Assembly (NCBI GenBank): GCA_965197905.1
Contig: CBDAOB010000005.1
Coordinates: 2,496,001 to 2,560,000 of the forward strand
Source: Candidatus Latescibacterota bacterium
GTDB lineage: Bacteria; Latescibacterota; UBA2968; UBA8231
Length of the DNA: 64,000 bases
Direction: 5' to 3'
In this document: positions 1 through 64,000 of the stretch, piece after piece
How the letters are laid out: each line of letters opens with the position of its first letter
Numbering within the stretch: the stretch's first letter is position 1
Position numbers and translations under genes: made by a program
Notes under the pieces: model-generated
Database searches by the model: none
What the model was told of the DNA's origin: nothing
The model's input: only the letters and a program-made list of their open reading frames with translations

Positions 1-76
1 TTTCCGGGCGTATCTGGACCGTGCGGGACGAGGTCTCGCCGCGGCCGGTGAAATCCCGTATCGACTCAACTGCCAT
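1..76 (-). CDS. 5' end of the next flagellar-operon gene (MAVESIRDFTGRGE..., runs off the window), possibly FliE
   Basis: ATG at 76 overlaps the end of the SLT gene and has a GGGAG-like RBS upstream. The frame stays open to the window edge. The FliE guess rests on flgBC-fliE synteny only. Confidence 0.4.
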   Translation of the reverse strand, partial: MAVESIRDFTGRGETSSRTVQIRPE

Positions 77-716
77 GATTGCTTGGCTCCCGACTCGCAC
101 CGAGAAAACGTCGGATTCGAAGAACCCGGGGAACGTACTCCTGGGTCTCCAACGGCATGAACTCCCGCTCTACTGCCGTCGGACCCGCGTTATAAGCCCA
201 CAGCGCTACCTCGACCGATTGGAAACGGTCCAGCATCTCGCGCAGATAGCGCGTTCCGGATGAGATGTTGGTCTCAGGATCAAACCGTTCCTCAGCGCCT
301 AACTCGACGAACGACTGGGGCATGAGCTGCATCAGCCCGCTGGCCCCCTTTGGAGACACGGCACGAGGATTTCCGCCTGATTCGACGTATATCACGGCGC
401 GCACCAGATCGGGGTCCAGCTCGTGAATCTCGCTGTACCCGTCAACCAGGTCGTGAAATTGTGCTATCCGGTGAAGGATGGTGCGGTTCAACTCGGTTGC
501 CACCACTCGATTCGGCGTTGGTGCCGTTTTGACCGACGGGCGGGCTTTGGTGCTGCGACTGAGAATGCTGCTTGCCGTCGTTTGCTCGAAGCTACGAGCC
601 AGAATGACCCTCTGCGGCGTGTCCCTGGCCCAACCCACGCAACAGGGCAGGAGAAGCGACAGGGAGACAATAATCTTCGGCAGGATTTTCACGATTGCTC
701 GACCTATCCTATCCAA
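66..716 (-). CDS. Soluble lytic transglycosylase (SLT domain) with signal peptide
   Basis: SLT motifs AVIYVESGGNPRAVSPKGASGLMQLMP, NISSGTRYL, AYNAGP and ETQEYVPRV; hydrophobic N-terminus. Confidence 0.92.
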   Translation of the reverse strand: MDRIGRAIVKILPKIIVSLSLLLPCCVGWARDTPQRVILARSFEQTTASSILSRSTKARPSVKTAPTPNRVVATELNRTILHRIAQFHDLVDGYSEIHELDPDLVRAVIYVESGGNPRAVSPKGASGLMQLMPQSFVELGAEERFDPETNISSGTRYLREMLDRFQSVEVALWAYNAGPTAVEREFMPLETQEYVPRVLRIRRFLGASREPSNHGS

Positions 717-1045
717 TCCACTAGGCGTCCGTGCGCGGCAGAGAACCCTTGTCCGGCGTTTCTGCCGGAGAGGTCATATGTCTTCGCCTGCGTCGGTTCT
801 TCCTGCCCTGCGGCGCCCTCATCCTGAGATCCAAAGTATTGGACCAGCGAAAGAGCCTCTTCGTCGGTCAACTGAGCCTGAAGAGCTGGCGTCGAGGTGA
901 TCTGGGAAGGCACTTCGGCCGCGCGATTCGCGTCAACTCGGTTGTTGGGCTGAACACCGCGGTCGCTGACCGTCAGATCCACTTTCCGTGGACCTACTGC
1001 CGTTTTGGCTTCTTCGATCCCTGATGTTATGCCGTTGATGTTCAC
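704..1045 (-). CDS. Hypothetical protein in the flagellar operon
   Basis: GTG start with GGAGA RBS; fills the gap between flgC and the SLT gene on the same strand. Confidence 0.65.
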   Translation of the reverse strand: MNINGITSGIEEAKTAVGPRKVDLTVSDRGVQPNNRVDANRAAEVPSQITSTPALQAQLTDEEALSLVQYFGSQDEGAAGQEEPTQAKTYDLSGRNAGQGFSAAHGRLVDWIG

Positions 1046-1065
1046 CGTGTTCTCCCGTTGATCAC

Positions 1066-1557
1066 CTAGATGTCAAGCGACCTGTTGACCATGTCCTTGG
1101 CCGCGTTCATGACGGTAATGTTGGCTTCGTATGCTCTGGAGGCGGCAATCATGTCCACCATCTCCGTTATGGCGTTGACGTCCGGATACATGACATATCC
1201 GTCCTCCCGCGCGTCGGGATGGTTGGGGTCGAACACCATGCGCGGTTTGATCGGCTCTTCCCTGACTTCCTGCGAAAGCACGCCGGATCCGGTAAAGAAT
1301 TCGCCGGGCCGGGGGTCGCCTTCCAACAGGTGCCTATCACTGGTCTGGCGCAACCGGCTTTTCGAGGTCTCGAGCATGGTCGAAAACTTGCTCAGCTTGG
1401 GCGCCTCGAGCATGACGACGCGACGCCGCTTGTACGGGCCCCCTTCGTCTGTACGGGTTGTGTCGACGTTGGCGATATTCGACGCGATCGCGGTCATCTT
1501 GCGCCGCTGTGCGCTCAGGCCGGATGCGCTGATATCGAGTGTGTCAAAAATCTGCAT
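1066..1557 (-). CDS. flgC: Flagellar basal-body rod protein FlgC
   Basis: ISASGLSAQRRKM..IASNIANVDTTR..GGPYKRRRVV; DPNHPDA..GYVMYPDVN..EMVDMIAASRAYEAN. Confidence 0.97.
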   Translation of the reverse strand: MQIFDTLDISASGLSAQRRKMTAIASNIANVDTTRTDEGGPYKRRRVVMLEAPKLSKFSTMLETSKSRLRQTSDRHLLEGDPRPGEFFTGSGVLSQEVREEPIKPRMVFDPNHPDAREDGYVMYPDVNAITEMVDMIAASRAYEANITVMNAAKDMVNRSLDI

Positions 1558-1584
1558 GAGTATTCCTCGTCTGTTTCGGTCTGC

Positions 1585-1998
1585 TTATCCCGGACGTCCG
1601 ACGATGCTCTTCTTGAGCCCGTTGAAGCTGCCGGCAAGCAGGCGAGCTCCAACGTTGAAGAACAGGTGATTCTCGGCGAGCGTGGCCATTTCTTTGTCCA
1701 CGTCGACATTATTCAGGCCGCCGTCGTTCAGTTCGGATTCGGGTTCAAATACTTCCGGATTGTTGATCGGTCGAGGGATGGCGATGTGCCGTGAGTCGGA
1801 GGTGTGGCCCTCCACCAGCGGTTTGCGCACGTAGGAATCGAGATACTCTTGAAATCGCACACGCTGGACGCGGTATCCCTTCGTCGACACGTTGGCGATG
1901 TTGTTGGCAATCACCCGTTGCCGCAACTGGGACACGTCGAGCACCGCGTTGAGAACCGGCACCTTCGTCTTGTTAAACAGAACTTTGTCTAGAAACAT
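1585..1998 (-). CDS. flgB: Flagellar basal-body rod protein FlgB
   Basis: RQRVIANNIANVSTKGY; NNVDVDKEMATLAEN; lies directly upstream of flgC. Confidence 0.96.
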   Translation of the reverse strand: MFLDKVLFNKTKVPVLNAVLDVSQLRQRVIANNIANVSTKGYRVQRVRFQEYLDSYVRKPLVEGHTSDSRHIAIPRPINNPEVFEPESELNDGGLNNVDVDKEMATLAENHLFFNVGARLLAGSFNGLKKSIVGRPG

Positions 1999-2053
1999 CT
2001 TCGCCTCCGCGAGCCTCTCGCACAGTTCCGCACACTAAACTGGCTTGCAGTTG

Positions 2054-2069
2054 AGCAATACCCATGCCT
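2054..2069 (-). promoter_or_regulatory. Sigma54 (-24/-12) promoter of the flgB operon
   Basis: Minus strand reads AGGCATGGGTATTGCT (GG-N10-GC), about 55 nt upstream of flgB. An AT-rich IHF-like element lies at 2088-2114. Confidence 0.75.
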
Positions 2070-2287
2070 TTTTGCCCTTCTGTCGTTGTAAGATATTGTA
2101 ACTGATAGGTTTACAGAGGCACTAATCGGCGGAGCGGCCTTGAAAACGGATCGAGAGAAGGAAGTTTGAACGGGGTTAAAGGAGTGGTGGGGAAACTTTT
2201 ACCAGGAGGTCTCTCCCTGGGGCTAAACGAGGCCGAACCGTTTTAAAGGGGGGCGTTGGGGCCCCTGCGGCGACGAATTGATGTGTC

Positions 2288-3262
2288 TCAGTCGCGCGCG
2301 GAATCCGCTCCGCTGACTGGCGGGCCACCGCTTCTTCCCTGGTGGACCCGTGCCAGCATGTCGCCCAGCAGACCGGTTGAAAACAGCTGGATTCCAACGA
2401 TGATCAGCAGAACACCTAGAATAAGGAGGGGATGTCGGTTCTGGATGTTCCCATGCTCGAACCGGAGGAAAGCGATGTATCCGCAAATGGCGACGCCACC
2501 GAATGTAGACAGCAACCCCAGGCTGCCGAAAAGGTGCATCGGTGTAGACATAAATCGGACGACGAAGGTGATGGAAAGCAGATCCAGAAAGCCGTTGAGC
2601 AGGCGCCTGGTACCGAACTTCGAGCGGCCGAATCTCCGTTTGCGATGTTGGACGGGAATCTCCCCCACCCGATATCCCGCCCAGTGGGCGATGGCGGGCA
2701 GATAGCGATACAACTCCCCGTAGAGATAGGGCAGCGCGTCTTCAGCAACCTCCCGACGATACGCTTTCAATCCACAATTGAAGTCGTGCAGGCGCAAGCC
2801 CGACACCATGGAGGTGACCCGATTGAACAGCTTGGAGGGGGCCGTTTTGGTAATCGGATCCTGCCGGTTTTTCTTCCATCCCGAGACCAGATCGAATCCG
2901 TCGTCGAGCTTGCTCAACAGGCTCGGGATTTCTTTTGGATCATCTTGGAGATCGGCATCCATGGTGACGACTACGTCGCCCCTCGCTTCTCTGAATCCGG
3001 CCGCCAATGCCGCCGCCTTGCGGTAGTTGCGGCGGAAACGAATAAGGCGGACAAAATCGTAGCGCTCGCTCAAACGCTCCAATACGGAGAATGAGTCGTC
3101 GCGGCTGCCATCGTCAACGAAGATCACCTCAGCGTCGAGCTCGAGAGTCCGCAGCACCTCGTCGAGCTCAGCACAGAGGACCTCCAGACTTTCTTCCTCT
3201 TCAAAAACCGGAACAACAACTGAAAGCGCCAGTTCCGCGGCAGAACCCCGTAGCTCACTCAT
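2288..3262 (-). CDS. Glycosyltransferase family 2, ArnC/DPM1-like polyprenol-phosphate glycosyltransferase
   Basis: SVVVPVFEE, FVDDGSRD, TMDADLQDDP, DFNCGLKAYR and two C-terminal TM helices. Confidence 0.93.
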   Translation of the reverse strand: MSELRGSAAELALSVVVPVFEEEESLEVLCAELDEVLRTLELDAEVIFVDDGSRDDSFSVLERLSERYDFVRLIRFRRNYRKAAALAAGFREARGDVVVTMDADLQDDPKEIPSLLSKLDDGFDLVSGWKKNRQDPITKTAPSKLFNRVTSMVSGLRLHDFNCGLKAYRREVAEDALPYLYGELYRYLPAIAHWAGYRVGEIPVQHRKRRFGRSKFGTRRLLNGFLDLLSITFVVRFMSTPMHLFGSLGLLSTFGGVAICGYIAFLRFEHGNIQNRHPLLILGVLLIIVGIQLFSTGLLGDMLARVHQGRSGGPPVSGADSARD

Positions 3263-5459
3263 GGGTGGTTTTTTTCACCTGAATGGACCGAGCCAATTTC
3301 TTGAGCCTTCCGTTTTTCGGATCCTGGGCCAGAGCCGCTTCCACCGCATCCTGGGCGGCATCGAGGTTGCCTTCTACCAGATGAACATGGGCCAGGTTCG
3401 CCTGCCATTCGGAAGCGTTCTCCGGGGCCCAGTTCAAGGCGCGATTCAGTGACTCCTTTGCCTCCGAATATTGACCTAGAGCCAAATAAACGCCACCAAG
3501 ATTCCCTTGAACCACTCCGTCGCGCGGGCGCAACGTGGCCGCGCGACTCAGTACAGAAAGCGCCTCTTCCAGCTTTCCGGCCTGCGCGTACTCGAACCCC
3601 AAACTCCCGACGAGGGAGGGATCTTCCCGTCTGAACGAAAGCGCCTGTTTCCAAACATCGATAGCCTCCAGGTGTTTGCCGTTTCCACGTCGGGCCAGTG
3701 CCAGGAGCCGGTAAGCCTCCACATCCAGCGGACGGAATCGCGTCAGATGTTTCATCAGGTCTTCCGCGTCGCCGATGTCTCCCAATTTGAAAAGCGACTC
3801 GCCCAACAGCTGCAGCGCAACGGCATTCTTGGGATGAAGCTGCAAACTGCGATGCAGAGCATCCCTCGCGTCCGCATGCCTCCCCATCGCCAACTCGACC
3901 TGACCCAGCATGCGATGATACCTGTGGTCATAGTCGCGCCAATCGATCGCCCTCTCGAAAGCGAGCTTGGCGCGATTGGCATGCCGATCTTGAATGTAGC
4001 TTTTCAAACCTCGCAAATAATAGTGATCTCCCATGATTATGGACAAACACCTGTGGGAACCCGCAAACAGCACGGTAGCAGCCAGCGCGGCCAACGCGAG
4101 TCGAGGACCGAAAGAAAGCTGCTTGCTGACGCGAGGAGATTCACCACTCCGGCTGGCCGCAAGCAACAGGCCCGCAAACAGGTAGAAGTGAGTCGCGGCG
4201 GTGGGATCCTGCAAGGTGAAGCTGAACAGGTTGTGGCCGAGCACGCCGATCATGGCCGCCTGGCAGCCAAGCACGACCAGCCGTGCAGGGTTCGCGGCCC
4301 TCCTTCTCACAATCGCCCCACCGGCCCAGATCAAGCTGCCCAGCATCCAAAGGAATGCCCCCAGGCCGACGATCCCGGTCTCGGCGGCCTGTTCCAGGTA
4401 TTCGTTGTGAGCGCGGTAGGCGATGTGCTGACGATCTCCCATCAGCTCGCTCCATTCCCGGTGTCGCGCCACGGACCTGTGGGAAGGGAGATGCAGCTCG
4501 AAGTTGCCCGGCCCGGTCCCAAGCAAGAGTCTGGACCGTATCAGGTCCACCGAGTCTGACCAAATGATTCGGCGCATCGCGATGGAGAAATCGTCGCGGT
4601 CGAACGCCGACTGCGCCCGCTGCCAGGCGTCGCGGGCGATATACTCGAACCGCTGGCTCAGTCGGTCGCCAGAGCTGAGCGTGATTTCTCGGCTGCCCAA
4701 CCAGAGCCCGGGGGCCAACAGCGCCATGACCAGAGCGCTTCTAGCCAGGATCGGTAGGATTCTGATGTCCCGCCTTGTGGCGATCAGGATGAAAAGCAGG
4801 GACAGTGCCGCCACCGCCCATCCAGCTCTGCTGCGCGTTATCAATAGATGGAAAGAGGCGAAAAGAATGGTCGAGGACAGCCAAACCTTTGCCCAGGTCG
4901 AACGCGAGTGGAGGAGCAGCACCGCCACCACCGGGAGTACCATACACAGATAGTGTGCCACGAAGTTGGGGTTTCCGAGAGTGGAAACAGGATGATCCCC
5001 ATACGCGGCGGGAAGGGGAATGAGATGAATTCCGAAGTACTGCAGCAGCCCGAGGAAAGCGACTGCATGGCCAACCAACGACACGATCCAGAGTATTCCG
5101 GCGATCTCTCCCACCCCGCGAACACTGTTGGCCACAACCAGGCAGAAAACCAGCAGGCTTACTTGAGCCGCCAGGATTTCCAACGACAACGCCCCGTTCT
5201 GTGCCAAAAGCATGCAGAGCAAGGAGACGCACCCAAAGGCGAGCATAGGCAGATGCGCCTGAAAAGTCACCCATTCAAGGCGTCGGTCCAGAATCCAGCC
5301 AACGAGCAGAAGGCAGAGCAACAAACCGCCGCCGGCGTAGATTGCGGCTTTCTTCGCAATCATGTAGTCGCTGAGGCCGTCCGAGTAAGGTAGGGTCGTA
5401 GCGGCGAGCACTAGGGGAATACCGACCCACACGATACCCCGGCGCATGCGCTCCGCCAT
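3255..5459 (-). CDS. O-antigen ligase (Wzy_C/PglL-like) membrane protein with C-terminal TPR domain
   Basis: Multi-TM protein with STLGNPNF, TRSRAGW, LLGTGPGNF and AHNEYLEQAAETGIVG, followed by TPR helices. The ATG at 5459 overlaps the upstream TGA. Confidence 0.88.
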   Translation of the reverse strand: MAERMRRGIVWVGIPLVLAATTLPYSDGLSDYMIAKKAAIYAGGGLLLCLLLVGWILDRRLEWVTFQAHLPMLAFGCVSLLCMLLAQNGALSLEILAAQVSLLVFCLVVANSVRGVGEIAGILWIVSLVGHAVAFLGLLQYFGIHLIPLPAAYGDHPVSTLGNPNFVAHYLCMVLPVVAVLLLHSRSTWAKVWLSSTILFASFHLLITRSRAGWAVAALSLLFILIATRRDIRILPILARSALVMALLAPGLWLGSREITLSSGDRLSQRFEYIARDAWQRAQSAFDRDDFSIAMRRIIWSDSVDLIRSRLLLGTGPGNFELHLPSHRSVARHREWSELMGDRQHIAYRAHNEYLEQAAETGIVGLGAFLWMLGSLIWAGGAIVRRRAANPARLVVLGCQAAMIGVLGHNLFSFTLQDPTAATHFYLFAGLLLAASRSGESPRVSKQLSFGPRLALAALAATVLFAGSHRCLSIIMGDHYYLRGLKSYIQDRHANRAKLAFERAIDWRDYDHRYHRMLGQVELAMGRHADARDALHRSLQLHPKNAVALQLLGESLFKLGDIGDAEDLMKHLTRFRPLDVEAYRLLALARRGNGKHLEAIDVWKQALSFRREDPSLVGSLGFEYAQAGKLEEALSVLSRAATLRPRDGVVQGNLGGVYLALGQYSEAKESLNRALNWAPENASEWQANLAHVHLVEGNLDAAQDAVEAALAQDPKNGRLKKLARSIQVKKTTHE

Positions 5460-7990
5460 CAGGCTACCTCTCTGTGAGATTGAACCGGGTGCGAAGGGCG
5501 CAGCACGAAACGGACGAGCAGCAACCCCAGACCCCCGGAAACGATGTTGAGCTTGACATCCTTGAGTTCGAAGTAGCGGTCCGGCAACACCCACTGAATC
5601 GTCTCGTCGCCAAATCCGATTATTGCCGTTACAAGAAAGCTCACGACATATGCCCTGCCGTGATTCATGTGGAGGGCGAGAGCTCGAAAGAGGAAAAAAC
5701 TCACGAACCCGTACTCCACGAGATGCAGCCTTTCGGCGGGATACACCGCAAATCGGTTCAGCAGGTAAGCGTAGGCCAAGACAACGAGCGACAGCACCAC
5801 TCCCGATGACCAGGGATGCCGGCTCAGAGATCGCCAGGAACCGACTGTGGCGCCCAGTACGGCTGCGGCTACTGCCACGATCCCGAGATACCTAACGGCA
5901 CCTTCGGTGTATTCGTTCAAGACCCCCCACACCAGGGGCAACAGCGGAATCGTGGCAAAAACGAAGGCGAGGTAACAAACGACGGCCAACCAGGCTAGTG
6001 ACTTTTTTCTGCCCAACCTCGCGAAGGTAGGCTGGAGAATCGCCGCCACGATCGCCAACAACAGCGCGTACGCGGCGATGTCGGAAACCGGCACCGAACC
6101 CGCCCAAAGCAGAAGATCAAGGAAACCCTTTCCCAACCCCACAACGAGATCGATGGAAACAGACGTCATATGCCTAAGAGTTCCAGGCATCGAGATCAGG
6201 GTCGACCAGAACGAAACTGCAGCCGGTCCAGCGGCCGTCGGAACCAGGTGAAAGGTCACCCATGCACTCTTGGCACCGGGTCTGTTCTGCTGATAAACGC
6301 GAAATTTGAACGGATTGTAGAGCGCGAGGGAATTCCAGAAGGTCTCCTGATAGGGACCGTAACCCGGCGACGCGTTCGACACCTCCAGCTCACCTTCGAG
6401 ATGGTATGCCGCATGGCCTACTACGTACTCGATTACGTACGCGGCTCGCGGCTCCCCCGTCCAGTGCAGCTGAATGGTATACTCCTCTCCGCGATACCGC
6501 AGGCTGTCGCCCTGGGTTGGGAACAAGATCTGCGGGGGACCTTCGGTTGCGCCGGAAGGCCAAGCACCTGTTGCGCTCTTTCCTTCCCCCGCATCTTCGG
6601 TCGCGCTCGAGGTACGCGGCTGAGCAGCAAAGCCCCAGTGGTGCAGTCGCGTCCGCAGGCTGTCGGCAACGTCGGGGAAATCGGACTTGACGTCCTCGCT
6701 CTCATACGGATCGGCCCCAAGGTCGAAAAGGGTGAATTCCTCTTCCTCCACGCTGTGCACCAGCTTCCAGCGGTCGGTGCGCACAGCTCGGTAGCGCCGT
6801 TTGTACTGTTCGGGATTCGCCGTGTACCCCCCACCCGAGGTTTCGACGAAGACCGGGCGCTGACGCCAACCCCTGCTGCGGTTGATCAGGGGCATAAGCG
6901 ACTGCCCCGGCAACCCGGAAGGCTGAGCAAGGTCCAGCAGGTCGAGGACGGTAGGGACGATATCGATATTTTGGACCAGCTCCTCTATCACCACGCCTTC
7001 ATTGATGACGCCGGGATACCACAGGAGAAGAGGGATGCGGATCACCTCGTCGTACAACCGGCCCTCTTGGTAGGTAGACACATGGCCCACGAGGCCGTGG
7101 TCCACTAACTCTTCACCGTGATCGGCGGAAACGATCACCAGGGTGTTTTCGGCGAGGGCCAACCCCTCCAGTGTCTTCCGAAGCCGTTTGAAAAACAGCT
7201 GATCCAAACGCCTGATCTCACCGTCGTACAGGGCCTCCACCCACGGCCTGTCCAGGGACCCGAAGTCCAGATCGCCGCGCAGAATCATCACGTTTTTCTT
7301 GACCAGATCGATCTTTTCCCGCGCTAGGAACCAGCGGATCCGACCCCATATGCCCAGCGGAGAATCAAACGCCGCAGGCAAGAACATTTCTTCGAAGGGC
7401 GAGCCCGGCGCATACGGAAGATGCAGATCACGGTAATGGTAGTAGAGAAAGAAAGGCCCATTGTGGGCCTCGCCTTCCAACCATTTGAAGAGTATCTCGT
7501 CTCCGTCCGGCAGGTAGCGAGCGCGAGCGGGGTACGACTCCAGACCGAGATTGCTGAAATTGGGAATGCCGCTCAGAAAAAAGATATCCGGAGCGCGATA
7601 CCCGGCCCTCCGCAGCAACTCGGGCAGGGTTTCGACCGCCTCATCGAGGCGTCTCCCTCGAATGTCGACCCCGTGGGTAGGGGCGTAGAGACCGGTGAGG
7701 ATGGAGATCAATCCGGGAGTGGTCCAGCCCGAACTGCTGAACGCCTGTTTGAAAAAGGCACCTTCGCGACTGAACCGATCCAGATGCGGGGTGGTCTCTT
7801 TTTCGTATCCGTAGTAGCCAATGTGGTCGGGTCGGAAGGTATCTACTGTTATGAGGATGATGTTGGGTCGGGGTGGCTCTGGCGAATCCGTCGCGATGAG
7901 CGATGCGGGCGCGGCCGCGATCGCGACGCCGATGAGCCACGGACCGACCCTAGCAGCCCGAATGGCTTTTCGCCACTGGCTGCTAGGCAA
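5459..7990 (-). CDS. Sulfatase-like (alkaline phosphatase superfamily) domain fused to a C-terminal VanZ-like membrane domain
   Basis: PNIILITVDTFRPDH, YDGEI, IVSADHGEE, DIVPTVLDL, FDLGADPYE. The C-terminal ERLHLVEYG...DETIQWVLPDRYFELKDVKLN matches the VanZ pattern. Confidence 0.85.
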   Translation of the reverse strand: MPSSQWRKAIRAARVGPWLIGVAIAAAPASLIATDSPEPPRPNIILITVDTFRPDHIGYYGYEKETTPHLDRFSREGAFFKQAFSSSGWTTPGLISILTGLYAPTHGVDIRGRRLDEAVETLPELLRRAGYRAPDIFFLSGIPNFSNLGLESYPARARYLPDGDEILFKWLEGEAHNGPFFLYYHYRDLHLPYAPGSPFEEMFLPAAFDSPLGIWGRIRWFLAREKIDLVKKNVMILRGDLDFGSLDRPWVEALYDGEIRRLDQLFFKRLRKTLEGLALAENTLVIVSADHGEELVDHGLVGHVSTYQEGRLYDEVIRIPLLLWYPGVINEGVVIEELVQNIDIVPTVLDLLDLAQPSGLPGQSLMPLINRSRGWRQRPVFVETSGGGYTANPEQYKRRYRAVRTDRWKLVHSVEEEEFTLFDLGADPYESEDVKSDFPDVADSLRTRLHHWGFAAQPRTSSATEDAGEGKSATGAWPSGATEGPPQILFPTQGDSLRYRGEEYTIQLHWTGEPRAAYVIEYVVGHAAYHLEGELEVSNASPGYGPYQETFWNSLALYNPFKFRVYQQNRPGAKSAWVTFHLVPTAAGPAAVSFWSTLISMPGTLRHMTSVSIDLVVGLGKGFLDLLLWAGSVPVSDIAAYALLLAIVAAILQPTFARLGRKKSLAWLAVVCYLAFVFATIPLLPLVWGVLNEYTEGAVRYLGIVAVAAAVLGATVGSWRSLSRHPWSSGVVLSLVVLAYAYLLNRFAVYPAERLHLVEYGFVSFFLFRALALHMNHGRAYVVSFLVTAIIGFGDETIQWVLPDRYFELKDVKLNIVSGGLGLLLVRFVLRPSHPVQSHREVA

Positions 7991-9005
7991 AGGCGGTATC
8001 CCTTCGTTCCACCCAGACCGCGATGACAGTCAATACCGCGACCGCGCTTCCGACAAGAAAGAGACCAATGAGATTTTCTCCGGCCTGGAACGACAAGGCA
8101 CCTGCGCCAAACAGGGAGGTCAACACCAGGGCCATGATGTCTACCCGGCCGTGACTCCAGCCCAGCTGGCTGAGCCGCTGATACAGGTGTTTCCGATGAC
8201 CCTTGAGAATGTTCTCCCGCCTCAAGGCGCGGCGCACCACCGTGTAACCGGTGTCGAACAGGTAGTAACCCAGAATTAGGGAGAATACCCAAAAGGGAAT
8301 GCCGGCCGCTTGTGCCAGAATCCCCATGACGGCGATCATGAATCCGAGAAACATCGAACCCACGTCGCCCATGAAGATGCGCGCCGGCGGAAGATTGAAC
8401 GCCAGAAATCCCAGGGCGCCGCAGCCGAGGACAAGGGGCAACAACCACAGGTCGGATTCCACCTGGCGGAAGAGCACCAGCGCAAAAAGGCTCATACAGA
8501 TGACCTGGCTGGCGGAGATCCCATCGATGCCATCCATGAAGTTGTAGACGTTGCAGATCGCCGCGATCCACAGGAGGGAAATAATCCAGCCGCTTCTCCC
8601 AAGGTGCGTGGCCGCATACATGGGAAGCTCGACCAGGTCGAACTGGGCACCTATCTGCACCCACACCCCACCGACTGCGAGCTGGACCGCTGCCTTTTCC
8701 CACACGCTAAGGGGACGGACGATGTCGTCCACCACCACCAGAGCGAGAACGGCGGTGCAGACCAAGAGCGGGAAGACCAGCTGTTCGAGCGCCGCGAACT
8801 GGGAGCTGCCGGTTGCCCAAGCGATGAGGAGGCCGGACCAGAAACCGGCCACGATGCCTAAGCCGCCGGCGGTGGGCATCGCCGTTTCGTGGGAGCTGTG
8901 TTCGCGCGGCTCGTCGAGTCCTCCAAAGATTCGAGCTAACTTGAGCACACTCCAGGTGGCTGCCAGGGAGGCGGCCAACGCTCCAACCGGAAGCATCCAG
9001 CTCAT
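7983..9005 (-). CDS. MraY/WecA-family polyprenyl-phosphate sugar-1-phosphate transferase
   Basis: HSSH..PTAGGLG, VVDD, NVYNFMDGIDG, FNLPPARIFMGDVGS and HRKHLYQRL. The likely start is ATG 9005 (ATGA overlap). Confidence 0.92.
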   Translation of the reverse strand: MSWMLPVGALAASLAATWSVLKLARIFGGLDEPREHSSHETAMPTAGGLGIVAGFWSGLLIAWATGSSQFAALEQLVFPLLVCTAVLALVVVDDIVRPLSVWEKAAVQLAVGGVWVQIGAQFDLVELPMYAATHLGRSGWIISLLWIAAICNVYNFMDGIDGISASQVICMSLFALVLFRQVESDLWLLPLVLGCGALGFLAFNLPPARIFMGDVGSMFLGFMIAVMGILAQAAGIPFWVFSLILGYYLFDTGYTVVRRALRRENILKGHRKHLYQRLSQLGWSHGRVDIMALVLTSLFGAGALSFQAGENLIGLFLVGSAVAVLTVIAVWVERRDTAFA

Positions 9006-9858
9006 TCTCGAACCTCCCCAAGCCCGGTGGTGTAGATCCTCGCGAGGGCGTCGTTGAAACTGAGCGGTGCGAAATTGAAGTCCCGAACCGCCGCTTCGAT
9101 GGACGCGGTTTTGTCCTCCTGCAGACGCATCACCTGCTCCCTGTCTATCCCCGGCCGCAAGCCGAGCTTCCCCGCCAACTGGAGCGCCAGGGCGCAGAAC
9201 CTGGGGGGCAGATGAATCTTCACCGGATTCGTGCCCACCGCTGCTCCGACCAGATCGATCATTCGGTCGTATGATATCGGTTCGGGCCCTGCAATTTGGT
9301 AGGTCCCGCAAGAGGTGCTGAACAAAGCCGACAGCGCGACGTCGACGACGTCGTCTACGAAAATCGGCTGCTGCAGACCGCTACCGTCTCCGAACGCCGG
9401 GATGAATCGCCAGCGGTGCAGGTAAGCAGCCAAGCGGCTGACGTTGCGATCTTCCCCGGGGCCAAAAATCATCGAAGATTGTAAGATCGCTGAGGGCAGC
9501 CCAGAGGCAACAATCTGCTCCTCCCCCCTGATCACCATCTCGACGGTAACAGACGCCACCGTCGAGAAACGGCGGAGCTCAGTGCGACGACCCGATCCAG
9601 GTGGCGGTTTGCGCATTCGATCACGGTGGACGCGACCTGCATCCCCGCCAGATGTAGGATCCGGTCAACCCCTTCGAAACCGGCGCGGACCGAGTCCGCC
9701 TTCTCCAGATCGCCTATCCATACCTGGACCTGCATCCGCTCGAACAGCGTGCGCTGGCGCTCGGAGCGTACGAGGCATCGCACCGGGTGACGGTCGGCCA
9801 CCAGTCGCGATACCAGTCGCCGACCGGTGTACCCTGCCGCTCCGGTTACCAGAATCAT
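9002..9858 (-). pseudogene. NAD(P)-dependent epimerase/SDR, split by a frameshift near 9574 (real lesion or sequencing error)
   Basis: The N-terminal MILVTGAAGYTG Rossmann motif is in one frame and the C-terminal SMIFGPG..QPIFVDDV..YQIAGPE in another. Adding one C at AGC TCC (C)GC CGT joins them. Confidence 0.8.
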
Positions 9859-11009
9859 TGAGTGAGACTCTGGGCGGCCAGCAGACGCTCGTACACGGTC
9901 TCGACGCCGCGAATCATGCGCTCGAGAGAGTAACGGGAGCGGACCTGTTCGCGGCCAGCTCGCGCCAGACGTTTCTTTCGGGTCTCATCTCCGGCGAGCT
10001 CGCAGATAGCAGCGGCAAGTGCGCAGGAATCACCGGGCGTTATCAGCATGCCGGTCCCTTGATCCTCGATGAACTCCGGTATGCCGCCGACACGGCTGGC
10101 GATGACCGGGCAGCCCGCCGCCATCGCCTCCAGCAGAGCCAGCCCCTGCCCTTCTCGCAGGGATGGCTGCACCACCAGATCGAAGGCGTGGAGCCACGGC
10201 CGCACATCCTCCACTCTTCCCAAGAATTCTACCGTTTCCTCCAGCCCCAAATGCTGGGCACGGTGCTCGAGCTCAGCCCGTAGCGGCCCGTCACCGATGG
10301 CGTAGAGTTGCACTTCAGGGAAGCGTCGCTTCACCTGGACCATGGCGTCCAACAGTACCTCGAAACCTTTCTCCGGAGTCATGCTGCCAATGGCTCCCAG
10401 GACTGGCTTTCCCGCTGTCGAGTTCCGATGGGACGGCACTCCGGATGCCGGAAAGCGCGTCAAGTCGATACCGTTTGGCACGACCGAGTAGAGAGGACGA
10501 GTTCCGATCCCGTTTTGCAAGGCATCCTCCACCACGCTGTGGCTCACGGCAATCACGGCGTCTGAGGCTCGAGCCGCCAGTTTTTCGCAAGCCAGAAGCA
10601 GGCGCCCAGCCGCGTTCTGGTCGTGGAGCTCCTGCACCCACCCGTGATAGGTGTGAACCACTACCGGAACGCCCGCGCACCTGGCCGCCAGGCGCCCGAT
10701 AAACCCTGCTTTCGAAATATGGGTATGCACGAGATGATAGCTTCCAGCACGCATCAGCTGGTAAATGGCGACAAACGCCCGCGCGTCTACCAAGGGGTCG
10801 ATCCGCCGCTGCAGAAGGGGCAGCTCCATGACCGTAATACCGCGCGATCTGGCATCGTCCAGCAGCGATCCTTCGCCGGGATCACTCTGGCCCGCAAGCA
10901 CCACTGTCTCGTATCTGCTTTTGTCCAGACCCGCAGCAAGATTCAGAACGTGGTGGGGCACCCCCCGAACGGCGAGGCGAGTGACGATCTGTAAAACGCG
11001 AACCTTCAA
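9855..11009 (-). CDS. Glycosyltransferase family 4 (GT-B)
   Basis: VHTHISKAG, NGID, EKGFE, PSLREGQGLALLEAMAAGCPVIASRVGGIPE. Confidence 0.94.
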   Translation of the reverse strand: MKVRVLQIVTRLAVRGVPHHVLNLAAGLDKSRYETVVLAGQSDPGEGSLLDDARSRGITVMELPLLQRRIDPLVDARAFVAIYQLMRAGSYHLVHTHISKAGFIGRLAARCAGVPVVVHTYHGWVQELHDQNAAGRLLLACEKLAARASDAVIAVSHSVVEDALQNGIGTRPLYSVVPNGIDLTRFPASGVPSHRNSTAGKPVLGAIGSMTPEKGFEVLLDAMVQVKRRFPEVQLYAIGDGPLRAELEHRAQHLGLEETVEFLGRVEDVRPWLHAFDLVVQPSLREGQGLALLEAMAAGCPVIASRVGGIPEFIEDQGTGMLITPGDSCALAAAICELAGDETRKKRLARAGREQVRSRYSLERMIRGVETVYERLLAAQSLTQ

Positions 11010-11024
11010 GGGAACCGGTTGACC

Positions 11025-11980
11025 TCACACCCAGCCGCGGAAGAAACGCCTGATATGACGCTCCTCAACCGTGCGCCCGCCTTGGATCGCCCTGCGTTTG
11101 CGCAGGGTTTCAGGAAGCAATCGGAAGACGTCGATGTAAGCCCACATCAGCAGCGGAATCCTCCATGGGGATCGCACGATCAGAAACAGCCACAGCAGCA
11201 AATCCGCCAGCGCCAGGGCGGGCAACAGCGTGATCGCTGTGGTTCCGGAGGCGTTCTTCACGAGGGCGAGGTACCTGTTCTTGATTACGTGCCGTTGAAA
11301 CATCACCGGCTTGGAAATAAAACGTAGACGTCCGTCGAGCGAGCCGGAGCCTACGTGATGCGCCCGGGCCAGCGGATTGAAGCGCGCCTTCCAGCCGTTT
11401 AGCTGCGCGCGCCAGGCCAGGTCGATGTCTTCGCAGTAAGCAAAAAACTCTCGTCGAAAATCTCGCCTTCCAGACGGACAGAGTCTAGCATTTCACCGCG
11501 GCAAAGCAACGCCGCCCCGGTGCATCCAAACACCTCCTCGTCTTTTCTCAAATTCGAGCTTGGTCGAATACGGAGCGGGCGCCTCATGGAGAACCCGCCG
11601 TTGAGCTCTTCGCGAGTCGCTTCCTGATAGATCAGGCCTGTGGTCGACCCGGTGTCCGGAGATCGCTCGAGCGTAGCTAGACTTTCGGCGATAAAATCCG
11701 GTCCGAGGAAAACATCTGTATTGAGTATCAGAATAAAACGGCTTCGACAGGCGGCGATGGCTCGATTGTAACCCGCAGCGAAACCCTCGTTCCGTCCATT
11801 CTCGATCAGCTCCACCTCGGGATGATGGCGCCGAATCCACTCCCTGGAACCATCTGTGGAGCCGTTGTCGACCACTACGATCTGCGAAGGAGGATGGGAC
11901 TGCTCAAAGAGTGATTGCAGGCATCTGGGAACGAATTCCAATCCGTTCCAGTTTGCCAGCGCTACCGCTACATCTCCCAT
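11025..11980 (-). pseudogene. Glycosyltransferase family 2 (WbbL/rhamnosyltransferase-like), frameshifted at the T6 run 11442-11447
   Basis: VVDNGSTDG, NEGFAAGYN, LNTDV. Adding one T restores the conserved FDESFFAYCEDIDLAWR and joins the 11025-11306 ORF. Confidence 0.85.
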
Positions 11981-11989
11981 GCGCGGGAA

Positions 11990-13219
11990 TCAGGACTGCT
12001 GTTCTACCTGAGCTCCGCTCCTCAGGCTCTTGACCTCGGAGAGGTCTTTTTTGAAGCGTTCGAATTCCTCCGCGATCTTCGCACGACGCACCTCGCCCGC
12101 GCGCGACATAGATTGCAAGTACCGTTGCGTAGCCACGAAGAAATGCTCGTCAAACTGCTTCCAATCCCCGCTTTTCGCCGCCGTCTTGGCATTCTTCCAG
12201 CTCAACCTCGCCATGCGGTGAAGATAACCGCGTTGGATCTCGTTCACCTCGCGAATCGCATTCAGCGCTTCGCCGGAGCTCGTCCGTTGATACACCATCG
12301 CCAAAGCGGCGAACGCATGTTCGGCGTTGTACTGCAGCTTTCTTCGACTGACCGTTTCTCGCTCGGCCGCGTTCAGGTATATCTTTCCGAGCGCCAGGAG
12401 GCCGGCATTGACCCGAGTTGAGATCTTGCCGATACGCAAGAGATCCCCACGCGCGCTCATGGTTGTTCCTTCCCGCTTGGTCCTCAGCATGGTATTGGCG
12501 CGCTCGACCCTCACCTGCGCTTCCATCAGGGACGACTCGTGCACCGTGACCAGATCCTTCATGGCTCGAATGGAGTCTCTGGCAGTCACCGCCAACCCGA
12601 GATTGTGGCTGGCAATCTTCAGCGCTTCCTTGAAGTAGGTGGTGAGGAACTCAGTGCCGACGTTTTCCAAACCTTCGCTCAGCTGAGCTTCCCGGTAGAG
12701 CGCCATCGCAAGAAACTCGCTGGCTCGCTCCAATGCGGTCTCGGTCGGACGGATGCCGTAAAACTCCTTCTTCGCCAATTCGATGTAATAAAGGGAGTTG
12801 TTGGGAACCACCTTACCCTCGGATCTTTGCCGGGTTACGTAGGCGCTCTCCCGTTTCGACCCCACCTCGAGCACTTGATCGAAATAGGTATCGAGTTTCG
12901 CTTCGCTGTTGATGTAGGTGCAAAGGTCAGCCATCCATGGCAGATCCAGGGATTTGGGGGTCTCTTTGATCTGCTTGAGCAGAATCAGCGTCATTTCCTG
13001 TCGGTGTCGCCGCTCCTCTTCCTGACGCTGTTCCAGCGTGTCGACCGGCTCAGGTTCGGGTTTCGCGACCGCGACCTTCTTTTTGGCGGCGGTTTTCGAC
13101 TTGGCCTTCGCGGCCGGTGACGCATCCTCGCTCAACAGGCTCACGACAAACAGACCAACGGCGCCGAGAATAAAAACCACGCCGACAATTAGAATTATGG
13201 GAGAACTTTTGGCAGCCAT
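11990..13219 (-). CDS. Hypothetical protein with an N-terminal TM anchor and an all-helical extracytoplasmic domain
   Basis: 409-aa ORF with one hydrophobic helix and a Lys/Ala linker; first gene of the glycan operon. Confidence 0.75.
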   Translation of the reverse strand: MAAKSSPIILIVGVVFILGAVGLFVVSLLSEDASPAAKAKSKTAAKKKVAVAKPEPEPVDTLEQRQEEERRHRQEMTLILLKQIKETPKSLDLPWMADLCTYINSEAKLDTYFDQVLEVGSKRESAYVTRQRSEGKVVPNNSLYYIELAKKEFYGIRPTETALERASEFLAMALYREAQLSEGLENVGTEFLTTYFKEALKIASHNLGLAVTARDSIRAMKDLVTVHESSLMEAQVRVERANTMLRTKREGTTMSARGDLLRIGKISTRVNAGLLALGKIYLNAAERETVSRRKLQYNAEHAFAALAMVYQRTSSGEALNAIREVNEIQRGYLHRMARLSWKNAKTAAKSGDWKQFDEHFFVATQRYLQSMSRAGEVRRAKIAEEFERFKKDLSEVKSLRSGAQVEQQS

Positions 13220-13347
13220 TTTTTCCTGAGAAAAGCTTCGATTACAAATTTAACCTAGCGCTAAGTCGTTGGCAACAAAGCACATCACAGCTTCCGGGAC
13301 GGGCTCAACCGCTTGACATATTCGGCCTCCCCGGAGTATATAGCGTC

Positions 13348-14778
13348 ATGTTCGTCAAACCGGGTGGGCACATTCATTTCATCGCCGCTTGCGGCACCGC
13401 CATGGCTTCGTTGGCCTCGCTGTTGAAGCAGCGCGGTTATCGGATCACTGGCTCTGACCAGCATGTCTATCCTCCCATGAGCGAATACCTTCGTCGCCAA
13501 GAGATCGAGATCGAGAGTGGATTCTACGGGGAGCGTCTCTCGCCCCCTCCCGACCTGGTCGTCGTCGGAAACGCGGTTTCTCGGGGAAACCCGGAGGTTG
13601 AAGCTACGCTGGATGGCCGCGTGCCGTACATGTCGCTTCCGGAGGCACTCAGAGAATTTTTTCTGCGCGAGAAGCGTCCGATCGTGGTCGCGGGAACCCA
13701 TGGCAAGACCACAACGACGGCGATCACCGCGCATATCCTCTCTTCCAGTGGCCTTGACCCCTCTTTTCTCATCGCCGGCTTGCCGCGCAAAAACGGAGAG
13801 CCCTGCCACCTTGGAAGTGGGGACCATTTCGTCATCGAAGGCGACGAATACGACAGCGCTTTCTTCGCCAAGTTTCCCAAATTTATCTACTACATGCCCG
13901 AGATTCTCGTTCTGACGGGCATCGAGTTCGACCACGCCGACATCTATAAAGACGTCTCCGAGATCGAGAAAGCATTTGCGCAGCTGATAAATACCGTACC
14001 TGGGAGCGGCTTGCTGTTGGCGACAGAAGGAAACGTGCGCGTGGCAGGGCTGGCGCTGAAATCCTTCGCGCCGGTGCAGTCGTTCGGATTCTCGGCAGGC
14101 GCGTATTGGCGCGCGATCGATCTGGTCTCCACTCCGGGCGTGACTACCTTTTCGATTCTTCGGGAGGAAAAGCTCGAGGGCGACTTCGAGCTTCCTCTCA
14201 ACGGGACCTACAACGTATGTAACGCGCTCGCGGCAGTAGGTGCCGCTACAGCGGCCGGCGCGCCGATGGAGGCGATCCGCGATGCCCTCGCTTCGTTCGC
14301 CGGGGTCTCACGTCGACAGGAGGTGTTGGGCACGGTGAACGGCATAACAGTCATGGACGACTACGCTCATCATCCCACCGCCGTGGCGGAAACTCTTGGC
14401 GGACTGCGCGAGGTCTACCCCGACCGTCGCCTGTGGGCGGTCTTCGAGCCGGCCAGCGCCACCAACGCCCGAGCCCTTTTCGAAGAGCGCTACATCGATG
14501 CGTTTGCCGCTGCCGATCGCGTCGTCATGACAAAGGTCCCGCGTCCAGAGCGGGCCCGCGACGACCCCCCGATGGATGCGGCTCGAGTCGTCGATGCCCT
14601 GGCCAGCCGGGGCATCAGATCCGTTTACCTTCCCGATCCCGAACAGGTTGTCGCTCACCTCCTGCAGAAGGTCGATTCGGGCGACCTCGTCATATTCATG
14701 AGCAACGGTGGTTTCGGCGGTATTCAGAAACTCACCTTGCAATCACTGAGGGAAGCGTTTGAACCGACGCGAAGATAG
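13348..14778 (+). CDS. mpl: Murein peptide ligase Mpl
   Basis: HIHFIAACGTAM, VYPPMS, VAGTHGKTTT, EGDEYDSAFF, EFDHADIY, DDYAHHPTA, MSNGGFGG. Confidence 0.93.
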   Translation: MFVKPGGHIHFIAACGTAMASLASLLKQRGYRITGSDQHVYPPMSEYLRRQEIEIESGFYGERLSPPPDLVVVGNAVSRGNPEVEATLDGRVPYMSLPEALREFFLREKRPIVVAGTHGKTTTTAITAHILSSSGLDPSFLIAGLPRKNGEPCHLGSGDHFVIEGDEYDSAFFAKFPKFIYYMPEILVLTGIEFDHADIYKDVSEIEKAFAQLINTVPGSGLLLATEGNVRVAGLALKSFAPVQSFGFSAGAYWRAIDLVSTPGVTTFSILREEKLEGDFELPLNGTYNVCNALAAVGAATAAGAPMEAIRDALASFAGVSRRQEVLGTVNGITVMDDYAHHPTAVAETLGGLREVYPDRRLWAVFEPASATNARALFEERYIDAFAAADRVVMTKVPRPERARDDPPMDAARVVDALASRGIRSVYLPDPEQVVAHLLQKVDSGDLVIFMSNGGFGGIQKLTLQSLREAFEPTRR

Positions 14779-15721
14779 CACTCCGCTCAAGCCGAGGGTT
14801 CTGCGAAACGGCGATCGGGTCGCACTCATAGCGCCGTCGCGTCCGTCCTCCACTGATGCGATCGACCGCGCTGTTCATCATATTGAGCAACGCGGATACG
14901 AGGTGGTTTGTGGGTCCCATATCAAAGCTCGCTATGGCTACCTGGCGGGCAGCGACGAGCAACGCGCCGGCGATCTGAACTGGGCGTTCCAGGACCACCT
15001 GACTCAGGCGATCATCTGCGCCCGTGGCGGGTATGGCAGTGGTCGGATCCTAGATCGCGTGGACTACGATCTGGTTGCCGCCAATCCGAAGATCCTAGTC
15101 GGTTTCAGCGACACCACCGCCCTGCAGCTGGCCTTACTGCGCAAGTCGGGGCTGGTCTCGTTCTCGGGGGCCCTCGCCGGCCTCGACATCCGTCGCGACG
15201 GAGAATCGAGCAGCACGCTGAGAAATCTTTGGAGGGCGGTGGAATCGGCCGAACCATTGGGGCCAGTATCATCGAAAGGAGGCCGCGTTCATGTCTGGAA
15301 CCAGGGCCGCTGTAGCGGACCGTTGCTGGGTGGTTGTCTCGCGCTTGTCTGTTCGTTGCTGGGCACCGAGTATCAGCCAGATTTTGATGGCGCGGTACTC
15401 CTGCTGGAAGACATAGGCGAAGATCCCTACCGCGTCGATCGAATGTTTAACCAGCTCCGATTGGCGGGGATCCTCAAGCAGATCTCGGGTTTGGCACTGG
15501 GCCGTTTCAGAGGATGTTTCACAAGAGCGGCCGTGCCCGATTCTTTCACTCTCGAAGAGATCGTTTGTGATCATTTGGCGGGTATTCAGATCCCCGTAGT
15601 GGCCAACCTTCCGTACGGCCACTATAGAACGCGGGTTGTGGTACCGTTTGGAGTAAACGCCGTGCTCGACACCGATTCGCGCAACCTGCAGATCACCGAG
15701 TCCGCCTTTTCCACCGCTTAA
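14759..15721 (+). CDS. ldcA: LD-carboxypeptidase (peptidase S66)
   Basis: ARGGYG, GFSDTT (catalytic Ser), LLEDIGE, PYGH. Confidence 0.92.
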   Translation: MNRREDSTPLKPRVLRNGDRVALIAPSRPSSTDAIDRAVHHIEQRGYEVVCGSHIKARYGYLAGSDEQRAGDLNWAFQDHLTQAIICARGGYGSGRILDRVDYDLVAANPKILVGFSDTTALQLALLRKSGLVSFSGALAGLDIRRDGESSSTLRNLWRAVESAEPLGPVSSKGGRVHVWNQGRCSGPLLGGCLALVCSLLGTEYQPDFDGAVLLLEDIGEDPYRVDRMFNQLRLAGILKQISGLALGRFRGCFTRAAVPDSFTLEEIVCDHLAGIQIPVVANLPYGHYRTRVVVPFGVNAVLDTDSRNLQITESAFSTA

Positions 15722-15752
15722 GGCTTCGCTCCCCAATGCCGAAGAATTGCAC

Positions 15753-16646
15753 ATGACAATGCGGTTTTTCTCGCTTGCAATTTGCGCCCTTTCCCTTGCC
15801 GGACCTTTGGCCGCTCAAGACCCTCACATTGCACGTCTCGCAGAGGAGTTGGAGAGCCCGAACGTCGCACTCCGCCGTCAGGCAGTGAAAAGCTTGGGTC
15901 GGGTGAGCCAGCCCCAGAGCATTACCTTGCTGAGCTCGGCGATGCAGACTGAGGAGAACGTCTCCATCCGACTCGAGATCGTGCGCGCCCTCCGCAATAT
16001 CGCGTTCCTTCGCGATCCGGGGTTCAGGCAGGCGCTGGGTGCCATCGCCAACGCCGCGGACGAGGCGGAGGAAGAGGATCACCTGGTGCGTTTGCGAGCC
16101 ACCGAAGCGCTTTGGGAAGCGGGCCGCAAAGACCTTCTCGATCCAGTTCCCTTTCTCGATCGCGGGCTTTCCGACCCCAGTCCCCGCCTGCGGCTAGCTG
16201 CGGTGCAGATGCTGCGCAAGCTGGGCACCCCCGAAACCATCGATCCGCTGGGTCGCGCCGCCAACGACCCCGATCAACCGGACACGATCAGGCTCAAGGC
16301 GATTGAGGCCATCGGCGCCGTTGCCCTCATGGATCTGGGACCCGCCGGCAGGAGTGTGGCCCAGGCGAACGTGCGCACAACGGACCTGGTCCGAGTTGCC
16401 CCCCTCGTGGATGTCAATGCGATCAGTCGCCGCCATGAGAAGCAGATCGGGTATCTCGCTGCGGTTGTGAGAGATAGCGACAATACCCCGACTTTGATAC
16501 TGCGCGCAGTGAAATCGATCGGACAGGTCAAGGACAGGTCCTCGATCCCTGTCCTGCAGGAGATCATCGAGACCCACCGCAACGAAGCTGTGCGCAAGCA
16601 AGCCACGCGGGTGCTCAGCCACGTACTTGCGCGGCAGTACGAATAA
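15753..16646 (+). CDS. HEAT-repeat protein with signal peptide
   Basis: Repeated 'vRl.Av.aLg' helical pairs; hydrophobic N-terminus ending LAA-Q. Confidence 0.82.
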   Translation: MTMRFFSLAICALSLAGPLAAQDPHIARLAEELESPNVALRRQAVKSLGRVSQPQSITLLSSAMQTEENVSIRLEIVRALRNIAFLRDPGFRQALGAIANAADEAEEEDHLVRLRATEALWEAGRKDLLDPVPFLDRGLSDPSPRLRLAAVQMLRKLGTPETIDPLGRAANDPDQPDTIRLKAIEAIGAVALMDLGPAGRSVAQANVRTTDLVRVAPLVDVNAISRRHEKQIGYLAAVVRDSDNTPTLILRAVKSIGQVKDRSSIPVLQEIIETHRNEAVRKQATRVLSHVLARQYE

Positions 16647-16780
16647 CACGACCCCCAGCACCCGTACCTCATTCTTCTACGCCTCGATGTAACTCTAGGG
16701 TTGCAGTTTCGTCACCTTTGTCTCGCGCCACCGCCTGGGCTACTCGGCGAGATCCCTCACTGATCAGAGAAATGGCTCAC

Positions 16781-16796
16781 CGGTACGGTTATTGCA
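16781..16796 (+). promoter_or_regulatory. Putative sigma54 promoter
   Basis: CGGTACGGTTATTGCA (GG-N10-GC), about 47 nt before the GTG start at 16844. Confidence 0.55.
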
Positions 16797-16843
16797 ATCT
16801 CCGCCCCAACTGTACTCGGAGACACGTTGAATGGAGGTGTATC

Positions 16844-17500
16844 GTGCTTTTTATTTTTATAGCGCTATTGGTCGCTGCCGGACCGACCCTCGCCGGTGAG
16901 GAGACCGTCGTTTTCAGCGAGATCATGTGGATGGGAAGTACCGGATCCACCGCTGACGAGTGGATCGAACTTCACAATCACTCAGATCGGGCAGTGGATC
17001 TCGTTGGTTGGGCGATAACCCGAATGACGGCCGAGGGCGAGCGTTTAATGTTGGCGATCGAAAGCGGAACCCTTGCCCCACGGGGCGTTTTCCTGATTTC
17101 CAATTTTGCCCCCGACGACCCGCGGTCCCGCCTCGAGGCGATACCGAATCTCGTAAGCAGTTCGGTCGCCTTGGCAAACTCGAAGTTGCAGTTGCGCCTC
17201 TATGACGGTGCGCCGTCGAGCGACGGCACCCTGGTCGACGTCGCCGATGACGGCTCGGGTGCACCGCTGGCCGGCGATCCCAAACTCAAACAATCGATGG
17301 TGCGCATCGACTTTCAGGGAGATGGCACCGAGTCTGCCCAGTGGGAGACCGCGACAGAGTCGCAGGGGTGGGATGATGACGCCTCGGAGCTCGGCACGCC
17401 CGGCTCGATGCCGGGCCATCTGATGGAATCGGCGGAGCAGGAGCGGACCGCTGTTCAGCGCGAAAGCTGGGCCGGCTTGAAGGTGAGTTTCACCAGATAG
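16844..17500 (+). CDS. Secreted lamin-tail-domain (LTD) protein with C-terminal SWAGLK motif
   Basis: GGAGG RBS then GTG; signal peptide; VVFSEIMW..DEWIELHN..VDLVGW..LVD..GTPG. Confidence 0.82.
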   Translation: MLFIFIALLVAAGPTLAGEETVVFSEIMWMGSTGSTADEWIELHNHSDRAVDLVGWAITRMTAEGERLMLAIESGTLAPRGVFLISNFAPDDPRSRLEAIPNLVSSSVALANSKLQLRLYDGAPSSDGTLVDVADDGSGAPLAGDPKLKQSMVRIDFQGDGTESAQWETATESQGWDDDASELGTPGSMPGHLMESAEQERTAVQRESWAGLKVSFTR

Positions 17501-17523
17501 ACTGCAACACTCGGCGGTAGGAT

Positions 17524-18456
17524 CTATCGCCGGAAGGAGCGCTTGAGGATGCCCCAGGAGGTGGCGGTTACGCTGGTCGGCCGAAAGCGCTGCTCCAGGG
17601 GCATGAGGATGACGTCGGTAAAACGATCGGCCAGCAGGTGCGCGTTCTGCCCGCCCGAGAGCGACCATCTGGCGTCGGCGATATTCGGACCGCGCGCATC
17701 GAAGTCCCAGAACTCGACGTTCACCCCGATGATCTCATCCTCAACGAGACGGTGCTCGCGGCTGAGGAAAGCGGCGCGCATGTCAACGCGATCGAAGGGG
17801 ACGAGCATGAGCTCGTAGTTTGTCACTGTCGGTCCTCCCACACCACCGCTGACTGAGTAGGACGCGGCCGTGAACGAGCCCTCCGGCAACGCATACCAGC
17901 CAGCAGCTGAAAAATTGACGAAGAAATCGTCATCTGGTGGCGGGCCGGCGATAGTGAACCATTGCGCCTGCGACCCGGTGAGCTGGAGCTGCTCTTCGGC
18001 GGTGACGTTGCGGAAATTGCCGTATTGCCCTCCAGAGTGGTCGGCGTCCAAGTAAACGCTCATGTTGTCGTCTTGCCAAATCAGCAACCCGGCTGTTCCT
18101 GAAGGCCGATCGATTTGATGAAAATCATCGGTAACCTGCGCGGCGAAGAAGAGTTTGTTTTCGTTTTTGTTCCAACCCATCCGGAGTTGAACCGAAAAAT
18201 CGTTCTCATCGAGCTCCCCGGCGTCGATCAAATCGACAAATCGCTCCGTGGCAACAAGGTAAGACTCGTCAACCATTGCCCAGTCGCCGAGATCGCCATC
18301 GATGGTAGGCACGAGGTCATCCGTGAATTGAAAAGCCTTGAACACTGTCTGCACCGGAAGATGGGGATAGGCAAGCTGGGGGAAACTGCAGAGCACAAAC
18401 CAAACGATCGCAACCTTGATCCGCAGAAATCGCGATTCAGACACGATCGAACCCAC
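17524..18456 (-). CDS. Secreted CBM9/DOMON-like sugar-binding protein with C-terminal SWGILK motif
   Basis: PTIDGDLGDW, MGWN..KLFFAAQVTDD, WQDD..VYLD, YELMLVPF. The start may be GTG 18444. Confidence 0.75.
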   Translation of the reverse strand: MGSIVSESRFLRIKVAIVWFVLCSFPQLAYPHLPVQTVFKAFQFTDDLVPTIDGDLGDWAMVDESYLVATERFVDLIDAGELDENDFSVQLRMGWNKNENKLFFAAQVTDDFHQIDRPSGTAGLLIWQDDNMSVYLDADHSGGQYGNFRNVTAEEQLQLTGSQAQWFTIAGPPPDDDFFVNFSAAGWYALPEGSFTAASYSVSGGVGGPTVTNYELMLVPFDRVDMRAAFLSREHRLVEDEIIGVNVEFWDFDARGPNIADARWSLSGGQNAHLLADRFTDVILMPLEQRFRPTSVTATSWGILKRSFRR

Positions 18457-19132
18457 TCAGTGTGCGAATACGCGTTTCGATCACCCGCATGAGTTCGGAT
18501 AGTTCCGCGTGTTCATTGGATAGAATGGGTTCGCCGACGCGGAAGAAAACCCGGGATAAGGGTCGCGAAAAACTCTCGTATTCGAGACCGATGGGAATGA
18601 TCGGTATGCGCAGTCCATGGTTCTTCTCCACATGCAGGGCGTGCTCCACGATTTCCTTCTGCAGGCTGCCCATTTCGTCTTGAAATCGCATTCCCTCGGG
18701 ATGGGAGACAATCAACTCTCCGCCGCGATACAACCATTCCAGGTAGTCCAGCGTCTTCTGATTCTTTTCCCGGGCTCCTTTAATCAACGACCTTCTGGCA
18801 TCGCGATCTTTGATCTTTCTGATGTCTTTCGGGCGCACGATCTTTATGCCACCCGGCGCCTCCAACAGACTGTAGAGTCCCGCCTTCATGACGTAGGTAG
18901 CAAGTCGTCGCGTAGCTCGGTAGAGCTGCACCCCTTCCAGGATGATATCGCGGTAGGCTCGGTGTTTCGGCAGAATGAGAGCGGTGCCTGTGTGCGGCAA
19001 AAATTCCGCGCCCTCCATCGAGACTCGATGGTACAGGAATGCCCGCGCTCCCAACCAGCGGACCGACTGCGCGACTGCATCTATCCGTCGTAACGAATAG
19101 CCGTTTTTCGATTCGGGGGCCGTCTTGTCCAT
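18437..19132 (-). CDS. plsC: Lysophospholipid acyltransferase (PlsC family)
   Basis: HX4D motif (KHRAYRD), HPEGMR, IPIIPIGL..FRVGEPI. Confidence 0.8.
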   Translation of the reverse strand: MDKTAPESKNGYSLRRIDAVAQSVRWLGARAFLYHRVSMEGAEFLPHTGTALILPKHRAYRDIILEGVQLYRATRRLATYVMKAGLYSLLEAPGGIKIVRPKDIRKIKDRDARRSLIKGAREKNQKTLDYLEWLYRGGELIVSHPEGMRFQDEMGSLQKEIVEHALHVEKNHGLRIPIIPIGLEYESFSRPLSRVFFRVGEPILSNEHAELSELMRVIETRIRTLSGFDRV

Positions 19133-19139
19133 TGGGCAT

Positions 19140-19169
19140 AAAAAAGGAGGCTTGCGAAGGTAAGCCTCC
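19140..19169 (-). terminator. Rho-independent terminator
   Basis: Minus-strand hairpin GGAGGCTTAC-CTTC-GCAAGCCTCC followed by T6, downstream of the 19201 gene. Confidence 0.75.
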
Positions 19170-19200
19170 CGAAGATCCCGCTGTTCGATTCGATTTCTGC

Positions 19201-19692
19201 TTATTGGAAAAGTTCCTTGATCTTGCCCCAGGTGCTCTCGTCTATCTCGGTGACAACACCCCTGTTTCCCGCTTGTGCCAGCACACGGCCCAAATCGCTT
19301 CCGGGACCGTCGGCGACTATTCGCCCATCCGCGTCGACGAGGATCGCGTGGTCATTCTCTTGAGCAAAGAAGGATTCCAGCTCTGTTGGCATTTCGATAC
19401 GCGCGGCTGCCCGGGTCATCAGCTGGTAAGACAGCTGGAGTTCGTTTTCCGAGATAGACTCTTCTCGTACAATCCCCGTCACCACAAGATCGGCGCCAAA
19501 CGGCTGGACGAGCCGCTGCAGATCCACGGCGCGCTCCCGTTGTTCCGCCTCTTCCAACGAAAAGAAATAATAGAACCGCTCGGAAGCTCCCTCGTTTCGC
19601 CTTACCCTCTCATCGCCACGGGCGCTTCCGTTAGTGACGCAGAGGAGAGCGACGGCGACAAGGGCGAGCGAATGGGGCATTCGGTGTTTCAT
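19201..19692 (-). CDS. Secreted hypothetical protein, possibly a degenerate thioredoxin-like fold, with C-terminal TWGKIK motif
   Basis: Signal peptide; HAILVDADGRIV resembles the terminal beta-hairpin of redoxins; no CxxC. Confidence 0.7.
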   Translation of the reverse strand: MKHRMPHSLALVAVALLCVTNGSARGDERVRRNEGASERFYYFFSLEEAEQRERAVDLQRLVQPFGADLVVTGIVREESISENELQLSYQLMTRAAARIEMPTELESFFAQENDHAILVDADGRIVADGPGSDLGRVLAQAGNRGVVTEIDESTWGKIKELFQ

Positions 19693-19815
19693 TAAGCCGA
19701 GAATTCCCTTTGGTACATGATGGTGAATCCTACGTGATAGCCCATATAATATAAGCGGTCGGGTCGGCAGCACCCAATTTTTTTTCATGTATCTTCAACT
19801 GTGATCGTAAATATA

Positions 19816-21099
19816 TTATTTGCAACTATTTACGGTTTTTGATCGAGCCAATACGTACGGACCTTTGGGCACGGCGACTATGGAAGCATTACGGCCGTGG
19901 CGATCCAGAGCTTGTTCGAGTCCCGCCTCCAACGATTCTACATGGTCTATCAGAAGTCGACCGGCGAACCGGGTGTCGATGCCTTCGGAGAAGAGTTTTA
20001 CGTCTGCTTTTTTTAGTACCTTACACAACTCTTGCAGTTGCCATTGGTCGATGACGAAAAATCCCGGATCGTCCAGACGTTCCATAAACGCCTCCACGTT
20101 CGGGGTGTCCGTGATCAGCTCGGTAAATTCGGGACTTCCGATCCCTTCCTCGCAACGAGCCGCGATCAATATGGTTCCGCCCTCTTTCAGAATGGGAAGC
20201 ACCGACGTCAATCCCTTGACCGCCTGGTAAAACGTCAGATCCAAGGGGAAACCGGCGCTGCATGTAATCACCACATCTACCGGCTTGCTTACATAGGCAG
20301 CGTTTTGAGTTTCGACGAATCGAACACCCTCGTCGTGCGCCTTTTCGAGATCGCCTGCGAACACGCCGGTGATTTCGCGCTGGGCGTTCATAGCTACGTT
20401 CAAGGTGAAATCCACCCCGGCTTTCTGCGCGACTTCCAACGCCTGCCGGTGAAACGGATTCCCTTCGATGATTCCTTCAGAAGAGTTGGGGTCGCCCATA
20501 AGCTCGGGACCGTGCAGAACCCGCATGGTCTCCACCCCCATGAGCCCGGGGCAGATCGCTTTGCGCCCGCCGGAGAAACCGGCCATGAGGTGGGGTTCGA
20601 TCAGCGAGGTAGCCACCTTCAAGTCTGCCTCGACGTAGATCCGATCTATCCAGATCGGTGCGCCGCACGATGTCTCACCGAGGTGCACCAGAGACTCCCG
20701 ATCTCGGGCCCGGTGGTTCACCACGATGTAGTTATCGGCGACCTCCGAGCCAACCAGCGAGACCAGCTCTTCCCCTTCGTTGGCACGGTGCAGCCCTGTT
20801 CCGATAAGAATCGTGATCGCTTCCCGGTCGATCCCAGCTTCTTCCAATGTCCGTAGCATCGGCGGCAGTATGGTGCTGTTAGGGACGGGGCGGGTGATAT
20901 CGGAGATTACGATACACGCGTTTTTTCGCCTTCGGGCAAGCTTGCCTAGGGCTGGTGTGCCGATGGGGCGTGACAGCGCGTTCTCGAGCGCCTGGTCCAC
21001 CATCGGCAGGCCCGGTGCGGGGTCCATTTCGAGAACCTGCGTTCGTGGAGGGACATCAAGCTCGATGCCATCATGGCCGTAGTCCAACCGAATCTTCAT
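19816..21099 (-). CDS. larA: Nickel-pincer-dependent lactate racemase family protein (LarA)
   Basis: SDITRP, GTGLHR, PHLMAGFSGGRK, VLHG, FYQAVK match the LarA active-site residues. Confidence 0.93.
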   Translation of the reverse strand: MKIRLDYGHDGIELDVPPRTQVLEMDPAPGLPMVDQALENALSRPIGTPALGKLARRRKNACIVISDITRPVPNSTILPPMLRTLEEAGIDREAITILIGTGLHRANEGEELVSLVGSEVADNYIVVNHRARDRESLVHLGETSCGAPIWIDRIYVEADLKVATSLIEPHLMAGFSGGRKAICPGLMGVETMRVLHGPELMGDPNSSEGIIEGNPFHRQALEVAQKAGVDFTLNVAMNAQREITGVFAGDLEKAHDEGVRFVETQNAAYVSKPVDVVITCSAGFPLDLTFYQAVKGLTSVLPILKEGGTILIAARCEEGIGSPEFTELITDTPNVEAFMERLDDPGFFVIDQWQLQELCKVLKKADVKLFSEGIDTRFAGRLLIDHVESLEAGLEQALDRHGRNASIVAVPKGPYVLARSKTVNSCK

Positions 21100-21974
21100 T
21101 CGGCTAGTTTATCCAGAAGATATTGGCGGAAAAGCTCGCCATGCTCCGGGTCGGCCAGGGCGAAGTCGGCGAAGGCACGGAAGTAACTCAGGGGCATGCC
21201 GATGTCGTAACGCCGTTCACCGGATTGCAGACGAACGCAACGGACTTCCTTTCCATCATCAAGGAGCGTGCGGATCGCATCGGCGATCCACAACTCGCCC
21301 CCTACTCCCGGTGCGATGCGATCGATCGCGTCGAAAATGTCAGGGGTGAAGACATAGCGAGCGGCCACAGCCAGACAGCTGGGTGCTGCATCCACCTTTG
21401 GTTTTTCGACGATGTCGGAGATGGGAAAGTCGTCGCCGGGTTCGTATGCCGGTTTGACCACACCGTACTTGTAGGTTTCCTCTCGGGGCACGTCCCAGAC
21501 GCCGATCGTAGCCGCCGAACCGTGGCGCTCGTGGGACTCCATCATGCGCGCCACAACCCCGGGATCGTATGGAGATGTTATGATCGTATCGCCGAATCCG
21601 ACCACGAAAGACTCAGAGCCGACAAACTCCGCCGCCAGACGAACAGCGTCGGCGTTGCCCGCGGGACGTCGTTGGCGCGCATACAGGAATTCGACTCCTT
21701 CAGCGGCATAGTCGATCTCGTCGATCCCTTCATCCTTGTCGGATAATCTGGCGTTCAGTTCCGGGTCGTCATCGAAATGATCTTCGATCGAGCGTTTCTT
21801 GCGACCTGTGATGAAGAGCAGCTTCTTGAGGCCCTGCTCGATCATCTCTTCGACCACGTACTGCACCACCGGTTTGTATCCCACCGGCAACATCTCTTTG
21901 GGTTGTGACTTCGTAGCTGGCAAGAGACGCGTGCCCATCCCAGCTACGGGGAAAACCGCCTTTCGGATAGTCAT
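21096..21974 (-). CDS. galU: UTP-glucose-1-phosphate uridylyltransferase
   Basis: KAVFPVAGMGTRLLPATKSQPKEMLP, IEDHFD, IVEKP, RYDIG. Confidence 0.92.
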   Translation of the reverse strand: MTIRKAVFPVAGMGTRLLPATKSQPKEMLPVGYKPVVQYVVEEMIEQGLKKLLFITGRKKRSIEDHFDDDPELNARLSDKDEGIDEIDYAAEGVEFLYARQRRPAGNADAVRLAAEFVGSESFVVGFGDTIITSPYDPGVVARMMESHERHGSAATIGVWDVPREETYKYGVVKPAYEPGDDFPISDIVEKPKVDAAPSCLAVAARYVFTPDIFDAIDRIAPGVGGELWIADAIRTLLDDGKEVRCVRLQSGERRYDIGMPLSYFRAFADFALADPEHGELFRQYLLDKLAE

Positions 21975-23824
21975 TCGTAAGCCGCCTCGATCAAGGTGCG
22001 ATACTGCTCCGCCACGGCGCCGGGAACGATCTTTTTCAACCCTTTGGTTAGGGTGCCCTTGTCTTCGTGCAGAGGCTCAGGTAAGAGTAGTATCTTCTGC
22101 GGTCGGGCGTACGCGGGAAGTCCCGCCTCGTGCGCCTCGCCGACTATCAACTCTCTTATTTCGTGTGCCAGCCCTTCGTCGCAGCGAACCACTTCATCGG
22201 GCTGCTTCTCCAACTCCGGAAACGCTCCTTCGCCAATCTGCCTTCGCACTTCTTCTACATCTACGCTGACCACGGGCATCGGATAGGTGCGGGACTGGTC
22301 ACCGAAGATGACCACATGCTCGATCAAGGGAACTCGCGAGAAAATGCGCTCCAGGAGCTCTGGATTGATAAACTCACCATTCTTGAGTTTGAACTGCCGG
22401 CCCAAACGCCCGTGGAAGGAAAGGTATCCTTCGTCGTCCATACTGAAGAGGTCGCCCGTTCGATACCATACCCGACCCTCGTCGTCCCCCACCAGCACGA
22501 GCGCGCTTTGCTCGGGATCGTTCAAATATCCCTTCATGACGTTAGCGCCGGAAGCCCATAGCTCGCCAACCGCACCACCGCTGCCCCGGTACTCCCGTTT
22601 GTCGGGATCGCCGGATCCGATGATCGCGCCCGAGGCGTCAACAAGCTTGACCGCGATCAGTGGGCGGCCCACTGTCCCTGTTTTGCGTCCGCCCAGGTGA
22701 TTGGCGGCGATCAAGGGCGCGCATTCGGTAACGCCGTAACCCTCGAACGTGGTGATATCCAGAACCTCTTGGAAGAAGTCGAGCGCCTCCGGATCGGCTT
22801 TAGCTGAACCGACCACGAGCAGCTCCAAGTTCCGTCCCACCTTGCTCGCCAGCTGGCTCTTGATTTTCCCAATAACCTTGGATCCGACGAGCTTGTGAAA
22901 CATTCGGTCAGCCAGCGACCCTTCGCGTCGGGAAAGACGCTCTTTGCTTCCCACCGCTCGCGCTATCAGCGATCCCTTCAGTCCGCCGGCATCGATCTCT
23001 TTGCGAACGTTGCCGTACACCTTGTCGAGTACGAGGGGGACCGTCAGCAGCGCTTGGGGCTCGGAAAAGCGGATGTCGCTCAACACCCGATCTGGTGAGC
23101 GGGCAAGATCAAGCTCCCATCCCTTTGCCAGCGGATAGTAGAGGTTGAGGATACCCATAGCGTGATAGTCTGGAGCGGACTTGAAGAACCGCAGAACCTC
23201 CCGACGGCTGATCACATCCCACACCTCGAGCAGGTTTGCGACGATGTTGGCATGGGTTTGGACGACTCCTTTTGGCAGCCCTGAAGAACCGGAGGTATAC
23301 AGAATCTTGGAGTCGTCATCCGGTCGAACCTCCACAGCGGGCACCTCACCCTCTTCACCATTAGTCAGCTGGGACCAGGTGGTCTGACCTTCCCGTCCCT
23401 CCCCGGTCAAGACTAACTGGGGCGCGTTTTCCAGAAACTCGTCAACCTTCAGGTACTGCTCATGGCCCGTCCTGTCGACCACCAACAGAGCGAGGGAGGC
23501 GTGATTGATCCCATGGATCAAGAGCTCCGCTGGCGACTGTGTGCACAGCGGGACCGCGCACATACCACACTTGTCCGCGGCCAAAAAGACCAGCAACGGC
23601 TCCAATCCACCGTCCGTCAGTATTCCGACGCGATCTCCCTTGCGCAGCCCGAGTTTCGCGAATCCCGCCGCCACCAGGTCTCTCTGGCGCGCCAGCTCCT
23701 CGTAGCTCATCGCTTCGTACTGCAACTCCCCCCCTGGCCCGGACTTGCCTAACGTGCGAACCGCGGTTCGCTGCCCAAAGCGGGCGAAACTGTCATCTAA
23801 CAGGTCGACGAGAGTCCGCTTCAC
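21971..23824 (-). CDS. Long-chain fatty acid-CoA ligase (AMP-binding, FACL-like)
   Basis: YTSGSSGLPKGV, EGYGVTE, VMKGY, WYRTGDL, GEFINPE. Confidence 0.9.
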   Translation of the reverse strand: MKRTLVDLLDDSFARFGQRTAVRTLGKSGPGGELQYEAMSYEELARQRDLVAAGFAKLGLRKGDRVGILTDGGLEPLLVFLAADKCGMCAVPLCTQSPAELLIHGINHASLALLVVDRTGHEQYLKVDEFLENAPQLVLTGEGREGQTTWSQLTNGEEGEVPAVEVRPDDDSKILYTSGSSGLPKGVVQTHANIVANLLEVWDVISRREVLRFFKSAPDYHAMGILNLYYPLAKGWELDLARSPDRVLSDIRFSEPQALLTVPLVLDKVYGNVRKEIDAGGLKGSLIARAVGSKERLSRREGSLADRMFHKLVGSKVIGKIKSQLASKVGRNLELLVVGSAKADPEALDFFQEVLDITTFEGYGVTECAPLIAANHLGGRKTGTVGRPLIAVKLVDASGAIIGSGDPDKREYRGSGGAVGELWASGANVMKGYLNDPEQSALVLVGDDEGRVWYRTGDLFSMDDEGYLSFHGRLGRQFKLKNGEFINPELLERIFSRVPLIEHVVIFGDQSRTYPMPVVSVDVEEVRRQIGEGAFPELEKQPDEVVRCDEGLAHEIRELIVGEAHEAGLPAYARPQKILLLPEPLHEDKGTLTKGLKKIVPGAVAEQYRTLIEAAYE

Positions 23825-24028
23825 CTATCCTCCCTATGGCTGTAATCGTACCAGAAAGATTACTGCAACTCGCTAATTGTATGGGATTTACATACATCTA
23901 GCAAGGTGGTCCGGAGCTTTGTTTTCACAATCTGATTGACAGATTTACACTAAAAATCCACTATATAGGTAACTGTTTTCCCCGACACATGTAGGTAGTT
24001 CCCCTTCTCGGGGTATCTGTTTTTCGCC

Positions 24029-26953
24029 ATGGACGAAGAGCGCGCGAAAGATCAAGCATCTGAAGCAGACGGCGAGGACCTTGCCGGCAGCTTGGAGTCA
24101 CTTCTGGAAGAGGAAGGTCTCGATCTAGGTGGTGACGATGACGCGCTGAGCGAAGACGATCTCGATGCTCTGTTCGACGGCGACGAGGAAGATTCAAAAC
24201 CCACCGTTTCGGACCGTCGCGATACCGGAACCTCGCGCACCGCGCGCGCCGACCGCAAGAAAAAGGACGTAGCCGACTACCGCGACCTCGAGGCCCAGAT
24301 GAAGCTGGATCCGCTGGGCATCCAGATCTCGGACGACAAGATGACGGCGTGGATCAGTCGCATCACCGCCGACAACAGCCTCGAAGAAATCGTCGGCTTG
24401 CTTGGGCGGCACAAAATAAAAGCCGGCATAGATTACGAGAGCATTCGCAATGCGCTCACCCGCGCCAGCCGCGGGCAGATTCAGTATGGTGTCGCCGTCG
24501 CCCGCGGCACCGCCCCTTCCACCATCAAGCCAGCTGAGATCATCTACCACATAGCCCGAGACTCCGATAAGGAGAGCAAGAGATCCAAGCTGACTTCGTT
24601 TGAGAAACTGAAGCACGCCCTCGACGGCTCTCACGTGGATGCGGCCAAGTCCTGGACTGGCGCCGCACGACTGGTTCCAAAAGGCGAGCTCATCGCCGAG
24701 ATCGTACCAGCAGAGGTGGCATCGGGGACGAATGTGTTTGGCGAGCAGATCTTTCCCAAGAACGATCAGCAATTGACGATCGAGCCCGGCGACAATGTCA
24801 GTTTGTGCGAAGACGGCACTCAATGCGTTGCGGATTTTCTCGGATACGCCGGCCTCGTGGAAGACAAGCCGACGGTCCTCGCACCGATGTGGATATCGGA
24901 CGATCACATGGAAGCCCGCTTTGTCTACACCACCCCGCAGCCCGGTGAGGTGCGCCCCATTCCGACCATGGAAGATCTCCTCGAGCTTCTGGAGATGGCG
25001 TGGATCGAATACGGGATCATGGACAAGCAGATCGACCTGATCGCCAAGCGGCTGGCCAAGAAACTGCCGTTGCCCGTGACAACGCCGATCGCCCAGGGCA
25101 CTCCGGAAATATCCGGCGAAAGCGCGCAGGTCAAATACGCCTTCGACCCGTACTCGGTCATGTCGTGGAACCAGCTGCAGAGCGTGTTGGGGCTCAAGGA
25201 TGCTGAAGAAATCGAAAATGCGTTCCACACCTATTTCGAGGAGGAGGGAGGCCACACCTTTGTGGCGTTCCGGACCGACGACCTTGTCGTCGAGAAGATA
25301 CCCTGCACCGAAGGTATTCCCGGCACTGACATTCAGGGCGAAGAGATCGCTGCGGACGATGGCCATGACACCCCCCTCGAGGTGGGAGATTTCCTGACCA
25401 TTTCGGAGGATCACTTAAGGGTCGTCTCCGAGTGTTTCGGACTCGTTTGCCTAAAATGGGACATTCAGGTTTCCCTGTTGCCTCCCATCCTGATATCACA
25501 GGACAAGAACAAGGTCTTCTATTTGAACCTTCCGCAAGGAAATATGCCGAAGCATCCCAGCATGGAAGAGATGCAAGATCTGATGGAGCGCCACGAGGTC
25601 AAGTTCGGATACAGCGACGAGCGCTGGGTTGAGATTCTTGCACGACTGGAAGCGGGCGAACAAACAGACTACCTCATCTGCATCGCCGAAGGGATACCCT
25701 CGGAGCGTGGAAAGGATGCCGAATTCGAATGGGCCCTCCAGATCGAAGATAGCAAGCCGGGCAGCATTATGGATGATGGCTCCATCGACTTTCGCGAGCG
25801 CGGACTGAACACCGTCGTAAAAGAGGGAGATATGCTTGGACGTCTGGTGCCTCCCAAGCCGGGAGTGCCGGGAAAGGATGTGCACGGCAACGATCTTCGA
25901 CCACCACCGCCACTCAACATCGAGGTCATCACCGATTCCCGCATCTACGCCGAAGCCACCGAAGAGGAAGGCATTATGGCCTTCTTCGTGGAAGCGGGCG
26001 GTGGCATCAGCACCAGCAGCGAGGTCAAGAAAGAGAAGGGGAAGCGGGCTAAGCGAATAAATATAGGGGTCTATCCCATATCCAACATCGAGGGCGATGT
26101 CGACTACCACACGGGCAACATCGATTTTAATGGCGATGTGGTTATCAAAGGTTCGGTGCAGCCGCAGTTTTCGGTCAAAGCCACCGGAACAGTTAGTATA
26201 GGTGGGTATGTGGAGTCCGGTGCATACATCTCCGCCGGAGGCGATATTCTGGTGAAGAGGGGCGTGGTCGGAGCGAACACCGAGCTTGTGGCCGGCGGCG
26301 ACGTGATGACCAAGTACATCCAGGAGGCGACGGTTCGTGCCGGGGCTAATGTGAAAACCGGCTCTTACATTTTCAACGCCTCGGTCAGGGCCGGAGGGAA
26401 GGTCGAGGTCGTCGGCAAGGGCGAAGGCAAGTCGAGGGCGTTGGTTGGCGGTTTGATCTGGGGCGGCGCCGAAATCATGGCTAAATCGATCGGCTCGCCC
26501 TACAACACCAGCACCAAACTCGTTGCCGGCATCAATCCCGACTTCGTTAACCGGGCAGAGCAGATCCGCTCCAACATGCAGGTGTGCGAGGGCAAGAAAC
26601 AGAAGATCATGAAAACCATTGGGGTCGAGAGTTTGGAGGTGGAGTTCATCAAACAGCGCTTGACCCTTGCCCGGTCTCCGAAGGATAAACAGTCGATCCT
26701 GCTGAACGTCAAACGAATCGCCAAGGTAGCCGAACTCGAGCAGAACCTGCAGAAGGAGTTGGAGGATATCGCTGAAGAGCAGCGCAAAGTGGCCCTCAAA
26801 GCGAGTATCAGAGTTGCCAGTGAGCTGTTTACAGGGGTGGAGTTGCGCATCGGCGAGCAAACGATGGTGATCAACGAAGACAAAGACAAAGTGGGATTCA
26901 AGCTGGTGCAGGAAGAAGAAGAGCTAAAGATCCAAGAGGGTCCACTCCGATAG
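24029..26953 (+). CDS. fapA: FapA (DUF342) flagellar assembly protein A family, extended
   Basis: IDFRE..VVKEGDMLGRLVPP..G.DVHG, GDVDYHTGNIDFNGDV.I.G.V beta-helix and a C-terminal coiled coil. Confidence 0.87.
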   Translation: MDEERAKDQASEADGEDLAGSLESLLEEEGLDLGGDDDALSEDDLDALFDGDEEDSKPTVSDRRDTGTSRTARADRKKKDVADYRDLEAQMKLDPLGIQISDDKMTAWISRITADNSLEEIVGLLGRHKIKAGIDYESIRNALTRASRGQIQYGVAVARGTAPSTIKPAEIIYHIARDSDKESKRSKLTSFEKLKHALDGSHVDAAKSWTGAARLVPKGELIAEIVPAEVASGTNVFGEQIFPKNDQQLTIEPGDNVSLCEDGTQCVADFLGYAGLVEDKPTVLAPMWISDDHMEARFVYTTPQPGEVRPIPTMEDLLELLEMAWIEYGIMDKQIDLIAKRLAKKLPLPVTTPIAQGTPEISGESAQVKYAFDPYSVMSWNQLQSVLGLKDAEEIENAFHTYFEEEGGHTFVAFRTDDLVVEKIPCTEGIPGTDIQGEEIAADDGHDTPLEVGDFLTISEDHLRVVSECFGLVCLKWDIQVSLLPPILISQDKNKVFYLNLPQGNMPKHPSMEEMQDLMERHEVKFGYSDERWVEILARLEAGEQTDYLICIAEGIPSERGKDAEFEWALQIEDSKPGSIMDDGSIDFRERGLNTVVKEGDMLGRLVPPKPGVPGKDVHGNDLRPPPPLNIEVITDSRIYAEATEEEGIMAFFVEAGGGISTSSEVKKEKGKRAKRINIGVYPISNIEGDVDYHTGNIDFNGDVVIKGSVQPQFSVKATGTVSIGGYVESGAYISAGGDILVKRGVVGANTELVAGGDVMTKYIQEATVRAGANVKTGSYIFNASVRAGGKVEVVGKGEGKSRALVGGLIWGGAEIMAKSIGSPYNTSTKLVAGINPDFVNRAEQIRSNMQVCEGKKQKIMKTIGVESLEVEFIKQRLTLARSPKDKQSILLNVKRIAKVAELEQNLQKELEDIAEEQRKVALKASIRVASELFTGVELRIGEQTMVINEDKDKVGFKLVQEEEELKIQEGPLR

Positions 26954-27072
26954 CCGACGAAAACAAACATTTATCCGGTTGCCCCGCATACTGAACCGCC
27001 GTACACTCCGACTCACTTTCAAGCTTTGCCTCAGTACGAACCGCACCAACAATCCTTCACAAGGAGCATTCG

Positions 27073-28728
27073 ATGAAGCACAGAAGCGGATCTTGCGCAT
27101 GGTCCTTCCTGCCACTCGCATTCGCACTGCTCGTGCATTCAAGCGTTACAGGCGAGGAGATCGCCTCCAATGACAGCTATAGTGGTGGCATGGGAAGCGT
27201 CACCGTAGATGGACAACAGTTTTATCGGATCAACTTCCGTCCCGACATTCCGATCGGCGCGTGGGGTGTGGCACTCGACGTCGAGCTTTTCATCGATGAA
27301 GAAGGCGGCTTCAGCGACCGCAGCTGGCGTTTCGGTACCGGCACGGAAGCGTTCGATACCTTCTTGAGGAAGCTCTACTACGTAAGGTACGGGCGGCCCG
27401 GAAGTGACACCTTCGTAAAGGTTGGCGCGCTGGACGATGTCACGCTGGGCTACGGTCTGATCATGAAGGGTTACCGAAACACCCTTCAATACCCTGGAAT
27501 CAAGAAGACGGGTTTGCAGTTTGAGCTCAAGAACCTTGGCACGATGGGCTTCGGAGTGCAAGGTGTGGTCAACAACTTCCAGGACTTCGAAGCGGGCGGG
27601 GCGCTGGTTGGACTGAGACTCTCCGCGAAACCCGCAGGAAAGCTCGAATTCGGGATAACCTACGTGGTAGACTTGGATCAGTACGGCGGTCTCCTGGACA
27701 GTGACGACGACGGCGTTCCGGATGCGGTCGATGCCTTTCCGAACAACGATCGCCGGTCCCTGGACAACGATGGCGATGGCGTCAGCGACGAGCAAGACAG
27801 CGACGACGACAATGACGGCGCCATCGATGTCGACGCGGGCAGCGGCCTTCCGGATGAGGTGAAAAGCGCGCTCGGGCAGCTGAACAGCCAACACGGCGAT
27901 GCCGTGTTTCCGATCGATGCGGATGTCAGCCGCAAGAATCCGTTCAATCGCGACCGCGTCGATGGCGACCGCTTCTCTATGTTGGGTTTCGACGCTTCCT
28001 ACCCCATCGTCAGCGGCTCAGCGCTCCAGCTGCGGCTCTATGGCCAGCTAGCGATGCTTCTCGATGACGACGACGAACTGAGCCTCGCCGAATCCGGAGC
28101 CCAGGGGGTTCAGGGCGGCAACCGCAAGGCCGAGGGTCTGGGCATTGCCGCTCCAGGACTCTGGCTCAAAGCCGGGCCCCTCAACGGACAAATCGAGTTC
28201 CGTCATTTCCGCGACGACTTCGACTCGGGCTATTTCGACAATCTCTACGAGTTGGACCGGGCCCGAATCGATGTGGCGACCGGTTTGGCCAATCCAAAGG
28301 ATGCATTGCTGCGACGCGATGAAAGCGCCTCGGGCATCTACGGAGGGTTGAGCACCCATATCTCCCAGATTATCACGGCTTCGGCCGACTACCAGTATCT
28401 GACCGGTGGCGACAACCCCAAACAGCAGGTGCATGCCAGCGCCAGCATCTCCAAAGAGTTTTTGAAGAATGTTCCCCGATTGACCATGGCACAGGCGTAT
28501 TACCAAAAGAACAATATCGGCGCGCGCACCAACCAGGATGGGGATCCGGGGTCCGAGGACGATTTCTTCGAATCGACCGAGGATACCTTTTACGGATACC
28601 TGCTGGGGTTGGAAATGGCAGGCGGAGTGTCGGTCCGATGGGATACGAGGTACGTGTTTTCTCGGGATTCCGGGGGCGAGCTCGATCGCGACAAGATCAT
28701 GACGATAGAGACCGTATTCAATTTCTAG
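27073..28728 (+). CDS. Putative outer-membrane beta-barrel protein with TSP3-like Ca-binding insert
   Basis: Signal peptide, amphipathic strands and terminal ETVFNF; insert DSDDDGVPDAVDAFP..DNDGDGVSDEQDSDDDNDG. Confidence 0.75.
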   Translation: MKHRSGSCAWSFLPLAFALLVHSSVTGEEIASNDSYSGGMGSVTVDGQQFYRINFRPDIPIGAWGVALDVELFIDEEGGFSDRSWRFGTGTEAFDTFLRKLYYVRYGRPGSDTFVKVGALDDVTLGYGLIMKGYRNTLQYPGIKKTGLQFELKNLGTMGFGVQGVVNNFQDFEAGGALVGLRLSAKPAGKLEFGITYVVDLDQYGGLLDSDDDGVPDAVDAFPNNDRRSLDNDGDGVSDEQDSDDDNDGAIDVDAGSGLPDEVKSALGQLNSQHGDAVFPIDADVSRKNPFNRDRVDGDRFSMLGFDASYPIVSGSALQLRLYGQLAMLLDDDDELSLAESGAQGVQGGNRKAEGLGIAAPGLWLKAGPLNGQIEFRHFRDDFDSGYFDNLYELDRARIDVATGLANPKDALLRRDESASGIYGGLSTHISQIITASADYQYLTGGDNPKQQVHASASISKEFLKNVPRLTMAQAYYQKNNIGARTNQDGDPGSEDDFFESTEDTFYGYLLGLEMAGGVSVRWDTRYVFSRDSGGELDRDKIMTIETVFNF

Positions 28729-28784
28729 TGTAGGGAACAGCAGACCGTTCGCGCGAGCTTACATCACCTTCGACACAGCCGATG

Positions 28785-28824
28785 CAAAATATGGGCACTT
28801 TTCACCAAAGGTGCCCATATTTTG
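28785..28824. terminator. Long AT-rich inverted repeat, likely a terminator
   Basis: CAAAATATGGGCACTTTT-CACC-AAAGGTGCCCATATTTTG: 18-bp arms with one G-U pair. Confidence 0.6.
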
Positions 28825-28886
28825 TGTACACAGTACAGAAATAGCGATACGTTTCTCCAAAAGATGCGATTTTTCTAAATCTGAAC

Positions 28887-28915
28887 TTGCAACAATCCGA
28901 AATATACAGTATAAT
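28887..28915 (+). promoter_or_regulatory. Sigma70 promoter of ilvBN
   Basis: TTGCAA-N17-TATAAT. Confidence 0.7.
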
Positions 28916-28972
28916 CGCCCTGTATAGTATACATAATGTAAGTTACGTTACGAATCTGAGGACAACTGACCT

Positions 28973-30676
28973 ATGCGAGGAGCCGATGCCGTCATCAAGG
29001 CGGTCGAGCGGCAGGACGTGGACTACATCTTCGGTCACCCCGGCGGGGCGGCCATGCCGATCTTCGACGCCCTTTTCGATTCCGAGAAACTGGAGCTGAT
29101 CCTGACCCGCCATGAGCAGGGAGCCACCCACATGGCGGATGGCTACGCCCGGGCAACCGGCAAGACGGGAGTGGTCCTCGTCACCTCGGGCCCCGGTGCG
29201 ACCAACACCGTGACCGGTCTGTTGACGGCCCATATGGATTCGACCCCGATGGTTGTCCTTACTGGACAGACCATCACGCCGATGCTGGGCAAGGACGCCT
29301 TCCAGGAGGCGGACGTATTCGGGGTTTCCATGCCAGTGGTTAAACATTCCTATCTGGTACGGGAAGTCGACGATATACCCAGAGTCATGACCGAGGCTTT
29401 CTACATTGCCAGCACCGGCCGGCAGGGCCCCGTTCTGGTTGACCTTCCGAAAGACGTGTTGACCGATGAATGTTCGGCAGAATTTCCCGAGAAGGTCTAC
29501 CTCAGTGGATACAACTGGAAAACCAAGCCTGATGAAACGGCTCTGAAGGAAGCTGGAGACCTGCTGCGCGCAAGCAAGCGACCCCTGCTCTATCTGGGGG
29601 GCGGTTGCATATCCTCGGGGGCACATGACGCTGCCCTTGCCTTCGCGGAGAAAACGCGCATGCCGGTAACCAACACCCTGTTGGGCAAGGGCAGTTTTCC
29701 AGAAACACACAATTTGTCGGTGGGCATGCTTGGAATGCACGGAACCGCGTATGCCAACAAGGCCGTCATTGGCTGCGATCTCATCATGTCCGTCGGCGGC
29801 CGCTGGGACGACCGAATCACCGGAAAGCTCTCCGAGTTCTGTCCGGACGCCACCAAGATTCACGTCGATATCGATCCTGCCGAATACGGCAAGGTGGTGA
29901 TGCCGGACGTCTTCATCGAAGGGGACGCCAGACAGGTTCTCGAAGAGCTCATCCATTACGTAGACCCCCTCGACTCAGAGGCCTGGCTTACCCAAATCGA
30001 GGGTTGGAAAGCCAAATATCCGCTGAAATACGGACGCAAGGGCGGCCTCAAGATGCAGGCGGTCTTCGATCGGCTCTGGAAGTTGACAAAAGGCAAAGCG
30101 GTGGTCACCACCGACGTAGGACAGCATCAGATGTGGGCTGCCCAGTTTTATCGTACCAGCTATCACCGGCAGTGGCTGTCGTCGGGAGGAGCCGGCACCA
30201 TGGGGTTTGGATTCCCCGCCGCCATCGGGGCGCAACTTGGCCGACCGGACGACCTCGTAGTGGCGATCGCCGGTGATGGCGGCTTTCAGATGACCATGAG
30301 CGAGCTGGCCACGGCAGCTATCAACAAGCTTCCGATAAAGATACTGGTCATGGACAACCAGTTTTTGGGAATGGTGCGCCAGTGGCAGAACCTGTTCTTC
30401 GACAATCGGCTTTCTGGCGTCGATCTGGAAGGCAATCCGGACTTCGTCAAGCTGGCCTCGGCCTACGGAATCGCCGGCTTTCATCTGCGCCGGACCGCCG
30501 ACATCGACAAGATTCTACAGCAGATGATCGATCACGACGACGGACCCTGTATCGTGCACGCCCACTGCGAAAAGGAAGACAATGTCTACCCGATGATACC
30601 AGCGGGCGCAGCTGTGCACGAGATGCTGATCGAAGCGCCGAAGAAGAAGCTCGGACAACCAACCGGGAGCACCTGA
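28973..30676 (+). CDS. ilvB: Acetolactate synthase large subunit
   Basis: [46 protein letters not shown]. Confidence 0.97.
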
Positions 30677-31236
30677 TGAACAACGGAAACGGGGATATGG
30701 ACGAGCAGCGGGAGCCCGATCTGGCACTGGCGACACCGCAGCGGAAAGCCAAGAAGACAACGATAGGCCTGCTGGTGAATGACCGGCCGGGTGTTCTCAT
30801 GCGCATCAGCCAGGTGTTCAGCCGACGAGCCTACAACATTGAATCCCTGGTGGTCTCTCCGGCCCACGTCTCGAATACCTCGCGCATGACCATAACCTGC
30901 ACCGGTCCCGAGGACGTGCTGCTGCAAATCATTCTGCAGCTGAACAAACTCGTCGACGTGGTGCACGCCAGAGACCATACTGATGACGAAGCGGTCACGC
31001 GGGAGCTGGCGCTGTTCAAGGTGGGATGTAGCGTGGCGCAGCGAACGGAGGTTCTGCAGATCACCGAAGTTTTCCGCGGCAAGACGGTGGACATCTCGGA
31101 TGACACCGTCACCCTGGAAGCAACCGGAACGTCTGAAAAGATGGATGCGCTGGAGTCGCTGCTGGGAAAGTTCGACTTGCGGGAGGTAGTGCGCACCGGC
31201 AAGATCGTCATGGCCCGCGGCGACGAGAGTACCTGA
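30676..31236 (+). CDS. ilvN: Acetolactate synthase small subunit
   Basis: NDRPGVL.RIS.VFSRRAYNIESL, QLNKLVDV, RELAL.KV, EVVRTG. The ATG overlaps the ilvB TGA. Confidence 0.95.
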   Translation: MNNGNGDMDEQREPDLALATPQRKAKKTTIGLLVNDRPGVLMRISQVFSRRAYNIESLVVSPAHVSNTSRMTITCTGPEDVLLQIILQLNKLVDVVHARDHTDDEAVTRELALFKVGCSVAQRTEVLQITEVFRGKTVDISDDTVTLEATGTSEKMDALESLLGKFDLREVVRTGKIVMARGDEST

Positions 31237-31245
31237 GCAAACCTC

Positions 31246-34122
31246 CTAGAAATGAACGCCGAGCTGCAGATAGGTCAGGCGGCCGATCTCGGGCGCCCCT
31301 ACCGACTCGCGGTGCTCGTTGTTCAGCAGATTACTCACATCGAGCTTGAGCGCTGCCCTGTACTGTAGCGGCAGGTTGTAGACGAGATTGGCGTCAACGA
31401 CCGTGTAGGAATCCACTTCGCCGACGTATACCCCGGAGTTCATGGGGAAGGCGTCGGCATAACGCAACTGTGCTCCCAGCTGCAGGTCCCAACGCGGCAG
31501 GCGATACGAGCCGCCGGCCTTTATCTTGTGCCTCGACGCGTTCAACGCGACGTCGGCGATGCCGGACAGGTTGGGAAAGAAATCGTCGCTGACATACGAA
31601 TAGCTTCCGCTCATGCTCCAGATATCGTTTGGAAAGTAGGCCAGGTTGACATCCAAGCCGTTAATCGTCACATCGCCGAAGTTGCGATAGGCGAGGATGA
31701 CCGCCGTCGGATCCGAGGCCTGTACCGGCGACACGGTGCCAAACGGAATCCGGGCTACCCCGCCGGCAAAGAGACTCGTTAGATCATCGGTTGCCGTGCC
31801 GTTCCTGTTCCCTACGAATACGCCAGGTATGTTGAGCGTGTCGACCCCCGCCAACACCGCTGCGATCTCCGCGTTGGCGTCATCCGCCAGGGCAGCACCG
31901 ATCGCCGGACCCAGAGCGACCCCCAGGCTCGGTCCGTCCAGAAACACATTGGGCGTCTCCACTCCCAGCGGCCCCACGAAATCCTCCGTCTTGGTGCGGT
32001 AGAGATCGGCTGCGACGACAAGCTTGCGCCCAACGATCCCCTTGTAGCCGATTTCGAAGGTCTGGGTGATGGTGGATTGCATCGGCTTCACGTCGACCAC
32101 GTTACCAGGTGGTCCGAATGGCGCCGGATCCCCCGCCGCGGCCTTCGCCAGATCCAACCGCAACATGGTTCCCTGCAACCCCGCCAGCTGCGCCGGAATA
32201 ACGGAGGGCAAAGCTGCCGCCAATTGTGTCGCCCGCTCTTGCGCCGCCGCCTCCGGATCACTGACACCTGCCGCCGCCAGCTGTTGCGCGATCAAGCCGG
32301 TGAGCACCTGCTCGAACAGCGGGGTGAACTGCGCCAGCACCGCCCCCCTGCCCACACCCCACATCACATTGGTAAATACGGGGTCGTTCATGTCGATGTA
32401 GTCGCTGGTCTGTCTGCCAGCAAGCGGCGCGAACGGCGAGCGGAAACAGGGACCGCTGGCGCAATCCTGGAACGAGAACCCGTCCGTCGCACCCCGTTGA
32501 TAGGTACCCTGAGCTCTCACATCGATCCCCTGCTCGACGCCGAACCGGGTCAACCCGAACGGATCGCGTTGGGCCCTGCGATCGAGGTATAGATTCAGCG
32601 TGGTCGGCGTGCTGAAGGCGCGGTTGTAGGTCAAACGAACGGTTTGGTCGTCCCGGGGTTTGTAGACCAACGCCGCGCGGGGGGAAAGCTCGGTATCCTC
32701 TATCCGGTTGTGGTCGTCGTAACGCAACGCCAGAACCAGCTGCAGCTGACGATTCAGCTCCGTTTCGCTCTGCAGATAAGCGCCGAACTCGTTGATGTCA
32801 TCGTTCTCTTCATTCCGACCCGTAATCGAACCCTCGGTGTCGGGCCGCGTGAACATCAGGTCGGCGCCGTAGGTAAAACGCTGCCGCTCTCCAAGGCTTG
32901 CGAAATGCTGAACCTGGAAGGCGGTCACATCCGATTTGTCGATGATGTCATCGTTGTCCCGCAACAGGAAGGTGTCCCCCGCATCGCTCCAGTTGCGAAA
33001 GACCTGAGCGAACCAATCCCGGTAATTCAATCGTAGCTGGGCGTAGTTGTAAGCCCAGTCTATGGCCTGGGCGGCGCCCAATCCGGTGAGCTCGATATAG
33101 TCTCCACGATTGAACCCGGCGGCGACGATGGCAGAGAGATCCTCCCAGACCTTGTAATCGAGCCGTACCTCTACGCCCTGCCGCTCGACGTCGAAGTCCC
33201 GCGGCGGAAGCGTTGGATCGTCGAGACGGGCACTGGCCTCTTCCGCGTCCGACGACTTCCAATCCGTACCGGTGTAGTACTCCCCCGAGATCTTATACCC
33301 CAGCTTGCCACTCACCCCAGCGTGGCGCAGGCTGGTTTTGCGCAAGCTGCGCTCGCCGATGCCAACACTCACGTCGGTGCCTACGGAGGTGAACGGCGAT
33401 CGGGTTACTATGTGCAAAACCCCATTGGCGCTGTTGGGGCCATAGAGCGCGGAACCCGGTCCCAGGACCACCTCGATGCGCTCGATGTCGTCGTTGGTAA
33501 GGGGTATGAAGTTATTGGCGTTGAGCCGGAGCGATGGAACCCTGGCGATACGGTTGTCCGTCAGAGTCAGCAGGGCGCCAGAAAAGATGTTGTTGAATCC
33601 TCGCGTCACGATGTTGCTCTGCACCAGTCCGTTCTGCGCAAAGTCGACACCGGGCAGATCGCGCACGTGTTCGGTCACCGCCAACACCGGATTGGATCGA
33701 ATTTCATCCCCTTCGACTACAGATACCGACGCCGGAGAATCGAGGATCTTTTCGCGTCGTCGAGAAGCGGTGACCACACTCTGCTCCAGGCAGATCATCT
33801 GGCGGGACAAGGTCACGTCAACAACGACCGTGGCGCCGGCCGCTATCTCGATCTCTTGGGCATCGCCATCGGCATATCCTACAAAGGAGGCAGAGATCCG
33901 GTAGCGGCCAGGAACAAGATCGTCGATTCGGTATCCGCCGTTGTCGCCGGTGATGGTTCCAGTAATCTTTTTCAAGTTGCCGTCGGTTACCACGACGTTG
34001 GCGCCAACCAGCGGTTTGCCAGAATCATCATCTACCGTGCCCTTAACACTGCCGCGCTGGGCAGCACTCGAAGCCATCGAAACCGACAATGCCACACAAA
34101 TCCCCAAGAGCAAGCTTCTCAT
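31246..34122 (-). CDS. TonB-dependent receptor with N-terminal carboxypeptidase-regulatory-like domain
   Basis: VVTASRR, plug DDIERIEVVLGPGSALYG, C-terminal NLLN..GR..YLQLGVHF. Confidence 0.93.
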   Translation of the reverse strand: MRSLLLGICVALSVSMASSAAQRGSVKGTVDDDSGKPLVGANVVVTDGNLKKITGTITGDNGGYRIDDLVPGRYRISASFVGYADGDAQEIEIAAGATVVVDVTLSRQMICLEQSVVTASRRREKILDSPASVSVVEGDEIRSNPVLAVTEHVRDLPGVDFAQNGLVQSNIVTRGFNNIFSGALLTLTDNRIARVPSLRLNANNFIPLTNDDIERIEVVLGPGSALYGPNSANGVLHIVTRSPFTSVGTDVSVGIGERSLRKTSLRHAGVSGKLGYKISGEYYTGTDWKSSDAEEASARLDDPTLPPRDFDVERQGVEVRLDYKVWEDLSAIVAAGFNRGDYIELTGLGAAQAIDWAYNYAQLRLNYRDWFAQVFRNWSDAGDTFLLRDNDDIIDKSDVTAFQVQHFASLGERQRFTYGADLMFTRPDTEGSITGRNEENDDINEFGAYLQSETELNRQLQLVLALRYDDHNRIEDTELSPRAALVYKPRDDQTVRLTYNRAFSTPTTLNLYLDRRAQRDPFGLTRFGVEQGIDVRAQGTYQRGATDGFSFQDCASGPCFRSPFAPLAGRQTSDYIDMNDPVFTNVMWGVGRGAVLAQFTPLFEQVLTGLIAQQLAAAGVSDPEAAAQERATQLAAALPSVIPAQLAGLQGTMLRLDLAKAAAGDPAPFGPPGNVVDVKPMQSTITQTFEIGYKGIVGRKLVVAADLYRTKTEDFVGPLGVETPNVFLDGPSLGVALGPAIGAALADDANAEIAAVLAGVDTLNIPGVFVGNRNGTATDDLTSLFAGGVARIPFGTVSPVQASDPTAVILAYRNFGDVTINGLDVNLAYFPNDIWSMSGSYSYVSDDFFPNLSGIADVALNASRHKIKAGGSYRLPRWDLQLGAQLRYADAFPMNSGVYVGEVDSYTVVDANLVYNLPLQYRAALKLDVSNLLNNEHRESVGAPEIGRLTYLQLGVHF

Positions 34123-34284
34123 AAATCATCCCTCCGACTTTCAAAACGCCACCACTTTTGACAGGACCTAACATAACAATAATTTCCAGGTCCATCTACG
34201 AGTTGACCATTCGAAATCTCTCTGCGCGTCGCCCTGCCCGCAGGTTGTTTCGCAGAGAAAATGCGTGCCGACGAGGAGATTCCC

Positions 34285-35301
34285 GTGGCGACAGATAAGC
34301 TGAAGCTGGCCTTTGTGGGGTGTGGGGCGATCGCCCGCTTCCACCTCGATGGAATCGTCGAACGCGAACTGCCCATCGAGATTACGGCGGCTGTGGACAC
34401 GAACCTGGACAGAGCTGAATCGTTTGCCCGGGAGACCGGGGCGGAGCCGTTCGCAGATTTCGGCCAAGCGATCGAACAGGGCGAATTCGATGCGGTCGAT
34501 CTGATGTTGCCCCACGACCTGCACGAACCCTTCGCGATGAAATCGTTTGAGGCCGGGAAGCATCTCCTGATGGAAAAGCCGATGGCCCCCACCCTGCCCG
34601 CATGCGACAGAATCCTCGCCGCAGCCCGGAGGTCGGACAAGGTATTTATGGTTGCTGAAAACGCCCAGTACTGGCCCGAGATCGTGAAAGCGAAGGAACT
34701 GATCGACGCCGGCGCCATCGGCGAAATCATCACTGCGCGCGCGGCTTTTGTCATGGCATTCGATAAGCGCTGGTTTGCCGACGTGAAACCATGGCGTTTC
34801 GATGCGGAGCGGACCGGGGGCGGTATAACCATAGACGGTGGATCCCATTGGATTCGACCTTTGCGCATGTGGTTGGGAGAGATCGATGAGGTGGTCGGCG
34901 TGACCGATCGTCCGCTGTCCGCCATGGAAGGCGAATCACTGGTGCACGCCCTTCTGCGTTTTCGATCGGGCAAGGTAGCCACCTTCGACGCCCTCATGGC
35001 CGACTCCACCCTGGGACCGGAGACTTGGTGGCGGGTCACCGGGACCCACGGCGAGATTCTGGTCGACGGCAAGTGGGAAGGGGGAATGCGCCTCTACAAC
35101 GGATTACATCCTTCCGGGCTTGAGGTTCAAACGCCCCAGGGGTACGCGAAATCGTTCGGTGGAGAGCTCGAGGATTTTTGCCAAGCGGTATTGGGGGGAG
35201 ACCAGCTGAGCGCTGGCCCGGAAGAAGCGTTGGGCGAGCTGCGTACGGCCCTTGCCATTTACCGTTCTGCCTCCAGTGGCAGGTGGGAAAAGATGTGGTA
35301 G
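34285..35301 (+). CDS. Gfo/Idh/MocA family oxidoreductase
   Basis: VGCGAI, GKHLLMEKPM, GGG..IDGGSH. The start is GTG 34285 or ATG 34261. Confidence 0.92.
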   Translation: MATDKLKLAFVGCGAIARFHLDGIVERELPIEITAAVDTNLDRAESFARETGAEPFADFGQAIEQGEFDAVDLMLPHDLHEPFAMKSFEAGKHLLMEKPMAPTLPACDRILAAARRSDKVFMVAENAQYWPEIVKAKELIDAGAIGEIITARAAFVMAFDKRWFADVKPWRFDAERTGGGITIDGGSHWIRPLRMWLGEIDEVVGVTDRPLSAMEGESLVHALLRFRSGKVATFDALMADSTLGPETWWRVTGTHGEILVDGKWEGGMRLYNGLHPSGLEVQTPQGYAKSFGGELEDFCQAVLGGDQLSAGPEEALGELRTALAIYRSASSGRWEKMW

Positions 35302-35307
35302 CGTTCC

Positions 35308-35336
35308 TTGCTATGGCCTGTTGATTGGTCTATAAT
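35308..35336 (+). promoter_or_regulatory. Sigma70 promoter of the ppdK operon
   Basis: TTGCTA-N17-TATAAT. Confidence 0.7.
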
Positions 35337-35405
35337 AACAGCCGCTGTTCGGGACCCCTCCCGCCTTACACTCGCATTAAAAAATCTCTAAGAAAGCTCG
35401 ACGAT

Positions 35406-38050
<2,645 letters not shown>

Positions 38051-38054
<4 letters not shown>

Positions 38055-38815
38055 GCAGAACGATTGCGGTGGCCAATCAGAAAGGCGGCGTGGGGAAAAC
38101 TACGACCGCCGTAAACCTCGCCGCATGTCTCGCTGTTGCCGAAGAGCCGACCCTGCTAATCGACATGGATCCACAAGCCAACGCGACCAGCGGATGCGGC
38201 ATACAGGCGGAAGAGGTGGAGAAGGAGAACATCTACCACGCGCTGCTCGGGCATAACTCGCCCGACGAAGTGGTTCGAGCTACGACCGTATCCTATCTCT
38301 CCGTGGTGCCCTCGCACATCAATCTGACGGGCGCCGAAATCGAGATGGTCAACATGATCGCACGCGAGCAGAAGCTCGACACCCTGCTTGCGGAGCTGAA
38401 GCAGAAATACACCTACATAATAATAGACTGCCCCCCTTCGCTGGGGTTGCTGACCATCAACTCGCTTACCGCCGCGGACTCGGTTCTCATCCCGATTCAG
38501 TGTGAGTATTACGCTCTGGAGGGCCTGGGCAAGTTGCTGAACACGATTCGATTGATACAACGCCATCTGAATCCGGACCTGCAGATCGCCGGCGTCCTGC
38601 TTACCATGTACGATGCCCGCCTGAACCTGTCCCGGCAAGTTGCCGCAGAGGTCAAATCGTATTTTGGCAACAAGGTGTTCAAGACCGCCATCACGCGGAA
38701 TGTGCGTCTCGCCGAGGCACCCAGTCACGGTCAACCGATCGTGTTGTACGACATCCTATCGCCGGGTGCACAGAACTATATGAGTCTCGCGGGAGAAGTC
38801 ATCAATCATGGTTAA
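38051..38815 (+). CDS. parA: Chromosome partitioning ATPase ParA/Soj
   Basis: [45 protein letters not shown]. Confidence 0.96.
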
Positions 38816-39686
38816 GAAACAGGCGTTAGGTAAGGGCATCAGTGCCCTCATCCCCGACTATCCCGAAGCAACCGTGGAGGATGGGGCCAGCCGGGTTGTT
38901 AACCTCAACGTGGACGAGATTGAGCCGAACCCCCACCAACCGCGAACGGAATTCGACGAAGAGCGCATCGACGAGCTTATGTCGTCCATTCGCGAAAAGG
39001 GGGTCATTCAACCCATAGCGGTAAATCGGGTCGGTCAGTCTTATCAGCTGATTGCCGGGGAACGGCGTTGGCGCGCTACCGTGAAAGCGGGTTATAAAAC
39101 CATCCCAGCGCTGATTCACGAAATCGACTCCATTCAGGAACTGATGGAGATCTCGCTGATCGAAAACACTCAGCGCGAAGACCTGAACCCCATAGAGGAG
39201 GCAGAGGGATACCGCGCCCTTGTCACCCACTGCCTGCTGAAGCCAGAAGAGGTGGCCAAGAAGGTGGGAAAGGACCGTTCAACGGTCGCCAACCTCATGC
39301 GGCTGCTGAATCTACCCCCGGAAATACAGGGTTACCTCAAGGGTGGGCAGCTTCAAATCGGCCACGCCCGCGCCCTGCTGGGGTTGGACTCCGAAGTCGA
39401 TCAGCTGGAGTTGGGCTATCGCTGCGTGCGCAACAAGATGACCGTCAGGGAGATCGAGAATGCGGTGAAGTCTCGCCGCAGCGGACGCGACAAGATCAAA
39501 CGTCTTCCCGCGAGAGAAGCGCGACGAGACCCCAATATCGCCGAATTCGAAGAGAAGCTGCGGCACCACTATGGCACGGGGATCAACATTCGCACGGGGA
39601 CCAAACAGGGCCGCATCGAGATCGAATTCTACGATAACGACGACCTGGAACGTCTCTTAGAGCTGCTCCTGGGTCTCGACCACTGA
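38808..39686 (+). CDS. parB: Chromosome partitioning protein ParB/Spo0J
   Basis: [36 protein letters not shown] and an HTH. Confidence 0.96.
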
Positions 39687-40990
39687 TGGGCAGTGTTGCC
39701 CTTCTCTTGCTCGCCATTGCGGGTTTGAACGCCTGCAGCTTAATCCACCAGGAACAACCCAACGATACCCCCAAACTGCAGATCAGCGCGGTAGATACCA
39801 CCCGGATCGGCAGGAACGCCAGGGTTCAGTTCGAGGTCCGGGCATCGGATGAAGATGACGATCCTCTGTTCTATACCTGGAACGTCTTCGGCGAAGGAGC
39901 GGTCACCGACACCGTCTGCACCCTGGATCCACTATCCCAGATCGATTTGGGCCGCAGCGGACCCGAGTGTGCCCGGATCGAGTGGTTTACGCCTTCGACA
40001 GTAGAGGGGGGAAACGAGCTCTTTCCCATCACCGTTACCATAAGCGACCTGCATACCGAATCGAACGACCTCGTCGAGAGCTTCGTCATCGAGGTGTTCC
40101 AGGGAATCCCCATGCTGTCGGTACCCTCGGATACGACGGTTTCCTTCACCGAACCGTTCGTAGTTTTCGAAGCCGTCGGCGAGGATGTAGACGGCGACCC
40201 GCTGGAGTATATCTGGGAGCAGGTCGGCGAGCCCCCCCTGGATCTTCGCCCCGAGAATATCGACAACAACCTGTCGAGACTGACGGTCGTGCCCCTGTTC
40301 GTGGATACCTACCAGCTGGTAGCCACCCTGACGGATGGTCTGGATGCGGTTAGAACGGAGATTCGTATGGTCGTTACGTCGGAGAGCCCGCCCGATAGTG
40401 GAATGGTAACGCTCCAGCTGGAATCCGGATTCAGCTATGAGATCGACGTTTTCGAATATCCGAATCGGCGGGGAGAGATCCCCCGGCTCGCAAGCTCCTG
40501 GTTCGAAGCAGCACAGCTCTGCGCCGCGCGGGGCAAGAGATTGTGCGCGCAATCGGAGTGGGTAAACGCCTGCAGAGGAGAAGAGCTGCGATCCTATTCG
40601 TCGGTGGACGATCGCAGCCAGGTACCCGAGTTTTTTGGGCGCCGGTTCTGCAATACCGAGGGTTCGGAGGTGGAAGGAGGCGAGTTCGAGGACCTGGCAG
40701 TATCGGGGAGTTTCCCCAACTGTTTCAGCTCCTTCGGCGTTTACGACATGACCGGCAACGCGGCCGAGTGGCTGCAGAATATCAATGCGTTCGGGGAACG
40801 GGTAGGCCGATTCACCCGAGGCAGCGCGGTTGTTAGTACGACCTGTCAAGACGTCTCTAATCCTCAAAGGGAGTTGCCGGTGGATTTCGACATCCATTCG
40901 CAGGCGGCGATCGACAGCCTTGATATGGTGAACTATCAGCCTTATTTGCAGCAAAGTACGGGCTTCAGGTGCTGTCGCGATGCAAACTAA
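39686..40990 (+). CDS. Lipoprotein with Ig-like domains and a C-terminal FGE/SUMF1-like domain
   Basis: Lipobox LNAC; D.D.DPL.Y.W Ig motifs; A..LCAARGKRLC..EW..AC, GVYDMTGNAAEW, GFRCC. Confidence 0.82.
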   Translation: MGSVALLLLAIAGLNACSLIHQEQPNDTPKLQISAVDTTRIGRNARVQFEVRASDEDDDPLFYTWNVFGEGAVTDTVCTLDPLSQIDLGRSGPECARIEWFTPSTVEGGNELFPITVTISDLHTESNDLVESFVIEVFQGIPMLSVPSDTTVSFTEPFVVFEAVGEDVDGDPLEYIWEQVGEPPLDLRPENIDNNLSRLTVVPLFVDTYQLVATLTDGLDAVRTEIRMVVTSESPPDSGMVTLQLESGFSYEIDVFEYPNRRGEIPRLASSWFEAAQLCAARGKRLCAQSEWVNACRGEELRSYSSVDDRSQVPEFFGRRFCNTEGSEVEGGEFEDLAVSGSFPNCFSSFGVYDMTGNAAEWLQNINAFGERVGRFTRGSAVVSTTCQDVSNPQRELPVDFDIHSQAAIDSLDMVNYQPYLQQSTGFRCCRDAN

Positions 40991-41059
40991 GACCGGTTGA
41001 ATCTACGCGGATGTATGGTGAGGTGAGTTGGGGGAGTAAAAACGGTTGCGGCAGTCTTG

Positions 41060-41359
41060 CTACGCCGGGACGAGCTTTCCCGCTGCGAGGAGCCCGTTCA
41101 TCTGCTCCAGCTCCTGGGCTTTGGAGCTTCTTCGAACGTCCACCCAGCGCCGCTGATCTTTGACCTGATTCATGGCACGGCTGACTACCAACCGTTCCCG
41201 CTCTAAGGATTCAAGCTGCGCCTCCAGATATCGCACTTCCCCTTCCTGTTCGTACAGGATCTTCATCAGACCCCGGGTTTCGAAGGCGAGGAGATATTTG
41301 ATGCCAACGGGGATGGCCAGGAAAAATGCGGCTATTAGAATGGCGGTGACTACACCCAT
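41060..41359 (-). CDS. Small membrane-anchored coiled-coil hypothetical protein
   Basis: AGGAG RBS before ATG 41359; N-terminal TM helix followed by heptads. Confidence 0.7.
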   Translation of the reverse strand: MGVVTAILIAAFFLAIPVGIKYLLAFETRGLMKILYEQEGEVRYLEAQLESLERERLVVSRAMNQVKDQRRWVDVRRSSKAQELEQMNGLLAAGKLVPA

Positions 41360-41391
41360 GTTCGGCTGCTCCTTGAGTATGCAACCCAACC

Positions 41392-41407
41392 AGCAACGCC
41401 CATGCCA
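41392..41407 (-). promoter_or_regulatory. Sigma54 promoter
   Basis: Minus strand TGGCATGGGCGTTGCT, near-consensus; AT-rich IHF-like tract at 41423-41450. Confidence 0.72.
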
Positions 41408-41561
41408 TTCCCATGGAGTTCACTTATCCTATTATTTTTAATTGATTTACAATGTTTCCCATGCAACCCCCCAATACATCGAAAATGACCTATTTTTCCG
41501 TTTCGCTGACAGATATTCCGCCGCGTTGACAGCCTCGGCTCCAGTTCCTTAGTTCCCCAAG

Positions 41562-42329
41562 ATGGACCGATCAAGACTCATGAGCCTGTTGGAGCAGGTC
41601 GCATCCGGTGAGGTTCAGGCCGACGCCGCGGTCGACCGACTCGTGGATCTCCCGTTCGAAGATCTGGGGTTCGCCCACGTGGATCACCATCGGGCTGTGC
41701 GCACCGGATTCCCAGAGGTCATCTTTTGTCCGGGCAAAACGACCGAACAGATTGTCGGCATCGCCCGCGCCATCGTTGACCGCGGGTCGATTGTGCTGGC
41801 TACTCGCGTGCCAGAGGAGACCGCGCACACAATGGCGGAGAACTTTCCCGGAGCTGAAGCGGACGATATCGCCCGCACGGTTGTGGTACATCCGCCGGGC
41901 GAGCCAGAGGTTAAACCGGTCGGCAACGTCCTCATACTCTCCGCCGGGACCTCTGATCTGTCAGTTGCCCGCGAGGCTTTGGTGACCTGCCGCACCATGG
42001 GTTCCCAGGCGGAGGGGATCTTCGATGTGGGCGTTGCCGGGATACATCGGCTGCTCGCCTACCGCGAAAAGCTGCAGGACGCCCGGGTGCTCGTCGTCGT
42101 TGCCGGGATGGAAGGGGCGCTACCGAGCGTGGTTGGAGGTCTGGTTCAAGCGCCGGTGATCGCGGTCCCGACGAGCGTGGGGTACGGCGCCAGTCTCAAC
42201 GGACTTGCGGCGCTATTGGCCATGCTCAACAGCTGCGCCTCCGGCGTTACGGTGGTCAATATCGACAACGGTTTCGGTGCCGGTTACGCCGCCGCTCTGA
42301 TCAACCGGCTTGGGATTGAAACGGGTTGA
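41562..42329 (+). CDS. larB: Nickel-pincer cofactor biosynthesis protein LarB
   Basis: DHHRAVRTGFPEVIF..GK, SAGTSD, DVGVAGIHRL, AGMEGAL.SV, VPTSVGYG, VVNIDNGFGA. Confidence 0.95.
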   Translation: MDRSRLMSLLEQVASGEVQADAAVDRLVDLPFEDLGFAHVDHHRAVRTGFPEVIFCPGKTTEQIVGIARAIVDRGSIVLATRVPEETAHTMAENFPGAEADDIARTVVVHPPGEPEVKPVGNVLILSAGTSDLSVAREALVTCRTMGSQAEGIFDVGVAGIHRLLAYREKLQDARVLVVVAGMEGALPSVVGGLVQAPVIAVPTSVGYGASLNGLAALLAMLNSCASGVTVVNIDNGFGAGYAAALINRLGIETG

Positions 42330-42343
42330 GCGCCCCCAGTTAG

Positions 42344-42940
42344 GTGGAGACATCCGTAGCTATTCTTGCCGGCGGCCGAAGCCGGCGTATGCGGCGCGAC
42401 AAAGCGTTGCTCCGACTGGGCTGTGCCACTGTTATAGAGCGGGTGGCTTCCGCGGCCAAACCGCTGAGCGATGAACGGTTCATCGTCGCCGATGAAAGCG
42501 CGGCCTACCAGTTTCTTGGTCTGCCGGTCGTTCAGGACCTGAAGAGGTCCGCAGGACCCCTGGCTGGTTTGCAGGCCGCCCTGCATCACGCCACGAACCC
42601 CATCGTCTGTCTACTCGGCTGCGACCTTCCGTTTTTGACGACCGAGTTTCTACGTTACCTCGAGGCGCAGATGGGCGGTCACCAGGCGGTAATCCCTCGA
42701 TCGAACAGCGGTCTGCAACCTCTGTGTGCCTTCTATTCGACCTCCTGCGCAACCTTCGTCGAGAACGCCCTTTCGACCAACGACTTCCGCATGAATGCGT
42801 TCCACGCGGCGGTGGATGTGAAATTCATCGAGAATCGAGATTGGAGAGAATACGATTCCCATGGAGCGCTGTTTGCCAACATGAATAGCCCTGAGGACTA
42901 CGAGAAGGCACAGGATCTCGTGGCGAAATTTGGGATATGA
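42344..42940 (+). CDS. mobA: Molybdenum cofactor guanylyltransferase
   Basis: ILAGGRSRRM..DKA, GPLAGL, CDLPF, QPLCAFY, F.N.N.PED. Confidence 0.88.
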   Translation: METSVAILAGGRSRRMRRDKALLRLGCATVIERVASAAKPLSDERFIVADESAAYQFLGLPVVQDLKRSAGPLAGLQAALHHATNPIVCLLGCDLPFLTTEFLRYLEAQMGGHQAVIPRSNSGLQPLCAFYSTSCATFVENALSTNDFRMNAFHAAVDVKFIENRDWREYDSHGALFANMNSPEDYEKAQDLVAKFGI

Positions 42941-42965
42941 ATTCCGGCTCGAGAACCGCCGAATG

Positions 42966-43847
42966 CTACTGCATGATTGCTTGTAAACTGAGGTCGGTTA
43001 TGGTGAGCAGCAGCAGCAATGGAAGGTAGATGACCGACGCTCGCAGCAGTCGACGAGCATCCTCCACTGAGCGGGATCTGGCAAGACCAATGCCGGCAGC
43101 GAGCATACCGCATCCCAGCAGAAGGACCCCACCCAGATAAAGCGGACCCGAGTTGCCCACTAGCGCTGGCAATACCGAGACGGCAATCAGCAAAAGACAA
43201 AATCCGATCACCTGCCGGCAGGTTCGCCTCCCGTCCGCATCCAAGACCGGTAGCATCTTGAAGCCTGCCCGTCTGTAGTCCTCGCGAAAAATCCAGGCAA
43301 TGGCGTAAAAGTGTGGATGCTGCCAGGCGAACAGAATGAGGAACAGGGCGCAGGCGCCCCACCCGAGCTCACCCGTTGCGGCCGTCCATCCGCCGACTGG
43401 CGGCAACGCTCCGGGAATGGCGCCAAGGGAGGTGTTTAGCCAGGTCAGCCGTTTCATTGGGGTGTAGATCACCACGTAGAGAAAAGTCGACAGCAGGGCT
43501 AGAAACGCAGTCAACAGGTTGGTTTTTAACAAGAGAAGGAATACGCCAATCAGGACTAGACAAACGCCGAACGACAGCGCGCTGGCCGGTTTGACGAGGC
43601 CGGCGGGGATAGGGCGATTCCGGGTCCGCTCCATCTGCCGGTCGATATTGCGTTCGAGAAAATGGTTCAGCACCCCAGAGCCGCCAGCGGCGCACGCGGT
43701 GCCGAGGATCGTAAATAGAAACAGGCTCCAGGAGCTAAAACCTGGTTCGGCAGCAAGGAAACCGAGGCTCGCTGTGGCCAGCACGAGACCGGTAATTCTC
43801 GGCTTCGTCAGTTCGAGATAGGCCGAGAGCAGTTGTTTGGTTCCCAA
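42966..43847 (-). CDS. cyoE: Protoheme IX farnesyltransferase (heme O synthase)
   Basis: ELTKPRI, D..MERTRNRPIP.G, YTPMKR, GAIPGALPP, WQHPHF. Confidence 0.95.
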   Translation of the reverse strand: MGTKQLLSAYLELTKPRITGLVLATASLGFLAAEPGFSSWSLFLFTILGTACAAGGSGVLNHFLERNIDRQMERTRNRPIPAGLVKPASALSFGVCLVLIGVFLLLLKTNLLTAFLALLSTFLYVVIYTPMKRLTWLNTSLGAIPGALPPVGGWTAATGELGWGACALFLILFAWQHPHFYAIAWIFREDYRRAGFKMLPVLDADGRRTCRQVIGFCLLLIAVSVLPALVGNSGPLYLGGVLLLGCGMLAAGIGLARSRSVEDARRLLRASVIYLPLLLLLTITDLSLQAIMQ

Positions 43848-43889
43848 GTAGAATTCCCGTTGCTGGAATGCCTTATACTGGTGATGAGC

Positions 43890-44414
43890 CTATGAGTTTT
43901 TCGAAAAGGGTGCCAGCTGCTCGCCCGACTTCCGCTGAAAATGGGGGGATACGGCCTTAATAATCCTCCGGGCGGCCTCGGCTTCCATATTGGGAACTTC
44001 CTTGAGGAATTTGTTCAACGCCCTGCTCTCCACCTCGCTCCAGTTGGCCGTTGGCTGCTCCTCTGTAACTGCGTAGAAGATGTTGTCGGCCAGCCGCATC
44101 AAACTGTCCGAATCCATATGGTGACCATTGGGGGCGACAGACATTACGGGATCGGTACCCAACGCGCTCTCGCTGCGCCCCAACGCACGCAGCAGACTGC
44201 GAGCCGAGGTGGCGAGATCGAAAAGGTGGGCTTCAATAATCTCGACATCCTTCTGGTCTCGTCGGACCTCAGCCGCCTTTTCACGGACATTCCTGCTCAT
44301 GACATACAGGATCTCCGCAATCCGTAGGGCAGCCCGTTGAATCAAAAATTGATAGATGTTGAGCAAGAACAGGAGCACGATAACGCCCATCAGAACCCAG
44401 TGTGTTACCGTCAT
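43890..44414 (-). CDS. Hypothetical membrane-anchored protein
   Basis: AGGAG RBS before ATG 44414; N-terminal TM helix. Confidence 0.7.
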   Translation of the reverse strand: MTVTHWVLMGVIVLLFLLNIYQFLIQRAALRIAEILYVMSRNVREKAAEVRRDQKDVEIIEAHLFDLATSARSLLRALGRSESALGTDPVMSVAPNGHHMDSDSLMRLADNIFYAVTEEQPTANWSEVESRALNKFLKEVPNMEAEAARRIIKAVSPHFQRKSGEQLAPFSKNS

Positions 44415-44608
44415 GTGGAAACCACTCCTTTCAATCGGCGGGACCGACGGCTCCCGACGACGTTGTTTTACGATTTGAGAGCTATAACTATACAATTCAA
44501 ACGACTTATACACAAGAATAATAGATAGATAGACCAATCCGCCTCTACACTTGAGGCTTCCCGGTGCGCTCCGCCTCATTCGTAACGCCAATAATTACAG
44601 CCAGTTGA

Positions 44609-47028
<2,420 letters not shown>

Positions 47029-47074
47029 ACGCCTCTGCCGAGCAAACGGTATGCGATTTCTGCCATGTCCAGGT

Positions 47075-48514
47075 TCAATTCAATGTATCAAAACGCCACT
47101 CGTCGAGGGGGACCATCGACGCCAGGTCCACGCCACCAGAAACACCAAGACCGGATCCCTGCAGGGAACGCAGATTGATACACCCGTCGACGACCTTGAG
47201 AGCGAGACCTGCGCCGGTGTCGGCATAGACGTGCTGATGGCGTCGTCGACACTCCTTCTGCTCAGATGGGGACAAGTGGTCAAGTCCATGTACATAGTGG
47301 TGGCCGTTGCGCTCGGCGTGCTTGATGCCGAGAGCAGCGAGGTGAACGAGATCCTGGTGCAGCGGCACTACTGGAAGATTCATCAGATCCTCCCCGGTCA
47401 AGAAATAGGCGTCCCCGAAATGCTGCGCAAGAGCCTGGTTCGCTAGCGCTTTGATCAGCCCCTTACAGTTTTTGGAGGACACTCCCTGGTATCCAATTTC
47501 TACTGCTTGAACAAACGTATTGAGGTCGCCGTCCGACTCGTCGATGATCAGCGGCTTTTGCTCCGGAATCCTTGCGATGGAGCCGGCCAGGGCCGGATCG
47601 AGCGCATCGCCACGATTCAGCGGTTGCTCGATAAAGATGATGCGCTCGTAGAGCCGGTGGAGCACCGGGTCCGTCACCATCTCTTCCAGCAGCAGGATGA
47701 GGCTATCGATGTCGGAGAACTGCTCGTTACCATCCAACGAGATGTGGAACGGCTTCGAACTCGAGTCCAGCATTCGGCCGATCGAACGCAAGCGTTCGAG
47801 ATCCGCATCTCGATCTCCGCACACCTTAATCTTGAGATATGAGATGCCCTGAGTATCTACATACTCTTCCAGCGCCTGCGGAAGGCCGTCGTTCAACCGA
47901 TCGCTTTCCTCGATCTCGGCGGCAAAGATCGGATCGGCAAGCCCGACGCAGTGGCGTACGTAAAGCGTGGGTAGCGGTTTCTTGGCAATCACTTGGGACG
48001 GATCCACACCCTGCAACTGTTGGTGAAGCGACCCCAAATCTATGCCCAGCTGATTGGTAACGAGCATCTGGTGGTAAGTCATGTCGGTGACGTTTCCGAG
48101 ACCGTCGATCAATGCCCGCTCCATCAAGCTGCTTCCATGCCCGCCCGTAAGATGGTTCATCCCGCGCTCGTCTGATTGCTGTAACATGGCGTCATATCCT
48201 TCGCGCCAGATATCGAAAACCCTCCCCGGCTTCGAGGCAATCTCCGCATAGATGGAAGCCGCCTGCCGCGCACCCCAAATGAGATCCTCTACGTTCTCTT
48301 CGTAGGTTTTGCCGGGATCCTTGTCGAACCACTTCGGCGGCAGCACATCCGCGGCATAGCCGATCGCCTTCCGCCCCCCGGTTACCTCGACGTCCATGGC
48401 GACGTGGAGCATGGGCGCCGCGCGCACGGTGGCGGTGCCGTAACGGAACGGCATCCGTGTACGCACGTTCCGCATGAAGAAACTAATGTTCGTGACCGCG
48501 ATCGCTTCGGACAT
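47075..48514 (-). CDS. Enolase superfamily (mandelate racemase/MLE-like) protein
   Basis: YLKIKV, DGNEQ, IEQP and IIDES metal-ligand motifs. Confidence 0.8.
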   Translation of the reverse strand: MSEAIAVTNISFFMRNVRTRMPFRYGTATVRAAPMLHVAMDVEVTGGRKAIGYAADVLPPKWFDKDPGKTYEENVEDLIWGARQAASIYAEIASKPGRVFDIWREGYDAMLQQSDERGMNHLTGGHGSSLMERALIDGLGNVTDMTYHQMLVTNQLGIDLGSLHQQLQGVDPSQVIAKKPLPTLYVRHCVGLADPIFAAEIEESDRLNDGLPQALEEYVDTQGISYLKIKVCGDRDADLERLRSIGRMLDSSSKPFHISLDGNEQFSDIDSLILLLEEMVTDPVLHRLYERIIFIEQPLNRGDALDPALAGSIARIPEQKPLIIDESDGDLNTFVQAVEIGYQGVSSKNCKGLIKALANQALAQHFGDAYFLTGEDLMNLPVVPLHQDLVHLAALGIKHAERNGHHYVHGLDHLSPSEQKECRRRHQHVYADTGAGLALKVVDGCINLRSLQGSGLGVSGGVDLASMVPLDEWRFDTLN

Positions 48515-48528
48515 CGGATGTTGCCGGG

Positions 48529-49908
48529 TTATAGGGCGAGAACTGCTTTGGCGTGAACCAGTTGCTCGGCCACTGCCTGGGGGGCCGTACCGCCCGGAAG
48601 ATTTCTCCGATTGGGACTGTTTTCGACCTCCAAGAGGGCCATGGCGTCTTCTTCGAACGAAGAGGAAATCCGCCGAAGATCCTCGATGCTCAATTCGGTG
48701 AGATCCAACCCGGCCCCTTCGCAGTGCAGGACCAACTCGCCGACAACGCGATGCGCCTCGCGGAAGGGCGTGCCCTTGCCCACCAGATAATCCGCCAAGT
48801 CGGTTGCCAGAATGTTGCCGTCCATGCTCTCCCGCATGCGACGCGGCCGCAGCTGCATGGTCCGCCACACGCCCGAGAAGATCTGCAGACTAGACATGAC
48901 CGTATCCAGAGCGTCGAACAACGGTTCCTTGTCTTCTTGCATGTCTCGCGAGTAGGAGAGTGGAATCCCCTTCATCGTGGTCAACAGGCTAAGAAGATCG
49001 CCGTAAACCCTGCCCGTCTTGCCACGCACCAGCTCGAGGGAATCTGGATTCCTTTTTTGCGGCATCATGCTGGAGCCGGTGGAAAAGGTGTCAGCCAAAA
49101 CGACAAAACCAAACTCCGACGTGGACCAGATGATGAGGTCTTCGCAGTAGCGGCTCAGGTGCATCATTGAGATCGCAAGCGAACCGAGCAGCTCGAGCAG
49201 AAAATCCCGATCGCTCACCGCATCCAGGCTGTTGGACGTTAAGGCAGAGAACCCCAGGTCATCTGCCAATGCCTGGCGGTTGAGTGGGAAGGCACTTCCT
49301 GCCAAAGCTCCGGAGCCGAGCGGCAGAAGGTCGGCTCGTTTCCACACATCCCCGAGCCGGCCGTGGTCCCTTTCCAGCATCCAGAATAGTGCCAAGGCGT
49401 AGTGGGAAAACAGGATTGGCTGGGCTTGCTGCAAGTGGGTATAACCGGGCAGCAGAACCTCCATGTGGTCCTCCGCCGACGTTACCAGTACGGTTTGTAT
49501 CTCCCGAATCTGCGCCTGCAGCTGTTCCACTGCAGCGCGCACGAAGAGTCGTTCGTCCGTGCACACCTGGTCGTTGCGACTGCGGCCGGTGTTCAGCTTG
49601 CCACCAACCGGGCCGATTAGTTCGATCAAGCGGCCTTCGACGGCCATGTGAATGTCCTCGATTTCAGGTCCCAATTCGCCAGCAGTCGTTTTCAGCTCCT
49701 CCGCTACCTGCTCTAACCCTTTGAGTATCCGTTCCAGCTCATCGCTGTCCAGAACCCCAGCCTCGTGCAGACCCCGGGCGTATGCCATGCTGGCCTCGAC
49801 GTCCACCTCCAGAAGTCTTCGATCGAACTGGATGGAAGCGCTGAACTCCTGCATGATCTGGTCGGGCGTCGCCGAAAACCTGCCGCCCCAGGGTCGTTTA
49901 TTTGCCAT
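48529..49908 (-). CDS. argH: Argininosuccinate lyase
   Basis: WGGRF, EDIHM, TGRSRNDQV, GYTHLQ.AQP, GSSMMPQKRNPD. Confidence 0.97.
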   Translation of the reverse strand: MANKRPWGGRFSATPDQIMQEFSASIQFDRRLLEVDVEASMAYARGLHEAGVLDSDELERILKGLEQVAEELKTTAGELGPEIEDIHMAVEGRLIELIGPVGGKLNTGRSRNDQVCTDERLFVRAAVEQLQAQIREIQTVLVTSAEDHMEVLLPGYTHLQQAQPILFSHYALALFWMLERDHGRLGDVWKRADLLPLGSGALAGSAFPLNRQALADDLGFSALTSNSLDAVSDRDFLLELLGSLAISMMHLSRYCEDLIIWSTSEFGFVVLADTFSTGSSMMPQKRNPDSLELVRGKTGRVYGDLLSLLTTMKGIPLSYSRDMQEDKEPLFDALDTVMSSLQIFSGVWRTMQLRPRRMRESMDGNILATDLADYLVGKGTPFREAHRVVGELVLHCEGAGLDLTELSIEDLRRISSSFEEDAMALLEVENSPNRRNLPGGTAPQAVAEQLVHAKAVLAL

Positions 49909-49995
49909 GGTACCTAGAATGAGAAGCGTTGGGCAATCAGGGTGTCCGGCAGGCGGCTCTCACAGCGGCCGGAAGTTGGCATGAGTCCTGGTGAC

Positions 49996-51195
49996 TCAGT
50001 CCAGACCCTGCTGAAGAATCTCGGCGAAAACATCCACAACCTCGTCGAGCCGGTCCCGCTCCACGATGAGGGGAGGCAGGAAGCGCACTACGTCCGGCCC
50101 CGCTGTGGCAACGAGAATATCCCGCTGGCGGAAGGCCGCGAGGTAGTCAGCAGCAGGGCGGTCGGTCACGGCCCCCGCGATGAGCCCGCGTCCACGAATC
50201 TCTTTGATGTGATCCGGCCACCGCTCCTTGAGCTTGTTGAGCCGGCCGATCAGGTGATCCCCCTTTTCCTTCACCTCATCGACGAAGCCATCTGCTTCCA
50301 GCTTGGAAAACACCGCCAGAGCGGCACTGCAAACCACCGGGTTGGCACCGAAGGTCGCAGCGTGGTCTCCAGGTTTTATCGCATCTGCCACCTTTTGCCG
50401 CATCAGACTGACCCCGATGGGCAGACCACCGCCCAGGGCTTTGGCGAGGGTCATGATATCAGGCTCGACGCCATATTGCTGGTAAGCCCACAGGGTTCCC
50501 GTCCGGCCCAGGCCAACCTGAATCTCGTCGAACACCAACAGCATCTCCTTGTCGTCGCAGAGAGTCCGCAATCCGGTAAGAAACTCGTCAGTCGCCACGT
50601 GGATCCCGCCCTCGGCCTGGAGCGGCTCGACCAGGATGGCACAGGTGTCGTCGCTGACCAGTTTCTCCACCGAGCTCAAATCGTTGAATTCGGCGAAGTC
50701 CACCCCCGGAAGGATCGGTTGAAACCCTTCGTGATACCTGGGCTGCCCGGTGGTGGAAATAGAACCGTAGGTGCGGCCGTGGAAGGAGTTTTCCATGGCG
50801 ATAAAACGATTCTTGGCTTGCTTGAAATTCGTGTGGCCCCATTTGCGTGCAAACTTCAGCGATGCTTCCCACGCTTCCGTTCCGCTGTTGCAGAAAAAGG
50901 CGCGGTCAGCAAAGCAGCCCTCGACCAGTTTCTGCGCCAACTCGGTGGAGGGAATGGTGTGATACAGATTGGAGACATGCATCAGCTTAGAGGTTTGGGT
51001 CTCGATCGCCTTGAGCACGTCGTAGTCCCCATATCCCAACGCGTTGACCGCCAAACCGCTGACGAAATCGAGGTATCTGTTGCCGTCGGTGTCGAACAGG
51101 TAGACCCCGTTGCCCCGTTCCAAGACAAATTCGGGACGCCCATAGGTCTGCAGGATGTATTTGTTTTCCAGTGCGACGATTTCTTCGGTCCTCAT
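49996..51195 (-). CDS. argD: Acetylornithine aminotransferase
   Basis: SNLY, NSGTEA, SFHGRT, EPLQAEGG, DEIQVGLGRTG, TLAKALGGG. Confidence 0.93.
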   Translation of the reverse strand: MRTEEIVALENKYILQTYGRPEFVLERGNGVYLFDTDGNRYLDFVSGLAVNALGYGDYDVLKAIETQTSKLMHVSNLYHTIPSTELAQKLVEGCFADRAFFCNSGTEAWEASLKFARKWGHTNFKQAKNRFIAMENSFHGRTYGSISTTGQPRYHEGFQPILPGVDFAEFNDLSSVEKLVSDDTCAILVEPLQAEGGIHVATDEFLTGLRTLCDDKEMLLVFDEIQVGLGRTGTLWAYQQYGVEPDIMTLAKALGGGLPIGVSLMRQKVADAIKPGDHAATFGANPVVCSAALAVFSKLEADGFVDEVKEKGDHLIGRLNKLKERWPDHIKEIRGRGLIAGAVTDRPAADYLAAFRQRDILVATAGPDVVRFLPPLIVERDRLDEVVDVFAEILQQGLD

Positions 51196-51211
51196 TTCAT
51201 TCCTCCATCCT

Positions 51212-52099
51212 TCAGTGGACGATTTGCGTTCCGATCCCCTCATCTGTAAAGAATTCCAAAAGCATTGCATGGGGAATCCGCCCATCGATGATATGGGTTT
51301 TTCGAACCCCCCCTTTTACCGACTTGACGCCGGCGTTCACCTTGGGGATCATGCCTCCGGCGACTACACCGGTAGCGATCAGCTCGTCGACGTCGCGCAG
51401 GTGTACGGTCGACAGCAGGCTGCCTTCATCCGCGGCATCCCGCAGAATGCCCTTCACATCGGTCAGGAAAACCAGTTTCTCTGCGTGCAGGGCGGCGGCG
51501 ATCTCAGCGGCAGCCAGGTCGGCATTGACGTTGTAGCTCCGCCCCTCCGGATCGCGTCCGATGGGTGCGACGACCGGAATCGTGCCGGCCGCTAGAAGAT
51601 CGGTTAGGGGCGCCGGGTCGATGCGATCCACGTCGCCAACGAACCCTATGTCTACCGGGCCTTCCGGCGTTTCAGCCAGATGTTTCCTCACCTGCATGAT
51701 ACCCGATTCCTTGGCGGAGACTCCGACGCTCGCACCTCCTAGTCGCTCGATGGCATCGACGATGGCGGCGTTCACCTCGCCGAACAGCACATCCTCGACC
51801 ACCTTCATCGTGGGCTCATCGGTGACTCTGAGCCCGTTGATCCGGGTGCTCTCGACTCCCAGGGTCTCCAGTTTTCGCGAGATAGCTGGACCTCCACCAT
51901 GGACGACCACCGGCTTCATTCCGACGATCTCCATGAAGACCACATCCGACAGAACCGTATCGGCATCACCGGACCCGTTCATGGTGCTGCCGCCGTATTT
52001 TACCACCACGATCTTGTCGCGAAAGGTTTGAATGTACGGCAGCGCCTCCATGAGGGTCTTCGCTTTGGAGATCTGCTCCTCCAGCGACTGGACGGTCAT
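51212..52099 (-). CDS. argB: Acetylglutamate kinase
   Basis: EALPYI, VVKYGG, VHGGGP, GLRVTD, NVNAD, GGMIPK. Confidence 0.96.
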   Translation of the reverse strand: MTVQSLEEQISKAKTLMEALPYIQTFRDKIVVVKYGGSTMNGSGDADTVLSDVVFMEIVGMKPVVVHGGGPAISRKLETLGVESTRINGLRVTDEPTMKVVEDVLFGEVNAAIVDAIERLGGASVGVSAKESGIMQVRKHLAETPEGPVDIGFVGDVDRIDPAPLTDLLAAGTIPVVAPIGRDPEGRSYNVNADLAAAEIAAALHAEKLVFLTDVKGILRDAADEGSLLSTVHLRDVDELIATGVVAGGMIPKVNAGVKSVKGGVRKTHIIDGRIPHAMLLEFFTDEGIGTQIVH

Positions 52100-52569
52100 T
52101 CCGACGTTCCAGTGCTGCGAATCTGGCCGAAGCGATCGACGACCTTTTCTGCCGCCGACACGTCCAAAGACAGCAGAAAAATCGTGTTGTCTCCGGCGAT
52201 GGTTCCTATGACCTCAGGCCAGCAAATGCGATCGATGGCCTCGCAGACGCTCTGGGCGTGACCGGAGAGGCTATGGGCGACCACCATATTCTGTACCCGC
52301 TGCACACGCACTAGATAGTCCCGCAGCTCGCGCTCGAGAATGTTCTGGTCGCGTATGGTAACACCCGATTCCGGAATGGCGTAGCGGAATCCGCCCTCCG
52401 GTGTCGGCATCCGCACCACCCCCAATTCGCGCAGGTCTTTGGACAGCGTCGACTGACTTACTGTAAGTCCTTTATTGGAAAGCACTTCTGCCAGTCTATC
52501 GTGGGTTCCGATCGACTCGTCACGAAGCACTTCCCGGATGTCACTCTGACGAATCTGCTTGTTACCCAT
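52096..52569 (-). CDS. argR: Arginine repressor
   Basis: VSQSTLSKDLRELG, GTIAGDNTI. Confidence 0.93.
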   Translation of the reverse strand: MGNKQIRQSDIREVLRDESIGTHDRLAEVLSNKGLTVSQSTLSKDLRELGVVRMPTPEGGFRYAIPESGVTIRDQNILERELRDYLVRVQRVQNMVVAHSLSGHAQSVCEAIDRICWPEVIGTIAGDNTIFLLSLDVSAAEKVVDRFGQIRSTGTSE

Positions 52570-52580
52570 GGAGAGACAGC

Positions 52581-52598
52581 TTGTAATAAATATTCATT
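52581..52598 (-). promoter_or_regulatory. Putative ARG box
   Basis: Minus strand AATGAATATTTATTACAA resembles TGAATwwwwATTCA and lies 12 nt upstream of argR. Confidence 0.55.
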
Positions 52599-52640
52599 AA
52601 TTGTGGTGAAAATGGAATATACCGTCGGATCTCTACTCTG

Positions 52641-53456
52641 TCAATCCTCATCTCCGTTTGACGCCACCAGCGTCTCACCCTTGGGTGCCATGAGTTCGGT
52701 AAGTCGTTGCCGCAGCTCGGCACCCGCGAGTCCCCTGACCAACACTCCGCCGATCGCCAGAGAGATAATACGGCTCTCCTCAGAAACAATGAGGGTCACG
52801 GCGTCCGATTCCTGGGATAAGCCGAGGGCCGCCCGGTGTCGGGTGCCCAATCTCTGGTCGTCTACATCCTCGGCCAGAGGGAGGGTGCAACGAGCGGCTA
52901 CCAGCCGCTCTCCACGAATGACTACCGCCTGATCGTGCAGAGGCGATCTGGGGGTGAAAATGGTGGTGAGAAGATCGGCGGAGACCTGAGCGTTTAGCGG
53001 CACACCCGAATCGACGATGGAGCCCAGCTGAACGTCCCTCACCATGACCAGGAGTGCCCCGAACCCACGACTGGCCATCTGCTCGGCGGCGGTGGCAACC
53101 TCGTCGACCAAGTGGGAGGACTCAGTTTTGTAGAGCCAGCGAAACACGGGGCTCTGGCCGAGCACCCCGAGGAACCGGCGAAGCTCTGGCTGGAAGAGGA
53201 TCACCAGCAGGATCAACAGGATCGAGCGTACCTGCTCCAGCAGCCACACCAAGGCGTCCATCTCAAACAGGGGCGCGGCCATGGCCACGGTAATGACCAG
53301 GAATAGTCCGGCCAGCATCTGCGCGGCACGGGTCCCCCGAATGAGGCCTAACACGCGGTAGATAATGAACGCGACTATAAGAATGTCGACGATGGACGTC
53401 GCGGACACGGGCAGAAAGCCGAATAAACGGAACAGCGTCAGTTTGTCTTCAAACAC
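52641..53456 (-). CDS. cdaA: Diadenylate cyclase CdaA-like (DGA motif reads DQA)
   Basis: 3 TM helices, FQPELRR, SPLHDQA, GTRHRAALG, VSEE; follows folP. Confidence 0.9.
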   Translation of the reverse strand: MFEDKLTLFRLFGFLPVSATSIVDILIVAFIIYRVLGLIRGTRAAQMLAGLFLVITVAMAAPLFEMDALVWLLEQVRSILLILLVILFQPELRRFLGVLGQSPVFRWLYKTESSHLVDEVATAAEQMASRGFGALLVMVRDVQLGSIVDSGVPLNAQVSADLLTTIFTPRSPLHDQAVVIRGERLVAARCTLPLAEDVDDQRLGTRHRAALGLSQESDAVTLIVSEESRIISLAIGGVLVRGLAGAELRQRLTELMAPKGETLVASNGDED

Positions 53457-53460
53457 GACT

Positions 53461-54309
53461 TCATTCGCCTGGGCTAACCGCGTATTGAGTAATGGCTCGC
53501 ACCATTCGGCTCACTCGGACCGTCTCTTTTACATCGTGAACACGCAATATGCGGGCGCCCTGAAATACCGCCACGGCGGCTACGGCAAGACTGCCTTCCA
53601 GCGCCTCGGCTGCAGTAGATTCCAAGGTCTTCCAAATGAAGGATTTTCGCGAGGCGCCGATCAGAACCGGATATCCAAGTCCGACTAGATCGTGGAGCCG
53701 CTTCAGCAAGGCCAGATTTTGCGCCGGCCCTTTGCCAAATCCCAGGCCCGGATCTATAGCGATTTGAAACCTGGAAACCCCGCCATTTTCGGAGTCAGCT
53801 GCCCTCTTTTCGAGGTACCGTTTTACCTCGCTTGCCGGATCGAGCTTCAATGGAGATCTACTACCGTCATGCATTAGAATGACTGGTACGTGGCGGGCGC
53901 CCACTAGGTCCATCATTGAGGGGTCCGCCTCAAGGGCGCTGATGTCGTTGATCAAATCGGCCCCGGCATCGAGCGCCCGGCGTGCGACCGATTCCTTCGT
54001 AGTGTCAACCGAGATCGGAATGCCGGAGCGCAGTCTGACAGCCTCGATTACCGGAAGGATCCTGCGGCACTCTTCGTCACTATCTACTTCCTGAACAGAG
54101 CCGTAGAGCGCTGGCGGGCGGGTAGATTCGCCCCCAATGTCGATGATGTCGGCCCCCTCCGCCTCCATCTCCAGAGCCCGTTTCACCGCCGCATCGGGGG
54201 AGAGATAGCGGCCGCCGTCGTAGAAGGAATCGGGCGTCACATTCAAAACGGCCATAATCTGGCAGCGGTCTTGAAAGTCGAGAACTCGTCCCCGGAGTTT
54301 CCAGCTCAT
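53461..54309 (-). CDS. folP: Dihydropteroate synthase
   Basis: NVTPDSFYDGG, DIGGESTRP, DPGLGFGK, SRKS, RVHDV. Confidence 0.96.
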   Translation of the reverse strand: MSWKLRGRVLDFQDRCQIMAVLNVTPDSFYDGGRYLSPDAAVKRALEMEAEGADIIDIGGESTRPPALYGSVQEVDSDEECRRILPVIEAVRLRSGIPISVDTTKESVARRALDAGADLINDISALEADPSMMDLVGARHVPVILMHDGSRSPLKLDPASEVKRYLEKRAADSENGGVSRFQIAIDPGLGFGKGPAQNLALLKRLHDLVGLGYPVLIGASRKSFIWKTLESTAAEALEGSLAVAAVAVFQGARILRVHDVKETVRVSRMVRAITQYAVSPGE

Positions 54310-56351
54310 TCACCGGTGTCCCCTCCTCCCGTTTCCGGCGAATCGGATCGCGCTGCATCAGCCGTGTCTTCACCATCGGGGAAAGCATCCGGATGTGGCT
54401 CGCCGGGCGATACGGCTGCGGCAGCCACGTCCTGATCGGATCTGCCTCTCATTTCGAGTCGATCCAGGGGTTTTCCAGCTAAAATGGTGTCGATCTCAGT
54501 GTCGTCCAAAACCTCGTACCGCAACAACGCAGCAGCCAGTGTATGTAAGCGCTCCTCGTTGGAACGGAGCAGCTCGGCGGCGGTCTCCTCGGCCTGGAGC
54601 ACCAGGTCGCGTATCTCGTCATCTATGGCCAAGGCGGTCTGCTCAGAGAAATTGCGGATGCGCGAAAAATCCTTACCGAGAAATACCTCCTCGTCGGCCC
54701 CTCCGAGGGAGAGCGGACCGATCTTTTTGTTCATGCCCCACTCGCAGATCATGGAGCGCGCCAGGGAGGTGACCTGCTTGTAATCGCCCTGGGCACCCGT
54801 CGAACGTTCTTCGAATATCAGATTCTCAGCACAGCACCCTCCCAGCGCCGTCGCCAGATGCGCCCTCAATCTCGATTCGGTGATAGACCGACGTTCATCC
54901 GACAAAAACGAAACCATGCCCATGGTCTGACCACGGGGAATTATGGTCGCCTTGTGAATCGGCGGCGCCCCCGGCAGCAGCTTCGCCACCATGGCGTGGC
55001 CGGCTTCGTGGTAGGCGGAAAGCTTCTTGTCCTCCTCGGTCATCACCATGCTCTTGCGCTCCGCCCCCATCATCACCTTGTCCTTAGCCTCCTCGAAGTC
55101 GACCATTGAGACTGCATCCCGGTCATGTCGAGAGGCGAGCAACGCCGCTTCATTTGCCAAATTAGCCAGATCCGCTCCAGAGAGCCCCGGGGTGCTCTGC
55201 GCCACGCGCTGGAGGTCTACACCCTCCTCCAACGGCATTTCCCGGGAGTGAACGTGCAGGATTCCCTGGCGGCCCCTCAAGTCGGGCAGATCAACCACAA
55301 TGCGCCGATCGAATCGGCCGGGTCGGAGCAGGGCTGGATCGAGCACGTCGGGCCTGTTCGTTGAGGCCAGCAGAATGACGCCATCGTTGGACTCGAAACC
55401 ATCCATCTCAACGAGAAGCTGATTGAGCGTCTGCTCGCGCTCGTCGTGCCCACCCCCTATACCGGCGCCACGGTGCCTGCCCACCGCGTCGATCTCGTCC
55501 ATGAAAATAATGCAGGGCGCGTTCGTCTTTCCCTGCTCGAAGAGATCGCGGACCCGCGACGCGCCAACACCCACGAACATTTCCACGAAATCCGATCCAC
55601 TGATGCTAAAGAACGGAACACCGGCCTCGCCGGCGACGGCGCGGGCAAGGTGCGTTTTGCCTGTGCCCGGTGGACCGACAAGGAGAACGCCTTTGGGTAT
55701 TTTGCCGCCGAGGCGTTGAAACTTCTTGGGGTCCTTGAGAAACTCGATTACCTCCTGAAGCTCCTCTTTGGCCTCGTCGACGCCCGCTACATCCTCAAAG
55801 GTCGTTTTCTCCTTTTCCTCCGTGAGCAGCTTGGCGCGACTTTTCCCGAAAGAGAACAAACCCCTGGCGCCGCCTTGCATCTGGCGCAACATGAATATCC
55901 AGAACCCGATAAACAGCAACCACGGCAGAAAGCTGAAAAGCACTCCATACCATTGAAACGGCTTCTCTTTGAAGCGGAAGTTCAGCCCGATCGATTCCCA
56001 GTCGCGTTTGGTTGCGGCATCGATGGGGCCCAGGTTGACCACGAAGCGGGAGCCATCCACCAGCGTGCCGTGGAACTCGCTCTCGCCAATAATCGTGCCG
56101 TTTTCGATCTCGCCGTTGTCCAGGTATTCCCGGTACAGCTTGTAAGAAATCACCTCCGCATCGCTCGGCATGCTGCCGAAAAACTTGGCGGCGAAGATCA
56201 GGATGAGGACGAAAAGTATCCAGAACGCCTGGGTCCTGGAAGGGCGGCGCCACCGACGCCCTTCCCTGTTTGGCGAAGGGCGGGACCCCGCCGACGGATT
56301 GCCCTGCTCGTTGTGATTGCCGTCGTTTGCCGGTGATTCGTCTCGTTCCAT
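54306..56351 (-). CDS. ftsH: ATP-dependent zinc metalloprotease FtsH
   Basis: 2 TM helices, [35 protein letters not shown]. Confidence 0.97.
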
Positions 56352-56361
56352 TGCTTCCAGC

Positions 56362-57807
56362 TCAAAGTTTCGAAGGCTGCAGATCGACAATCATGATCTT
56401 TCGGGTTTTCGGTTGCACCCTGAAAGGATGGGCCGGCCGCAAACCTGCGACCCAGACGACGTCCTCGCCATTCGTCAAAAGCAGCACATCATCGCGCAAG
56501 ATCCTCGGAACTCCGGAGTCGAGTAGGAACTCGTTGACGCGCTTGTGGCCGTTCATACCGAGTGGTTGAAATCGGTCGCCCCGACGCACGGCGCGAAGCT
56601 GGAGTTGAGAACCTGTAAGATCCGCATCGAAAGCCGCCCGGCACGCCGACAGTCCCTTCTTGATGGACGCGAAATCGTCGGCGTTCGAGAGGGTCGCGCT
56701 CAACCGCAAACCGAGGTCGTCGATCTCGGTGCTTCCGGGAACGGCGACGTCGATATCGATAATTCTGTTCCGTCCCCGGCGCAAAATCAATTGATCCCCG
56801 GTGACCTGGTACCAGAGATCCGAGAGCAGATGGCGACACCCCGAATGACCATTGCTCACCGCATTGACGATCTGTTCGATCTTCTGAAAGCTGCACTGTG
56901 ATCCGCCCGCAAAGTCTGTAATGAGCTGGCGAAGAATTCGCCGTTGTACCGCCAGGTGCTGACCCTCGAATCCCGACCGGGTCAGAATGACGACCTCCAT
57001 CGTCCTTCTCTCGACGACCTGTAGCATCGCCGACTGCGCAAAATCGGCCAAAAACCGATCCTCCTCTCCGAGAACAGTCGCGCTGCGGCACAGGGTTTGA
57101 ACGATGCCGGGGTTGAAGTGTCTGCGGAGTTCCGGAAGGAGACGGTGGCGGATGCGGTTCCTGAGGTGACGGATGTCCACATTGGTCCGATCTGTCTGGA
57201 ATTGCAACCCGCGACTCAAGGCGTAGGATTCGATGTCCGCCCGCCTGCATGACAGGAGTGGCCGCAGATAGAGGCCGTCACGCAACGATGACATTCCAGA
57301 CAGACCGGTGACACCGCTTCCACGCAGCAGGCGCATGAGCACCGTTTCCGCCTGGTCATCGGCGTGGTGTCCGAGAACCACAAATCGCGCACCGACAGTG
57401 GCAGCGGTTCGATTCAAAAACGCGTAGCGGGCTGCACGCGCGGTATCTTCGATGGAGGAAACGCTGCCTTCCGCGCACTGACCGGGTTGCAGCGTTTCCC
57501 GAGTACAGGGCAGACCGTACTGGCGCGAAAAGCTAACGACGAAATCAGCATCCAAGCCGGAATCGGGTCGCAGCCCATGATCCAGGTGCGCTACATGCAG
57601 TTCCAACCTCATTCGTTCGCGGAGGTCGTTGAGAATATCCAGGAGCACGACGGAGTCGGGTCCACCGGAGACGGCAACCAAAAGCCGTTCTCCACTCGCG
57701 GCATATCGGGTCAGGATATCTTGCACCCGACCCGGCAGGTTGGAAACCCCCTCCGACGATGTAGAATTCGGACGCGATGGCACGTATCTGTCTGGCAATT
57801 CTAGCAC
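56362..57807 (-). CDS. tilS: tRNA(Ile)-lysidine synthase
   Basis: AVSGGPDS, HLDHGLR, ARAARY, HHADDQAET, RNRIR. The start is uncertain. Confidence 0.95.
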   Translation of the reverse strand: MLELPDRYVPSRPNSTSSEGVSNLPGRVQDILTRYAASGERLLVAVSGGPDSVVLLDILNDLRERMRLELHVAHLDHGLRPDSGLDADFVVSFSRQYGLPCTRETLQPGQCAEGSVSSIEDTARAARYAFLNRTAATVGARFVVLGHHADDQAETVLMRLLRGSGVTGLSGMSSLRDGLYLRPLLSCRRADIESYALSRGLQFQTDRTNVDIRHLRNRIRHRLLPELRRHFNPGIVQTLCRSATVLGEEDRFLADFAQSAMLQVVERRTMEVVILTRSGFEGQHLAVQRRILRQLITDFAGGSQCSFQKIEQIVNAVSNGHSGCRHLLSDLWYQVTGDQLILRRGRNRIIDIDVAVPGSTEIDDLGLRLSATLSNADDFASIKKGLSACRAAFDADLTGSQLQLRAVRRGDRFQPLGMNGHKRVNEFLLDSGVPRILRDDVLLLTNGEDVVWVAGLRPAHPFRVQPKTRKIMIVDLQPSKL

Positions 57808-57816
57808 TTCGAACGC

Positions 57817-57832
57817 TGGAATGAGTATTGCT
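57817..57832 (+). promoter_or_regulatory. Putative sigma54 promoter
   Basis: TGGAATGAGTATTGCT (GG-N10-GC), about 53 nt before ATG 57886. Confidence 0.55.
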
Positions 57833-57885
57833 GATACTGAAATGTTAAGAAAAGCTGGAATGATGATCGGATCAAGGGAGTTACC

Positions 57886-58233
57886 ATGACAGCATCGCCG
57901 CGTAAGCTAGATCAAATTAAGATTCAGACAGCGAGAATGCTAGAGATTTATGCCCTGTTGCAGAAGGAGTTGAACGATGGCACCGGCTTATCCCTCTCGG
58001 GTGCTCAACGGGCCCAGCTGAACATGGCTGTGGAGAAGATCGAAGCCAACATGAAACAGCTGCAGGTTCAATTTGCCAAACAGCAGGAAGATTCTTCCGA
58101 AACCCGCGAGGAATTGGAAGAATTGGACCAGATTCTCAATGCAGTATTGCGCAATGGCACATGGAGGAGGAGCACTAGAGGGAGGCTTGTTCTCCTCCCC
58201 CATCCCTGGCTACCCCTCAGTTCGAAACGGTGA
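57886..58233 (+). CDS. Small coiled-coil hypothetical protein (3' end possibly frameshifted)
   Basis: GGGAG RBS and helical composition. The tail overlaps the convergent giant gene. Confidence 0.65.
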   Translation: MTASPRKLDQIKIQTARMLEIYALLQKELNDGTGLSLSGAQRAQLNMAVEKIEANMKQLQVQFAKQQEDSSETREELEELDQILNAVLRNGTWRRSTRGRLVLLPHPWLPLSSKR

Positions 58234-61200
58234 CCGCCAGAGGCGTCGTCCAATCGCTCACCCGACTATCGACGTCACGAGCTCTCACTCTGTAATAGTA
58301 GGTAAGTCCCCTGGTCACCGTGTTGTCTTCCCTGAATAGATTCAGATTGCTGGAACCCACCCCGACATAATCGGCGTCGTTGGTACTGTTGGCGACCGTC
58401 GTACGCTGGACATCGTAGTTCAGTATAGCGCCCGACGAGGCTTCCCAGCGAACGGTAACAACCGGCGATTGGGCGGCGTCCGAAGGTGTCGTTGAAGACA
58501 GCGTGACGTTCGCCGGAACATCGACTCCTCCCGTAGTTGCGGAAATCGTTGTGGATCTGGGGCTGACGTTCCCGTCGGTGTCGGCGGCTTCCACCTCGTA
58601 GAAATATGTAGTCTGCGCTGTCAGTCCGGTGTCCACGAACGAGGTTGCGTTAGAGTTACCAACCAGAGTGAACTGTCCGTCGCTGGCGTCGGAACGGTAG
58701 ATCAAATAACTATCCAACCCGGTAAGAGCCGAGCCATTGGAGTCTGTGATAGGAGCCTTCCAGGTGATACTCAACTGTTCCGGATCTCCTGTGACAGGCC
58801 TTCCCTCGACGAAGGTCGGAGCTGCCGGACCGCGATTGTCCGATTGAACCGTGGCGCCCACGAAAGACGACTGATCGCTTTCGCCATCGGTGGCGACGGC
58901 CGACACGCGATAAAAGAAGGTCGCTCCGCCCGTCAGACCGGAGTCGACGTAGGTGGTCTGTCCGGTGGTGAACGGGGTGTTTTCGACGCCAGTGAGTCGC
59001 GAATATTCCTGGTCGGAACGAGTCGACCGGTAGACGTTGTACCCCTGTAGTTCGCTGTCCGAGCTTGCGCTCCAAGTGACGACGATCTGCTTGATCCCGC
59101 TTGCGGCTCTGACGCCGCCGGGCCGCGAGATCCCCCCCGTCGTCGCGAATACCGATGACGACTGGAAACTGATATTGCCCGTCCCATCGACGGCGCTTAT
59201 GGCATAGAAGTAGGTTGTGGCAGCATCCAGGTCCGAATCGACAAACTGAGTCGTAGTCGCCTCCACCGTGTCGATGGCAACCACGGCTGAAGCGCTGTCC
59301 TTCGATCGCAGAATGATGTAGGACGAAAGATCGGTAAGGGTTCCTCCGTCACTGTCGGCTATGGGTGCGCTCCAATTCAAGGTAACCCGCCCGAAATCGG
59401 ATTTGTCGGGCATGGCCGACAGGTTCTCGGGAGCAGATGGCGCCACCTCGTCGATCAGGACCTCCGCGCTCACAAAGCCCGACTGCTCGCTCTGGGCCGA
59501 CGCGGTAACGGCCACGACCCGGTAGAAGAGACGAGCGCCACCCGTCAGATTAGAATCGATGTAGGTGGTCTGACCGGTGGTAAATGGCGTACCCTCCACG
59601 CCCTGGAGACGGGAGTATCCCTGGTCGGAGCGGGAGGAACGGTACAGATCATACCCTTGAAGGCTCTCGGTGGTCACCGAGGTCCATGTCAATAAGACAC
59701 GGCCGATTCCGCCGAATGCCTGCAGCCCGCTGGGCACCTCAACCCCCTGGGTTTGGGTGAGCACCGACGAAGCCTGACCGCTCTCATTGCCCGAGCTGTC
59801 AAATGCGATCACCGAATAGGCATAGGTCGTCAGTGCCTTCAATCCCGCGTCGACGTAGATCTTCAGCTCTGCACCCAAAGTGTCCAACGCCACGAAAGAG
59901 GTGGTGCCCCCTTCGGAGCGCAGCACCACGTACCCCTCCAACCCGGAAAGCTCGCTTCCATCGGCATCGGTCACCGGCGCGCTCCAGCTCAGGGTCACCC
60001 GACCAAAGTCCGACTCATCCGGCACCGCCGAGAGATTTCCCGGCGATGCTGGCGGCACCTGGTCCGGTCCGTTGGTGCGCACACTTACCGACGCTGCCCG
60101 AGCACTCTGATTGCCGAATGCGTCCACCGCCACTACCGTGTAGAAGTAGGTCTTCGATGGCTCCAAATTGAGATCTTCATACCCCGGCGCGCTTACCTGC
60201 GCCACCTGCACGAACGACGCCGTACCACCCAGTGACCGAAACACCAGATAACCGGTCAAACCGCTGAGCTCGCCACCCCCTGTATCGGTGACAGGAGTGG
60301 TCCAACTCAAGGTCACGCGGCTAAAGTTCGACTCGTCCGGCACCGCCGACAGGTTGCTCGGAGTCGATGGCGGTACCTCGTCCACCAGGACCTCGGCGCT
60401 GACGAACCCGGTCTGAGCACTCTCGGCCGCAGCCGTCACCGCAACGATCCGATAGAAGAAACGAGCGCCACCCGTCAGGTTCGAATCTACGTAGGTCGTC
60501 TGGCCGGTCGTAAACGGGGTGCCTTCCACTCCGGTCAAACGCGCAAACCCCTGATCCGAGCGAGTCGAACGAAAAACGTTATAACCCTGCAGACCCTCCG
60601 CTTGCACCGCCGACCACGACAGCACCACCCGACCAATGCCGCCTTCCGCACGCAGGCCCCCGGGCACCTCAACCCCCCGGGTTTGCGTCAGCACCGCAGA
60701 CGCCTGACCGCTTTCATTGCCGGCATTGTCGAACGCCACCACCGTATACGCATACGTGGTCAGCGCCTTCAACCCCGCATCCACGTAGGTGCGCGCGTCC
60801 GCGCTCAAAGTATCCAGCGCCACGAAAGAGGTGGTGCCCCCTTCCGAACGCAGCACCACGAAACCTGAAAGACCGGAGAGCTCGCCGCCGTCGGCATCGG
60901 TCACCGGAGCGCTCCAACTCAACGTCACCCGACTAAAGTCCGTCTCATCCGGCACCGCCGAGAGATTCCGTGGCGCCGTCGGAGAAACCTCGTCCGAAAC
61001 GACCTCGGCGCTGAAGAACCCGGAGCGATCGCTTTCCGCCGAAGCGGTGACCGCCGTTACCTGGTAAAAAAATCGATCGCCACCTGCCAACCCCGAATCC
61101 ACGAAAGTCGTCTGACCGGTCGTAAATGGCGTGCCTTCCACACCCTGCAGGCGCGCATACCCCTGATCAGAGCGAGTGGAACGATACAGGTTATACCCCT

Positions 61201-64000
61201 GCAGACCCTCCACCTGAACCGCCCTCCACGACAGCACCACCCGACCAATGCCGCCTTGAGCGCTCAAACCACTCGGCACCTCCACCCCTTGGGTCTGCGT
61301 CGATACGGGCGACGCCTGGCCACTCTCGTTGCCCGCATCGTCGAAAGCGATGACGGTATACGCATAGGTGGTCAACGCCTTCAATCCCTCGTCGACGTAG
61401 CTACGCGCAGCCGCTCCAAGCGTATCCAACACCACAAAAGAGGTAGTGCCCCCCTCCGAGCGCAGCACCACGAATCCGGCAAGACCGGAGAGCTCGCCGC
61501 CGCCGGCATCGGTCACCGGCGCGCTCCAGCTCAAGGTCACCCTCCCGAAGTCAGACTCATCCGGCACGGCCGATAGGTTCCGCGGGGCCGTCGGCGAAAC
61601 CTCGTCCGAAACGACCTCCGCGCTGACGAAGCCGGAACGATCGCTTTCCGCCGAAGCGGTAACCGCCGTGACCTGGTAGAAGAATCGATCGCCACCTGCC
61701 AACCCGGAATCCACGAAGGTCGTCTGACCGGTCGTAAACGGCGTGCCTTCCACTCCCGTGAGGCGCACATACCCTTGATCCGAGCGAGTGGAACGAAACA
61801 GGTTGTACCCTTGCAACCCCTCCGCTTCTACCGCAGTCCAGGTCAGCACCACTCTGCCTATCTCTCCACCCGCTCGCAAACCCGACGGAATCTGCACGCC
61901 CTGAGTGCGCGTCGACACCGACGAGGCCTGGCCGCTTTCATTGCCGGCGGCGTCGAACGCCACCACGGTATACGCGTAGGTAGTAAGTGCCTTTAAACCT
62001 TCATCCACGTACTCACGAACTCCGACCGTGAGGGTATCCACGACGACGAACGATGCCGTGCCGCCTTCCGACCGCAACACCACAAAACCTTCCAACCCGG
62101 TCAACTCGCCCCCATCCGCATCCAACACAGGTGCGGTCCAACTCAAGGTCACGCGGCCAAAGTTCGACTCATCCGATATTGCGGATAGATTCCCGGGCGC
62201 ACGCGGCGGCACTTCGTCCGCCAGCACCTCGGCGCTCACGAACCCCGACTGCACGCTTTCCGCCAAGGCCGTCACCGCCACCACGCGGTAGAAGAAGCGG
62301 GCGCCGCCGGTCAAGTTCGAATCCACATAGGTCGTCTGACCGGTCGTAAACGGGGTGCCCTCCACTCCGGTCAGCCGGGCATATCCCAGATCCGAACGGG
62401 TCGAACGAAAAACGTTGTACCCCTGCAGACCCTCCACCTGAACCGTCCTCCACGACAGCACCACCCGACCAATGCCGCCCTGAGCGCTCAACCCACTCGG
62501 CACCTCCACCCCTTGGGTCTGCGTCGATACGGGCGACGCCTGACCGCTTTCGTTGCCCGCATCGTCGAAGGCGATGACGGTATAGGCGTAGGTGGTCAGC
62601 GCCTTCAATCCCTGGTCGACGTAGCTCCGCACTTCCGCTCCAAGCGTATCCAGCACCACAAAAGAGGTGGTGCCCCCCTCCGACCGCAGCACCACGAAAC
62701 CTGAAAGACCGGAGAGCTCGCCGCCGTCGGCATCGGTCACCGGCGCGCTCCAGCTCAAGGTCACCCTCCCGAAGTCAGACTCATCCGGCACGGCCGATAG
62801 GTTCCGCGGGGCCGTCGGCGAAACCTCGTCCGAAACGACCTCCGCGCTTACGAAACCGGAGCGATCGCTTTCAGCGGAAGCAATGACCGCCGTTACCTGG
62901 TAAAAGAATCGATCGCCGCCTGCTAACCCAGAATCCACGAAGGTCGTCTGACCGGTCGTAAACGGCGTGCCTTCCACGCCCGTCAGGCGGGCATACCCCT
63001 GATCCGAGCGGGTGGAACGAAAAAGGTTATACCCCCGCAACCCTTCCTCCTCTACCGCAGTCCACGTCAGCACCACTCTGCCTATGTCTCCACCCGCCTG
63101 CAAGCCCGACGGAATCTCCACTCCCTGAGTGCGCGTCTCCACCGCCGCAGCCTGGCCGCTTTCATTACCTGAGCCGTCGAACGCCACCACGGTATACGCG
63201 TAGGTAGTCAGCGCTTTTAGATCTTCATCCACGTATTCGCGAACGCCGGCCGAAAGGGTGTCAACCGCTATGAAAGAAGCGGTGCCACCTTCCGAGCGCA
63301 GCACCACGAAACCTTCCAACCCGGTCAGCTCGCCCCCATCCGCATCGGTCACCGGAGCACTCCAACTCAAAGTCACCCGGCCGAAGTTCGACTCATCCGG
63401 TATCGCGGACAGATTCCCAGGCGCCCGCGGCGGCACCTCATCGCTGCGAGCCGTGGCACCTACGAATCCGGTTTGTTGACTGATGAGACCGTCGCTGCCA
63501 ACCGCCTCCACCCGGTAAAAGAATTGGCTCTCCGCTACGAGACCCGAATCGACGTAGGAGGTCTGGCCCGTGGTGAACGGGGTCCCCTCAAGACCGACAA
63601 GCCGGACATATCCCGTGTCTGATCGCGTCGACCTGTAGACGTTGTATCCGAGAAGCTCGGCTGCTTCCGTCGCTTCCCACTGGAGGATGATACGGCCGAT
63701 TTCACCGATGGCCGCCAACCTCGTCGGCGACGGCAGGCCTTGAGTCCGGGTCCGGCTCGACGCGGCCAACTGACTCTCGTTGCCGGCGTCGTCGAACGCC
63801 ATGACCGAGTAGGAGTAGTCGGTCAGCGCCTTCAAACCCACGTCTATGTACTCCCGGATACCGGCACCTAGGGTGTCGACGGGCGCCAATCCTCCCGTTC
63901 CGACCTCGGATCGGAAAACCACGAATCCGGCCAACCCGGTAAGTTCGCCGCCGTCGGCGTCGAGAGTGGGCGGGCTCCAGCGCAGAACGATGCGGCCCAC
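58217..64000 (-). CDS. Giant fibronectin type III repeat surface protein (5' end outside the window)
   Basis: At least 1927 aa with about 19 FN3 domains showing the P.NL..V.L.W....Y.V.R....Y.D..L.....Y.Y.V.A pattern. Confidence 0.92.
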   Translation of the reverse strand: MGRIVLRWSPPTLDADGGELTGLAGFVVFRSEVGTGGLAPVDTLGAGIREYIDVGLKALTDYSYSVMAFDDAGNESQLAASSRTRTQGLPSPTRLAAIGEIGRIILQWEATEAAELLGYNVYRSTRSDTGYVRLVGLEGTPFTTGQTSYVDSGLVAESQFFYRVEAVGSDGLISQQTGFVGATARSDEVPPRAPGNLSAIPDESNFGRVTLSWSAPVTDADGGELTGLEGFVVLRSEGGTASFIAVDTLSAGVREYVDEDLKALTTYAYTVVAFDGSGNESGQAAAVETRTQGVEIPSGLQAGGDIGRVVLTWTAVEEEGLRGYNLFRSTRSDQGYARLTGVEGTPFTTGQTTFVDSGLAGGDRFFYQVTAVIASAESDRSGFVSAEVVSDEVSPTAPRNLSAVPDESDFGRVTLSWSAPVTDADGGELSGLSGFVVLRSEGGTTSFVVLDTLGAEVRSYVDQGLKALTTYAYTVIAFDDAGNESGQASPVSTQTQGVEVPSGLSAQGGIGRVVLSWRTVQVEGLQGYNVFRSTRSDLGYARLTGVEGTPFTTGQTTYVDSNLTGGARFFYRVVAVTALAESVQSGFVSAEVLADEVPPRAPGNLSAISDESNFGRVTLSWTAPVLDADGGELTGLEGFVVLRSEGGTASFVVVDTLTVGVREYVDEGLKALTTYAYTVVAFDAAGNESGQASSVSTRTQGVQIPSGLRAGGEIGRVVLTWTAVEAEGLQGYNLFRSTRSDQGYVRLTGVEGTPFTTGQTTFVDSGLAGGDRFFYQVTAVTASAESDRSGFVSAEVVSDEVSPTAPRNLSAVPDESDFGRVTLSWSAPVTDAGGGELSGLAGFVVLRSEGGTTSFVVLDTLGAAARSYVDEGLKALTTYAYTVIAFDDAGNESGQASPVSTQTQGVEVPSGLSAQGGIGRVVLSWRAVQVEGLQGYNLYRSTRSDQGYARLQGVEGTPFTTGQTTFVDSGLAGGDRFFYQVTAVTASAESDRSGFFSAEVVSDEVSPTAPRNLSAVPDETDFSRVTLSWSAPVTDADGGELSGLSGFVVLRSEGGTTSFVALDTLSADARTYVDAGLKALTTYAYTVVAFDNAGNESGQASAVLTQTRGVEVPGGLRAEGGIGRVVLSWSAVQAEGLQGYNVFRSTRSDQGFARLTGVEGTPFTTGQTTYVDSNLTGGARFFYRIVAVTAAAESAQTGFVSAEVLVDEVPPSTPSNLSAVPDESNFSRVTLSWTTPVTDTGGGELSGLTGYLVFRSLGGTASFVQVAQVSAPGYEDLNLEPSKTYFYTVVAVDAFGNQSARAASVSVRTNGPDQVPPASPGNLSAVPDESDFGRVTLSWSAPVTDADGSELSGLEGYVVLRSEGGTTSFVALDTLGAELKIYVDAGLKALTTYAYSVIAFDSSGNESGQASSVLTQTQGVEVPSGLQAFGGIGRVLLTWTSVTTESLQGYDLYRSSRSDQGYSRLQGVEGTPFTTGQTTYIDSNLTGGARLFYRVVAVTASAQSEQSGFVSAEVLIDEVAPSAPENLSAMPDKSDFGRVTLNWSAPIADSDGGTLTDLSSYIILRSKDSASAVVAIDTVEATTTQFVDSDLDAATTYFYAISAVDGTGNISFQSSSVFATTGGISRPGGVRAASGIKQIVVTWSASSDSELQGYNVYRSTRSDQEYSRLTGVENTPFTTGQTTYVDSGLTGGATFFYRVSAVATDGESDQSSFVGATVQSDNRGPAAPTFVEGRPVTGDPEQLSITWKAPITDSNGSALTGLDSYLIYRSDASDGQFTLVGNSNATSFVDTGLTAQTTYFYEVEAADTDGNVSPRSTTISATTGGVDVPANVTLSSTTPSDAAQSPVVTVRWEASSGAILNYDVQRTTVANSTNDADYVGVGSSNLNLFREDNTVTRGLTYYYRVRARDVDSRVSDWTTPLAVTVSN
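59400..64000. repeat. Intragenic tandem repeats with a 612-bp unit and 1224-bp higher-order period
   Basis: gaagtcagactcatcc occurs at 61547 and 62771, and aagttcgactcatcc at 62160 and 63384. Adjacent units are offset by 612 bp. Confidence 0.9.

Follow-up and report, generated by a model that had tools for sequence, protein, structure and literature searches.

Three unrelated exported proteins encoded side by side in the window (the whole stretch of 64,000 nucleotides analysed here) end in the same short motif, and this tail is a real, widespread and uncatalogued C-terminal tag. It was predicted from those three proteins and is not limited to them: the full tail is carried by 11 proteins of the Latescibacterota genome that holds the window (G000), and the 182 tail proteins collected fall by BLAST into 68 unrelated families. 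With the consensus (P)-T-[AS]-V-E-x-x-[ST]-W-G-x-[IVL]-K-x-x-[FY] and a length of 17-20 residues, the tail is, as its sequence reads, made of two parts, a T-[AS]-V front and a putative W-G-x-I-K helix. We propose, with belief and doubt evenly balanced, that it is a cleavable helical mini-signal of a T9SS-type attachment pathway.

The tail and the proteins that carry it

The three open reading frames of the window and their tails lie where the original prediction placed them. The first encodes a lamin-tail-domain (LTD) protein of 218 aa with a signal-peptide-like N-terminus (16844..17500, plus strand), an assignment borne out by Pfam (LTD, E = 2e-10); its tail (17447..17500) has a T-A-V front and a W-A-x-L-K helix, reaches the stop codon, and is kept by 50 of 79 homologues at a score of at least 10. 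The second encodes a protein of about 306-310 aa (17524..18456, minus strand; tail 17524..17577) that had been described as CBM9-like: a CBM9_1 match is present, but it falls below the Pfam cut-off (E = 3e-4). This is the largest tail-bearing family, the tail being kept by 116 of 120 homologues, and its relatives often adjoin an operon of ExbBD and a 950-aa protein. The third is a small exported protein of 163 aa (19201..19692, minus strand) for which the earlier label, redoxin-like, finds no support, as it matches no Pfam family and has no CxxC; all 10 of its homologues keep the tail (19201..19251).

The tail of the third protein belongs to an invariant subtype, S-T-W-G-K-I-K-E-L-F, with Glu after Thr in place of a small residue. 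The subtype is single-copy and occurs in 16 of 121 genomes, from six families; the bodies of the proteins hardly align, and in one genome (G003) the body is little beyond a signal peptide and a linker. A gene for a FlgT/CsgG-fold lipoprotein directly precedes the invariant-tail gene at 11 of the 16 loci, and most of the wider regions examined in relatives have the order LarA-like gene, FlgT/CsgG-fold lipoprotein, invariant-tail protein. In G000 the LarA-like gene (19816..21099, minus strand), a synteny marker, lies with the invariant-tail gene in the window, and the lipoprotein gene is about 250 kb off (G000:C5:2267512-2268552).

Recurrence of the tail in G000 (6.69 Mb in 5 contigs, 91% complete; 5,645 genes by codon-based gene calling; a Latescibacterota going by what its close homologues are named) is not due to chance, because a matrix seeded solely with the three window tails scored 15 or more at 10 of 1,266 near-terminal Trp sites, the three seeds among them, versus 1 of 27,629 internal sites. 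A pair of dehydrogenase-like C-termini and a handful of further sequences scored but do not have the motif, and were left out of the tail set. Among the 11 bearers are the LTD and CBM9-like proteins, two of FGE-sulfatase fold, two with Temptin_C and a DUF1554-like one; the other four have no firm Pfam family. A signal-peptide-like start is assigned by a crude hydrophobicity rule to 9 of the 11, compared with 1,080 of 5,634 other G000 genes, which upholds the predicted link. Tail proteins are small (median 314 aa stop-to-stop, versus 628 for CTD proteins), and a Pfam family could be assigned to 18 of 56 representatives; surface-type cargo domains (thioester domain, beta-helix, PKD, CBM9, CBM96, X25) occur among them, as does periplasmic-looking cargo (LTXXQ, multiheme cytochrome). 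Two paralogues of tail proteins in G000 have, as judged by eye, a dockerin-like segment in place of the tail.

Within the tail, Trp and Lys are invariant, Gly is nearly so, and the spacing from Thr to Trp is fixed at 7 residues; Thr is found in 58 of 71 representatives, and Ala, Ser or Gly in the next position likewise in 58 of 71. The predicted motif stands, but its ending was drawn too strictly: Phe and a stop one or two residues further on are the usual case and not a rule, with Phe or Tyr at the last motif position in 46 of 71 representatives and Trp 7-17 residues from the C-terminus. The segment after Trp is charged and about 9 residues long, with no trailing basic residues and, as had been foreseen, no transmembrane helix. 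Trp, Ile and Phe share one helix face with Lys and Arg flanking, and the series of Ser/Thr before Trp, Trp, Ile/Val/Leu at +3 and Phe/Tyr at +7 would fit a capped amphipathic helix.

Searches blind to position agree with the predicted C-terminal location. The DNA pattern T-A-V-E-x-x-[ST]-W-G-x-[VIL]-K, sought over GTDB contigs (matches from 7 of 64 parts, with about 1,200 stretches estimated overall), gave 112 loci, mostly under titles of Latescibacterota, 'Gemmatimonadota' MAGs, Handelsmanbacteria and Eisenbacteria. In 107 of these the distance from Trp to the stop is 7-16 residues, and three others run into the end of a contig or into Ns. The remaining two are internal copies, one from an Oscillospiraceae MAG and one from a Streptomyces, genomes in which the tail profile gave 0 and 1 weak matches. 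A 70-row tail profile run against 1.84 billion proteins gave 269 matches at E ≤ 0.001; among the best 150 of the 269, the longest protein has 599 aa and the last tail copy lies at most 18 residues from the end in 148. Strict terminality holds for most proteins but not for a few, since 14 of these best 150 have 2-4 copies (internal, tandem or N-terminal).

The tail was also correctly placed outside known families: beyond single chance rows, Pfam has no match for 26 tails and NCBIfam none for 70 tails, nor does NCBIfam match the window proteins. The ESM Atlas returned nothing for the tail, and no description of it was met in the literature searched, by motif and by taxon with sorting (main text of mostly open-access papers).

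Distribution of the tail and of T9SS genes

Among 120 genomes of the phylum, referred here to families f1 to f14, the tail is present in f1 (40/40, with 3-65 copies per genome), f5 (1/1), f6 (2/2), f7 (1/1), f9 (5/6), f11 (3/3), f12 (1/1) and f13 (3/3); it was not found in f2 (0/29), f3 (0/13) and f4 (0/2), together 0/44, nor in f8 (0/5) or f14 (0/1), and the 13 genomes of f10 gave two single weak matches. G000 holds SprA, about ten PorV-family barrels, 83 TIGR04183 CTD matches and two C25 genes, one of which is a canonical PorU adjoining PorV. SprA is near-universal (113 of 121 genomes) and hence uninformative as a marker of the tail, and the f2 and f3 genomes tested keep 10-19 CTD matches; a GldM search, which had no positive control, gave no match.

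Canonical PorU, called over the NF033707 cut-off, is present in 7 of 7 tail-positive Latescibacterota and in 22 of 24 other tail-positive genomes. The tie is one-way, because PorU is found in 0 of 11 genomes of f2-f4 yet in 5 of 5 of the tail-less f8, f10 and f14: the tail accompanies PorU, whereas PorU can be present without the tail. The genomes are kin, so the counts are not independent, and the absence from f2-f4 may be one loss.

Aligned with PorU 6ZA2, the G000 enzyme (C5:2580488-2584141) keeps the His and has Ser in place of the catalytic Cys, which we take to be the nucleophile C690. This Ser is common to nine aligned rows (G000, five more from f1, one from f6, G137 and G143); the others, including f7 and Eisenbacteria-type rows, retain Cys, apart from one row that is a wrong ORF, and G003 too has a Cys-PorU. 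For the Ser-PorU lineages the alignment would leave two options: an enzyme that works despite its Ser, or a motif that is bound but stays uncut. A PorU paralogue dedicated to the tail is not needed in G083, G120, G003 and G009, because these hold one C25 gene only, and G083, G120 and G009 nevertheless carry 17-59 tails. Likewise no tail-specific PorV clade appeared among 39 barrels, the best 30 of 68 foreign matches included.

The front half and the CTD linker

The likeness first remarked between the leading T-x-V and the linker of T9SS CTDs has now been counted. T[ASG][VI] stands 15-23 residues before the CTD PNPF motif in 35 of 69 G000 CTD proteins, with 0, 0, 1 and 6 in shifted windows and a background of 4% in a first count. 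For the comparison across genomes 60 loci were taken, 6 of them without a usable motif; the slot is so occupied in 12 of 27 from five other tail-positive genomes, in 0 of 17 from three genomes without canonical PorU, and in 0 of 10 (strict) or 3 of 10 (relaxed) from two PorU-positive tail-less genomes.

The CTD slot carrying T-[AS]-V is the predicted PorU cleavage site. PMC11969387 reports cleavage at PT/GI, with a small residue favoured just after the scissile bond and motif B lying 19-30 aa away, and PMC10202324 gives T/E/D/N before and G/A/S after the cut, together with a Cys/His dyad for PorU; the front of the tail would fit both rules. PorU cleavage is called sequence-independent in PMC4804311. 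Because Glu replaces the small residue preferred after Thr (PMC11969387, PMC10202324), the invariant-subtype tail is predicted to be poorly cleaved. Tail genes are interleaved with CTD genes; BLAST linked only 8 of 182 tail proteins to a CTD-bearing protein, most of these matches being partial and one resting on a false CTD call, and direct tail/CTD swaps are therefore not demonstrated.

The helical half and the lipoprotein LipA

Those of the top HMMER matches that had repeated copies pointed to two lipoproteins of G000, called LipA (C4:1530329) and LipB (C4:1530915) here, whose operon contains a propeller-CTD protein, two PorV/PorQ-like barrels and an M50-like peptidase; it recurs across f1, f5-f8 and f10 and partly in f9, f11 and f13. 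In all these families, also those without the tail, the LipA terminus reads [ST]-W-G-x-L-R-x-x-F or nearly so and has no T-A-V front, and LipB has no terminal helix outside f1. Modelled with AlphaFold2, LipA has an NTF2-like fold whose terminal helix reaches a pLDDT above 90. It is this helix, on a conserved lipoprotein, that the predicted W-G-x-I-K helix of the tail matches.

A single query found the LipA family in 39 of 40 f1 genomes and in 0 of 44 of f2-f4; by profile it is present in all 24 other tail-positive genomes (one match weak, E = 4e-6), with up to nine matches each, and in 0 of 12 genomes of f2-f4. Expanded copies of the family often end in the mobile tail form. The simplest reading would be that the mobile tail is a PorU-type site joined to a copy of the LipA helix, the helix having probably arisen from the LipA terminus. 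An M50-family gene neighbours LipA (29 matches over 30 f1 loci, and also in most other families), although none was seen within 1.5 kb of LipA in Eisenbacteria-type loci.

PorU, the M50 peptidase and LipA are each distributed more widely than the tail, LipA too being present in f8, f10 and f14. The original prediction of a lineage-specific machinery is unsupported as stated, because PorU and the NTF2-fold lipoprotein that accompany the tail occur in tail-less lineages, and the search for a co-distributed peptidase or translocon found no tail-specific one among the candidate genes compared.

Two further candidates for a universal reader were set aside. A 950-aa outer-membrane-like family, with 60-65 paralogues in G000 and links to ExbBD, a TPR protein and a TonB-like lipoprotein, tracks the tail inside Latescibacterota except in f10 (13/13) and f14 (1/1), and the FlgT/CsgG-fold lipoprotein shares its profile, tail-positive Latescibacterota plus f10 and f14. 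The two are a client system of the tail and not its general readers, because they were mostly not found in the other tail-positive genomes (950-aa family in only 3 of 24, lipoprotein at full length in only 5 of 24).

Proposed pathway and alternatives

On the mini-signal reading, a small tail-bearing protein would be exported by Sec; a T9SS-associated reader, either the LipA/LipB module or a PorV/PorQ-like barrel, would recognise the tail helix; the protein would pass through SprA; the PorU sortase is predicted to cut after Thr of T-[AS]-V, as in CTD cargo; and the cut protein would be attached to the surface or released, the amphipathic helix replacing the beta-sandwich CTD as address. The CTD-slot front, the T9SS genes, the co-occurrence of PorU and LipA, the gene interleaving and the surface-type cargo argue for this, whereas the Ser-PorU, the multi-copy tails, the periplasmic-looking cargo, the lack of a PorV clade, the scarcity of tail/CTD swaps and the presence of PorU with LipA in tail-less f8, f10 and f14 argue against it.

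A terminal cleavable signal does not need internal, tandem or N-terminal copies, and it is because of these copies, the periplasmic-looking cargo, the missing barrel clade and the few CTD swaps that a second, more tentative reading stays alive, one we hold to be possible though not probable. The tail would be an uncleaved docking peptide, its helix seated in a groove of an envelope lipoprotein (the helix-less LipB or the FlgT/CsgG-fold one), and would tether its small carrier proteins, in dockerin fashion, either within the periplasm or on the cell surface. The confidently modelled LipA helix beside a paralogue that lacks one in most families is consistent with this, as are the single-copy invariant subtype with its barely alignable bodies and preceding FlgT-fold gene, the two dockerin-like ends and the change of Cys to Ser in PorU. 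Docking leaves the T-A-V front at the CTD cleavage slot unexplained, however, the FlgT-fold gene is rarely complete in the other tail-positive genomes, and LipB and that gene also occur in tail-less f10.

In an unlikely third reading the helix would rest against the inner membrane, and the operon's M50 peptidase would release or transfer the protein, like a rhombosortase acting without a TM segment: the helix is amphipathic and the M50 gene a frequent neighbour of LipA, but the helix is short and charged, the gene is found in tail-less f8 and f10 and not beside LipA in Eisenbacteria-type loci, and the tail front agrees with the PorU rule. We would also not expect a receptor-free amphipathic membrane anchor or a C-terminal protease-protection cap; the shared face of Trp, Ile and Phe with its Lys/Arg flanks suits such a role, but the invariant Trp and Lys, the near-invariant Gly, the fixed spacing and the tie to PorU genomes indicate a protein reader. 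A functionless remnant of a truncated CTD, with whose linker motif the tail begins, is very improbable and largely refuted by conservation, the tail being kept across 44-97% identical homologues and on 68 families, with a helix that has no counterpart in the CTD.

If the tail is the mini-signal proposed, the surface proteins of several uncultured phyla could be predicted from it, and the T-A-V front common to tail and CTD tells metaproteomics precisely where a cut is expected. A wider statement, which we regard as rather doubtful, is that Latescibacterota, Eisenbacteria and allied phyla have a helix-based export and docking code beside the beta-sandwich CTD, in which a helix derived from an NTF2-fold lipoprotein would be read by LipA/LipB of a PorKLMN-free type IX machine, the PorU nucleophile of some lineages being serine. 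The LipA/LipB-M50-PorV/Q operon and Ser-PorU are so far undescribed candidates for type IX working outside Bacteroidota.

Comparison with known systems

By the features tested, all of them read from sequence, the tail belongs to no CTD type and no tripartite CTERM family. Tripartite CTERM signals (LPXTG/sortase, PEP-CTERM/exosortase, GlyGly-CTERM/rhombosortase) have a TM helix followed by basic residues and are served by a dedicated enzyme. Like them, the tail is a short portable C-terminal tag on unrelated exported proteins; unlike them, it has neither TM helix nor trailing basic cluster, and no dedicated sorting enzyme was found for it. The gene preceding the invariant-tail gene recalls CsgG/CsgF and FlgT-fold lipoproteins (fold matches PDB 3W1E and 6SI7), although it encodes a two-domain, FlgT-like protein in which pore formation and peptide binding would be putative, and it was not found in most other tail-positive genomes.

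The closest parallels are with T9SS signals. Like the type A CTD (TIGR04183, PF18962; PorV shuttle, PorU NF033707, PDB 6ZA2), the tail is C-terminal on signal-peptide proteins of unrelated folds, shares a linker motif of Thr, small and hydrophobic residues with a predicted cut after Thr, and is found in the same genomes, on interleaved genes. The type A CTD, however, is a beta-sandwich of 70-80 aa, whereas the tail has 17-20 residues in a helical pattern, lacks motifs B, D and E, has no TIGR04183 match, sits on smaller cargo and occurs in internal or repeated copies. The type B CTD (TIGR04131; PMC10202324, PMC12618676) sets a precedent for a separate signal with a separate, often adjacent, cognate PorP/SprF barrel; it is, unlike the tail, a beta domain, probably uncleaved, and no tail-specific barrel clade was seen here. 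The short CTDs of Prevotella intermedia (PMC11969387) show that a shortened T9SS signal may continue to be cut at PT/GI-like sites, but they retain 43-55 aa, three beta-strands and motifs B, D and E, of which the tail has none. All T9SS signals so far described are beta-structured and at least 43 aa long (PMC11969387); a 17-residue helical signal would, if the mini-signal reading is true, be the smallest T9SS signal, and one easy to test as a fusion tag.

Neighbours of the invariant-tail gene

The gene for the third tail-bearing protein of the window (19201..19692, minus strand), whose tail ends in S-T-W-G-K-I-K-E-L-F, is usually separated from the LarA-like gene (19816..21099, minus strand) by a gene for a FlgT/CsgG-fold lipoprotein; in G000, the genome under study, this lipoprotein gene is displaced and lies at G000:C5:2267512-2268552 (L298:5513-6553). 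An acyltransferase gene (window 18437-19132, minus strand) remains adjacent to the invariant-tail gene in genomes of genus g6.

Tails and type IX C-terminal domains

In the related genome G120 (L222:7407-19713), tail-bearing tandem PD40 proteins alternate with proteins carrying the type IX C-terminal domain (CTD). A giant CTD protein of G000 (C5:2591830-2597538, minus strand) contains S-W-G-K about 20 residues ahead of its PNPF motif. At L010:3210-4940 (minus strand), a tail-like stretch lies in frame immediately upstream of where an FG-GAP-type gene probably starts, and is perhaps the relic of a lost upstream gene.

ExbBD locus and 950-aa family

At G000:C5:471194-492212 (L216, L217), an ExbD-ExbD-ExbB cluster adjoins an operon. 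This operon encodes a pair of F5/8 proteins whose end is CTD-like, three proteins of 900-950 aa without annotation, a TPR protein, DUF4159 and a TonB-like lipoprotein. Within the 950-aa family there are 60-65 paralogues, many adjoining sulfatase- and glycosidase-like genes; together with the ExbBD locus, the family possibly constitutes an undescribed outer-membrane import system. Beside a 950-aa gene in the tail-less family f10, a CBM9-like protein (L218:7574-8641, minus strand) ends, by eye, in a PKD-like segment in place of the tail.

Type IX secretion genes

Canonical PorU adjoins PorV (G000:C5:2580488-2584141; L012), and alignment shows its catalytic Cys changed to Ser, as in the aligned genomes of families f1 and f6. 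The occurrence of a conserved operon (G000:C4:1525586-1531568; L320), encoding a propeller-CTD protein, two PorV/PorQ-like barrels, an M50-like peptidase and two NTF2-fold lipoproteins, follows that of canonical PorU. Canonical PorU and the T-A-V linker, which forms the front of the tail and also precedes CTDs, are absent from genomes of families f2, f3 and f4 (G007, G063, G057 and others); these genomes retain SprA, some CTD proteins and a long C25 protein, and their type IX system is a reduced version.
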